From positions 232,031-296,030 of the forward strand of contig MU006107.1 of assembly GCA_010093705.1 (NCBI GenBank): a DNA stretch of 64,000 bases. The letters run 5' to 3'. Below are positions 1-64,000 of this stretch, in pieces. The DNA is from Patellaria atrata CBS 101060. Taxonomy: Eukaryota. The notes below the pieces were generated by a model. That model searched no databases. It had not been told where the DNA came from and saw only the letters and a program-made list of their open reading frames with translations. Each line of letters opens with the position of its first letter. Within the stretch, counting starts at the first letter, position 1. The position numbers were made by a program, and so were the translations under genes.

Positions 1-65
1 CCAAACGAAAGTACCCACACATGATTACCGTCTGAGACATACCATTGCAATGCAGAACCCACGCT

Positions 66-1629
66 TTAATGCTTCACCCCATTAACCAAACCCTCCCTCT
101 TACTCACCGTCTTCGCGCCATCTCCATTCGGCATCCCCACCATCCACGTCGGCGGCACCATACCCGTCTGCTCCTGAATCGTGCTAAACAGCGGCGGCAG
201 ACTCTGGAAAAGACTCCTAATCGGCGCGCCCGCGTCGACGCCCTCGCCCTGATTCCCCGTATTCCACACGCTGATCTTGGGCTGCAGGCCCTGCACCGCC
301 GCCGCGTTCGCCTTAGCCAGCTTCTCGTACGTGTTGTTCTGCAGCATGATGTACTGTATGAGGCCCTGGGGCCCACCCAGCACGTCGGCCAGGGCCCCGT
401 ACGCCTTCGCCATCTCCTGCAGGCCCTGTGCTTCCTTCTGGCGGGAGATGAAGGCGGCATCGGCGGCTTTGGCGGCGCTGATGTAATCCGCTTCCGCCGC
501 CTTCTGGCGCGCGTAGAACTGCGCGTCCGCTTCGCGCTCTTTGGCTATGAAGGCCGCTTCGGCCTCCTTGGTCTCGCGGAAGAGGAGCGCCTCGGCGTCG
601 GCTTGTTGCTGGTATTTGACACCGTCTGCCTTCTTCTCCTGCGTGTAGAGGTCCGCGTCGGCCTTTTGTTCGGCGCTTTCACGCGCGATTTTCGCCTGCG
701 TGACGGTGGTGGCGCGGAGGCGCTCGAGTTCCATCTCCGCGCGCTTCTGCTCGACGATCTTCTGGAGTTCCGAGTCGCGCTGCTCGGCGGTGCGTTGGGC
801 GAGGATCCGCTCGAGGTTCAGCTCCTTCTCGATCTGGATCTCCTTGTTCGTAAGTTTGGCGTCCGCTGCAGCTTTCTCGCCCTTACGCTCGGTTTCGAGG
901 ACGGCGGTTTGCGCGTTGATCTTTGCGATCTCCTGCTTCGTTTGGCCTTGCTTGGACGCCTCGCCAATCTCGCCCGTCATGCGGGCGTGGGCGACGTCGA
1001 CTTTGGCCTGGTTGAGAGCGCCCTCATGTGCCTTGCGCGAGAGGAAGGCGAAGTACTCGCTTCCCGGTGTGTCTTGCAGCTCCTTGACGTTGGCGTTGTA
1101 GATCTTAAGGCCAAATTGATCGAGCTCGGTTTGAACTGATAAGATAACTTTATTCTTGAAAACTTGACGTTCTTTGAAGAGCTCTTCCATCGTCATGGTC
1201 GAGACGATGGACCTGGTCTCGCCCTCGATGATGCCCTTGACGATATCTTGGACGTGGTTGCGGCCTTCACCTACCGAGACGGTGGTTTTACTGGCAGATG
1301 CTGTGGGAGAGCCATCGGATTGACCGGTCAGGAGGACGGCGTATTTGGTCAATGATTCGACGTCGTCGGAGGGGCCGATGGTGAAGACAGCGGGAAGGGA
1401 GAACTTCAACTTCTCTATCGTCATGGCTTGAAGAGTCATCGAGAAGTCGAACGGTGTAACTGAGATTTTGGAGACCTGTACATGGTGAGCTGCGAGTCAC
1501 TTGGTGGTCGTATTGAACTAGTACCTTCTGAAAGGGCATCAATAGCGCCTTCTTCTTGATGAGCACCTTGTCGATACCAGCGCCAGTAATGACGAGGTAC
1601 GAGTTGGATTCGGCCACATGATACCACAT
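66..1629 (-). CDS. Flotillin-like SPFH/band-7 protein (FloA-like); exons 1629-1525, 1475-66
   Basis: MWYHVAESNSYLVITGAGI N-terminus spliced via GT-AG intron 1524-1476 into the 457-aa ORF (SPFH motifs FSLPAVFTIGP, VKGIIEGETR, GLKIYNANVKEL), followed by an Ala/Glu-rich coiled-coil flotillin region. Confidence 0.92.
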
Positions 1630-2768
1630 CCTGTTGACTAATTTGATCGACTTGGTTGATTAGGAAGAGAAGAGGAAAAGCCTAAAATGAAGGTATGGAT
1701 TTGCGTTAAAGGACCAAATTTAGGGGTGTATTGGAACTCTATGCTACTAGATGTAGAATACTGAGTAAGATGATAAAGTAGAGATGGGAGAGTAAAGAAG
1801 TATGAATTACCGTGACCAGTTTATATACTACTCTACATGCTAGTCGAGATATTGACTGCGGTACATCTTCACCTCACCTTCCACGGTTACCGGCAACAAG
1901 CCACACAGGGATCCTCGGTTAATGGGGGTTAGTGAGGCAATCCCAATGTAGAAAATGCTAAGCAGTGAAATATTATGGATCGTTGTACGGTACATCGTGT
2001 TCTAGAGATTGAATATGACTGAACAAAAGTGAACGGGGATAGTCAGTATAGCAGTCATGTGAGAGGTCCTTGCGAGGCTTCTGCCTTGGCCAAACCAGAC
2101 CAATGCTGGTACGCCGCTGGACGCTCTCAGCCTCGTGGGTCTATAACGCACAGCCACTATTAGCGATAGAGATTAATAGGAATAGCTGATCTACAGTACG
2201 GGATTAGGATGCTGGTATCTGTTCAGCGGCAACCGTGACAGCACATAAGTCCCTCAAATCTGAGCCATGATATAGTCTCCAACTAACGATTTTGTCTCGT
2301 ATCTTGAATTCGAATACAAAATTCAGGTCACGAAAGCTGCAAAAGAAAATCAGAAGAAGATAAGAAGCTGAATGGTCGTAGGGAATAGCTGCAAATGCAT
2401 GGTACGGATATAAGAACAGATACCTTATTCAACGTTGCCGAGATATCCAACCCTAGATCACAACCGCGCACGAGGGACATCTCTAACCGGTCGATCCGAG
2501 AAGAATCGACCTAAGAAGCTTGGTGTTCTTGAGATACGCCTGAGGGGCCATACTCCAGACCGAGATTGATCCAACAATTCGTGTTTTATATGGTTCATCC
2601 TGCGCCACGAGTACAAGTACAGCCTTAGACTTTGCCTCCGGTCACAAAAGAGGTCTAGGAAGAAAGAGAAGGCACTTTTTGGGGATCAAGAACGCTTGAC
2701 TGTAACTTTTAAAATACTCAACTCACTCACTTCCAACATTTGGAGTACTATTGCAACCGGTAAGACTC

Positions 2769-3525
2769 ATGTCTGCGAAGTTTGACGACCCTTCTCTTCC
2801 CAGTTACGAGGATAGCATCAGGAGTGAAGATTCCAAGACTCCTTCCAGTATTGCACACCAGAGGAGGCCAGATGGACAGGATCTCGTCAACCACCTCACG
2901 AACGTCCGAGGTCAGCATTTGTCGAAACTAATAGACGAGAGGATTCTTCCCCTTCTGGAACAACAAGCTCTATATGGTATCGCGAGGACAACCATAGCAC
3001 TTGTCCCCTCGGATCTCGAACAAATAGACCCAGCACTCTCCGAAGGTAAGTCCTATCCCATCACACGATGTCACCGTACTTAATCGTTCAGATTCGAAAG
3101 CGTCGGCGGCGCCACTTGAACTTGTGAGTCTCTCGGAGGGCGAAAATGTACACCAGATTCAGCTCCAAGGTCAGCTTAATGGAGTTGGATTCTGGACCCA
3201 GCCTGGTGTGGTAGATAGCTTGGAGAACATGCTCCGGATATGTCTTGCTTCATCCTCGAGACTTCATGCTTCTTCCGCTCCACTTAACTCGGCACAAGTG
3301 CAACCCCCGACTTTACCTCCGAGGAGAAATTTCTTTAGTAAAAAATCCAGTTCATCGAGTCCCGTAGCAAGGCAATTCAGCCAACCGAGTACGGGAGATG
3401 AGAAGAAGCACTTGGTTGTAAGAGCCTCTTTAGAAGACCTGTGTTTTCGGACGTTATCTGCGTTCGGCCTTTACGATACTGTCACTGGTAGAGGTGTTGT
3501 GCTAAGAGTCGAGATAAATTTGTAA
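2769..3525 (+). CDS. Hypothetical fungal protein; exons 2769-3045, 3092-3525
   Basis: Two ORFs join in frame across GTAAGT...TTAAT...CAG intron 3046-3091; LPSY(E) motif near the N-terminus; no family recognised. Confidence 0.7.
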
Positions 3526-3639
3526 TTCTCGAATTGGAGTTCCTCAGAGTGTTTTATGCCTAGTCTAGAGGGTATCTTATTACTGTTAATACGCGTATCA
3601 AAGTACTCCAGCATATTTCCTAGGTCGAATGAATAGTAA

Positions 3640-5217
3640 TCAACCTTTGACCTTAACCTCTGCTGCCTTTCGAAGTCGATTCATGACTGCGGCTGCGACA
3701 TCTCCATCGCTGTCTTGAATACCTTCTACAAAGATAACAGAAACCTCCCTCTTATCGAGATCTCTTAGCGCTGCAAATAATCCTCTTGCAATGTCACTAG
3801 TAGCAGAGCCTAGGTTGATTTCCCACACCGCACTAAATTTTTCAGATTTGTCAAGACCTGCACGTATTATTTCCGCAGAAGGGACTTTGTGTCTCCGAGT
3901 GGAGCTTAACAGATCTAAAAATTGAGGTGCGTTCGAAGCTTGACTCTCCAACCTTTGCTCTACCCCGTTCGTAAATGCAACGTCCTTCTCTTCTGGAGCT
4001 CCCACGGCGTGTTCGACATCATTATCTAAGTCATGGATTATGTTATAACTCGCAGGCCAGAATTTTGTGCGTACCACACCAATGCTCTCCCCACGAAGCA
4101 GGTACGATGTGAAGGTTTCTGACTCTGGTGGATGACTACCGGCTTCATATAGAAAAACGGGGGCTCGGGGAGAATAATGCCGGTATTTCATGCCTGGAGC
4201 CCTTGGTTTGGAGTCTTTCTCAGAGAGATCTTTATATCCTACGACTACATGCTCCCATCCAGGACACTGCTGTAACTGCTCCAAGCTGATACCCCCGGGT
4301 CTTAATATTGCCGGGGGGTTTGATAATCCATCCACCACTGTACTTTCAACACCAACGTCGCAGGGTCCACCATTCAGTATCGTCCGAATCCGTCCCTTGA
4401 GGTCATCCAATACGTGCTCCGCTTCCGTAGGAGAAGGTCTTGTGGAAGCATTTGCGGAGGGAGCAGCAATCGGCCGATCCGCGAGTTTGATAAGAGCTAA
4501 AGCTAATAGACTCTTAGGCATACGCGCACCAAATGTGGAGAGGCCAGCTGTAACTTCTGGAGCTAGCAGGGAATTTGGAGGATTGGGTAGAATGATGGTA
4601 AGAGGGCCTGGCCAGAACCTTTGAATAAGAAGATTATATATTGGCGGTATAGAATCATTCTCGTCTCGGGATTCAGTCTCACCGGGTCCTTTCGAAGTGG
4701 AGGAAGAGTACAAAAGGGCACGTAGCTGGTTGAGAGAAGCAATGTGTACAATGAGCGGATTGTCGGCTGGTCTCTGCTTCGCGTTGTATATTCCTTTCAC
4801 CGCAGAGCTCCTTGTAGCATCTGCGCCCAGTCCATAAACCGTCTCTGTCGGAAATGCGACGGGTATATCGGAGTTGCGTAGCTCCTCCGCAGCCTGCTGG
4901 ATATGCTTCGCGTCTGGAGTGTTGAGGTCCAGTTCAATCTGCCAGTCATCCAATAGTGACACTGATTCTGGAGTAGAAGTAACTCTGCCAATTTTATTAG
5001 CGTCGATGGGTAAGATAACTGTCTCCATTGCGGGGAATGAAACGACTTGATGGGTGACAATCTTTTCAGAGTATTTCAGTGCAGCGACACTGATAGCGCG
5101 TTTTGCGATCGCAGCCTTGAAGAACGACTGCTGTGATAGAAGGCGAACCGTTGCTCGAAGTTGTTTTGAAAATTTATATGCATTGTTCAAGGTTATTAAG
5201 CTACACAAGTGTTGCAT
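3640..5217 (-). CDS. SUA5: Threonylcarbamoyl-AMP synthase Sua5 (t6A tRNA modification); second in-frame ATG at 5028
   Basis: VAFPTETVYGLGADA, KQRPADNPLIVH, FWPGPLT, AAPSANAS, GVESTVVD, RAPGMKYRHYSP motifs; single exon. Confidence 0.95.
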   Translation of the reverse strand: MQHLCSLITLNNAYKFSKQLRATVRLLSQQSFFKAAIAKRAISVAALKYSEKIVTHQVVSFPAMETVILPIDANKIGRVTSTPESVSLLDDWQIELDLNTPDAKHIQQAAEELRNSDIPVAFPTETVYGLGADATRSSAVKGIYNAKQRPADNPLIVHIASLNQLRALLYSSSTSKGPGETESRDENDSIPPIYNLLIQRFWPGPLTIILPNPPNSLLAPEVTAGLSTFGARMPKSLLALALIKLADRPIAAPSANASTRPSPTEAEHVLDDLKGRIRTILNGGPCDVGVESTVVDGLSNPPAILRPGGISLEQLQQCPGWEHVVVGYKDLSEKDSKPRAPGMKYRHYSPRAPVFLYEAGSHPPESETFTSYLLRGESIGVVRTKFWPASYNIIHDLDNDVEHAVGAPEEKDVAFTNGVEQRLESQASNAPQFLDLLSSTRRHKVPSAEIIRAGLDKSEKFSAVWEINLGSATSDIARGLFAALRDLDKREVSVIFVEGIQDSDGDVAAAVMNRLRKAAEVKVKG

Positions 5218-5585
5218 TCAAAATCTGTGGGTCACAATTAGAGTGAGCTCGAGAAAAATAAGATGTTATTCAGGGCGAGCCCCAATTTGATTGGTCAAAG
5301 CTCGATGAAGTAGACAATCCATATCATGTGTTTAAGAGCCTTCTTATGCTGATATAGAAATGTTGATTTAATTAAAATCTGTGGTTGCAAAGCAAATACA
5401 CGAATAAATATCCTACGCCAATCCAATACAACAATATCTTAATGAGACTCCGTTGGACATCAAACGCCGATGACGGGAGGTATCATGATGCTCCGCCATA
5501 CTCCATTTCTTAACCCAAGGGGTATCCAATGCCGCGCCACCAAATATAATTGATTGTAACCCAACCCTTTGATTTTATGGCGAGA

Positions 5586-7533
5586 TCAAGACGTCGCCTC
5601 TACGGTAGCAGGAGCAACTTGAGATGCGATCTCACCACCTGCTGATGTCTCCGCCCACGAGCCCCAAAGTCCTCTCTTCGCACGGATCCGTAATGGGCCA
5701 CCAAGCTGCGTACTCGATTGCTCAACCTTGATAGCATCCTTGGTTGCTAACACTAGACATTCAAAGAACATCTTAGTCGCATCCGATTTAGTCGTAGTAT
5801 CTTCAGGCAACATCTCTTGGAATAAAACACTGGTCTTCTGTCTTTGCGAGGGACTATCAGCTGCGCTCTCGCCAAACCGCTCGCGCAAGAGGTGTACAGC
5901 ATGTTTAGTACCCAATGATACTGGTCCACTGTCCGCCGGATGGAGAAGGGGCATGGTGGTATCGTCAAAATTATCAGGTAAGGGCGATAATGCTTCTTCG
6001 CTTTCGGCTCTGACAGGAGGAGAGCCAAGTTCTTCCTCGGGGGGAGCTGGAGGTTCATCTTCAAAACCATCCGCACTAGTAACATTGTTGTCACTCGCGG
6101 GCTCAGGCGGGGCAACAGTAAGTGCAACTTCGTCTTCCTCAATTTCCAATTGGGGCGTCTTTCCCGTTCTTGACTCGGCGTCCTCTTCGTCATCCATATC
6201 GGCAACACCACTATCGCGCTTCCTCTTGAGGTCCCGTGACCTTCGAACAACTTCGAGAGACAATATGCCTCTGAGCTCAGGAGCCCAACCTTGACTCCGG
6301 CCGTCACCGAGAATATTTGAAACAAAGCCTCCGGTTTTCTGCATGTTCATTAACGCTAAGAGCATGGGATCTCTGGGCAAGAATGATGGGGATTTGAGAA
6401 TATGAGATCGATCGTTTTGTTGAGCCCGGATCTGGGTAGAACCAATCTCCGTATTAGTATCGGCTTCAAGAACTTTGCGCCTTTTAGCCTTATGAGCTTG
6501 GTGTACAGATAGCTCTTCTTCTTCGGCGTCGACCGTGGTATTGTTCGGGTCCGGATGGAAAGATTCTTCAAGCTCGCGTTCAACGCTTGGTCTCAGTTCG
6601 GATAAAGGAGATAAAGAATCCCGCTCTCTGTCTCGAGGGGTTTGCGCAATTGTGTGTTCGGTATCCTCAGGAAGGAAATGGAAGTTGTCTGCACCACCCA
6701 TGACTACATCGTCATCAACATCCAGCTGCAAAGGATCTTCTATCTGCGGTAGAGCTGAAGGAGAACGGGGAGCAAGTTCAGTATCACCGAGGTCTAGTTC
6801 AAGGTCGTCGCCATCGTAAAGCCTCGTGCTCTCGTCCATCTCTTCAGCAAAAGTCCGCGGGGCGGGCGCCTCTCTCCCTTTTTCGATACTAATATCGTCC
6901 AAAGTAGGGCCATCTCCCAAGTCAAGCTCGAGCCCAAGATCATCTTCTAGTAGCTGTGGTTCCGATGAATGTGCGCGACCCTGCTCAATACTACCGGAGA
7001 GATACTGGCTCGAATCTAGATCAAGCAGATTCGGATCTGGTCGGGTGAGATCAATGTCTGAATCTTGAGAAAGAAGTAGGGACGGATCCATCAAGGGCGC
7101 AAGTAAGTCCGCTTCTGTCAGTGTATCTGGTAAAGTCAAACTGGCCGGGTTAGCTGTATGGGATTGTTCAGCTGGAAGATCGACATTTCCAGGTCTGAAA
7201 GCCTGTCAAAAGTTGGCACATTAGCATATACTCAAAAATTACATTGTAAGAAAGCTATTGGGTCCGTACTAGTTTAATCTTCATCAAGGCCTCGTTGCAA
7301 TCATCCAGCAAATAACGCGCCTTTCTACTATATATTCGCACAACACCAAGTAGTAGTTGACCACTCAGTCTTAGCGCCATCGGCGCCTGGCCTTGATCCA
7401 TGATTGCACCAACACTGCTCTCGATATTTGACTGTAGGATATTGCTTTTTGAGAGTTTGCGCTCGAGATTGGCGGCGAGCCAGACTCGGGCTAAGGGCCC
7501 TGTCTTCGACAGGAGGGTTTCTGAGTAGAACAT
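5586..7533 (-). CDS. RAD21: Cohesin kleisin subunit Rad21/Scc1/Mcd1; exons 7533-7270, 7202-5586
   Basis: MFYSETLLSKTGPLARVWLAAN and ALRLSGQLLLGVVRIYSRKARYLLDDC N-terminal domain; C-terminal winged helix ATKMFFECLVLATKDAIKVEQ; intron 7269-7203 joins KIKL|AFRPG. Confidence 0.95.
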
Positions 7534-7626
7534 GATAGCGATATACCAAGATTATATTATTATTGACTAGTATCCAAGAGTAATTGAGATAGTTGACTGT
7601 TTTGGATGCAGTGAGGCGCTCTTATA

Positions 7627-7767
7627 GCGCGTTGTTATGGTCCGGACGAAGTGACGCGACTGCAAATCTTCCAGTGGGAGCGATCCAAAACAATGTGATT
7701 CCGCCACGCTACGACAGTAACTCACTGTCTTTGCGACTAGAATGCAATATGCAGCAACAAGACGCGA
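7627..7767. promoter_or_regulatory. MCB-like CGCG elements upstream of RAD21
   Basis: GCGCGT 7627-7632, ACGCGA 7654-7659 and 7762-7767; the yeast orthologue is an MBF (G1/S) target. Confidence 0.35.
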
Positions 7768-8461
7768 TAGAAATTGGAGTTGTGGATGGGATTATGGAGT
7801 GCGACCAGCACAGGCAGATGTGGGTTGAGTGTGTTTGGGGGGTTGGTTGGCGCGAGGATCTGGGAAAAGTCCAACCTGTTGTGGCTGGGATGAGGTAAAG
7901 GTCATATTCACGTGATCACATTCTTGGCATGATCGGCTTCTTCGTGCCACATCCCAAGACATGCGGGAACCTGGAAGTTTGAAGAGTATCGAGTACTGTA
8001 CAGGGCAGTCTCGTACAGTACAGCTATAGATTCTGGATGAATTACTTACCACTATAAGGCTATATGCAAAATAGATATCTCAATGATATACCAATTCCAA
8101 TCTCTTTCCTCCAGCAAAGGTGCTTGATAGTAGTACACTTTGAAGACCTTCAGAACTAGCTCGCTTTGTTAATATCCTCCGTGCTTCTGCTATTAACAGA
8201 TTGAAACGTGCGCGAACGGCTCATGTTTCTGGCAGACAATCCAAATCAACTCACAATAATCTTTCAAAGCAGAACCTACTATCTTGCCCGTTTGCTTCAC
8301 TTCACATACTCGATAATTTCTCGAGCCCGCCCAAATCATTTAATGTCTCGCCTTACCACTTTAGTCCTATAGGGGCTCCACCGTCTTCCCTCACCTGTGA
8401 CCGTCGCAACACCTCGAAGCAACCTACGTCTTCCCCGTCTCACGTTGACGGCCATGAGAAT

Positions 8462-11400
8462 ATGTCAAGGGCATCGACACCTACGTTGCCTCTTCACAAT
8501 GTCAAGCTATCGACTCTACGGCCGTCATCACCAAAGCTGCCATCAGCACCATCTTCCAGACCGCAGTCGAGAATGGGAACAACTTCCTCCGCCACGGTAA
8601 CGCGTTACCTTAATCTAAGATATTGAAAAAGCTTGAAACTGATTTTGTACTGTAAATAGTCGATGACAACAACCTTCTCCGTGATCTCTCCCGAAGAGAC
8701 GGCGGAGCGCATAGACACCTCCTTAAAACACGGTCTCTCAACTACCGAAGCTATTAAGCGATTACATGAGGATGGGCCCAATGAACTACCGCACGAAGAA
8801 GCCGAACCCCTATGGCTACGCTTTTTGAAACAGTTCAAAGAAACTCTTATACTTTTATTGCTCGGTTCGGCTGCTGTCTCGTTGTTTTTGGGAAATTTCG
8901 AGGATGCTGTCAGCATCACAGCAGCAGTTACAATCGTGGTTACTGTTGGATTTGTACAGGAATATAGATCGGAAAAATCATTGGAAGCATTAAACCAACT
9001 TGTGCCCCACTCAGCACATGTTATTCGTGGAAGTGCGCCGATAGGGCGCTCGAGGTCGCGCTCGCCTTTTAAAGAGAACGGACATATAGTACAACCGGAT
9101 GCGTCAAAAGTAGAGGATACACCAGAATCTTTGGAAGCCGCGGAGAGAGCTTCAACTACAGTATTGGCCACTCAGCTCGTTGTTGGAGATTTGGTCCTCT
9201 TCCACACCGGGGACCGTATTCCAGCCGATATACGCATCACTCACTCTGCAGACCTTTCAATCGATGAATCTAACTTGACAGGAGAGAATGAAGCCGTCGT
9301 AAAAACCCCACATACTTTGAGCCATTCTGGATCCCAGCAAGCCAACCGCGATTCAAATCCATCTCCTAGAACCCCCTTTTACTCCTCTCCTGCTGGTGGC
9401 ACAGTCGGAGCAGATCTAAGGTTGAATGATAAAACAAATATTGCTTTCATGGGGACACTTGTCCGATCAGGTTATGGTCAAGGTCTTGTTATCGGTACTG
9501 GTACTCATACGGAGTTCGGTGCTATTTCCGCTTCATTACAGTCGATAGAAAGTCCGCGGACGCCTCTACAGTTGTCTATGGATCGTCTTGGAAAAGAGTT
9601 GAGCTATATGTCCTTTGGAGTTATTGCATTTATCATGGTCCTCGGTCTATGGAGAGGATGGGCGTTTTTAGAAATGTTTCAAATTGGTGTTTCATTGGCA
9701 GTAGCTGCTATTCCTGAAGGTTTACCAATTATCGTCACGGTCACACTTGCGCTAGGAGTACTTCGAATGTCCAAGAGGGATGCTATAGTACGCCGCCTCC
9801 CTAGCGTCGAGACACTGGGTTCTGTGAATGTTGTCTGCAGCGATAAGACAGGTGAGGGCTTTCTACGATGAACAATCGTCTAGTGTGGAATCTTTATGCT
9901 AATAATATATCACAAGGAACTCTAACCACAAATCACATGACAGTAACTAAGCTATGGCACTTCGAAGACAATACCCCAGTTGACGTGTCCACGAAGCAGA
10001 AGTTGAGTTCATTAGACTCCGCAACCCGAACCATTCTTAGGATAGGGAATATTGTCAACAACTCGAGGCTTTTACGATCTGATGCTCCAGCCACCGCCTC
10101 TTCAGCCGCTGTCCTTTCATCTACGATTGGTGATGATGGGTCAAGAGCGCGAAGTCGCTGGGTAGGACAACCAACTGACGTCGCTCTGCTAGACCTTCTA
10201 GATACCTTCGGAGAAGATGACGTTCGAGAACGTATTGGTGACCGTCTCTACGAGACTCCATTCAGTTCTGAGCGAAAATGGATGGGTGTTGTTATTAAAG
10301 GCACAGTTGGTGAAGATCCAAGAGGCGGTGGAGCAGACGTGGCCTATATCAAGGGTGCACTCGAAAAAGTTCTCAGTCGTTGTGACACATACATCACACC
10401 CTCTGGACGAGAAGTTGTTCTCGATGAGTCCCGAAAACAGGAAGCAATGAAAGCTGCAGATGCCATGGCGATGGAGGGTCTTCGCGTGCTCGGTCTTGCC
10501 AGCGGACCCGTCAGAGATGCGCATCAGAGCAGACATGGTGGTAACTTGAAAGCCAGAAGCGGCAATGTTACGTCTCAATCTAATAAGCCCTCTCGCAGCC
10601 TTGACAGTGAGGACATTTATCAAGGCCTTGCTTTTGCCGGATTGGTTGGCATGAACGATCCACCACGCAAAGGCGTCGACCGATCCATTCGAAGGCTTAT
10701 TGCTGGGGGTGTCAAAGTTATCATGATCACAGGTGATGCGGAAACTACCGCAGTTGCAATAGGTAAGAAGCTGGGAATTCTTCCGACAATGAATTCATCG
10801 ATAGGTCAAAATGTCATCCGCGGCGACGAATTAGATCGGATGAGCGAAGCGGAACTGGCTGAAGCAATAGCCACGACATCCACATTTGCACGCACAAGTC
10901 CGGAGCACAAGTTGAAGATTGTTCGGGCCTTACAAGCTCGTGGAGATGTTGTTGCCATGACTGGTGACGGTGTAAACGACGCTCCAGCGCTGAAAAAGGC
11001 TGATATTGGGATCTCTATGGGCAAACTCGGAACCGATGTTGCCAAAGAAGCCGCAGACATGATTCTCACGGACGATGATTTCTCCACTATTTTATCTGCT
11101 ATCGAAGAGGGGAAAGGGATCTTCTACAACATTCAGAATTTCCTCACCTTTCAATTAAGCACCAGCGCTGCCGCTCTGAGTCTAGTCTTGCTGAGTACCT
11201 TTCTTGGGTTTCCCAATCCGCTCAATGCTATGCAAATTCTATGGATCAGTAAGTGACTCATTATTTGGAAGATTGAGCTTTTGACTACCATTACCCACTT
11301 TTCCGGGCTATCCATTATCCACTCTTTGTAGTATTCAATCTTTGACTACCTGCTAACACGATTCAGATATCCTAATGGATGGTCCACCAGCCCAATCTCT

Positions 11401-11911
11401 TGGTGTCGAACCTGTCGATCCCAGTGTGATGAAGCTCCCTCCCCGCCCTAAGAAAGCTCGTGTGCTTACCCGCCGTCTATTACAACGGGTCCTTCAATCA
11501 GCGTCAATAATTATGTTAGGAACCTTGGTTACATATATTCGCGAGATGAACGCAGATGGAGAGATAACGGCCCGCGATACAACCATGACATTCACCTGTT
11601 TTGTGCTATTCGATATGTTCAATGCACTGACTTGCAGGTCGGAAGGAAAGTCTGTTCTCAAAGGCGAGATTGGCTTCTTTTCTAATAAGATGTTCAATTA
11701 CGCTGTTGGGAGCAGTTTGGTAGGCCAGTTGATGGTAATATACTTCCCCCCTTTACAACGAGTCTTTCAAACCGAATCCCTCGGCATACTTGACCTCGCA
11801 CACCTTGTTGCTGTCGCCAGTTGTGTTTTCTGGCTCGATGAGGGGAGGAAATACTATGCTTCCCTGATCCGTGGGCGAAGGATAGGATCAGGTTACAGTA
11901 CCATTGTTTGA
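8462..11911 (+). CDS. PMR1: Golgi P2A-type Ca2+/Mn2+-transporting ATPase Pmr1; exons 8462-8596, 8660-9851, 9917-11248, 11367-11911
   Basis: [27 protein letters not shown] (phospho-Asp motif split by intron), [40 protein letters not shown]; all three introns restore frame. Start codon less certain. Confidence 0.95.
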
Positions 11912-12222
11912 GTATGACTCTAAACTAGACTTCTAGTCCATAATGCAAATTTCTTCCGCTTGTACCATAATTGAGGATTTTACTGCAGTCCCATTGTCTT
12001 AGCGCACCGTGAGACCGTCTCTTCAACGAACATTTAAGGACCTTCCTCCTCCCAATTATTTTCTTCGCAAATTCCCTTTTCTCTCTAGACAGACCTACGC
12101 TCTCCCAATACACACAATCACACACTACTTTTTGTACCCCTATTCACGCCTACGGTATCATCACTACTGTACCATACCAGCACTCTCAATTGTACAGCAT
12201 ATATAGAGCTGTACAAGCGAAA

Positions 12223-12762
12223 ATGTCCTCTCCATCAGCTACCGCCTCTCAATCTCTCAGCCTCAGTGCCTCCAGGTGGGCTTGCTCTACTGAAGCAGCC
12301 GCCTCCACGCCCTCCGCCTCGCCCTCCTCTCCCGCGCCCACACAGGGTGGTCTCTCGGCCAGCAAATGGGCCGTACCCTCCGCCCCACCTCACTACGCTC
12401 CTCCCTCCGCCCCACAATCCAAAGTGGGTGTGAAGAATGGCCTCGAAGCCAGCAGATGGGCCTCGGCCTCCTCCTCCTCCTCCTCCTCCTCCTCCTCCTC
12501 CGTGCTTCCTCGCCGCACCCGACCCTCCTCCTCTCGCCGGACAAAGCCCGTGCCCTCCTCGACCTCCTCCTCCCCGGCCTCCTCCACCCCGGTCTCGCCC
12601 TCCTCATCCTCGTCCTCCCCTTCCCCTCCTGCGACTCCGGCCTGGGAGGAGGAAGATGACTTCCTCACGCGGGGCAATCCGACGTTCGGCAAGCGGATGC
12701 TCAAGGGTTCCGAGATCCCGCCCCCGGGCTTCGACCTGAAGTCCAGCAGGTGGGTGTGTTAG
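12223..12762 (+). CDS. Intronless Ser/Pro-rich disordered protein (179 aa) with four LxxS[RK]W motifs
   Basis: ATG in AAAATG context, C-rich codon usage, motifs LSASRWA, LSASKWA, LEASRWA, LKSSRWV; (TCC)n poly-Ser tract; T/G-rich 3' flank. Confidence 0.65.
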   Translation: MSSPSATASQSLSLSASRWACSTEAAASTPSASPSSPAPTQGGLSASKWAVPSAPPHYAPPSAPQSKVGVKNGLEASRWASASSSSSSSSSSSVLPRRTRPSSSRRTKPVPSSTSSSPASSTPVSPSSSSSSPSPPATPAWEEEDDFLTRGNPTFGKRMLKGSEIPPPGFDLKSSRWVC

Positions 12763-13246
12763 TTTTTCGGCGTCGTCGCTGGTGTTTGTGTTTAGGTTTT
12801 TGGTTTGTGGTTTTGTGGGTCGCTTGGGTCGTTTTTGGGTCGTTTTTGGGTCGCTTGAATTGTTTTCGTGGGGTTTAGGTACGCTTGGTGTTTTTGTTGG
12901 GAATTCTTTTTTGGTACGGGCTGGACCGGTCTTTGGAGTTTTGGGTTGGACATGGATATATTATGGATACCCCTTTTGATGAATACTATTGTTGGAACCG
13001 TCGGACTTTTGATCTATACTATGCGTTGTGACGACGGTGCTGTTGCTGTACTGTCCCTACCGTGATTGTATAGGAGCAATTTCCCCTGATTGCTCTATAC
13101 TGTACTTGTACGGCCGAATTCTCTGGTTGTCCTCTGAGCCACTTGGTTCCCACACTATCTCTTTGCAAAATACCTTTTGCAGTTTTCTGTACACTACCCT
13201 TATGGTAGTTTCAACCGTCCAGGTTCTCGACATTTGGCCATCCTCC

Positions 13247-13292
13247 AGTATGGTTAATCAATAGTGTTTAGTATGGTTAACCAATAGTGTTT
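13247..13292. repeat. 23-bp tandem duplication (2 copies, 1 mismatch)
   Basis: AGTATGGTTAATCAATAGTGTTT followed by AGTATGGTTAACCAATAGTGTTT. Confidence 0.85.
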
Positions 13293-13766
13293 ACGCGAGG
13301 CATCTCATGATATTTTTCACTTTCTACGTATGTGTTATACCTCAAGGGACATACCAATGTACTACAACTTTCCCGCAACTGGCGTACAGAGATTTCTCAA
13401 GTCCAGAACGTTCCCCCGAATGCACCGTACAGTTTCCTGAAACCAACCGCGTCCGTCCTAGGGCTGATGTTGGGCAGTACAAGAAAACACGGAGAGTAAC
13501 GCGCACAGACTTCTGTATACGATGAAGCTAGTATTCCCTACTTGCACTGAAGGTTTCTCGGTACTTTGACATACGCCGTACACATAACCTAAACCGGGTT
13601 GCTGGATTTCCCTCAATCCACTCGCCCTTCCGTGTGAACCATTACACCATAATTCAGCTCTGTACAATGACAGCACAAAACATGTACAGCTCTACCAAAA
13701 CAGACCAGATTGCTCATCACGGGAAACACTTATGCAAAATAAACCAACGCCAAATCTTCTCATGAC

Positions 13767-15387
13767 TCAATACTCCATCCCATCCCTCTCTCTCTTGATG
13801 CTCGTCTTCTCACCCTTCAATAAACTCGACACAAACCCCTTAAAAAAGTCCACATACGGCTTCAACCTTGTCTTCTCCCAATCCTGGACTTTCTTCTCAC
13901 TATCATCCTTCTTCCAACTGTTTATATCCGCGAGCAATTCCGTTACAGTAGGTACATCCAACGGATCGAACTCCTCTACTCTGCGCACATCGATTGGTAC
14001 ACAGATTCTACCGGTCCCTGGATGCACGCAGAAAGGACTTTTGAGCAAATGGTTTAGTTTCTTAGAGACTTCAGCGTCGAGCCTGGGATATGTGTATTCG
14101 AGTATGACATCCTGCTTTGCTTGCATGAGCTTTTTTGTGTCGAGGTTAGGGTTTATTCCTGATTCAGCAAGAGTGTCGATGTCGTTCCATTTGGAGGTCG
14201 ACGAGCGGGAAGGCGCGGAGTCCCATTTCTTCTGTAAGGCGGAATTGAGTTGGGCGTCGGGGAGAAGTGTGAGCAGATGAGCAGCCTTTTTGGGGTTTTC
14301 CCATGGGTCCTGGTCGGCTAAAATGGACGTTGGGAAGAATTCCTTTAGGATGCGGAGACTGCGACTATACGAATGGGTCAGTAAGAAACATCGGGTCTTA
14401 GAAAATATACTACACTTACTCAAGATGAGGGTGTAGCGGCCGTCTGATGTTGACCTTTTTGCTGCTCTTATCACCACCTTTGACCAACTCTAGGTAGCCT
14501 GCGATAGCCCTTCTCTTCTGATCATCTAATTCTCTTGCCCTCTTATCACAAACCCAAGCGTGAGCACCACGACGACCAGAATATACCCACATAATATGCT
14601 TAAACCCGAAGTCGTCTTTCAGAGCCGCATCTACTACCTTGATGGCCATTGTAATGAACGTCCAGCACCGATGGCATATACTGGCACCAGTACAGCACGT
14701 ACGGATCTCATCATAATCAGTCATATCAATATCGAAAACTAGTTCTTTTGTGAGAGGGCGGAATGCAGCAGATTTGGGTAATGATTTACGCTCCCGAGGG
14801 TTTGTGGAGTAAACAGGACCTATCTCGAAACGGGTAGGAATCATATCCATACATTGTTTACGAAGCCTACTTCTATTAGCGGGACTATAGGCTTTTAGAA
14901 AGTACGATACGCACGTATCCGCTGTCTTGAATGACTGATAACGTAAATACACATCATTCTGGAGAGTAAACGCAAACTCTCGGTGTCGGAAGTCATTTGT
15001 ATCTTCTGGGTTCGGTGAGTGATTTAACCACTGGAACAGATATCGAAAGGGAAAGAGTCGCTGGTAGAACGCTCGCATCACATCGGAGTCTGAAAATCGT
15101 CCGAGGGATTGAGGCCTAAGTAAGGGTGAGTCTCTGATAGGATAACCCTGTTTCTAGACATACATAGGTTGTGAGGAGTCTTCTCCTTTGATTTGAGCCG
15201 GCGGTGCACTCGAAGAGTACTCATCCTCGTTGTCATCATCAAACATATCCTCCAGCTTGACGTTCTCCTTATTATCCTCCACGATGGTGCTCTGTGATAT
15301 GGTTTGTGATTGTGAAGGTTCATTTTGCAGAGATGGAGCATCTGGAAGAACCAGGTCTTCGTCTTGGGAATTTTCGGAATGAGGCAT
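13767..15387 (-). CDS. PRI1: DNA primase small (catalytic) subunit; exons 15387-15164, 15115-14915, 14866-14420, 14364-13767
   Basis: REFAFTL, KELVFDIDMTDYD, WVYSGRRGAHAWVCD, YPRLDAEVSKKLNHLLKSPFCVHPGTGRICVP; three GT-AG introns restore frame. Confidence 0.95.
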
Positions 15388-15456
15388 TGTACAACTCAAT
15401 TTTTGCAGCTGGTGGTATTGGTGTTCTTTAAGAGTTCTTTGGAGGTTCGTGGGGCG

Positions 15457-15480
15457 ACGCGACGCGATAAACCTACGCGT
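15457..15480. promoter_or_regulatory. MCB (MluI cell-cycle box) cluster in the PRI1/DUF1917 bidirectional promoter
   Basis: ACGCGA at 15457 and 15462, perfect ACGCGT at 15475-15480, 70-90 bp upstream of the PRI1 ATG. Confidence 0.55.
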
Positions 15481-15619
15481 ATTGGGCTTGAAGTGCTACG
15501 GCGGGCTAAACGGTGCATGACCGCCGACGTCACACGTAGTGCATGAGTCTTCTAGAACTTCTCCTATGAGGCTCAGAAACAAATTATACTATGTAGTGGA
15601 GAAAATCTGTCTTCTTATT

Positions 15620-16740
15620 ATGACGGTGGAAGGGGATATGGTATCAGGTGACGGTTGGATTTCAGATGAATCAAGCTTCTGTGGTAAGTATTTATACACT
15701 GAGCTCAGGAAATTACCTTAATTGTCTATCATCTAACTTTCAACTAGGTGACACAGAGATATCAACTTCCAAGAAGTTACGCCGAAATCTAGACATTCAA
15801 GAATATTGGACGAGACATCCAAAGTTGGTCAACGTTATTGCTCATTCTGCCATGTCTGCTTCAAGAATGGTAGAAACCGAAATGTGGAACCCTGGTGAAG
15901 GAGAACCGGATTGGCGTCAAGTGCATGAGACAATTCCCGAATTTCTCGAACGGTTACCGCCACTAGCAAGTACACGGGATGCTGTCGGCTCGTGGATATG
16001 GATTGCGAATCCGTACCCCGACAGGAAACGGCCTGATAATGCTGATCTAGCAGGCCTCACTGAAGGAGGCTCGAGACTTCTTGAAGCATACACTGAGATG
16101 AAAGAACAAGTAGAAAAGGAGAACGCTGGTAGAGCGAAGGGTATTATTACCCGCAAACTGACTCCTCAAAGGCAACAATTGAAGAATGAAATCTACAAGT
16201 TAGCAAAGGATAAAGGAGTGACCAGTGGCAAGGCGAGAAAACTTGCCCCTTCTATCAATTTCCCTAGCTAATAATTTCAAGTGGATGCTTTTCCCAATGG
16301 CGGCAGATGTCATAAGGACCTGGCGAGCAGTGTCTGAAGCTATCATTAATGCCAGACTTGGACCGAGTGCTAAAATTGCAACAATAGGTCCAGACAGAGA
16401 CCCAGCCGGAGGTCGCCTAATTTGCATCTATACGAAAGATTTCTCTGACGTCGACGACGTTCGGCGTGTTCTGAACGAGCTGGTACTGATGGGCCTCGTC
16501 AAAGCCGATGCCCCTAGAGGAATCTATTACAAAGCTGATGCATTGACGCACCTTGGGATTGAGTCCGGTAATGACTACGGACTTCAAGCAAGTTTGTACT
16601 CGAGCAAGGATATGTTAGCAGCTGCAAAACCTGGCAAAAAACGGCCTATAGAGGCGGTCGTTGAAAACAACGAGAAAGATCTCAAGGGCAAGAAGCCGAT
16701 GACGTTCGCAACATTCACCAAGTCTCGCCCCAAATGTTGA
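15620..16740 (+). CDS. DUF1917 / Bles03 (C11orf68/UPF0696)-like eIF4E-fold protein; exons 15620-15683, 15748-16232, 16282-16740
   Basis: SGK|WMLF, W..V..A....LG..AK, LICIYTKDFSD..DV.RVL, IYYKADALTHLGI..GN motifs; the second intron needs a GC donor. Confidence 0.8.
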
Positions 16741-18179
16741 ACCTTTCCATATGCGCTCTGGTGTGGTTCCTGTTTTTTGCATCGTTATATTGCATTATAC
16801 CCAACCTGTGGCGGCCATGTGCTTCTTTGTTTTCATCTTCAGTTCTTCATGTCGGTAGTCTTAAATTTTCTTCTTCAATTGCGTGTTCTTGACAAGGTCT
16901 GACGCAACATCGAGTAATGAAAACCATATACATGCTTTAGGCAATTCTACTGACCAAGAGAAGAACTGGTGGCTATATTGTAGCAAGCGTCTTCGTGTCC
17001 GGTGACTAAAGCGTTAGGATATCGTGGAATTTCTATTACTCGATCGCCATTCTAGGGTTCTCCAGGGCATTCGAATCGTGTTCTTATTTCTCCAAGGTCA
17101 GTTACTAACATTCATATCGTTACAGCTATACTTCTACACATAGGACTTCTTCATATGCCTAGTGAAAGTCAGATCAGGAGTTTCCAAAAATAAAAATGAA
17201 AAATACAAACAGCTGAAGAGCGCAATAAAAGATTATGGAGGAAATGGATGCTATAGATTGCTGTGATTATCTCCGCGGTAGGTATTCGGTGTGGTTCGTT
17301 GTCGTCAATTACGCTACTCGATTGTTGGGTTCGGCAGAGGTTCTCGTTACTCGATCAGAAGCATATTGATCGAGTAATACAAAATCAAGTCAGACTAGCC
17401 GGAAAAAGGACCGGACATTCGCGTCAACCGAAGGACAATGGGGGTGCTTGCAGTCCGAAGGAGCTGAGCTGTAGGAGTACTTGTTCTTGTTCTTGTATAG
17501 TTCTATTGCAACCGCTGGATGCGACAGAGACATTGCAGGTACAAGTATACTACATGCAAACAATATACAAAGCTGGTGTACGTTTGGATTGAAGAGGAAG
17601 TTGTGTGGATGTGTATAAGGCTGAGGTGGGAAATTAAGGTTTGAGGTCTAGCCGGATTCACATGCACAGCGATAGCGGAGATTTCCACCTCACGGTCCCC
17701 CTTGGTCCTAACCCCTTGGCCATTGCTCTTTCCCAAGGGGACATTCCCGGTCTTTCTTATCATCTTATCAGTAAACCTCCGCCAAGACAATCAATCATAC
17801 TCTCTCCCATACCACCCGATACTTCAAGAGACCCTCTCACCCAACCAGTTAACCAGTTGGTAAGCTTCAATACACCGCTGCCGCTTTTAACCTACAGATC
17901 GAATCCGCAGACCCCCGTAATTTCCCCCGATAACCTCACATAGGCCCAACATAAATCCCTCTCACACACATAATCTGAACTTTTGCTACAATTTCCATCG
18001 AGTAAAGCCCCTCCACCAAGACCGTAATCTCACAGTCCGGAGGAGCCCCCACCATTTCTACGGATACGAGTAAGTGACAATACGGGTACCTGTTCTGCGC
18101 CACGTAGTGTGGGTCGAATCCGGAGCTCCCAGTAGTTGTGTAGTTTGAGCTCAAACAAGATGATCCCTTCAGCCATCTG

Positions 18180-18369
18180 TTTATCTGGCAATGTAGATAA
18201 GAGGCTCCTGTACCCCGGATTTTGGTCCTTGGTCTATTTCTGCGCTCAGTCACTTTCATTGTCTTCAGAACTACATCTTCAAGACCCGTGAAGACTCTTG
18301 AATATTTTCTTTGTTGTCTCACAACCATCATTGTGAGACGTGAACACCTTATCGTTTCTTTGCTTATCA
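18180..18369. promoter_or_regulatory. Cluster of GATA (AreA/Nit2-type) sites upstream of allantoinase
   Basis: TTATCT 18181, AGATAA 18195, CTTATC 18348 and 18363; purine catabolism genes are nitrogen-regulated through GATA factors. Confidence 0.45.
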
Positions 18370-18504
18370 GTTAGCACGCGGATCCGACCGGTTGCACTGC
18401 TTTGACCCTCTAGACAAGCAGCTCCTGCTCCCCATAAGCTCAAAGTAACCTCGCTCTTCCACAAAAGATTTTCCGTTAGGAAACTTTCTTTGACTTTAAA
18501 CATC

Positions 18505-20147
18505 ATGGCTCCTCATGCTACCGGTAGTCCTGTTTTCAGTAGTCTGCTCTCCGATCCGCCAATCACTGTTCTGGCGTCGTCTCGAGCAGTTATTTCTGGT
18601 AGCCTTACTGAAGCAACCATTGTAATATCAACTTTAACCGGAAAGGTCACGTCGATATTCCACTCCGTTCTGCCACGTTCAGACTTTCCTTCAGGAACTC
18701 CCTATATTGACTACTCGCCGAAGATTCTTATCCCTGGGTTAGTAGATGCTCATGTGCATCTCAATGAGCCTGGACGTACGGAATGGGAAGGCTTCTGGAC
18801 TGGGACAAGAGCGGCTGCTTTTGGTGGTGTCACCACTGTAATTGATATGCCACTCAATGCTATCCCGCCTACCACTACCGTACAGGGTCTGAAAGAGAAG
18901 GTTGCTGCTGCCCAGGGTAAATGCTGGGTTGATGTCGGGTTCTACGGCGGAATTGTGCCTGGAAACGAGAATGAGTTGAAAGATCTCGTTAAGGAAGGTG
19001 TCAGAGGTTTCAAAGGTTTTCTCATAGACAGCGGAGTAGGTCACGGGACATCGCCGGTGAATCGTATATGTGCTAATTTTATCGTTCAGGTCGATGAATT
19101 CCCTGCGGTATCCGCGGAAGACATCCGCAAAGTCTTTAAGGAACTAGGAGATGAACCCACTACCGTCATGTTCCACGCGGAGATGATCCCTCCTATCACT
19201 GCGTCTGTTGGCGACGACGTGCAACACTCAGCCCCTCCCCTTGAACCAACCGGACCACTAACATCCTACCAAACATTCCTGGACTCTCGGCCCTCGTCTT
19301 TCGAGACCTATGCCATCTCGGAAATCCTCTCACTTGCACACTTAGCCCCTAGTCTACCTTTGCATATCGTCCATCTCTCCGCTATTGAGGCAATTCCCTT
19401 ACTCCGAGAAGCACGTGCGAACGGTGTGAAAATCACCGCAGAAACCTGCTTCCACTACCTCAGTCTTGCGGCAGAGAAGGTAGAGGAGGGTGATACACGC
19501 CATAAGTGTTGCCCACCTATCCGCACGCAGTCTAACCAAGACGGCCTATGGGATGAGATGCAGAGACCAGATGACAGTGTCATCAAGACTGTCGTGAGCG
19601 ATCACTCTCCTTGCACGCCAGATCTCAAGATGTTGCCTGCGCATCTCGCTGGAAAGTCCCCTGGAAAGACAGCTCCGGAAAACACAGATGGCGAGCATGG
19701 TGACTTTTTTGCTGCTTGGGGTGGAATCAGTAGTGTTGGACTTGGCCTAAGCATCCTCTGGACAGAAGGTCAGCAAAGGAAAATTACTATCGAGGACGTT
19801 GTGAAGTGGTGCTGTAGAAATACCGCAAAGCAGGTCGGACTCGAGCATGTCAAGGGTGACTTGGCCGTCGGATTCGATGGTGATGTTGCAGTATTCGACG
19901 ATGACGCAACTTTTGTAGTAAGTCTTGTACTTGATACATTAAAATTCAAAAGCTAAATAAGGCGTAATAGGTGGAGCATAACACTATGCTATTCCGCAAC
20001 AAGTGTTCTCCATATGAGAACAAGACCCTCAAAGGCGTCGTTAAGGAAACCTGGGTCCGTGGCCGCAAGGTATTCACGCGGGAATCCGGGTTCGGCGAGA
20101 AGACCGGCCCGACAGGGAAGTTGTTGCTCGAGCCGAGAAAAGCTTGA
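18505..20147 (+). CDS. DAL1: Allantoinase; exons 18505-19035, 19090-19917, 19971-20147
   Basis: PGLVDAHVHLNEPGRTEWEGF, GGVTTVIDMPLNAIPPTT, GFKGFLIDSG|VDEFP, HKCCPPIR, VSDHSPC, AWGGISSVGLGL, final exon FRNKCSPYE...GVVKETWVRG. Confidence 0.95.
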
Positions 20148-20804
20148 AGAAATCATAGGTCAATATTCTCGGCAGGAGGATTTGAGTTTGTGGCGTTCAG
20201 CATAGAGTTCGGCGTTGCATGGGTCGACCCAGTGATAACCTGATAGAAAGGTATGATCTCTGCATTATGCATACGATGGGACGGAATAATGAGTGTAATG
20301 ATTTCAAAGGCCCAGCGATATCAGTTCAGGGCGGCTATATTTCGGAAGGTAGAATATCTAGTACATGAATTACCGATCTAAAAGCTCTACTGATCCGTGA
20401 ACGATCAACCGACAACTTACGCTTGTTGTATCTACTCCATCTGCAACGTATTCCCGACACCGCAGTTCTTTGGGAGTTTGGTCCAAGCCACTTGGTACTG
20501 ACTGGGTACGTCATTCCGAGTCCTCGAATGATAATCCATCCCGGGAACGAGAACGACGTTGGGCGACCCTGCTACCTGACCCATTCAGAGAACTTACCCT
20601 CTATATCCAACACTTGAAAGCCTTGTCACGCATAGGAACACGAATTGAATGGTATGACTCACTCGTGAGGAAAAATATGTAGCTCTGACCTCGCCATACC
20701 ACTACTCTGCCAGTGGTGTTGCCTCTCCCTACAACACGCTCTGTCCGTAATAGTATTCGTTGTATATAGCATATCACACCTGCATGATAGGACCACCGTT
20801 CCAA

Positions 20805-21772
20805 ATGTGCGTTCTATCCTCCATACTCGATGCTCTGAGAGGTATCTTCACCGCATCCGAACCGCCCAAACCAGTGGTCTCAAACACCCCGAAAATCATT
20901 CACATAATCGGTACACAGCCCCTTTCCACTACCCCATCGCTCTACTCTATCTAACCCCCCCAAGTACTCCCGCAGCGGGTAAAGATGAGATATGCGTCCG
21001 CATGCGCGACGGCCTATTCCCTCTATCACATTTCCGTCGGCGACGTGCTCCGAGCCGCAAAAGCCGACCCTAATAACCCCGCCGGACGGGAAATCGCGGG
21101 ATACATGCAACGTGGAGAGTTGATCCCGCCCTCACTGTCGTACCCGCTGTTCAAGGAGAGGATTGAAGCGGAGGTGAGGAAGGGGGCAGGAAGGGTGCTG
21201 GAGGATTGGCTGCCGAGGGATGTGCGGCAGATGAGGACGTGGGAGAGCTTGGTGAGTGCGTATCTTACTTACGTATACTAAATACCCGGGAGAAAGTTGA
21301 TGTTGGGGGATGTAGGTTCAGCGGCCCGATCTGGTGCTCTGGGTTAACGCTCCGATTGAAGTCGCGAGGGAGGAGAATCGACGGATCCTCCTGAAACTGC
21401 AGACTGGTGAAACGGAGTGGGTTGAAGAGCGGCTGAGGGAGTTTGAGGAGGAGAGTGAGCCCTTATTGGCGGAGTATAGGAAGCAGAGAGTTCTTCTTGA
21501 GGTGAGTGCTTTGAGAAGGACTATCGTGCGGTTAATGCTAATGGTAGAAGATACCTAAGCGTATCACGATCGAAGAGTCGTATTGTATGGTTGTGAGTGC
21601 GTTATCGAAGGACAGACGATGGGCGAAGATTATTTTGGAGTCCCAGGGGCTCCTAGGGGTGGCGATGGATCGGCTGAGATGGGCATCTCCACTCGAACAT
21701 ATTGTACAGCAAACATCTAGATACTCCACTTACAGTTGCAAGAATAATGTATATTTCTGTAAAGATCTTTAG
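20805..21772 (+). pseudogene. Degenerate adenylate/UMP-CMP kinase-like gene (pseudogene or pseudo-kinase); exons approx. 20805-20910, 20965-21251, 21316-21501, 21548-21772
   Basis: KIIHIIG, YHISVGDVLR, GELIP, EDWLPRD (cf. DGFPR), ERLREFEEESEPLLAEY match the NMP-kinase pattern; the P-loop-like TPAAGKDEIC is in a different frame. Confidence 0.65.
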
Positions 21773-22662
21773 ACGGGCATTGCCGTGCTCCGTGGTGTGC
21801 GGTACTTGTATAGTACTAGCACTTGTAGCATAGTTTACTGACTATCCGGTTTCCAGTCGAGGGGATGGGTGATGAGCCAAGTCATGATTGTATATCGTGT
21901 AGCATTCAGGTATTGCACTCATCTAGAAATAAGAGGATATACGCTGTGAGCATCGTGTTCATAGCAAACGCTTTGTCGTCGAGTATGTCCATCATCCCCT
22001 CTAGCGTTCCGCTGGCAATGTACAGGTTGCAGCCACTTGCGAAATCTTGTACGAACCGTACACCCTAGTTTTATCAGCTCAGATGTCCAAAGAACTGAAA
22101 CTTTCCAAACAAATTGAATATGGAACCTACCTCAAGGGGAAGTCCGGAGCTTCTGCGAACAGCTTTTGTGTCAGGTATGCTCTATGATCTCAACCGATTG
22201 GACTCTCCGCTTGTAGCCGTACAGCTCACGCCCACTAACGTATTGCTATTACCTTAAGGAATCTAGAGATGTATTTTAGCTCCATAGAAGTACAGTAAAA
22301 GGGAGAATATCGAAGCACATGACGGCATAACGAGGTGGTCGGTTCGTGTTGTTTACAATACTTGCCGGTGCCTGGCCCGCCTTCTGCCGATGGAAACCAG
22401 TGGTGTGGGGAACGGGAGGATGGAGAAATTCCGCACCTGATATGCCGAACCTGCATCTGAACAGTTACAATATTAACTGTTTCGACAGCTTATGCTGGGG
22501 GAGGGGTTTGACAATCTGATCTGTTTTTCGTGTTTTCAAAGTTACTCTGTGCTTCTATAGTTTTCGAGATAGGAAAAAAATCAATTATTTTACTTCCAAT
22601 TGTGCAGAAAACGTCATTCAGGGTCTAGGAGAGCTCTCTCCATTTTTTCTTAACCTCCAGTC

Positions 22663-24342
22663 ATGTCTCCTTCTATAGCATTGAAATTACGGACTGCGAC
22701 ACACCTAAGCAGGTCCTCGTCATCAAGAGTATACGGAAACTCCAATTCTTCTACCTCAAAAGCTACTAATTACTATAGAATCTCTTACTCGTTCGCTCAT
22801 TCGCATCTACCGCCCGCCGTCATGAAATCAACAAGATCGTGTCCTCGGCGGAAGAAGCCATCAAAGACATGAAATCCAACAGTACCCTCCTGTGCGGTGG
22901 TTTCGGCCTCTGTGGCGTTCCAGATACCCTCATAAATCAAGTTCACAAGACTTCCTCTATAACGAGCCTTACCGCAGTCTCCAACAATGCAGGCGTAGTC
23001 GGCAAAGGACTAGGCTTGCTACTCGCGTCACGGCAAGTCAAAAAGATGATTGCAAGCTATGTGGGTGAGAACAAAGTATTTGAACAGATGTATCTAAGCG
23101 GTGAAATCGAGCTCGAGCTCACACCACAAGGTACGCTCGCGGAGCGATGTCGAGCCGGGGGTGCGGGTATCCCGGCCTTCTATACACCCGCCGCGTTCGG
23201 TACCGTTGTACAGACGGGTGAGCTGCCGCTTAAGCATAATAAGGATGGTACCGTGGCTGCATACTCGGCTCCGCGCGATGTTAAAGTGTTTGACGGGAAG
23301 TCGTACGTCATGGAAGAGGCTATTAAGGGCGACTATGCCTTCATAAAAGCGTGGAAAGCGGATCGCCTTGGCAATTGCATGTTTCGGTATGCGGCAGCGA
23401 ATTTTAACGGCGCAATGGCGCGAAATGCGAGGATGACAATTGTGGAGGCCGAAAATATCGTCGAACCTGGTGAGATTGACCCTGCTGCTGTTCACGTGCC
23501 AGGAATCTATGTCAAGCGCGTCATCCAGTCGACGGAAGAGAAACAGATCGAGAAGATCATCAACGCGAAGGATCCAAAGGAAGCTATGGGAGCAATGGGC
23601 TCAGGCGACACTGCAAACAAGCGGGAACGCATCGTTCGTCGCGCCGCGAAGGAGTTCAGGAATGGCATGTACGCGAACCTAGGGATCGGGATGCCGATGT
23701 TGGCGCCCAGTTTCGTTGACCCTTCCGTCGAAGTGCAACTACAATCCGAGAACGGGATCCTAGGACTTGGACCCTATCCTAAGAAAGGGCAAGAGGACCC
23801 CGACCTCATTAACGCGGGCAAGGAGACCGTCACGCTTCTACCTGGTGCCGCATGTTTCGGCTCTGACGAGTCTTTCGGCATGATCCGATCTGGCCGCATC
23901 GATCTGACCATCTTAGGCGCGATGCAAGTAAGCGCGAAGGGTGATCTGGCGAACTGGATGTTACCAGGAAAAATCAAAGGGTTCGGAGGAGCTATGGACC
24001 TGGTTAGCAATCCACAGTACACCAAAGTGGTTGTCACGATGGAACATACGGATAAGAAAGGTCGGCCGAAGATCCTGAAACAGTGCGAGTTCCCATTGAC
24101 CGGGAAGGCGTGTGTGAGCAGGATCATAACGGACTTAGTAAGTTTTGTTCACTTAATTGGCTGCCGGTTGGGGGGCTATCGGGTTCTATCATAACTGACG
24201 TATTGGGTAGTGTGTTTTTGATGTCGACTTTACGGATGGTTTAACGCTCGTAGAATTGGCGGACGGTGTAACGGTTGACGAGATCAAGGAGAAGACTGAG
24301 GCGCCATTTAACGTCTCAGATAATATCAAACCAATGTTGTAA
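22663..24342 (+). CDS. Mitochondrial succinyl-CoA:3-ketoacid CoA transferase (SCOT/OXCT-like); exons 22663-22728, 22779-24137, 24211-24342
   Basis: [39 protein letters not shown] (catalytic Glu), GGAMDLV; Arg/Ser-rich presequence. Confidence 0.95.
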
Positions 24343-24780
24343 ATGGACAATGTTTCTCTAGTACGGGAGTTACAGTGTGTATTCGTCAATTTTAGCGCGT
24401 CTAAGTTCGGTGACTGTACGCTTGCTGTATACACGGTGGCATATCGTCAAGTCTGCCCTCTGGTAAAATTTCACTAGTCTGTACTGCTATGTCAGGATCT
24501 TCCTGATGTTGTAAGTACAGTTGGCTACATACAACATCATCAGGGAAGGGTATCGTACATTTGGCTTACCTTTTCTCGCATTCATGTTGGGCGTTCCGGC
24601 GTATTGATTTCTAGTCTCAATCACCAGATACTGCAGCATGAAGTTTTCCCTGACCCCTTTAATCATCACATTATTTCTCATCAAGCATTCACCGCTCAAA
24701 CCCTTCGAGATGTCTTTCCATACATTCGGCAAAAGGATGTACTACCCTAAAACAGACCATACCCGGTCCATGCTCCGCCT

Positions 24781-25245
24781 AAAAAAGACGCACTCACCAC
24801 CCCATGCCACCCCCTCCCCCATCAACCTAATTCATCCACTTACTCGAAAAGCCCGCCGACATCTCCGCAAACCCTCAATTTTCGTCGAACATCTACGCTT
24901 TTAGCGCTTTTTTTGAACCCAGGACTACTGTTCTCTTCCTTAGTACGCCTAGTCTGTGCGCAGAATGTCCGTATTGCGCAATGTCCGTAATAGATGATCT
25001 ATGCTTCGCTCCGTCATCCCCAAGCGCAAAGGGGGTCAGTGCTTTCGGTCGCTACGGATAGTCTGTAGACTGTAACAGTCGGGTATCGGTTTTGAAAGGG
25101 TAAAGAGGGCCAAAACAGCGGACTAAGGAAAGTTTGGGCCACGTGGAGGATGCAGCTATCATCAGCCACCCGAAACACCGCGTTCGACGAAAAATCGAAA
25201 AAGTGTAGATCCCGCGGGTGGATGCGTTGATGGCGCCGGAACTGT
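24781..25245 (-). ncRNA. Candidate structured non-coding RNA (family not recognised)
   Basis: Several nested long-range complementary blocks, G-U-compatible mostly on the minus strand; TATATAAA at 25277-25270 upstream; T6 at 24786-24781 downstream; no credible ORF. Confidence 0.45.
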
Positions 25246-25336
25246 GCTGCTTGGGATGTCCGGGCGTCATTTATATATCATAGGGACCATATTCAATACC
25301 CAATCTTCTGGGTATACTTTTCCCCTCGAATCAAAC

Positions 25337-26338
25337 TCATCCCCTTCGGCCTCGCCCAACCCCAAACATATCCCTTACGCTCCCCTGCCCTCGTGCCGCG
25401 AGCTTCATAGGTGCAAATCGAGACTCCGGTTGCCGGATGCCTGCACGTAAACTTTCAATGACCCACTCCGCTGTTACGAACTTGACGCCCCGGCTGCGCA
25501 CACTAGTGATTTCCTTCTGCATCTTGGAACCTGCGAGGCCACCTCCAGCACCACAGCTATGGGCAGAGGATTGTCCGATAATGACGTGGGTGACGGACCG
25601 TCGAGTCAAAGAAATAGACATCAACGCACCGTGCGTAGCAAGCAAGTGTTTGAGTTTATGGTCGGAGATCACCGGCGACGTAGACCCGTTGATGTAGATT
25701 ACAAGGTTGTTGAAGAGTTTGGGATGTGCTGGTTGAGATATGGAGCTCGTCGTGGGAAGTTGCGCGGATGGCGGGATGGTGTCGAAGTCATCCGCTTCTT
25801 GTGGTCCTTTGTCGACGGTCGTGCTGCTGTCTCCCTTTACCACAGTCCGATGATCTGTCATACTATCCATCTTCACCCATTCCGGTATCTCTTCATCTTC
25901 CTCTTGCTCTTGCACACCCAACTTCTTCTCCTTTGTTCCCTCACCCACCGCCCCCTTCCTCACCTTACCCCCCATACTCTCCCATATACTCAACTGTCCG
26001 TCCTTCCTCAACTTACTCGCTCCCCGTTTCCAATTCCCATTGACTGATCTCCCATCCTTCCCAAAACTCTCGCTTCCTTCTCCCACCGTATCAGCAACTC
26101 TCTTCCCGTCCCCCGCTCCACCGGTAAATTGTGCACCTAGCTTCAAGTTCCGTGACGCATGCCACGACGTGCTACCAGCGATGGTGTTCTCCGCGCGCTG
26201 GTGGCCGAGCGAAACCGAGTTCCATGGATCAAAGATGTTGCGGGCGGGTTTTGCTGCACGGGTGACAGTTGGTTTCGGCTTCTTGCTGATGTTGATGGAG
26301 GATGAAGATGGATTGGTGGTGGGGTTAGAGTTTGGCAT
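25337..26338 (-). CDS. Stand-alone BRCT-domain protein (Rev1-type BRCT)
   Basis: LFNNLVIYINGST...LKHLLATHGA...VTHVII...VKFVTAEWVIESLRAG BRCT signature; N-terminal FDPWNS...GHQRAE block. Confidence 0.8.
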   Translation of the reverse strand: MPNSNPTTNPSSSSINISKKPKPTVTRAAKPARNIFDPWNSVSLGHQRAENTIAGSTSWHASRNLKLGAQFTGGAGDGKRVADTVGEGSESFGKDGRSVNGNWKRGASKLRKDGQLSIWESMGGKVRKGAVGEGTKEKKLGVQEQEEDEEIPEWVKMDSMTDHRTVVKGDSSTTVDKGPQEADDFDTIPPSAQLPTTSSISQPAHPKLFNNLVIYINGSTSPVISDHKLKHLLATHGALMSISLTRRSVTHVIIGQSSAHSCGAGGGLAGSKMQKEITSVRSRGVKFVTAEWVIESLRAGIRQPESRFAPMKLAARGQGSVRDMFGVGRGRRG

Positions 26339-26856
26339 CTTCGATCGTGGTTGACGGGAGGCGCTGAGGAGGGACGGGAGATCGACGTGGCGCGATTGCG
26401 TCAGATTTCGGCGGTGGAGACGCTCAGCGGCATGGGAGGTGTGCTGAGCAAATTCGATGGTTGACCGGCTGTGATTACGAGATGATGGGATGCCTTATGT
26501 TATGGTAAATATGTCTAGATCAAGTATGTTGGAGAAAGGAGAGTTTGGTACGAGGTGTAGCTGCTAATAAAGGGTTCGCGATTCGCGCTTGTTGCTAGGG
26601 GGAATGCAGGTGAATCGCCAAGTCACGGGTTGCTCATTCCGCGGTCACAGTTTCTCTGTCACGTCTGTGTACAAAGGGTTCAGGTAGCTTTTGTTGTTCA
26701 ATTTACTTCACATCGTCTATAGAATATAAGCCGATATATGGAGCTTGGTTTAATTTCAAGAGCTGCGTATCGATTAGTACGGTCGAATCTTTTTGAGACT
26801 TCGATCACAATTCAATTTCAGCCATGAAGACGAAGATAAGTTTGATAACTCAAACG

Positions 26857-28410
26857 CTACGAGGAGGCCATCCTCTTCGCTCTGAACTCTTTGAGCATTC
26901 TCAACTCTTCTTCATCTTGAGCGATCGCTTCTTCGTCCCCCACTGGGAGCCTCTGGTGCTTCCATTTCTTCGCCCCCGAGCCATAATCCATAGATACTTG
27001 GCCTTCGCCGATGATAATCCAACGATAGATAGTCAATCCTTCTAACCCCACCGGTCCTCGAGAATGGATTTTGTTCGTGCTGATACCTACTTCCGTGCCA
27101 AAGCCGTACCGCTGGCCATCGGCCATACGTGTACTGGTGTTCCAGTATACAGAAGCACTGTCGACTGCTTCAAGGAACCGATCTGCTATTGACTTTGAGG
27201 AGGTCAAGATGGCGTCCGTGTGATGCGAGGAGAACTCATTGATGTGATCAATTGCTAAATCCACTGCTTTTTCCGGTGTTTCCGTCTTCGGGATGGTCTT
27301 GATTGCCAAGATGAGGTTCAAGAATTCAGTCTTGTAATCTTCATCCGAGGCATCCTGGAGGAAAACTGCCTGGTGTTTATCCAAGGTCGATGATAAGGCC
27401 TTTTTAGAAGTGTAATCACACCGTAGTGATACGCCTTGGGAAAGGAGTGCTTCCGCGACAGCAGGAAGCACAGTTTTGAGAGCGTCTTCATCTACGAGGA
27501 GAGTCTCAAGGCTGTTACATGCCGCTGGGTAGCTAGTTTTAGAATCAACTATTACTCGGACAGCCATTGGAATTTGGCAATCTGCGTGGAGATAAATAGA
27601 ACAGAGCCCGTCAGCATGGCCTAATACCGGGATTTGAGTATTCTGCTTCACCATTCGGACGAGCTCGTTGCCGCCTCGCGGGATGACCAGATCAATATAC
27701 CTGTCTGCTGACAAAAGGGATCCTACAGCATCTCGAGTCACTACTAGCTGCAAGCACCCGTTTGGTACAGCAGTGGACTGTAGGGCTTTTGATATCACGT
27801 TTGAGATGGCTATGAATGATTCTGTCGATTCCTTTCCCCCTGGACTATTTTCAGCATGTTATTATCGAAGAGGGTAATAGAAAACTTACCTTTTAGAATT
27901 GCTGCATTTCCAGATTTGATAGCTAAGGACGCGATGTTTGCTATGACTTCAGGACGAGCTTCGAAGATGATGAGTAGAACTCCAATAGGGGATGATTTTC
28001 TCTCAAGGACAAGGCCATCGTCTAGGAGAGTCCGTACACCAATTCTTCCAACTATGGTTCTTTAGTCACACTGATTGCAAAAGCATCTGCGATATCAACT
28101 CTTACTAACTTGGATCGGGGAGTCTTCTGACGTCCAGTATACCCTGAAGCATATCTTCATATTTGCCCTTCTTTCCCAAATCGAGCCGTTTCACAAGACT
28201 CTGGCTTAGGACTCCACTCTCAGCTGCTTTTGTCGCAGAAGCTAGATCTCGCGCATTAGCAGCGAGTATCTCATCTTTAGCTTCAGCAAGTGCTGCATGG
28301 ATTGCTGTTAATGCTGCATTGCGGTCTTCTGTAGGAAGAATCGCAAGCTTTCGAGACCCTAATCTTGCTGCTTTCGCAGCTTCTAAGGGATCTGCGTTCG
28401 TAAGGGACAT
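26857..28410 (-). CDS. PRO2: Gamma-glutamyl phosphate reductase; exons 28410-28110, 28051-27890, 27839-26857
   Basis: [77 protein letters not shown]. Confidence 0.95.
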
Positions 28411-29244
28411 AATTGAGGGTTTCAGACAAAAATTGGGACGAGAAGAAGTTTTCTGGGAGGATGTTCTTGAAATTTGAAGTTACTGTATTTAGTCGCGAAA
28501 GGGCGTGATCGGAGGAGAGTTATGACTCTCGCCTTGATCCTCTCCTTGCTACCTAGCTACTTTGTTTCTAGACCTTCTAAATGAAAAATGTCATATTACC
28601 ATACTTGTCCATTAATTGAGAATGTTTTCTGTATTTTGAGATAAATTTCTGATTTTGAACAGAATAGGTCATGTTAGGTTTTGCATGATGCAACCTGTGG
28701 TCTCGAACAAGTTTGGAGGGACAGGCACCTGCGGGAAGTTTGCAGCCAACCAAGCCTCGGGTTTGCGGTTACCAGCCACAACCCCTTGTCACTCAGCTGC
28801 GTCGCAACCCCTCCCAACCTCCTTCCCTCGTAAATATTCCCAGCCCTCAGCATTGAGGACGAACAGGATGCTTTATTCACATTGCCACGTCGCCGAGAGG
28901 GGTGGAAATGCAAGAAAACTTTCCTAGTCATGTATCATTCAATATGATTATGCTCTACTGCTGACGCACGCTCATTGCAGGCAATATTCGATGGCTGGAG
29001 AGGTAACTTCATAAACACTCCCACCCGCTGCGGGTTCCCGGTTGTCCACCATCTCAACACAAGAAACTATTCAACCGTGATACTGATATATATCTAATCA
29101 TATCAGTACTTCTCATTGTTTGTCATTTACATGCGACTTTGCTCATATATCTAGTTGCCCTCCTACCTCCATACTAGTCATCGCAATTATCCGACACCCT
29201 CCTCTTGACCACCTTCTCCCCTACCACATATCCTCACCACCACC

Positions 29245-30726
29245 ATGAGGACAACCATCAGTAGCGTCGTAGCGCTTCTTTCGGCGACTCTCTTCACTAC
29301 TTCGACCTCCGCTCAAACATATAGCAATTGCAATCCGTTATACCAAGGCGGTTGCCCTCCAGATTCTGCCCTCGGCCGCACAGTCAACATCGACTTCTCC
29401 TCAGGCTCATCAGATAGCTTTACTCCTCAAGGCAACCCAACATACGACTCGAATGGTGTCTCGTTCACCGTTGCGCAATCCGGTGACTCTCCACAACTTA
29501 CGTCAAAATGGTACATCATGTTTGGAAGAGTGGAGATTTCACTGAAGGCTGCGCCTGGAGCTGGCATCGTTAGCAGCTTCGTTCTTCAATCCGATACCCT
29601 CGACGAGATCGATTGGGAATGGCTTGGAGCTGCGCCGGATGAAGTTCAGAGCAACTATTTTAGCAAAGGACAAACTGCAGGATACAACCGAGGAGCTTTC
29701 CACGCAGATCCTGGTAGTCAAAGCGGGTTCAAGACGTACACAATTGATTGGACCGCAAATCAGCTTGTATGGCAAATCGATGGTACCACCGTACGAGCTT
29801 TGACTCCAGAGCAAGCAGCTGGTCAATATCCACAAACGCCAATGCAGGTAAAGATGGGAGCTTGGAGCGGAGGTGATTCAGCAAACGCACCTGGGACTAT
29901 TGAATGGGCTCGGGGTCCTACGGACTACTCTGCTGGTCCATACACTATGCAAGTCCGGTCGATCAAGGTTAGCGATTACTCGACCGGTACTCAATACGTA
30001 TACACCGGTACAAGCGGTACCTGGCAGGAAATCAACGCTGTTGGCGGCTCCGTTAATTCCGGAAGCGGGACAAACGTCGATACTGCTGCGCCAGCAATCA
30101 CATCGACATCAAGTGGACAACCAATTCCATTTAGGCCAGAGGGTGAGTCCTCTACCTACGTTAAACCATCAGTGTATCCATGGGTACCGGAGGCGACTAC
30201 CCTCTCGACTGCAACTGTTACCTACAGCAACTATCCTGGTCTTCCCAGCGGCTGGACAGTGACGTCTGAGGGTAAAGTTGTTCCGCCGAGCTCGGCACCT
30301 GTGAGTAAGACTACTCCGTTTGCTTTCTGTTTCACAACGGGATTGATGCTAATATATTTGGTTGTTTAGTCGACATCCCAACCCGCCTCCTCTACATTAT
30401 CGCCAGCAGCGTCGCAGGAGGCTTATTCCTTGGCTGCGGGCTATGAAGTTATCACGACTTACGATCAGCAAGGATTTCCTGCCATTGTCACCGTTCCTGT
30501 AGGCTTTGCAACGATGCCGAAGTCCTACGACGACCAAGGGTTTCTGATCACGCCAAGCCCTCCGTCTCCTACTGGAGTTGCATCTCCGGCTCAAAATGGT
30601 CAGGTCGAGGGGCAGTCTCAACCTTCCTTCATCCGTGTTCATCAAGAAGATGAGTCTTCGCTCACTACTTTGACCTGGAGTACCCTTTTCACTTGTACAT
30701 TATTCACATTCATGCTCATATTCTGA
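29245..30726 (+). CDS. GH16 Crh-family chitin transglycosylase, secreted, probably GPI-anchored; exons 29245-30300, 30370-30726
   Basis: Signal peptide, CNPL...CPPD, catalytic DEIDWE, YPQTPM, GTIEWA; Ser/Thr-rich stalk; hydrophobic C-terminus. Confidence 0.92.
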
Positions 30727-31328
30727 GCCGTCCATACCTTGCATTAGCGGGATCATCTTGCATTTAGCGAACGGCGCATGGAACGGTTGCATATATTTTT
30801 TTTTAGACGGAAAGCATTCAAGAGGTTTTATGGCAACTAATATGTCGAAGAGATGACAAGGGTAACATTAGAGATAATGATGTACGATCTGATGGGGTCT
30901 TGGAGCTTGAATGTACATATTAGATAATGAAGCTGGTAGTGTATGACCAAATGCGAAATACGAGTCGATATGTTCTAGATCATTAATACCCATTCCATCT
31001 GCTTTCCATCGATCTCCTGCAGTGCCATCACATGCAGCGAACAGTCCTACAATCTGCACCAGGTGGCTGGTACTACATCGAGATGTACAATTGCTATCTG
31101 CTGATGTCGACCTACAGGGTAGCTTTTTCGTATTTGGGGTATACAGCGTTCACCCCGCTTTATGGCTCCGGTACAGTATATGTTCAACTCATAGAACATG
31201 CTTCGGGCAGTGTACCGGCTCTGTCCTTGCACATAAAGCTCCCGTCACATGTCTTTCTTGTACTGTACAGTATAGATAAGGATTATCCAGGCTGGGATAT
31301 GACATCTGTCTGTCGGTGTAGGGTTGGA

Positions 31329-31352
31329 GAAGAAGAAGAAGAAGAAGAAGAA

Positions 31353-31382
<30 letters not shown>
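31329..31382 (+). repeat. (GAA)15 GAG (GAA)2 microsatellite
   Basis: Read directly from the sequence. Confidence 0.95.
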
Positions 31383-31384
<2 letters not shown>

Positions 31385-32483
31385 TGCAAATGTTAGTTTC
31401 CGTGACGCTGTCCACCTGCTCAAATAGTTCTAAGGAGAATTTCCCAATCTGCTACCCTGTCCCTGCATCGTGAGGTCAGTCCAACTCCAAGAGGGCGATT
31501 TAGAGGAGAGCAACGTCAACAAGGTGCCCCTGCTTCTGTGGCGCTTGTTTACCCGCAGCGTAGGCGGAATGCTAAGCTGTATTTAGCTCGTGCCCGTCTC
31601 TAGCTCAAGCCCCTCGATGCAAGCAAAATCTGGAGCTACGACGTTGAAGTTGCATTTTTGCTGAGGAAGTCCGCTACGGTAAAAAGAGCTTGGGTGGTCA
31701 TAAAGAGCAGCTTTACAGCAAGATAGTCAATTAGGACGAAGGATCAGGCGATGCGGTGATACTCTCTTGCGTAACCGTGTAACCTCACCTTAACGATTTA
31801 CGAAAAGTATCATAGCTTTTTACCCCTAGGATCAGCTTAAAAGTTATTACCGTCAACGCAGATCGTGACCTCAGGCATACCAAGCTGGCCCCAGTTTGGC
31901 CAAGGGGAAAAAGGGTTGTCATTCGGTACGGATTGTGGGATTCCAAGTCCAATCTTAATACTCAGGTGCGTCAGGAGGCTGAGGAACACAGGAGAATATA
32001 AAGATCCCAGATCCGGCTCTTGCGCAACATCCTACTTTGCTCTTTTTACTCTTTTACGACAGAGGACGAAGACGAAAGGAGCTCATTACCGCTTTTGGAT
32101 TCCCAAAGCTGTACCTCGCCCATCTGCTTTTCGCCTGAGGGGAACAAAAACTACAAAAGCGCGTTGTCATCTTTCAATTTTATAAGAAGACCCGTTGTTT
32201 TCCAGAGAGCTAGTTGTCTAGAGTCGACTAATTACTGCCCACAAGTAGATCATCAGTTGTTTTTTTTGTCACTGGAGCGTTGTACGGAGTCATCAGTACA
32301 ACAGCTCAAAGACGCGGCGGCCCCTTTGTTGGATTCTGCTATTTTTGACGCAATTGTCCGATACCAAATTTTTCTTCGATCTTCAAAATCTTTCGGCGAA
32401 CTTTGGGAACTCTTACATTTTCAATCTAAATATCTTTTCGCCATATTCTAGTGTTTTTGAATCGGTCCCTAAATCCGACCATC

Positions 32484-34342
32484 ATGAAGATCCTTCCAGC
32501 GCTTTCACTCCTCATACCGGTAGCGGTTGCCATTTGGCCACTACCCAAGAGCTACACTTCGGGAGACACCGTACTATTCATCGAGGATAATGTACATGTC
32601 ACATATAATGGGGTAAGCTCAGTGGCTTGAAATTCAAACCGACTTGGTACATTCAAGCATAGTATACTGATTATACAAAAGGGACACGGCACTGTCAACT
32701 CAACATCACCTTCCACGGCCTCGGAGATCGTACAGACAGCTATCCAGCGAACCTATGAGACACTGTTCTCGAAGAATTTTATCCCATGGAAATTCCACCC
32801 AAGGAACTCGGATTTCGAACCCTCGACGGAAAATAAGAAATACATCACCTCTATCACATTGACTCAAACCGCAGCAGATCCCGAGAACATCTTTCAAGCA
32901 CCTGTCGGTGAAGTCGATGAGTCCTACTTCCTAAGTCTGATCGAATCCGGCAAAGTGACCATCAAAGCAAAGTCCTCCATCGGCCTCGCACGCGGCCTAA
33001 CAACCTTCACTCAACTCTTCTTCAAGCATACCGAGGGCTGCGTCTACACCACCCTCGCCCCCGTCGAGATTTCAGATGAGCCCAAATTCGCACATCGCGG
33101 CATCAACATGGACACTGCTAGGAATTATTTTGATGTCGATGATATCAAGCGCATAATCGACGCAGCGGCCTACAATAAATTCAACCGCTTCCACATCCAC
33201 ATCACTGACTCTCAATCCTGGCCTCTTGTAATCCCTTCTATGCCTGATTTAGCGACTAAAGGAGCGTACCGTAAGGATCTTGTGTACACACCAGAGCAGG
33301 TGGCGGATATCCAGCGCTATGGCGGACTTCTAGGTGTGCAAGTATTTCTAGAGATTGATATGCCGGGCCACACTTCCTCGATTTGGTTCTCGCGGCCTGA
33401 GCTCATTACGGCATTTAACGAGGAAGCTTGGGATACCTACGCCGCGGAACCACCTTCCGGAACCTTGAAACTCAATTCCACCGAGGTGTATGATTTCCTA
33501 GACGAGATGCTCGATGACCTGCTCCCACGCTTGAGCCCGTACACGGGATACTTCCACTCTGGCGGCGACGAGGTCAATATTCAAGCGTATCTGCTCGACG
33601 AAACGGTCAGATCGAACGACACAGCCGTCCTACAGCCCCTGATGGAGAAGTTTGTCCAGCGCAACCACGATCAGATCCGCGAGAAGGGCCTCACGCCCAT
33701 CGTATGGGAGGAGATGCTCCTGACGTGGAACGTGAGCCTAGGCAAGGACGTCATCGTACAGACATGGCAAAGCGATGAAGCTGTCGCCGCCGTCACCGAA
33801 AAAGGCTATAAAGCCCTAGTCGGAAACTACAACTACTGGGTATGTATATTCTCCCCTCCCAACCTCCAAACAAAATTTCAGGTTCTGGGAGTTACAGTAC
33901 TGATGACTGATTCTTTAAATAGTACCTCGACTGCGGCAACGGCCAATGGCTCGACTTCCCCCCGTCCTCCTCCGAAAAATACTGGCCCTACAACGACTAC
34001 TGCTTCCCGCGCCACAACTGGCGCGTCATGTACTCGTACGATCCGCTCCATGGCGTCCCGCCCGAGGCCCACCACCTCGTCGTCGGCGGCGAGGCGCACA
34101 TCTGGGCCGAGCAGACCGATCCAGTCAACATCGATAACATGGTTTGGCCGAGGGCGTGCGCGGCGGCAGAGGTCCTGTGGAGCGGTGCCAAGGACGAGAC
34201 AGGCGGGAACAGGAGCCAGACGGAGGCGAGTCCAAGGTTGAGCGAGATGAGGGAACGCCTCGTCGCGAGGGGGGTGATGGCGCATCCGATTCAGATGCCG
34301 TATTGCATAATGAACGGGACGCAGTGTGGGTTGGATCATTGA
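32484..34342 (+). CDS. GH20 beta-N-acetylhexosaminidase (secreted); exons 32484-32612, 32682-33839, 33923-34342
   Basis: Signal peptide plus IWPLP, HRGINMDTARNY, HITDSQSWP, EIDMPGH, catalytic HSGGDE, YW|YLDCG, GGEAHIWAEQ, VWPRACAAAEVLWSG. Confidence 0.95.
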
Positions 34343-34355
34343 GTCGAGGAGGTTA

Positions 34356-35250
34356 NNNNNNNNNNNNNNNNNNNNNNNNNNNNNNNNNNNNNNNNNNNNN
34401 NNNNNNNNNNNNNNNNNNNNNNNNNNNNNNNNNNNNNNNNNNNNNNNNNNNNNNNNNNNNNNNNNNNNNNNNNNNNNNNNNNNNNNNNNNNNNNNNNNNN
34501 NNNNNNNNNNNNNNNNNNNNNNNNNNNNNNNNNNNNNNNNNNNNNNNNNNNNNNNNNNNNNNNNNNNNNNNNNNNNNNNNNNNNNNNNNNNNNNNNNNNN
34601 NNNNNNNNNNNNNNNNNNNNNNNNNNNNNNNNNNNNNNNNNNNNNNNNNNNNNNNNNNNNNNNNNNNNNNNNNNNNNNNNNNNNNNNNNNNNNNNNNNNN
34701 NNNNNNNNNNNNNNNNNNNNNNNNNNNNNNNNNNNNNNNNNNNNNNNNNNNNNNNNNNNNNNNNNNNNNNNNNNNNNNNNNNNNNNNNNNNNNNNNNNNN
34801 NNNNNNNNNNNNNNNNNNNNNNNNNNNNNNNNNNNNNNNNNNNNNNNNNNNNNNNNNNNNNNNNNNNNNNNNNNNNNNNNNNNNNNNNNNNNNNNNNNNN
34901 NNNNNNNNNNNNNNNNNNNNNNNNNNNNNNNNNNNNNNNNNNNNNNNNNNNNNNNNNNNNNNNNNNNNNNNNNNNNNNNNNNNNNNNNNNNNNNNNNNNN
35001 NNNNNNNNNNNNNNNNNNNNNNNNNNNNNNNNNNNNNNNNNNNNNNNNNNNNNNNNNNNNNNNNNNNNNNNNNNNNNNNNNNNNNNNNNNNNNNNNNNNN
35101 NNNNNNNNNNNNNNNNNNNNNNNNNNNNNNNNNNNNNNNNNNNNNNNNNNNNNNNNNNNNNNNNNNNNNNNNNNNNNNNNNNNNNNNNNNNNNNNNNNNN
35201 NNNNNNNNNNNNNNNNNNNNNNNNNNNNNNNNNNNNNNNNNNNNNNNNNN
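34356..35250. other. Assembly gap (895 N)
   Basis: Run of N. Confidence 1.
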
Positions 35251-35485
35251 CCTCGCCTTTCAGTTTTATTTTCTCGTCATCCTGTCTCGTTGATTAGATT
35301 AGCTTTTGTCGTTTCGCATAAGGGACTGTGGAGAGGGGAGTTAGAAGCTTACGCTATACGGGGCGTACCATTTCGCGAGGCGGGTTTTACCTCTGCGATG
35401 GTTAGCTTTCGGATTGGGGCTGGGGTATGGTGCGTGTGCGTAGGACTTACTGACGATTCTGGATCAGGATGAAAGAGAGCACCAT
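35251..35485 (-). CDS. APS2: AP-2 adaptor complex sigma subunit, 5' part only; exons 35485-35451, 35392-35353, 35281-35251; remainder in the gap
   Basis: Spliced translation MVLSFILIQNRQ|GKTRLAKWYAPYS|DDEKIKLKGE matches the clathrin adaptor sigma2 N-terminus; both introns are GTAAG...CTAA[CT]...CAG. Confidence 0.9.
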
Positions 35486-35856
35486 TGTGAAATTGGAGGA
35501 GTGAGATTGGGGAGGGAGAGGCGCTTGAGTGGAAATAGTGAGCGGGGTCAGGTGATGGCGTGTTTGGACCATCTTGGTGCATATCGGCTGGTGTATGGAG
35601 AACTTTACATAGAGACAGTATACGTTTTACGGAAGATACAATATGCAGTTGTAATTTAGATTTAGATTTTGGAATCATGAGTTTATAACTGCGCTATAAC
35701 ATCTAGTACAGCCCTTGAATTTTGGGCGATATCTGTACAGGTCAAAATATCAACCTTCGCGTACAGCAACATACTTGGGCAAAGGCCCCCATAACGCCAG
35801 CTTCGGTATTCCTAGCACCACTGCACAACCCCTAACGCGAAACTACTCCCCAAAAT

Positions 35857-36345
35857 TTACTTCAACACCCACTCGTCTTTCCAGGTACCCGTCCACAGCT
35901 CATACTCCCGCTCTATTCCCTTTCCACCGTTTCCAGCGTTCGACGGCCCTACGGCAAATTTGGAAATATTGAAAGCATTATGGCCATGCCGGAGACCACA
36001 CTCATTCCAGGTATTCAAGTAAGGCTTGTCCGGTTCGCGTTTTCGATATTTCCCGTCGCCCTTGTGGTCCGTGGCGTACATGTTGTCCGTGATGGAGCCA
36101 AGTTGGTCCCATTCCTGTAAAGGGGTTTCAACTTTATGTTGTTGTTTTAGACATTTGGGTTTAAAGGGAGCTTTGGCTCTTTCTGGGGAAAAGTGACCTG
36201 TTCGTTTTAAAGCCTCGCTGAGAGTCAGAGGTTCAGGAGGCCCCCAAGGCGATGGGGATCGACGCCGTTTAAGGGAAATTGTACTAGATAAATTTGAGGA
36301 GGTTTTGTTCTGTATTGGTGTTTGGTGTGTTCTGCTGGAGTCCAT
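35857..36345 (-). CDS. Hypothetical basic protein (162 aa)
   Basis: ATG-initiated ORF with pyrimidine/A-rich leader; no family recognised. Confidence 0.45.
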   Translation of the reverse strand: MDSSRTHQTPIQNKTSSNLSSTISLKRRRSPSPWGPPEPLTLSEALKRTGHFSPERAKAPFKPKCLKQQHKVETPLQEWDQLGSITDNMYATDHKGDGKYRKREPDKPYLNTWNECGLRHGHNAFNISKFAVGPSNAGNGGKGIEREYELWTGTWKDEWVLK

Positions 36346-36908
36346 GATTTGTACGGTATTGTATTTGATCGTTGGCTGTGAGAGTTGAGGTGAATGTATA
36401 TCTGGAAGAGTTAAGGCTTTTGCGAGAGGTAAGAATTTTGAAGAGAATGGGAGCTAAGTACGATTACTCTTTTAACTAGAAGATTTTGAGGGTAGTAGCA
36501 AGGAGGATGATGGCCAACATTTCAATACCACATCTGGTGATATAGACTGGTACGCGCTACCGAATCCACTGGTTGATGTAATTCCATACTTCGTTGGGAG
36601 CAAAACTGGACAATTGAGGTACGAGACATACTCAAGATTGGTAGTACCGTAAAGACGAATTGCGGCTAAGACTGAGATGAAGACTGAGGTGTGATAGATC
36701 TGAAATGTTAGGTTCTTACCGATTTAGCAAAGAATACCTATGATGTGTACGGAAGATGAATATACTATAAGATTCCATAGCGCCTATTTCCATATCTCAT
36801 AATCTCTTTACGCCGTTGTATCTGAAGTGCCATCATGATAAACCCCATGAGCAAGTAGGATAGAAACACCATAACAACGGTCTGCCACTATGACCCCACT
36901 TTGTAGTC

Positions 36909-37538
36909 TCATTCTTCCTCGTCACTAGTAGCTTCGAAATTCTTCTTTACATTATCATCTTCGTCCTCACCCTCTTCCTGCTTCACTGGACTAGCTTGAG
37001 ATTTACTAGGTTGACTGAAATCTGGTCTGGGGACGGTTTCTCCTTTGTTGGTGAGAACTTCCTCAATTTTGGGCATGACAGCAATGAAGGCTGTGTATTG
37101 GTCCATGGGTAGTGAGATGCCCTTTAATTGAGTCAGTCAATGGGTTTCTGGATTGCAATATCAGTTTCCGAATGTAATGTGCATACCTTCTTGCCAGGCA
37201 GCAACTTGCCATCCTTCTCGTAATACTCTCTGATATTGACCATGCGATTTCCCTTGAATTCTGATATTGTCACACGCCTTAACTTTGAGATCTGATAGTG
37301 GGATGGGAATTAGCTATATTCAGCTCTTGAGGACGTTTCGCATCATTTTTGGATTCGAAAGACTGACCATGAAATATTCATTTCCATCATCATCGATCTG
37401 GAGATCGCCATCTACTTGCGCTTTCGAAGCGCCTTTGGTCGTCTTGGACTTCTTGGACTTTGGGGCGTCCTCTACAAACCCACCGTCAGACTCGTATGAT
37501 TCCGCCTGTGATTTGCGCTTCCCAACTCTTGGTGCCAT
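36909..37538 (-). CDS. SUB1: Transcriptional coactivator Sub1/PC4; exons 37538-37368, 37291-37187, 37121-36909
   Basis: [46 protein letters not shown]4 domain. Confidence 0.93.
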
Positions 37539-38220
37539 TGTTTCCCGAATATCTATCGGTTGTGATTTGTTTGGATCGTGGGGTGGTAGGGAGATGGAAG
37601 TTGATGGTCCGAACGCGGTTGGTGAGACGCGATTGCCTTGGTGACGTTGCTTGTCCTTCACCTCAGCTCCACTTCCCTCTGCGCATACTCACTTCATGAC
37701 CGTTTCTTCAGACACATTCCCATCTGTGAATAGGTATGGGTAAATGCTTGTCACTTAAGGTTATCCGTTCTCTGTTCTATACGATAATTATAGACCCGTA
37801 GGGGTGATTACATTGTCAATGTGTGCCATTATATATTACAAGGTAAAACAGCAGCTCGTATGCAATTCGGCTTTACTGTATACAGATGGTAATCGCACTG
37901 GATTGCTTCAATGCCTATGGATTATCTCTTAGTCACTAAGTGGACAGACTGAGAACAGTATCAACCCCGCTTTAACAGGACCAGTTTATACCCGGGAGGA
38001 ATTATGTCCCCATTATAGTAGTATTTCAAATTGACACTCTACATCTCTCTTTTGTTTATTCTTCTATATTATATCATTGATCCTTCTGCATTAATTACCT
38101 TACCTTCCATATATTCTAGTCTAATATCCATTTCTATCAGTCTTAAATAACGCATTCTCATCCATTAAGTACCATTTCATGGTGTTTTAATTCTTTGCCA
38201 TTACGTCAGTATCCTCCACT

Positions 38221-39687
38221 ATGAAGAAAGAATCGCTTATCCCTCCAACGTCTCTAGACGGTGATGGCATCACCGTGGTTGGGGCCGAAGCGGGAACAGC
38301 ACACCACGAGCATGATGAGATACCAGAAGGGGGCTACGGTTGGGTTTGCGTCGGCTGTGTATTCACAATTAATGGCTTCACTTGGGGCGTTGCTGCCGTA
38401 CGTACGATATATATACTCGTATACACGGAGACTGACAGCCGTAGTCGTATGGAGTATTCCTGAATTACTATTTACATAATGAGACATTTCATGAAGCCAC
38501 GCCGCTAGATTGGGCCTTCGTAGGCGGATTGGGCTTTGGAGTACCAGTTCTTATTGCATCACCCATCACCATCATAACCCGTCGGTTGGGTGTCCATATA
38601 CCGATGTCCCTGGGATGTGTTTTCCAGTTGGCTGGGTTCGTAGCAGCTTCGTTCGCCAGACGTATATGGCAGTTATACCTCACCCAGGGCGTCCTTGTCG
38701 GCCTAGGAATCGGCTTCACCTGGATCCCAAGCATGCCAATCGTCTCCCAGTGGTTCCACAAACGCAGGAGCCTAGCCAACGGCATCTGTAGCGCCGGATC
38801 TGGGATCGGGGGTGTGATCTTCTCGTTTGGAACAGAGCCGATGATCAGAAATATCTCCTTCGCCTGGGCATTGAGGATTATCGGGATAGTCAGCGCAACC
38901 GGTAACATCATAGCCACCGTCCTTATCCGCAGCCGCAACGAAGCCATCCAACCCCGCATGCGAGGTTTTGATCTCAGACTTCTTCGGCGTCCAACGGTAC
39001 TTCTATTGCTCTCTTGGGGCTTCTTCAGTATCCTCGGATACATGGTGTGTCTGTACTCTCTCTCCGCCTTCGGGCGCTCCATCGGTCTCTCCGATTCTCA
39101 AGCTGCCAATCTAACCGGTTTCTTGAACCTTGGAACTGCGATTGGTCGTCCATGCATAGGTGTCGCTAGTGATCGATTTGGCCGAATCAGAGTCGCTGGA
39201 ATCGTAACCTTTATCTGCGCTCTGACTATCTTTGCCATCTGGCTCCCGGCCAACTCATACGGCGTTACGATTCTCTACGCACTCCTGAACGGAGCGATTG
39301 TTGGTGTGTTTTGGATGGTGAGCTCTCACCCCAAACTTATAATATGTACAGTACAGTATCCTGCTAACAACCCGATCACAGACCGTCAGTCCCCTATCAG
39401 TAGAAATTGCGGGTCTGAAGGAGTTACAGTCCGTACTAGCGCTAATGTGGGCCTTCATCATTCTCCCAGCGACTTGTAAGCCCAATCCCAACATTCCCGA
39501 ATGAGGCACATTCATAATTTCCCTTCCAGTCTCGGAGGTAATAGCACTCAAGCTACGCAGACCCAATCTCGACAAGGAGTACCTATACCCCCAAATATTC
39601 TCCGGGACCGCATATCTCGTTGCCACGGCGGCGATATCCGCGCTCTACGTTCTTCATAACCGCAAGCAAGGTTTGACACATCCCTGA
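38221..39687 (+). CDS. MFS transporter, monocarboxylate porter (Mch-like) family; exons 38221-38397, 38445-39317, 39382-39475, 39530-39687
   Basis: PEGGYGWVCV, SQWFHKRRSLANGICSAGSGIGG, ASDRFGR; multiple transmembrane segments; three introns restore frame. Confidence 0.9.
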
Positions 39688-40526
39688 ACGGTTGAAGCGT
39701 GGATCCTTGGCTTCGATCCAAGGCCCTAGGAGATGGAGGAGTCCGTGTATACGGCACTTAGGGGTACCGGTGAGTAATACGGTTACAGGGTCTTAGCTCA
39801 TCGTGGCATCGCAGAAATGACTGGCCGGATGGAGTCCGTACGGCTTCCGAAAAGCTTTCCAGACGGGTTACAGAGCGTGTATGGTCGAGTGGGAGATGGC
39901 TTTGGGGCGTGCTTGAAGCCGGGGAATGCTGTGTCGAGAAACGGGTTCTGGAGCGATGGGTATGGCTGCGTGAGGCTGTGTCGGTGTAAGTGGAATTTTG
40001 TGCTTGAAGGAGTCCGGGAGTGTGGCGAGAGGGAGAGGGGGAAATAGGAGACGGAGGAAGGAGATGAGATGAGAGATGAGGGATAGGACACTGCGGGTAG
40101 GAGAAACTGGAAATGGTGTCTTAGCACTTATAACTTTCAAGATCGATCTCTTCTCAGTCGCTGTAGCAAAACATCACTCACACTAAATATGATCAAGATG
40201 AAATTCCACATTCTATTCATTTTAGTACATCGACGTACGGGATCTCGCTTCAGTTTCATATTCCCCCGCTCGAAGCGTCAATATATTCTCGTCCAGGGGA
40301 AGAAAGATGAAGAGGAAAAGAAGAAAACAACTCCATGCAATGACCTTGAACCACGGTCCCTAAACCAGAAATACTCCCCCATTTGAGGAAACAAAAGAAA
40401 AAATCCCATACAGCCTGTGGGATATTATGGGCCATCTAGCATAGTCACATCGTCCTCGTATAATGTCTCAAGTTACAGTGAGACACGAGCGACCGCCCAA
40501 CAAACTTCCCCGCATAAAGGTAACAT

Positions 40527-41761
<1,235 letters not shown>

Positions 41762-41851
41762 TTTGGTTTAGAGAATCGTCGTAGGTTCTTGGGACTTTGG
41801 GAATCGAGTTAGTCGATATCAGGGAGATTTCAAGTTTACGAATAATCTTGG

Positions 41852-41864
<13 letters not shown>

Positions 41865-41888
<24 letters not shown>
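41865..41888 (+). repeat. (GA)12 microsatellite in the MAPK 5' leader
   Basis: Read directly from the sequence. Confidence 0.95.
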
Positions 41889-41889
<1 letters not shown>

Positions 41890-44800
41890 TTAGAAAGAAA
41901 AGGGAATTGAGAAAATATAGACTCGGTAGGGAATAAAAGTACTGCGAATAGGCTATTGAGTGCCAGGTGACTATTGTTCAACGAACGTATTGATGCAACG
42001 TGAGAACAATAGAGCTTAGGGGGTGGCTGGGCGTTATTCTTGACTCATCAGGTGAAGGCAGGAATGGAAAGCCAGCAACCCGGGCGCAACGCATGGCCCG
42101 CCCTTTGAGAGACGTGATACCAAAACCGCTTCATAAACCATTCTTAACCACTCTAGATGGCAATTTTACTGATAAAATGAACAACTCAAATTCAGTGACT
42201 CAAATATCCGAGGTGAACGAACAGCTTCGTCCAACGCATCGCTTATGTCTTAAACGAACTGGAAGAGGAACGGAAGGAACCAAGAAGAATGAAGCTCACA
42301 ATGTAACGTACCGATATCCGTGACCGCTATTTCCAGCGTCGTTATGAAGATTGTAGTACCAATAGATCAGGTCGGTCTCGATATCGAATCAGTCGAATAT
42401 CCTCGTCGAATCTCTTCCTTTTTCAGTCTTCGAGCTGTATTGGTATACAATTGATCTAGTCGATGCTGGTGTACTTCCCGGTAGCGATTGCGCTGATCGT
42501 TGAACTGGACTCTTTCCCAAGGGCGCAAAACGACTCGATAGATGTCCTATAAAGGAAAGTTGCACGTCTGGAGGTGAAGGATTGTGCTCCTGATGCGAGA
42601 TGTGGTGAAAGGAACTGCTTCAACTTGATCGCGGGGTAACCGACGCGATTTCAACGACAATGAAGGAAACTGTGATTGTGTTGGTGACGCTGCGGAGAAA
42701 GCACAACAGGTTACGGGGGGAAGAGAGACTTTACCTCTTCGCGACAGTAAGATGATATCTAATAAAACTCGCGGCAGCCAGGTGATCAGGAGAATAATGG
42801 AAGGTTGTTATCGACTGTATGTGGGTAAGGGGCGCCCGGCTACGCGGGGTTCTGAAGATGCGAGAATGGCTGAAAACGGACAGCTACTGTGGAAGTAGTT
42901 TTTGTTCAACAACAAGCTCCTCAACCAACAACGACGACGATTTTGCTGAGGATGATACGGCGTCTCTGCTGTATCGGGTATGAAAGGAGCGGAGTGAAAA
43001 GGTTGAGGAAATTTGGTTGACCGTGGGATGGGCTTTCTTTGAAAGCTTTCATGAGCTTCTTGAGGCGGGGAGTTGACTCCTCAAACCCCTGTGGTGCGGA
43101 AAAAGCTCTTAAGGTCTAGCCGCCAGGGTCAGTCGTCCGCTGAGTCTCCTTACAGTTGTGATTGGTGTGACTGAGATATGTCTCACACATTGAACTGCAA
43201 CGGAGGCACAGCATGGGCCCGAATATTCATCGCTTCAAGCGATAGTGCGCTTCAATGGGGAGAGTTTGTTGGACCGATCGAGCATAGAACTTACATTAGA
43301 CGTACTCGTCAGATATCAGACAAGCCGAACAAGCGAGTTGCGCACAGTTAGAACTGGAAACTACCCATCCTCGCCATCTTGTCTTCTTGTCTCATCCGAC
43401 ATTATGCATTTTAAGAGACGTGTTCCATGGTTTCCAAACAACACTCGACTTCCTCGGCGATATTCTAGAAACTACTCTAAACGAATGCGATGATATGGAA
43501 CGATTCAAAACTACAAGTATAATGGCTCTGATGAAAAGATAGAACTACATCCAGCGCCAAGATTAATAGAACTAGGTACTGTAGGGCACCTTCTGAAACG
43601 AAAGATTCAGGAACCGCCGAACCAGCATTGCTGCAGGTCCAACGTTTGACATCTGTCCCATATGTCCCAGTTATATATAGACGGCCCCTATTCCGGCCGG
43701 TCGACTTGTAACGCCCTCTCAACTACCTATGACGCTGGCCCCTCTGTTGGGGCCACTTGCTTGGACGAACACAAGTTGCATTGCCTGCCCAGATCGGATC
43801 TTAAGTCACCGTGATATCAAGGAGTCACGAGCATTCCCATCATATTTCTCCCTGCAGTGCCCAAACCGGAAATTAATCACTCAATGACGCCTTCCTCAAT
43901 GGTCTCGGGATGGTCAAACACATCAACGGAGCATTTATGATTCGAATCTGATGTAAAGGGCCTGATGGTCAATATCTACTTAAGAAACTACAAGACCTTG
44001 AAATCATCATGACCTCTCGCATATTGAAACAAGAACCGCTATTTTGGAGGATGAGTTTCGATATCTGGGAACATGAAGTTCGATGCCATTTCTCCAATAG
44101 CTGAGCCAACTATATCAGCTGAATATATCTCGAGCAGTTGTGTTACTTGTATAAGGGGCAGTACGATATTCAGTTAACCGGAAATATACCATCGAGTATC
44201 ACCAATAATCTCAACAGTTTCATAGTGACCCAAAGTCCGTTCGTTTTCTTCATCTGCTTTTTCAAATCCTCCGATGGTTCTTTTGCTAGTTTATTCCCAA
44301 GTTTCCTCCCGGGATCGGAAACAAAGTAAAGCGCATTATATCCCCAAAGCTTCATTCATCACCTAACGAGCAGTTGATTATCCCTTTACTTTATGTAATT
44401 CTTTTTACGAATCTTATATGCCATCCAAATGTTCATGTTTCCTTTAGCTAGGATTGTTCCTTTGTTTACTATTTGACATCGACTGGAAGTATTACCCCAT
44501 ACCCCTTCGAAAGTGCCCACAGATAGAGCACGATAATAAATAGAGGGAGAGAAAATGTCCCAAAAAAAAAAAGCCTTCTATTCATTCTTTAAGGGCCAAA
44601 CCCCTTCCGGTTACAAGATTCGTTTTCGTCGATGCTCACTGCTACTAAATTTTCAATGTTAGAGCCTTTGTTTCTTGAAGGGTTAAAGAGGATGTATACT
44701 ATTGAATTTTTGATTCCGCTCTCCTTAACACCAAACTGTGGTATGTAACCAAGCCCTACAATTGATCTTCACTTCTCACTTAAGTCGACAACTGTCAGCC

Positions 44801-44909
44801 TCCGAATCCACGATATAAATGGCCAGATATAAAAATAGTTCTCTCCGAAAGCGCACCAAAAAGTAAAAATTAAGTAGCAACCCACAAAAGACTTATTTAT
44901 TTAAGATAT

Positions 44910-45083
44910 AAAAAAAAAAAAAAGCAAAACAGTTCCCACGCCCTCCGAAGAGGGCGTGGTACATCTGCTGCCCCCCGATGGGGGCCCGAGAACTAGGGGG
45001 AAATTTCCCCCTCCGGGAATCGACCCCGGGGATGTAGTGGTGTGACTGACCTAGGCGCCAGTGTCCACTCGGCTATTGCCCCC
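44910..45083 (-). ncRNA. tRNA-derived Pol III-type element (SINE-like or small structured RNA), not an intact tRNA
   Basis: A box TAGCCGAGTGG (45075-45065), B box GGGTCGATTCC (45026-45016), three GC-rich hairpins including a 10-bp stem with cUUCGg, then a long T-run; no acceptor-stem pairing. Confidence 0.6.
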
Positions 45084-46402
45084 GGGTTATGGAAAACATA
45101 TACGGGAAGACTGTTCTTAAACCATGCGGTAAGATTTTGGTCACGGGACCTGGGCCGTTTAGAGATTTTGCATTCAGAATCTACCCAGTATGCTACCTTA
45201 CTATCATCGTGTTCTATGAGAGATGATACCAAGAATAGGTTTTTTAATCTACCCACGGGTCTCCATGTTGACTTCCTGGATTATTTCCAATTCGATCTCG
45301 GTTGGCATCCCCCGAATATTGTACACTTACGAAACAACAAATTACGGCTCGATACTTCCGCAGTCTACCTGGTCTTTATCATATGTACAGTACGGTTAGA
45401 TCATACACACCGATAGATATTATCCGTCTTGCAGAGGGGTCTGCAGAGGTGACCTGGAGAGTGAACGCACATTAGGAATGAACAGCACGATTAGGGAAGC
45501 ACAATACGGCGAAGTCTTGATATTTAGAACTTAATGGGTGTAGAGAATTTCCACCGGGACTGTACAGCGGTATAGGAGCATCAAAGGTTCATGGAAACGA
45601 CATATCAGCATAAGTTCTCTACGCCAATGATTTCTCACAGAATCCTCCGCTAGAGTCGACCTCTAGTGATTTCCTTTTCATGGGATGGTTTTCTAGATGA
45701 CAGATTGGGTATGTCCCTACAACAGATCACCAAAGGAATCAACCTTCGAGTTGATTCTGTTTCTATTTCACATGACCCCCTTCCCGGCCAACTGAGAAAT
45801 CAGCAGTGCAGTTCGGGGTTCTCATGAAGGAATCAATTGCCGTTCATATTCAGTCGGTGAGAGAAAGGATTGCGGATTCACCTCGAGCATAGATTTTACA
45901 CTATAAACGTGCATATGGTTGTTGCACGGCGGATGTTCAACCCAGTCATTCATAAGCTGTGAGCGTAATATGTCTCTCAATTTGACCCAATTGACTTAGA
46001 GATTCTGAACAATTGTACATATATCTCTCTATAAGAAAATATCATATCCACAATATGCTGCGCAGGTAGATGAATTGGGTGTGCAACAACTCCAACCACA
46101 GCCAGCCAGAAAACTGTAAAGGTCAACACTTCGCCAATAGCATTGCTAACAGGAGAGACAACTGCATTGGTGGCCCGAGTAATCGGCGACCTAATCGGGG
46201 ATCTGGAACTTCACCTCGGCGAGCTATCATTCTAACTGATTCAGAAAGTATATCTAGAGCCTTTCTTCGACTTGGAGAACTATAAGTTCCAAACCTCTCG
46301 ACAACAACTCAATTCAACTCAACTTCAGACCTACCAGACTAAACCAAAACCAAAACAAATTACCTAAAGCACATATACCTTGCCACAGCCAAGCTCCTCA
46401 CA

Positions 46403-46696
46403 ATGTGTAAGCAATCGACCTGCCAAACATGCAGTAAGTCCCGTCAATCCCCGTCCCTTACCTCTCCCCAATACCCCGCATCCTCAACATTACCCCACCA
46501 TCATCACCCCGCACCACCAAATCCTCACTCAAAAATCCTCACCCCTAACATCAACACAGACAAAGCGACCTGGTGGGGCTGCGGCAACCACGTCCCTTCG
46601 GTCATGGACCGCATCCCGGAAGCGGACCGATGCGTCTGCTCGCCCAAGATCGAGCGCGAGGGCAAGGCGTACCCGCCCAAAGCCGAGTTCTCGTGA
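46403..46696 (+). CDS. Small Cys/His-rich putative metal-binding protein (55 aa); exons 46403-46433, 46560-46696
   Basis: Spliced product MCKQSTCQTCNKATWWGCGNHVPSVMDRIPEADRCVCSPKIEREGKAYPPKAEFS; TATAAG at ~46281; CACAATG start context; GTAAGT...CTAAC...CAG intron. Confidence 0.85.
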   Translation: MCKQSTCQTCSKSRQSPSLTSPQYPASSTLPHHHHPAPPNPHSKILTPNINTDKATWWGCGNHVPSVMDRIPEADRCVCSPKIEREGKAYPPKAEFS

Positions 46697-47530
46697 CTAG
46701 ACCTCGTTCGCTTCTGGTAGTACAATCGGGCCGAATCGAACACTCTCAATCCCGCACCATACCGTTCGTTGACAACTTGTGGATGTGAGCGGCGAGCACG
46801 TGTGGGCGTTGTGCGGTTTGATTCGGTGCGGATCCGCTGGTGAGGGGCGGTGCCAGAGGCGAAGGGGATCGGTGATTCTCTGGGATGGGTGGGCTTGTTA
46901 ATGTATCTGTTCTTTGTGGGTGATTAGCGGGCGGACATGGAGTTACAAAAGACGAGGCGGGGGTGGGTTGCTGTGCGGTAGGTACTGTACAAGGTGGTCG
47001 ATGTACAGTACACGTCCGGTATTACAACTTTCAATTGTGCATCGGGAAGGTCACACCGGAAAAATTAAGAAGGCGGTTTACTGCGGCCCTATGGGGATGT
47101 TTGTTCTGTTTACCAGGTGGCTGGAATGGTTGATGGGGAGTTGGTGGGTGCATCGGGTTTCGGTCATTTGATCAATTGTAGAAATGCGGTCATGATTGTA
47201 TAAACTTATATTGGGTTTTTATTTCAGGTCTGATTTTGAAGTACGTGGCGTCTGCAAACCCTTGCTTGGATGCTCTTGGACCGACTTACCTTGAATTAAA
47301 GTGAGATATTTATAAAATTTGATGTGAACAACATGTTGTCGTCTTTGCCCTTAACAACTAAGGTATCCATGCGGAAATGTATTATAAATCAGGGAAACCT
47401 CAAGTTCAGAGCGTAGACTTCTTAGGGAGGTTACTGTATTTACATTAGGAGATCTTCGTTGTCCAATATCTATGTATATGTATGTAGCCCTAGCTAGGGG
47501 AACATAAACAAGCATACAGAGAAAGTGACC

Positions 47531-49622
47531 TCAGTCGAAGGTGATCTTAGTCGCCTTCTGCTGTCCATCACTCTCCTTGTAAAAGGCGCCGTAAGCATCA
47601 TGCTGCTTCTTCTTCACCGTGGTCCCGAATTTGAGTAGCTCATCCGGTACTGGTTGGTTCGCCGCTTTAAGTACATTTATCAATCTAATCATTTTAGCTG
47701 CGTGAATAAGGATATGTGTTCTACAGAGATACTTACGCTCCGGAGTGCTGCTTTTCATGCTCAGTGAATAAGGTAATTGCTATACCTTCTTTCCCTGCTC
47801 GACCGGTCCTGAAACATTTTAGTAACTACGAGGAATCACGTCGAGATAATACTGACCTGCCGATCCTGTGTACATAATCCTCAACAGTAAGGGGGAATGT
47901 GACATTGATCACAACTTTGACAGATGGGATGTCTAATCCACGAGCGGCAACATCCGTGGCCACTAGAATAGGTGTCTCTCCGGACTTGAAAGCTTCCAAA
48001 CTTGCACTACGCTGCACCTGACTTAAGTCACCATGGATACCTGCAACACGGAAGCGTCTGGACTGGATGAAGTTCTCGATACGTGTTGCTTCCTTCTTGT
48101 AAAGACAAAAGACTAATATCCGATCGTTCTTATTCTTGCCACTTTGATGTTCTTTCAATAATTCTAGGAGACGATTTTGCTTGTCGTACGGTTGCATAAC
48201 CTCAACTATTTGCTTTATGCGGTTATTGGCTCGCAACTCCCCTGTGGGATTATCACCGATATTGATTTTGACTGGAGAAGTCATAAATGTCGAAGCTAGT
48301 TGACGGACCGATTCTGGCCAGGTTGCGGTGAACATAAGTGTTTGCCGGCGATCGGCTGGAGTAGTCGAGCTAATAATCTTACGAATGTCGTCTTCGAAAC
48401 CCTTATCGAGCATACGATCAGCTTCGTCAAGTACTACGTAAGATGCATCGCTCAGTTTTGCAGAACCATCGTTGAGTAAGTCGTTCAAACGTCCGGGTGT
48501 TGCGACAACGATACTAGCTTTCCTCAAAGCTATTCGTTGGTCATCTTTGGAGACTCCACCGTACACGCACACAACATGTAAGCCTGCTGGTGTGGCAAGT
48601 TTGACCAATTGTTCATGGATCTGAACCGCAAGCTCACGAGTGGGAGAGACAATGACCGCCTTCACTCCTTTGCGCCGTTTCTTCTCAGGAAGAGACATGA
48701 TACAGCGTATGCAAGGCACACCAAATGCAAGCGTCTTTCCTGACCCAGTTTCTGCAACTCCTATCACATCTCTTCCAGCGAGTAAGGAAGGCCATGCTGC
48801 AGCTTGTATAGGAGTAGGAGAGGTAAAGGACGCGAAAGGAGCCTGTTGAGCCTCGTCTTCTATAGGCAAATAGGAGAATTGTGTTATAGGACGATATGTA
48901 TGCTTCGCATTGAGAGGATCTTCAATAGTGATAAAGTTAGTCTGGAAAAAGTTGTCTATTTGAGATTGGGGAAGAGCGCTCAGCTCTGGGTGTTCGACGT
49001 AGGAAAGGCTTGTGGGAGCAAGGGATGTTTGATCAACACTTGTGATATTACTAGTAATTGTATTTCTTGGAGTGGTCGTTCCGTTCAATATCGATTCTGG
49101 TAGATCAACTACGATATTTCCATTGTTTTGGACATCAGTGGACTCTGCCTTCGCTAATGACTTGAGTTTCGCTTTTTCTGCTTTTCGGGCAGCCTTTACG
49201 GCTTTAGCATCCCGAGCATCAACTCCATTGGCAACCTCTCTTTCCACTTTCTTTTCTGCAGTGGTGGTAGCTTTGGTAATAGCTTTAGCTTCTTTCCTAG
49301 CCCTCCGTTCTGCTTTTCTTAACTTTTTTGCGGGCTTATCTTCGGCGATGTATTCGTCTGACGGAGACGGTGATAAACTCGTGGTTGTAGACAGAGGTTC
49401 TGAATCCTTCAATTTATTCAATCTTCCTTTGAGTTTTTCCACGACATTGTTCTCCGTGGGGTTTGCGACGGTAGGAGTGGTGCTTGAGGTAGGTTGCTCG
49501 CTGCTTTTGCTCTTCTTTTTTTCAAATTTGTCTTTCCGACTCTTCTTATGAATTGGAGTGGATTCTTTGACACCAGAATCGTGGTCTGCCCCATGGGCTT
49601 GATCCAAAGTTCTTTTGCTCAT
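47531..49622 (-). CDS. DBP3: DEAD-box RNA helicase Dbp3 (60S biogenesis); exons 49622-47857, 47808-47737, 47684-47531
   Basis: Lys-rich N-terminus, [57 protein letters not shown]-terminal [21 protein letters not shown]...ITFD. Confidence 0.94.
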
Positions 49623-49673
49623 TTTGAGCCTTAAATAAATGGATCGATGTGAAAGCTGCACCTCGAGAACACA

Positions 49674-49682
49674 GAAAAATTT
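49674..49682. promoter_or_regulatory. RRPE-like element upstream of DBP3
   Basis: GAAAAATTT about 55 bp upstream of the ATG; a similar AAATTTTT lies at 63836-63843 upstream of LCP5; both are ribosome-biogenesis genes. Confidence 0.35.
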
Positions 49683-49969
49683 CCTACCGTACATAATTTT
49701 TGTGTCTTGGCACAGCTTTCCCGCTCCGCATCCTTGAAGTGGCTGGTGCTGGCGCGATCCCTTGTCTATATCAGCCACTCCCGCTTCCTGTCCTGGACTG
49801 TCCTTTCCCTTCTTAGGTACCTTAGGTTGACTTGTATCATGTCTCATCTAACGTCACATCAAATTTCATTAACGACTTCACTCTTAAGAGACAGTAGCAC
49901 GCATTCTACCTGACGGACTGAATTATATTACATGTCAATAATAGCTAATGGCCATCTGATTTCCTAAGT

Positions 49970-50622
49970 TCATACCTTAGGCAACTGTGTTTGATCACTT
50001 TCACCACCCGCTCCATTGGTACTTGTATTTCGTTCGGCAGGTTCTAATTCCGTAACCTCTTTATCCATGCTAACCAGTGGAAGTCCTTGAGAGATGGGGT
50101 CCATGTCGCTGGGAACACTCGTTGCGACGTTGTTGTAAGGACCTAATCCCTCACTCTCCTCTTCCCGCAACCTTTTTCCAGCCTCAGAGGCCGTTTTGGT
50201 GATAACTTCATTGAAAGACGTTCCCACCTCGACTACTTTGTCGATCACCGTTGAGACGAGCTCTTCAGCTGAGCTAACTATGTCTTCCCCGATACTTTTC
50301 ACGCCGTTAATCGGTCCATCCCCGTTCCTTTCTGACGCTGCAGAGTTGAAACCTGGGCCATCTTGATTCTGCTCACCATCAACCCCGCTCGTAGCTCTAG
50401 CACTTGGTGCTGCTGTACCAACCAAAGGTGGGGTTGTGGTTGATACTTGTTGCTTTCGTTCGAGTGGATCATCGCCTTGAGCGCTGTATTCCCGTTTCTA
50501 TAGACGACGTCAGTATACCTAGGACGTTCTCAACAGCTCGAACATACACTATCATCTTTTTCGTTCGATGATAATCCAACCGCTGCTAAAAGCTTCTCCG
50601 TAATTCCTTCTGCAGTCGGCAT
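49970..50622 (-). CDS. Hypothetical acidic protein; exons 50622-50548, 50497-49970 (possible extra 3' micro-exon to 49906)
   Basis: MPTAEGITEKLLAAVGL exon joins the 151-aa ORF in frame via a GTATGT...CTGAC...TAG intron; no family recognised. Confidence 0.6.
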
Positions 50623-53600
50623 GTTGCCGTCCTTGCTCCTCTTAGCATATACACCGAGGAGCGTACTATTGTAAGGGAATACCTCAAGGTTCACCACAGT
50701 CTGATCCTGGCTCTTACCACTGTTGGTAGTTTCATGCAACACCATATTCCAATTTCCGGATGGATTTGTGGATTTGTGAATGTATGATACCGTATGTCAA
50801 TACAGATCTGGTGCGTTTCAAGTAGGCTTAAACCCATTCGCTGTAAATCTTGGACCGTAGTGCGACAACTAGGATGAGTTGTCAAAATGTCGGAGTTAAG
50901 GTACTCATGTTCTTTCTTTTTCTTTGTTATACTGTTGTAGCGTTGTTTCCTCATTAGCAATATTTGCTTGTTTCCACTTCAGTTGAAGGGAAGTCAAGGT
51001 AAGTCAGCCGTTCCTGCTGCTACTATCTCTCATCCCTAGGTAGGTAGCCTTAAGTTAATGAGGGAATAGCCAACCCTAAAGGCAATTGTCATTACATCTG
51101 ACCTCATCTTGCGATTGATTTGGATCAGATCTAAACAGGTTAATCAGATTCACCAGAAAAGAGCGCTCTCCGCCAATTTCCAAACGGAAGAAAGCTAGCA
51201 CAATGAGGAGAATAGTGAGGCGTTTGTATGTACCATTGAGAATGGTACTCCTGTCCAATACAAGCGGCGACCGAATCGTCGCCAATCCCTTGTGATGTAT
51301 CCACTTCAGAAGTCCTATTTTTACAAGACTCAATTTGGTCACACCTCTTGGATTCAGGTCTGGACTGAACAGATCCACAGCTAGGAAGTCCTACAAAACT
51401 CAATTACTGCGTCGTACGTTAGTCTTAGATTCTTAGTGATAACCGTTACCTAGATGTGGATATCTGTGGAGACCTGTTGCATCCTGTTCTATTTCTCCTT
51501 TCCTCTAGCCGAGATGCATATTATCAAGCTCCGTCTCATTTTGAAAATATGATGTTCGCTTCGAGACCATTGACCTATCGCTCCACACTCTCACGATCTG
51601 TTATTCAGCACTGCTAGTAACACGCACTCTCGTGATTTCTTGACTCTCTTTCAGCAGTATGGTTGCATACACATATGCTATGTGAGATGGCAATCCCTCA
51701 TGTATAACACCCTAATATCGATTCCCCCGACGTCGCGTCTCACTTTTATCCAACCGTGAATTCGTAATTCGCAATGCCGTCAAGTTCAATCTAGGACCAC
51801 AAAGTGCTTAGCATCCTACAGGAGCTAGGAGACCCTGAAATTTCGTGTTATCTTGGAGAAGACATGGTGATCCAACGATAACCAGTTAACCACTTGGTCA
51901 TCATGCTGAAGTTCAGTCTGTGCTTTCCGTGAGCTTCAGCTAAACAATTGACCAGAGATATGGCCATGATAATAAGCAACCGCGCAGCAGGGATATCTAC
52001 GAACACTCCAGGTTCAAAGCGCAAACTAAATCTTCGGTTGAATACTGGAATATGGGAACCCTTCTCCGCCAATCTCGCCGTCGCCTGGTTTTTCGTGAAC
52101 TTGAACCAGGTTTGAATGTCGACCATACCAACACTAGTCATTCCATTTCTTCCAGAAGACTTCTGTAATATACCATAGCAGGAGAAGGACCCGGTTATGC
52201 ATGTCAAATGGTCATAACGCTGCTCTGATATTACATCGCCCCACGACTCTAATACAGTCTTTCCAGAATTGTCCTCCCGCAGCGGACGCCATCAGTAGCG
52301 AGAAAGGAGTCACGGTACGTACTGCATTTTTTCCTTTCTGTGCTTACGACTGGTCACGCTCATTCTCTTTCCGAGTGATTGGATGGAGACCATGGTGTCA
52401 TTGTGATTATACCCATACAACATGCGTATTCAACGGACATAACTGCAGCGGTATCATCGGACACTTGGACTTGAGGCTGTAACAAAACATCCTTACCAGC
52501 ACAGGAACCCGGAGATTAAGGTTATCCTACGATCCTCCGTATCTGAGATGTGGCGTAATGATGGCGCAGGTGATGCCTCGTGACATGCAGAGTTGCGGCC
52601 ATCCCCCAGGAAATGGTACCCAGTTGCTCACGCTGAAAGAGCCGCATGTCTCTACCGCGAAATTTTCCGCCTTTCAATTACTTGTTTTGTCATCAATAAA
52701 TGTTAGGAATTAGAGTACGAGGTGGAATGACAATTCTGCCATTCGCTCAAATATTTGCCCCTTTCATTTATATCGGAGGGGTTCAATTGACTCAACGAGG
52801 TTAGGCAATTGGATTGAACGGTTTCGCCGGGCAAGGATATAATGGAGGTCTAATATAGGAGGCCGACGATTAGTGAAAATCGCAGCTGACAGGACTCCTA
52901 GGGCGGCAGGCGGCGGTTCAGTCATAATGGCGGACAGGACTCTTAAGAGACATACCCCAGATATGCACTCCACATTTCTCCAGCTTCTATATGGGTTCTA
53001 TGGCCAGGGTAATTACGATGAGAACTTCTACTTGGGCATCAAAATAAAGCACCAGCAGCACCGTCAGCCTGTAAGACGGCAGGCATACGTGTCGAGTGAT
53101 ACATCGGGTCGGCTTGGCACAATATACTTTGATGTCTGCATCGAATCTTGCATCCTTGATTCTTCTTCTGCAGGTCCACTACCATCCACGCCAGAATTTC
53201 TGATCGAAACGGCGTTCGTCAGTAGCGCGATAGTAGCAGTGATGCTCTGGTGTAGTATCGATCACCAGCATTTTTAGCCGGTACGATAGTTCTAGCAGAA
53301 CAGGGCGGAAGCTAGAGATCAGTCAGCAATTGGGGTCTACGGTAACCGTATGACCACAGATCCCTCGAAACAACATAGTGAGTGTATAGACACAGGGCTG
53401 ACATGGGAAGACGAGATAGACCAGGAGATGACTATTGCGAGGAAAATACAACAGACACTATATTGATCCATATGGCTCTCGCTTCTCTGCTTCTCTCGCT
53501 CACTCCTGTCGCATGCAGCACGTCGAATAAGGAGATGCAACTGAACAGTGCAGACAGTAAGCGGCCTGTATCGCGTGGCCTAGGACTGCCCACCAGGAGC

Positions 53601-54220
53601 AATAATAATGCAAGCGGATGGAGTAATTGTACCATGACCGTGCTGGTCAACAAGTATTCTCTCGAGAGAACCTGACCCCCCCCTTACCGTAAAGTTCCTC
53701 GGCCTGGATACATCCTGGAAGGTTTTTAGACTGGATCTAAGAGAAGTTCGGAAAACCTTGAATAATGGATATAGACTACTACGGTAGGATGATTATTTCG
53801 CGAACATCGCCTAGAATTAGGAAGTCTCACGACTCACGCTCGCCGCTCAGAGGGTAGACGCCTGTCCAGTGTCCTACCCCCAGCCTTACTCCCCGCATTA
53901 GTTTCCAGTATTTCATCTTGAGATTTTACACCAGCCTAGGGGTTTATATCAATATATACATGCCCATGATGCCACTCTTTTCTCCTTCTTCTCCGTTTTC
54001 TACCAAAATAGACCTTCGTGTCGGACCTCATCTGTGACCTCCAAACAACAAGCGGCTAGAATATCCTTTATCCTTTCCCTCTCCGAATCACTTATCTTCA
54101 CAATATCTCGGTCCCTGGAGTGTGCCTTGACTGCATTTCCTGTCCCACCCTGCAGGCCATCGCTTCCTGCAAGCCTACAACCGGTTCCTAGGGTCCGCTG
54201 GGCCAACAATCCCGCCAATA

Positions 54221-56480
54221 ATGTCTGCAGTTACACCATCTCCAGATGTCAGCCCAGTGTCAGCAGCCACCACTAATGGTCATTTTCCGAGAGACCAATT
54301 TTGTCTTAACTTATCCACTCTCCCAGATGCTAGTAATTTCGTCCTCAAGAGCACTCTCAAATCCCCCCATCTGCTCGATTCCCCTACTGGATTCTATTCG
54401 GGTAACAACGTCCTGAACGGACAGTTCAAGAAACGACCCAGAAATATGTCTCAATCATCAGGTACCGACAGAGAGCTATCAAATGAAGCCCAACCGCAAG
54501 GAAATGGGCCTACGAGCAATGACAACCGCTCAAACCCCAAAAAGAGACCCAGTACAGATACGATAGATTATCCACGCAGACGAGCCACAATTGCGGTAAT
54601 GACAGCCCACTAATTGTTCAATTGAATTGCAGACACTAATGTGAAGATAGTGCGAGATATGCCGTTCCAGAAAATCAAGGTGTGATGGATCCCGACCAAA
54701 ATGTCGACTTTGCACAGAATTGAATGCTGAGTGCGTCTATCGAGAACCTGGAATCAAATTGGACGCTGGTGACAAACTTATCCTTGCTCATCTCAACCGC
54801 ATAGAAGGCCTACTTCAATCAAACCTTATGGCGCAGACCACTGGAATGGGGATTGCCTCTCACTCCCCCGCCGCAAGCAACAGTACCACGGAGGATATTC
54901 TAGGACGAAGCTCCAATCTCTCGCTAGGAATGTTGCCATTGAATGGAGCATTAAATGGTCTCGGAACGTGGTCAAACGCTCCTTCCAATATATCCGCAAT
55001 GCCAAAAATCCATACCACTCCTGCGCTCAATCTCCTCCAATGGCCTATGATTAGGGACTTGGTATCAAGACCTTATGATCCCCAGGTATTGTTGCAACTC
55101 GAAATGTCTCGTGAGCCCCTCCAATTGGGCACATCTTTAAGTTTAGACCTCTCAAATACGGCTACCTATGTCCAGTCCTTCTTTGAGAGGGTCAATGTAT
55201 GGTACGCTTGTGTCAATCCCTACAACTGGACGAGCTATTACCGTACGGCCCTCTCCCATGGTTTTAGAGATGGTCCAGAAAGCTGTATTGTCCTCCTCGT
55301 TTTGGCTCTCGGCCATGCTAGCAGTGCCGGTAGCATATCAAACCAACCGATGGACAAAGATCCTCCAGGATTAGCATATTTCGCGGCGGCGTGGGCTTTA
55401 CTACCAAGTCTAATGACCCGCAATACCATGCTATCCGCACAGTGCCACATTCTCGCCTCCGCTTATCTGTTTTATATCGTTCGCCCATTGGAAGCTTGGA
55501 ATCTTCTGAGTGCAACTAGCATGAAGCTCCAGTTGCTGCTTAGTGCGCCTGGAAGGTTACCACCACATGCCAAAGAATTGAGTGAAAGAGTGTTTTGGAA
55601 CACATTGCTGTTTGAAAGTGACCTGTTGGCCGAATTAGACTTACCACATTCCGGAATCGTACAGTTCGAGGAGACTGTTGGTTTACCGGGAGGCTTTGAA
55701 GAGGAAGGCGAAGAAATTGTTGGCCGCGATGAACTGTGGTACTTCCTTGCGGAGATTGCACTTAGGCGGTTGCTCAATCGCGTGAGCCACTTGATCTACA
55801 CCAAGGAGACAGCAATGACCTCCACTACAGCAACCTTGGAGCCACTAGTTGCGGAGCTTGACTTCCAATTAACGCAATGGTACGAAGGGCTTCCTCAACC
55901 TGTCCAATTCCCACATAGTAGAGTTCCTCTATCGAATCCGGTCCAAACGGTATTGCGGCTGAGATACTTCGCGTGCCGAACAATCATCTTCAGGCCCTAC
56001 ATTCTTGCAGTCCTCAACGACGAGTCGGCCGCAATGGACCTGACCGTGCAGGAAAACTGCCGAAAATGCCTCGAAGCGTGTATCCGCCAGCTAGAGCATC
56101 TTTCTGCCCAGTAAGTTCCTAAACCCTATCATGCTGCAAAGCAAATTTCTAACCATTCTCAGTCACGCCGGCCACCTCCCATATCTTTGGCAAGGAGCTC
56201 TCTCGTAGGTCTTCCAAAAATAGAATATTCTGCAATATCATACTAACGAACCAACAGCATCGTTTCACAAACTCTGCTTGTTATGGGCGCAACAATGTCA
56301 CCATCCCTTTCCGCTCTGCTGCCGCCCCCGCATCAAATGGACGTCATCATCTCGGACGTAGTGCTTGAAATCGAACGGTATAGCCATCTCGCGCCGAGCC
56401 TCCAACTCTCCGCAGAGATCATCCGGGAAGCGGAGGAAAGGAGACAGATGTTCCTTCGTTCGGCAGGCCTGAGGGTCTGA
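54221..56480 (+). CDS. Zn(II)2Cys6 transcription factor with fungal middle homology region (resembles OefC-type factors, from memory); exons 54221-54595, 54651-56110, 56163-56204, 56258-56480
   Basis: RRRATIA|CEICRSRKSRCDGSRPKCRLCTELNAECVY binuclear cluster; ERVFWNTLLFESDL; three introns restore frame. Confidence 0.93.
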
Positions 56481-56506
56481 AATTGAGCCGGCCGAGCAAG
56501 GCGATG

Positions 56507-56526
56507 CACACACACACACACACACA
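56507..56526 (+). repeat. (CA)10 microsatellite in the 3' UTR of the Zn2Cys6 gene
   Basis: Read directly from the sequence. Confidence 0.95.
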
Positions 56527-58005
56527 AAAGCAGAGCAAGAGGAGAGAGCAAAAGAAGATCCAACCAGTCGGCATGCATGAAAAGAGATGTACAAGCAGTA
56601 TCTTGCCATGTATAGCAGAAAGGGGGTGCGCACGGTCCCAGAAATTCCGGTCAGCCAACCGCTGCGAGTGGTTAGGCAGAATTTAGCCTATTTCAAGGTC
56701 TGTGTAACGTAGACTTGCCCGAAGCGGAAATTTGGCAACCTTTCAGCAATACAGCCGTCTAATGCTCACGATGATGAGGTACGCGGTGCTGGTTCCCCAC
56801 TCCTCACAACTTATTTTATACGCGCCGTTCCTGGGGCCTGGACAAACGGTAGTTGGGTTCGAGAGATGATGGGCTTTTGATTGTCAGGATGCAAGCCACG
56901 ACGAAAGAGATGGTGTGCTGAGAGGGAAGAAAGGGAGAATGAGACGCGGTTTCGAGGTATAGAGATGAGCGTCAATGCGCTCGGGCTTTTTCCCTCCAAG
57001 GAAAAATCGGGTGTAAGGATGGATAGGTGCCGAGTTGGGATCGGGTATGCTGTTGTGTAAGTTGTAGCACGAACCCCACGAGAACCATGAGACACGCCGT
57101 GCATGATGAGAGCCGGGTTACGGAATGATGCTGGGCTAAGGGTACGGGTTACGGGTTACGGTTCAAACGTAGAGGCACGGTACTGCAGAAGGGAAACATA
57201 TTTTTGACATATCACTTTTTTTTGATTTTTGCAGTTTCTTGCCATCATTTCAGAGGAGCGGGGGGGATTTGCGGCGCATGATCTTTGAAGGTCAAGGTAT
57301 TTAGCATTTCCTTTACTCTTACATCTGTACTTGTAGAATTAGAAGAAGAATTGAAGGAATCCGGGGGCACAGCACATGAGCGAGATACCAAACCGCACGC
57401 CGGCTCGTTGTGGTTCGCCATGTTGCTTACCCTCCATCTCACACACCACCAGCAAGAATAAAAAAGTCAAAGTCAAAGTGAAAGTGACTTTCGATCCGTC
57501 TCATCAGAGTCCCTTCCCATCGACTACTCCTCCTCCTCGCCTAACGTTCCTTCCAGTTAAAGTCCAAGTAGTGGCGCGCCCAGGGCTCTATCCGATATCT
57601 CATAAGCACGAGATTGCAGAAGCTTGTCTGCCTGCCTCCCGAGCAAGGGGGGCCAGCCCAGCCCGCCTAATTGGTCGCGGCTAAAGCGTCTTCTCCTTCG
57701 ATACGTTTTTCTGGAAAAATCCACATGGAAGCCGCCAAGAGTGCGCTGGCGGCGGGCTTTTGCATGGCCCGGTGGGTTATGGGGAGTAAAAACTAGGTTA
57801 CACTAACAGGAAAGACCTCAACCCTGGACGGAGCGCATTCTTCCGCTGGACTGATGCGGGAACAACTTCTGTCGATTGGTAGACTTTGGTAGATGGCGCG
57901 GGTTCTTGATCGCCTATTCTTATCCCTAGTTTTTCTTGAAGTTTGGAGTTATGGGGGAAGGGGAGGGAGGGGGATAGCGCTGACGGGTTGGGAGAGGTGG
58001 TTGAT

Positions 58006-58105
58006 NNNNNNNNNNNNNNNNNNNNNNNNNNNNNNNNNNNNNNNNNNNNNNNNNNNNNNNNNNNNNNNNNNNNNNNNNNNNNNNNNNNNNNNNNNNNNNN
58101 NNNNN
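58006..58105. other. Assembly gap (100 N, probably a placeholder of unknown size)
   Basis: Run of exactly 100 N. Confidence 1.
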
Positions 58106-61100
58106 ATACTTTGTTGAAGTAGTAGTTGTGTTGTCGTTGGTGACGAGGGGCTTGCATGAGGGGTGCCCCCATGGGGTTGTCAGGTCCTTTCGTCTAGGGT
58201 TGTTCGCTGCGACGAATCGTCATCTTCCCATGTGCGGACATGTTGCTGGAAACAGAACGGCGTTTTTTTCTGTTGGAGGGCGATGGGGTTTCTGATCTGG
58301 CGGAAGGAGATTAAAGTGATTTACAGGAGACGCTAATTGCGCAAGCAGTTGTGTAACGTCTTTTTCATACTGCGTGTTTGGCAGTTTGGTCCCAGCATGT
58401 TTTTGATACTTTGCTGCACAAATCATTACATGGAAATGAGTATCCTCGATATCAGGATCTACCAGTTTGAGAAGTGTGAATTTGAACTTCTTCAAACCTG
58501 GCCATGTATCCCGCTTCTCGAAGTTTTACACGATATCTTTTAGTCTGGATAGAAGAAGCGCTATCCCATGCTGACTCTGTGCTCCATCGTGCATGGCCAA
58601 GACAATACTACACACGTTTTAGACTCCTCTGCATGATCAGAAAAACTAGTCCCCTAGACTCGATTGAAGGTAGCGTTGACATTCAGCAGAAGTCGACTCT
58701 TAGGCAAAATCTGCGAAGTGACGACCCACGATGTACACTCAGGATATCCGCTGTGTCCTTCCCCTGTCCGTGTAAGGTAGACATAAGCCGTTGAAATCAC
58801 TGAAAGCTGTTTGGGACCCCTCAGCTCTGGTATTATGGGACCCGTGGCCCAAGTCCTAGCACATGGTCCCCTTCCCGCACTTTAAGCTTGTATCCCCGCA
58901 TTTTCCAAACTCTTTTTTGCTGTTGAGCGACGCACTGGAGGAGCGGTGACATCCAGTCTTTGATGCGTCTAGGCCACGAGGACGGGGAATCCTAGAGTTA
59001 TGCTGGGCTCCACCTATATCAGGATGCTAGGACGATATCAGCCCGGTGGATCAGTATGTCACACCGACATCAAGAGAAGAATATGCCAAGGCTTCGAAAT
59101 AACAATGTCCCCCCAACTCAGGACTTAAGGAGAGTTTGTCCAGTCCCCGAGAGAAGAATCTGATCGTCCCCAGAAGAATGAAATTTCAGTTGTTTGGCGC
59201 CCCTCGCTAGAAGGCCTAGCACTGTACTCACGTCTAGGAGAGAAAGGCCTTGCATGCGAGCGCTGGACAAGTACATAGATCAAATATTAGCCGACCATTT
59301 TGATTAAAGACCGCACCTTGTACCAGGTCGAGTTCTCGAGTAAAATATGATTGATACTAAAAAAAGGCTTCCAAGAAGCATGGTGATATACGTTCCACGT
59401 CGACCAAGAGAATACACAATCAATAGTCCTCTCATCTTTCCTTAAGGAAGACAGTCCAAGCTTCTCTGTGTAAAGCTTCGGCACTCTTGGGGGTTCTTTG
59501 AACGTCTTCTCGAAATCCGCTCGACCTAGCGGCGTACTGTCAGCGGGGAGAAAGTACATCCACATCCCAGTCGCGGCAAGCAGTTGCCGCAAACATGGTA
59601 AGGTATGCTCTATACAAGAGCCCGGGAAGCTCCTGATAGAGACCCCACGTGTATACGATCGCCCGACGGCCACTGAGGTACTTGTGACAAAAGTAGACTC
59701 TTTGTTACTTGAGATCGCTATGGACATTTGGTGATAAGGACACGTTCAGTACTAGAGTTGGATTAAGGTATCTGTTGTGTGTATGCAAATAACGACAAGG
59801 TCATCTGGATACAGTGGATCGTAATTTCTCAGGTAATAGTTGTGGCCAGACCTCTTATATCCAGGGTGTGATATATAACGATGACGGTGATACTTTGATT
59901 CAGCTGTACCAGTGCACTATTTCGAACCGAGGCTACCAATCATGATATCGGAACCGAAATCCTCTTCACTTGTGGGCTACTGATAATCTAGAATGTTTCA
60001 GTACAAGCTTAAATCTATATCTCATGGGGAGAGAATGAACTAACGTGTCCCGCAGCATGTTGAGAGACACAAACTGCAGTGCTAGGCCTTGTGAATGTAT
60101 TAACAGTATCTTTGTGCCCATAGCGAAAGCATGTAAATGTACCCCACAATATCATCAGGGGGTTACTGAGGAACTACAAGCAATGATAGCCATTCACAAT
60201 TTTCTAACCATTATTCCGTCATTACTTGGTGAAATAGTCTGATAACAGGACGGCTGTTGCTCAGAAGCTAGTAGTTCTAGTAACGCAAGAAAACACAATT
60301 GTATTAGCACTTAGAGACCTAGATTGTGTATCCATGGGAAGTGTTATTGCTTGAAAGAAGGCCCCATCCATGCTGACGAGACATAACCTGGCGTTTCTGT
60401 CGAGTCAGACATTGTGACAACCCTTGCGTACGCACGTTCAGTACGTACTGTATTCTCAGATACTGCGGAGAGATGCACACCGGCGAGATTCAGAGAAAAA
60501 AAAAGTCCTCTTCATACTGATGGATCTGCCGAGTCATTGAGTAAACCAAGAGATGTGCCTAGACGTTCACTGAGCACTCATCCGTCTCGTAAAGGGGGAA
60601 GTGTAGGATAAATGGTAGTTGAGCCTTGTTGACGTATAGAGACAAGCTTTGGAAATGACTATGTGGAAGCCGTGCTATCTACCGATCTGAATTGAATCCG
60701 AATATAGGTCGAGGATTAAGAAGATTGTATGAGAAAACCTTTCAATATTAAGATTTAGAGTAAGGATCTTAACATACTTGGATTCACCCATCCTGGGGTC
60801 TGATGGTCGACAAATGCAAACTGATCAATTATCTCGTACCCCTCTTCCTATCATGATCCTTCCGGAGTTGCGCGATTGTTCTTAGGAATCCATTGTCTCC
60901 ACCTAAGCGTCATGAGAAGGAGCCCTACTTGGTTGTACTACTCGTAGGAACTCCGTAAATGATATAAGTACAGCACTTTGGTCCTTGTATGGTACAGCAT
61001 GGGTGCAGTATCCAAGGAGTATGGACCTCTAAAATCACCGCATCGTACAGAACTATTGAATTTCATATAATGAGTCAACTGTACGAAATGACTGGGCCTG

Positions 61101-62666
61101 TAACAAGAATAGCGGGAATCATACGCAACCAGCCGGTTGTGCGATGACCAGATTTCCCTCTACTTTCGGTCTATACAAACTAACTGCACTGTATAAAATG
61201 AGTAGCCTATAGAAACTCACCCGACTATACAAACGATCGGAGATGTACAAATTCACTAATTGTCATACAGACGCGTAGACTATGGAAATAATAAGATACG
61301 TGCAATGATTCAGACATGGTAATAACTTCAATATGTATTGTACAGCATTCTTCCAGTGACCCGAGCGTCCCACAGTTACATGGACGATATAGAAGGATGT
61401 ATTATCGCTCTAACGACTTCTGGACTTTGAGCTTGTAAGCTAGAGATTCAATTGTTGAAATGCAGTCGGTAAACTCTGATACTGCAAGTAGAAATTTGAA
61501 CTACCGGGGGAATGATAGTGACTCAAAAATCTTACCTTACTTGATTTTGAGGAAAGGGGTCTTCTTCTTGGAATGCCACAATAACTGTCGAACTGTCAAG
61601 GGCGTCTAGGGCGAGTTTTAACATTCCGCTTACAATACGGACCATAAAGCGCACTGCTACGGAATGGTTTTGGAGGCAAATTGATATTTTGGCTTTGATG
61701 AGAAAACGCTAAAAAGCTCTGGCGGTTTGCAGAAACCCTTTGGTAGGTAGAATAGTCTGTCATCTAACCATGTATATCGTTCTTCAAAACAATTCATTGT
61801 GTAGGGTAATAATGTCAAATTGAGTAGTTATGAAAGCAGAAGACTTTGATAGTGGCGTTTGATCCAGATTTTCCTCGTTCGTAATTTTCACACATCATCC
61901 ACAAGGCGCAGCAATTTGAAATCGGAGTACGCGTGAACCGCTTGTCGAACATAATATTCTAGACGCGTGCGCTTTGGAAATGCAAAGGAAATGGTAGTAT
62001 TACATGAAGACAATAATCAAACCAAGGGTATACTGTACCTTGCTTGCTAGGTGAAGGATATGCCTAAAACGAACCCCTCTATAGCGACGAGCTGGATCCT
62101 TCGAATAGCCGAGAACTCCATTAAGTATGACGGATAATGTGATGTATAATGACTATTAAAGGGTGAAATGGGCCTCCAGAGGTAGTTGAGGCTGTTCATG
62201 TTGTGTAATGTACGCCCCTGACTTTCGTAGGGTCATACTTCCGTATTTGGAAATCTATACATGCCATGCCGGCTGGGTAAACCCCATGGAGTCTTCTTAC
62301 GCCCTATACGATGCGGCGAATAAACAATCCCGGCGCAAATCTATATTGTAGATTTGAGTCCATCCATGACATGGAGCGGCTAAGTTGCAGCGGCGTGTTG
62401 GTGCGTGAAAGGATGCGATGCGGGGATGAGAGCAAGTCGACTGTGAACGACAACTTCCCGGGTTATACTAGTGGAAAGACGTATGTGAGAATTTTCAACA
62501 CCGAATCGAGGCCCAGAATACATACAGGATTCAGATGTAGATATTCGGTTCGTAGCTCATGCCGTTAGCCAATATAGCTGTGTTGTGATGTGTCTCAACC
62601 TTGGCGGTTTTGGAAAGGTCTTTATAATCGTATTGGTAAAATCCACATTCAATGATGTGTAAAAAA

Positions 62667-63770
62667 TCATTTTCGTCGTGATCTAGTTTGTAATTTTCTC
62701 CTTTTCTCGAATGCATCACCGATCTCGGCTCCGGAGCCCCTAGGGCCGTCTTCAATCGGTCTTTTGCGACTACGTTCAAGGACTCCAGACTTCACTCCTT
62801 TTTTTTGCGTCAATCGATCAATTCGGTCGAGTCCAGTACCAAGATCCCTCCAATCTTCACCACCATATCCACCTTGTCTACCACGGCTAAGCCTACCCTT
62901 TTCCTTCTTGCTAGGCTTCGGTAACCGCACAAAGTTTGCCTCTTCGTAGACTCTCCGCTCTTCTTCTGCCTCTCTCTCTTTCTTAGTGATAGTGCGCCGT
63001 CCCCTAGAAACAATTGTGCTGCCCACGCTTGGCTCCGCAACTGGTGCTGTGGACAATTCTGTCGATATGAATTCATCGAGAGTCGCCGATTTCATGGGTC
63101 GACTGTCAGATTTATCCTCACGACCTCGAGTAGACGGTAAAGCTGTCGGTGTAATACGTGGTGGCTGATAGATTCTGTCCGTGGATTTACCCTCAACTGA
63201 TGATTTCTCTAGCGGGGGTTCTGGGCGTCGGAAAGCGGCTGGATTAGGACGAAAAGAAAGCTCATCAACATCCTCCATAGGCGACGGCAGTCGTGGGACT
63301 TCATCATCACTTCCATCATCTTCAGACCCTTCTGCTGATTCCTCACTACTATCGCGGGTCTGCTTTATCTTCGGCTTTCTCTTTTCGTTTGGTTTTACCG
63401 CCTCGTTTCTCGACATGTCATCCGCGCAGCGGATGACTTTATCAATCTGGTATTTCAGACGTCCCTCTAGCGGCCGGACGCCCTTCTCTAGGTATGCACG
63501 GTGTTCTACGAGCCTTTTTACAACGTCCTCACAAAGATTGAGGGAATCACCTATAGCTTCTCCTCTTGCAATAGCGGATTGATTTTTCAGCTTGAGGATA
63601 ATCAGAAATACAAGGTTTTGGAGGTACGATAGAAATAGATCATTTTTGCTATCTAGCAAAGAAATTCCATCAGCTGGTGGAATGATATCGATCTCGTCGG
63701 GAAGTACAGTAATTGCGGAGTCTAAAGATGTAGTGAGACTCGTGAGTAGTTCCGGTAGTGTTGCAGCCAT
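62667..63770 (-). CDS. LCP5: SSU processome protein Lcp5/neuroguidin (Sas10/Utp3/C1D family)
   Basis: GISLLDSKNDLFLSYLQNL, LEKGVRPLEGRLKYQIDK, IYQPPRI, YEEANFVRLP motifs. Confidence 0.9.
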   Translation of the reverse strand: MAATLPELLTSLTTSLDSAITVLPDEIDIIPPADGISLLDSKNDLFLSYLQNLVFLIILKLKNQSAIARGEAIGDSLNLCEDVVKRLVEHRAYLEKGVRPLEGRLKYQIDKVIRCADDMSRNEAVKPNEKRKPKIKQTRDSSEESAEGSEDDGSDDEVPRLPSPMEDVDELSFRPNPAAFRRPEPPLEKSSVEGKSTDRIYQPPRITPTALPSTRGREDKSDSRPMKSATLDEFISTELSTAPVAEPSVGSTIVSRGRRTITKKEREAEEERRVYEEANFVRLPKPSKKEKGRLSRGRQGGYGGEDWRDLGTGLDRIDRLTQKKGVKSGVLERSRKRPIEDGPRGSGAEIGDAFEKRRKLQTRSRRK

Positions 63771-64000
63771 GACAGTCTACTTTCCAATGTTAATGTAGAT
63801 TTGAGAGGTTGGGAGAAAGTGTCAACGGGCGATTTAAATTTTTGATATTGCCAAGACGCTATCATATGTCTAATCCGAATTCGGTAACTCCGCAACTCCC
63901 AATATTCTTTTCACATACGACAACATTTGTGACGGAATTGACATAGTATGTTCCACTGTTATTGGACGAAACATACTTCCTTAAAGGGCATTTGAGGTTG

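What the first reader, a model, noticed from the sequence alone, without database searches (positions are those of the whole stretch)
24781..25277. Candidate ~450-nt highly structured non-coding RNA between SCOT and the BRCT gene
Seen, nested complementary blocks: 24819-24826/25226-25233 (8 bp), 24833-24839/25218-25224 (7 bp), 24879-24890/25182-25193 (perfect 12 bp), 24936-24948/25118-25130 (12 of 13). Flanking extensions pair through G-U mainly on the minus strand. A non-nested 12-nt pairing, 24891-24902/25199-25210, competes with the main rod (switch- or pseudoknot-like). There are internal hairpins (GACTGTTACAGTC), two CAGACUA and two UAGUCC motifs, and a CUGAUGA. TATATAAA lies ~35 nt upstream and T6 downstream on the minus strand. 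I found no U1-U6, U3, SRP, RNase P/MRP, telomerase-template or TPP motifs. Inference: an unannotated ncRNA, a milRNA precursor (Neurospora milRNAs are Pol III transcripts), a structured 3' UTR of the BRCT gene, or a decayed foldback element. Internal T5 runs argue somewhat against Pol III.
Basis: partly seen in the sequence, partly recalled or inferred. Interest (0 to 1): 0.75.

Follow-up and report, generated by a model that had tools for sequence, protein, structure and literature searches.

The report
Rod-shaped orphan RNA candidate, unproven
A gene-free stretch between two converging genes of a filamentous fungus carries real, more-than-chance long-range complementary blocks that could close a ~430-base RNA of no known family, but it is not unusually stable overall and could equally be an old transposon-type inverted repeat.

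Summary
The complementary blocks are at the stated coordinates and exceed chance: their nested-stem score was reached by 0 of 3000 shuffles, 1 of 3000 composition-preserving shuffles and 4 of 966 real tiles. The other high tiles are a transposon end and a RIP-like inverted repeat. 'Highly structured' is not confirmed: folding z is -0.2 (+) and -0.7 (-). The minus-strand G-U bias is not confirmed. The 'switch' helix is unpopulated in the ensemble and copies a motif 30 nt upstream. One match in the genome, no RIP signal, no convincing TSD, no Rfam hit. MRP and SRP lie elsewhere; telomerase, RNase P, snR30, C/D, H/ACA and tRNA tests were not met. Internal T5/T7 runs argue against Pol III. No homologue or RNA data could be had, and the scan has not noted this on other DNA (20, 96). 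Best reading (0.38): a stand-alone Pol II RNA whose ends are clamped by a rod around a ~290-nt domain, strand undecided. Rivals: transposon/foldback relic (0.27), structured 3' UTR (0.15), chance (0.10), divergent known RNA (0.10).

The parts
25270..25277 (-). Consensus TATA box, 59 nt past the BRCT stop; candidate promoter, or an AT-rich 3'-end signal of the BRCT gene
   Evidence: 150 such sites in 264 kb of this genome, both strands
25231..25248 (-). Candidate Pol II start zone (CA dinucleotides 29-46 nt from the TATA box), at the base of the rod
   Evidence: spacing rule from A. nidulans, PMC4046813 passages; inferred
24787..24791 (.). H0 left strand (5 bp, pairs 25264-25268); starts 1 nt from the TATA box, so outside a TATA-driven RNA
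24819..24826 (.). H1 left strand (8 bp, pairs 25226-25233); candidate terminal clamp
   Evidence: pair probability 0.99 on both strands
24833..24839 (.). H2 left strand (7 bp, pairs 25218-25224)
   Evidence: probability 0.77 (+), 0.96 (-)
24879..24890 (.). H3 left strand (perfect 12 bp, pairs 25182-25193); closes the ~290-nt interior
   Evidence: probability 0.94 (+), 0.83 (-)
24891..24902 (+). Non-nested block (pairs 25199-25210); near copy of 24859-24868; alternative register or pseudoknot candidate
24908..24914 (+). T7 run: would stop Pol III on +; U-tract for a second alternative pairing with 25198-25206
24936..24948 (.). H4 left strand (12 of 13, pairs 25118-25130)
   Evidence: probability 0.55 (+), 0.00 (-)
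24949..25117 (.). Interior with short hairpins, a 10-nt direct repeat (24964, 24980) and an 8-nt direct repeat (24950, 25059); folding at background level
25118..25130 (.). H4 right strand
25182..25210 (.). H3 right strand, two A5 tracts (25190-94, 25198-202; T5 runs on minus) and partner of the non-nested block
25218..25233 (.). H2 and H1 right strands
24781..24786 (-). T6 run on minus; on + an A-rich element 40 nt before the left end of the rod

Best explanation
A single-copy, stand-alone non-coding RNA gene of no described family between two convergent genes. Most likely working: Pol II starts 30-45 nt from the TATA box (25248-25231, minus strand; about 55:45 over a plus-strand RNA starting near 24821) and makes a 410-460-nt RNA whose two ends pair (H1, H2), which shields them from exonucleases. 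The 12-bp helix H3 closes a ~290-nt loosely folded interior that is held out as a protein-binding domain, so the RNA acts as a scaffold of a ribonucleoprotein, not as a guide or ribozyme. U- and A-tracts beside H3 could add a pseudoknot with U.A-U triples once protein is bound. Shown: the blocks, their excess over chance, copy number, the motifs. Inferred: transcription, strand, polymerase, ends, pseudoknot, scaffold role.
For: Nested stems beyond chance. Perfect blocks separated by unrelated sequence (identity outside runs 0.55 against 0.62 for unrelated controls; transitions 30% of mismatches); 0 of 2112 score-matched simulations of uniform decay gave such runs. Arm duplex z -4.8/-3.5, against -2.7 for this genome's SRP helix 5 (arms chosen after the fact). 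One match in G000, no RIP signal, best TA-flanked terminal match only 9 of 14. TATA box at the spacing reported for A. nidulans. No coding signal: 0 Pfam families for 4 frames, no Atlas hit at 0.9 for the 72-aa ORF.
Against: Whole-region folding no better than shuffles, whereas the MRP control gives z -1.95. True RNAs of this genome score low on the perfect-stem measure (MRP 5, SRP 7) while transposon-derived repeats score 16-20, so the measure favours DNA-type repeats. Weak symmetry runs on past the TATA box and T6 (153 of 3890 tiles), and H0 starts 1 nt from the TATA box. No Sm site, A or B box, H/ACA or canonical C/D layout. No conserved relative found in the three BRCT loci obtained.
Confidence: 0.38

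Rival explanations
1. A DNA-level relic: an old non-autonomous transposon or foldback with patchy inverted arms, inserted or formed in a convergent intergenic gap, with no function of its own (read-through might make hairpin RNA for siRNAs).
For: The only other loci reaching the score in 966 tiles are the end of a pogo/Fot1-type element (HTH_psq ORF; self-inverted 68% over 290 nt) and a RIP-like inverted repeat, so patchy inverted blocks do arise from transposons here. Arms are colinear over ~170 nt (98 identities); weak symmetry extends outward; TA flanks both ends at 24782/25273; folding z near 0; short local duplications inside.
Against: One match in the genome (BLAST-type search would miss very old copies), no RIP signal, terminal match only 9 of 14, three 7-bp flanking repeats at about the number expected by chance, and uniform decay does not give the blocks.
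Confidence: 0.27
2. A long-range structure in an extended 3' UTR of the BRCT mRNA (minus) or the SCOT mRNA (plus) that sets poly(A)-site choice or mRNA stability, possibly with a U-rich loop catching the poly(A) tail as ENE elements do.
For: The rod starts ~70-100 nt past the BRCT stop; conserved 3' UTR structures of 48-170 nt are described in Pezizomycotina and yeasts (PMC8216456); fungal ENE motifs exist (PMC12501189 passage). Internal T runs are no obstacle for Pol II.
Against: None of 3 related BRCT loci has a similar element downstream (score at most 10 in the 1.2 kb scanned) or the SCOT neighbour; the loop opposite the 5' U-tract has only three U.
Confidence: 0.15
3. A chance cluster of short complements picked from 64 kb, helped by a C-rich left and G-rich right half.
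For: About 128 independent tiles per window; at 1 in 3000 this gives roughly 0.04 per window; the score was built after the fact; overall folding is ordinary.
Against: Block shuffles keep the skew and still give 1 of 3000; 0 of 3894 real tiles match the core; a TATA box sits at the expected distance.
Confidence: 0.1
4. A very divergent member of a known class that Rfam misses: a compact telomerase RNA core (enclosing helices, an 11-nt template-like stretch at 24868-24878, a U/A-tract pseudoknot, all on +), RNase P RNA (P4-like pairing 25127-38/25299-307 on +), an orphan C/D RNA precursor, or a Pol III milRNA precursor.
For: Neither the telomerase nor the RNase P model found any gene in G000 (both searches weak). 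The + strand order of helices and U/A tracts resembles vertebrate telomerase RNA (recalled), and a NUNGN-loop hairpin lies at 25058.
Against: Telomerase: the pseudoknot junction would hold a 270-nt insert, where PMC3592445 reports none in filamentous fungi; no canonical template core inside; no branch point after the minus-strand donor; NUNGN hairpins occur 5 times in 2.3 kb; predicted repeat not found as an array. RNase P: my descriptor fires at 222 sites per 400 kb and misses the MRP control; Rfam silent on 236 nt; the putative P3 folds worse than 95 of 100 shuffles. C/D: no rRNA complement above background.
Confidence: 0.1

Closest known systems
SRP RNA (Fungi_SRP, RF01502) and RNase MRP RNA (RF00030) of the same genome
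   Same: Size class (282 and 469 nt), C-rich 5' arm pairing with a G-rich 3' arm, a T run after the 3' end and an A-rich element ~50 nt upstream.
   Different: Both genes are found elsewhere; they hold at most T4 inside and end in T7 and T10, while this element holds two T5 (minus) or T7 (plus) inside; no model match here.
Pezizomycotina telomerase RNA core (Qi et al. PMC3592445; Kuprys et al. PMC3603654)
   Same: Core-enclosing helices around a U-tract/A-tract pseudoknot candidate; on minus a U5-GAU-U-tract arrangement like the Aspergillus CS3 loop.
   Different: About 2 kb in known cases against a 1-kb gap here; no canonical template, junction insert of 270 nt, no P6/P6.1 of the Aspergillus type, no Sm site plus donor plus branch point.
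Unclassified intergenic and 3' UTR structures of Pezizomycotina (Gao et al. PMC8216456; Afu ncRNAs, PMC2377427)
   Same: Single-copy, intergenic, no Rfam family; some Afu RNAs run at 300-600 nt on Northern blots.
   Different: Those have covariation or expression support; the 17 structures are 48-343 nt and none is described beside SCOT or this BRCT gene in the sections read; their alignments could not be opened.
pogo/Fot1-type transposon ends and MITE-like foldbacks
   Same: Patchy, colinear inverted blocks over 150-300 nt with ordinary folding energy; TA at both flanks.
   Different: No transposase remnant, no second copy, no clean terminal repeat, no RIP signal.

Membership tests
Any Rfam family | Covariance-model match | tested here: not met
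   0 hits at E<=10 for 23500-26800, 24700-25340, 24750-25110; 3 hits of 13 bits, far under their cut-offs, for 25095-25330; 0 at gathering score in the window
Pezizomycotina telomerase RNA | Single-stranded template with the CCCUAA core, 1.5 repeats | tested here: not met
   Only core hexamer is at 24745, outside the rod and not 1.5 repeats
Pezizomycotina telomerase RNA | Template matches the genome's telomere repeat | tested here: inconclusive
   No telomeric array at 40 ends of the 20 largest contigs or 19 starts of small ones; pattern searches gave only internal 2-3-copy matches for both the canonical and the predicted repeat
Pezizomycotina telomerase RNA | Pseudoknot with PK1 and PK2 contiguous and U.A-U triples at the junction | tested here: not met
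   On + the junction holds ~270 nt; on - the A tract lies 8-10 bp from the junction and the PK1 candidate has probability 0.00
Pezizomycotina telomerase RNA | P6/P6.1 three-way junction 3' of the core | tested here: not met
   One NUNGN hairpin at 25058, inside the core, at background frequency; no Aspergillus-type P6.1 by eye
Pezizomycotina telomerase RNA | 3' module: Sm site, 5' splice site, branch point | tested here: not met
   Donor at 24843 (minus) but no Sm site and no branch point downstream to 24650
RNase P RNA (RF00009) | P4 pseudoknot (CR-I, CR-V) with P1-P3 | tested here: inconclusive
   A P1-P4-like set exists on + but at background rate (222 sites per 400 kb, 21 with a similar CR-I) and it crosses H1-H3
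RNase P RNA (RF00009) | CR-II, CR-III, CR-IV and model match | tested here: not met
   No model hit on 236 nt; putative S-domain z +0.5, P3 z +1.5
RNase MRP RNA / SRP RNA | Model match; single gene per genome | tested here: not met
   Genes found at C4 (103 bits) and C2 (121 bits)
snR30/U17 | m1 and m2 motifs | tested here: not met
   Absent on both strands (motifs from PMC7601244 Table 1)
Box C/D snoRNA | RUGAUGA and CUGA at the ends, with a guide of 10 nt or more to rRNA | tested here: not met
   C-like box lacks the purine; longest rRNA complement 11 nt, as in 40 random windows (10-13 nt), none next to a D box; snRNA and tRNA targets not tested
Box H/ACA snoRNA | Hairpin-H box hinge-hairpin-ACA 3 nt from the end | tested here: not met
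   H-like and ACA motifs lie inside the rod, none at a candidate end
Pol III gene / milRNA precursor | A and B boxes, no internal terminator | tested here: not met
   No A or B box by pattern (the B-box pattern also missed MRP and SRP); two T5 (minus) and T7 (plus) inside; no tRNA
Pol III gene / milRNA precursor | Phased small-RNA reads from one stem | not testable with these tools
   No RNA run listed
MITE / foldback transposon | Many dispersed copies | tested here: not met
   1 match in G000 at E<=10; old copies could be missed
MITE / foldback transposon | Terminal inverted repeats with target-site duplication | tested here: inconclusive
   TA-flanked ends 24782/25273 match 9 of 14
Conserved structured ncRNA | Covariation among homologues and a discrete transcript | not testable with these tools
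   No homologue obtained; only DNA runs

The most novel reading that the evidence does not exclude
A ~430-nt fungal RNA of a new class whose ends are clamped by a rod and whose core is a telomerase-like triple-helix pseudoknot (24879-24914 with 25180-25210 on +) carrying a 270-nt domain inserted at the helix junction, switching between the nested and the pseudoknotted fold; in the boldest form a compact, template-bearing paralogue of telomerase RNA.
Probability: 0.08. Interest if true: 0.8.

Novelty: new member of a known kind. Interest (0 to 1): 0.35.

Why it matters
Filamentous fungi have few classified mid-size RNAs, and screens so far started from five model genomes (PMC8216456), so a 430-nt RNA outside Rfam would add a class or a missing divergent member of an essential one. 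If it is a relic, it is a useful warning: perfect long-range stems with ordinary folding energy point to transposon DNA as often as to RNA in this genome.

Tried and rejected
Expression: no RNA holder listed; the two runs laid were DNA contigs with no spliced joints; no evidence either way. Relatives: none held for this genome; the one metagenome scan, spent on the BRCT protein, gave 3 loci from 81 candidates, none with SCOT or the element; two short colinear matches in L004 lie in coding-like sequence and were dropped as chance. Exact-pattern scans gave 1 viral and 2 bacterial matches that do not extend beyond 18-22 nt; SCOT has no relative in the viral contigs. Telomerase on either strand, RNase P, snR30, C/D, H/ACA, tRNA: see membership. 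Hammerhead: the box-C-like heptamer has no matching stems II and III by eye, and Rfam is silent. A pattern search for the true telomerase pseudoknot found nothing but omitted a bulge seen afterwards in the Aspergillus alignment, so it is uninformative. Seven sites of a recalled RNase P motif gave no Rfam hit. The snR30 model found nothing in G000 (weak). A 65-nt intron 24843-24779 (minus) has donor and acceptor but no branch point. Strand calling by duplex energy failed on the SRP control. Small ORFs: no Pfam family, no Atlas lead. The bacterial promoter scan is not relevant to a fungus. Paper searches showed no description of this element; the library is incomplete and the supplement of PMC8216456 could not be read.

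Full report
Setting. The element lies in the ~1-kb gap between two convergent genes: a CoA-transferase (SCOT; PF01144, stop 24340-24342, +) and a BRCT-domain gene (PF00533, stop 25339-25337, -). The named best relatives of the BRCT protein are mostly Dothideomycetes. The window is G000:C19; a DNA search of G000 with 24700-25340 returned only this place at E<=10.

The observation. To ask whether nested long-range stems exceed chance I scored the best nested chain of perfect stems of 7 bp or more (a measure made after seeing the element). The score of 16 was reached by 0 of 3000 dinucleotide shuffles, by 1 of 3000 in each of three block shuffles that keep the C-rich left and G-rich right halves, and by 4 of 966 real tiles from the window and 20 other 10-kb pieces, after tiles with N, low complexity or GC outside 40-62% were left out. 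The core 24819-24890/25182-25233 was matched by 0 of 3894 real tiles of the same geometry; the inner part is at background (2480 of 3855) and the flanks outside the TATA box and T6 are marginal (153 of 3890).

What did not hold. The region is not unusually stable: z -0.18 (+) and -0.69 (-), -1.5 at best after trimming; the genome's MRP RNA gives -1.95. The strand argument fails: arm duplex z is -4.8 on + and -3.5 on -, and the SRP control gives -2.7 on both strands, so the test cannot call a strand. H4 forms on + (0.55) but not on - (0.00). The proposed switch helix is unpopulated on both strands, 3.8 kcal/mol above the minimum when forced, and its left strand repeats 24859-24868 in 9 of 10 letters, so a local duplication can explain it; nested-fold programs cannot score it as a pseudoknot.

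Known RNA classes. Four E-value scans of the locus and one of the window gave no credible Rfam hit; ARAGORN found no tRNA. MRP and SRP genes lie on other contigs. They hold at most T4 inside and end in T7 and T10, whereas the element holds two T5 on minus and T7 on plus, which argues against one Pol III transcript or milRNA precursor on either strand. snR30 motifs m1 and m2 are absent. Complements to the genome's own rRNA unit reach 11 nt, as in 40 random windows. Telomerase RNA was pursued on both strands because U- and A-tracts flank H3. On + the order of enclosing helices, an 11-nt template-like stretch (24868-24878) and a U/A pseudoknot recalls vertebrate telomerase RNA (recalled), but the junction would hold 270 nt where filamentous fungi have none (PMC3592445). 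On - the U-tract arrangement resembles the Aspergillus CS3 loop (PMC3603654 Fig. S3) but no template, three-way junction, Sm site or branch point follows. No telomeric arrays were seen at 59 contig ends or by pattern, so the template test stays open. Scan notes propose several other telomerase loci in this genome (unchecked), which lowers this reading and shows how easily it arises. A P1-P4-like set on + suggested RNase P, whose model found no gene in G000, but the descriptor fires at 222 sites in 400 kb and misses the MRP control, Rfam is silent on the 236-nt core, and the implied domains fold no better than shuffles.

RNA or relic. The arms align colinearly (98 identities, 56 mismatches). 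Uniform decay of an inverted repeat gave perfect runs of this extent in 0 of 2112 score-matched simulations out of 10,000; identity outside the runs (0.55) is no higher than for unrelated sequence (0.62), and transitions are 30% of mismatches. This pattern is what selection on helices leaves. There is no RIP signal and no convincing terminal repeat or target-site duplication. Against this, the two other loci that reach the score are a pogo/Fot1-type transposon end and a RIP-like inverted repeat, while MRP and SRP score 5 and 7: patchy inverted blocks with ordinary folding energy are also a transposon signature here. The TATA box lies 36 nt outside H1, with CA dinucleotides 29-46 nt from it, the spacing reported for A. 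nidulans (PMC4046813); such boxes occur once per 3.5 kb of strand and 4 of 150 have a T6 440-540 nt on. It may instead be a 3'-end signal of the BRCT gene (inference), and H0 begins 1 nt from it.

Missing evidence. No homologue was obtained: no relatives are held, 3 related BRCT loci lack SCOT and the element, pattern scans gave chance matches, and the scan holds no look-alike. The two runs that hold the stretch are DNA. Covariation and expression are untested.

Verdict. A real, single-copy long-range complementary rod. Best reading (0.38): a stand-alone Pol II RNA of 410-460 nt with clamped ends and a ~290-nt interior that serves as a protein scaffold; only the blocks, their rarity and the motifs are shown. 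Rivals: transposon or foldback relic 0.27, structured 3' UTR 0.15, chance 0.10, divergent known RNA 0.10. It is filed in no family. Interest 0.35.

Papers seen. PMC3592445: parts 2-5 of 7, supplement listed, not read. PMC3603654: passages, part 4 of 6, Fig. S3 whole, Fig. S1 parts 2-3 of 3 and passages. PMC8216456: parts 3-5 of 9; supplement unreadable, and it may hold a relative. PMC1636426: passages and one section. PMC5640933, PMC1796607, PMC2780460, PMC7601244, PMC2377427, PMC2996960, PMC4046813, PMC12501189, PMC5175330: passages only. Consensus words for Sm, A/B boxes, splice sites, C/D boxes and the hammerhead core, and the vertebrate telomerase layout, are recalled.

Noticed in passing
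window 24497-24550: The most stable local hairpin of the gap lies outside the finding, ~160 nt past the SCOT stop: arms 24504-24517/24526-24539, 13 of 14; z -3.4 to -4.2 in 80-nt windows on + but -1.9 in a 91-nt window. Possible SCOT 3' UTR element.
   Followed up: partly
window 24843-24779 (minus): A consensus splice donor and a T-rich acceptor 65 nt apart with no branch point; a second donor-like word at 24797.
   Followed up: partly
window 25295-25315: A 7-bp hairpin 20-40 nt past the BRCT stop; its arm sequence recurs at 24759-24764, and a 7-nt direct repeat flanks 24762-25284.
   Followed up: partly
L005:1501-1969 (G000:C4:603070-603538) and L008 (G000:C2:1863209-1863490): RNase MRP RNA (469 nt, long P10) and SRP RNA genes, both ending in T runs.
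   Followed up: yes
G000, whole genome: RF00009 (RNase P), RF02462 (telomerase) and RF01271 (snR30) found no gene; the searches score few candidates, so these essential RNAs are unlocated, not absent.
   Followed up: partly
L099:9009-9285: End of a pogo/Fot1-type element forming a 290-nt degenerate palindrome (68%) that overlaps the start of an HTH_psq ORF, with a perfect 28-nt inverted match at 7307-7334.
   Followed up: partly
L062 (G000:C114) and L063 (G000:C6:750437-750703): A second, fragmented SSU rRNA match on a small contig and a 270-nt SSU fragment inside a large contig; organellar, foreign or pseudogenic.
   Followed up: no
window 20955-21558: ORF pieces that look like an adenylate/UMP-CMP kinase between the allantoinase-like gene and SCOT (names recalled, not searched).
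   Followed up: no
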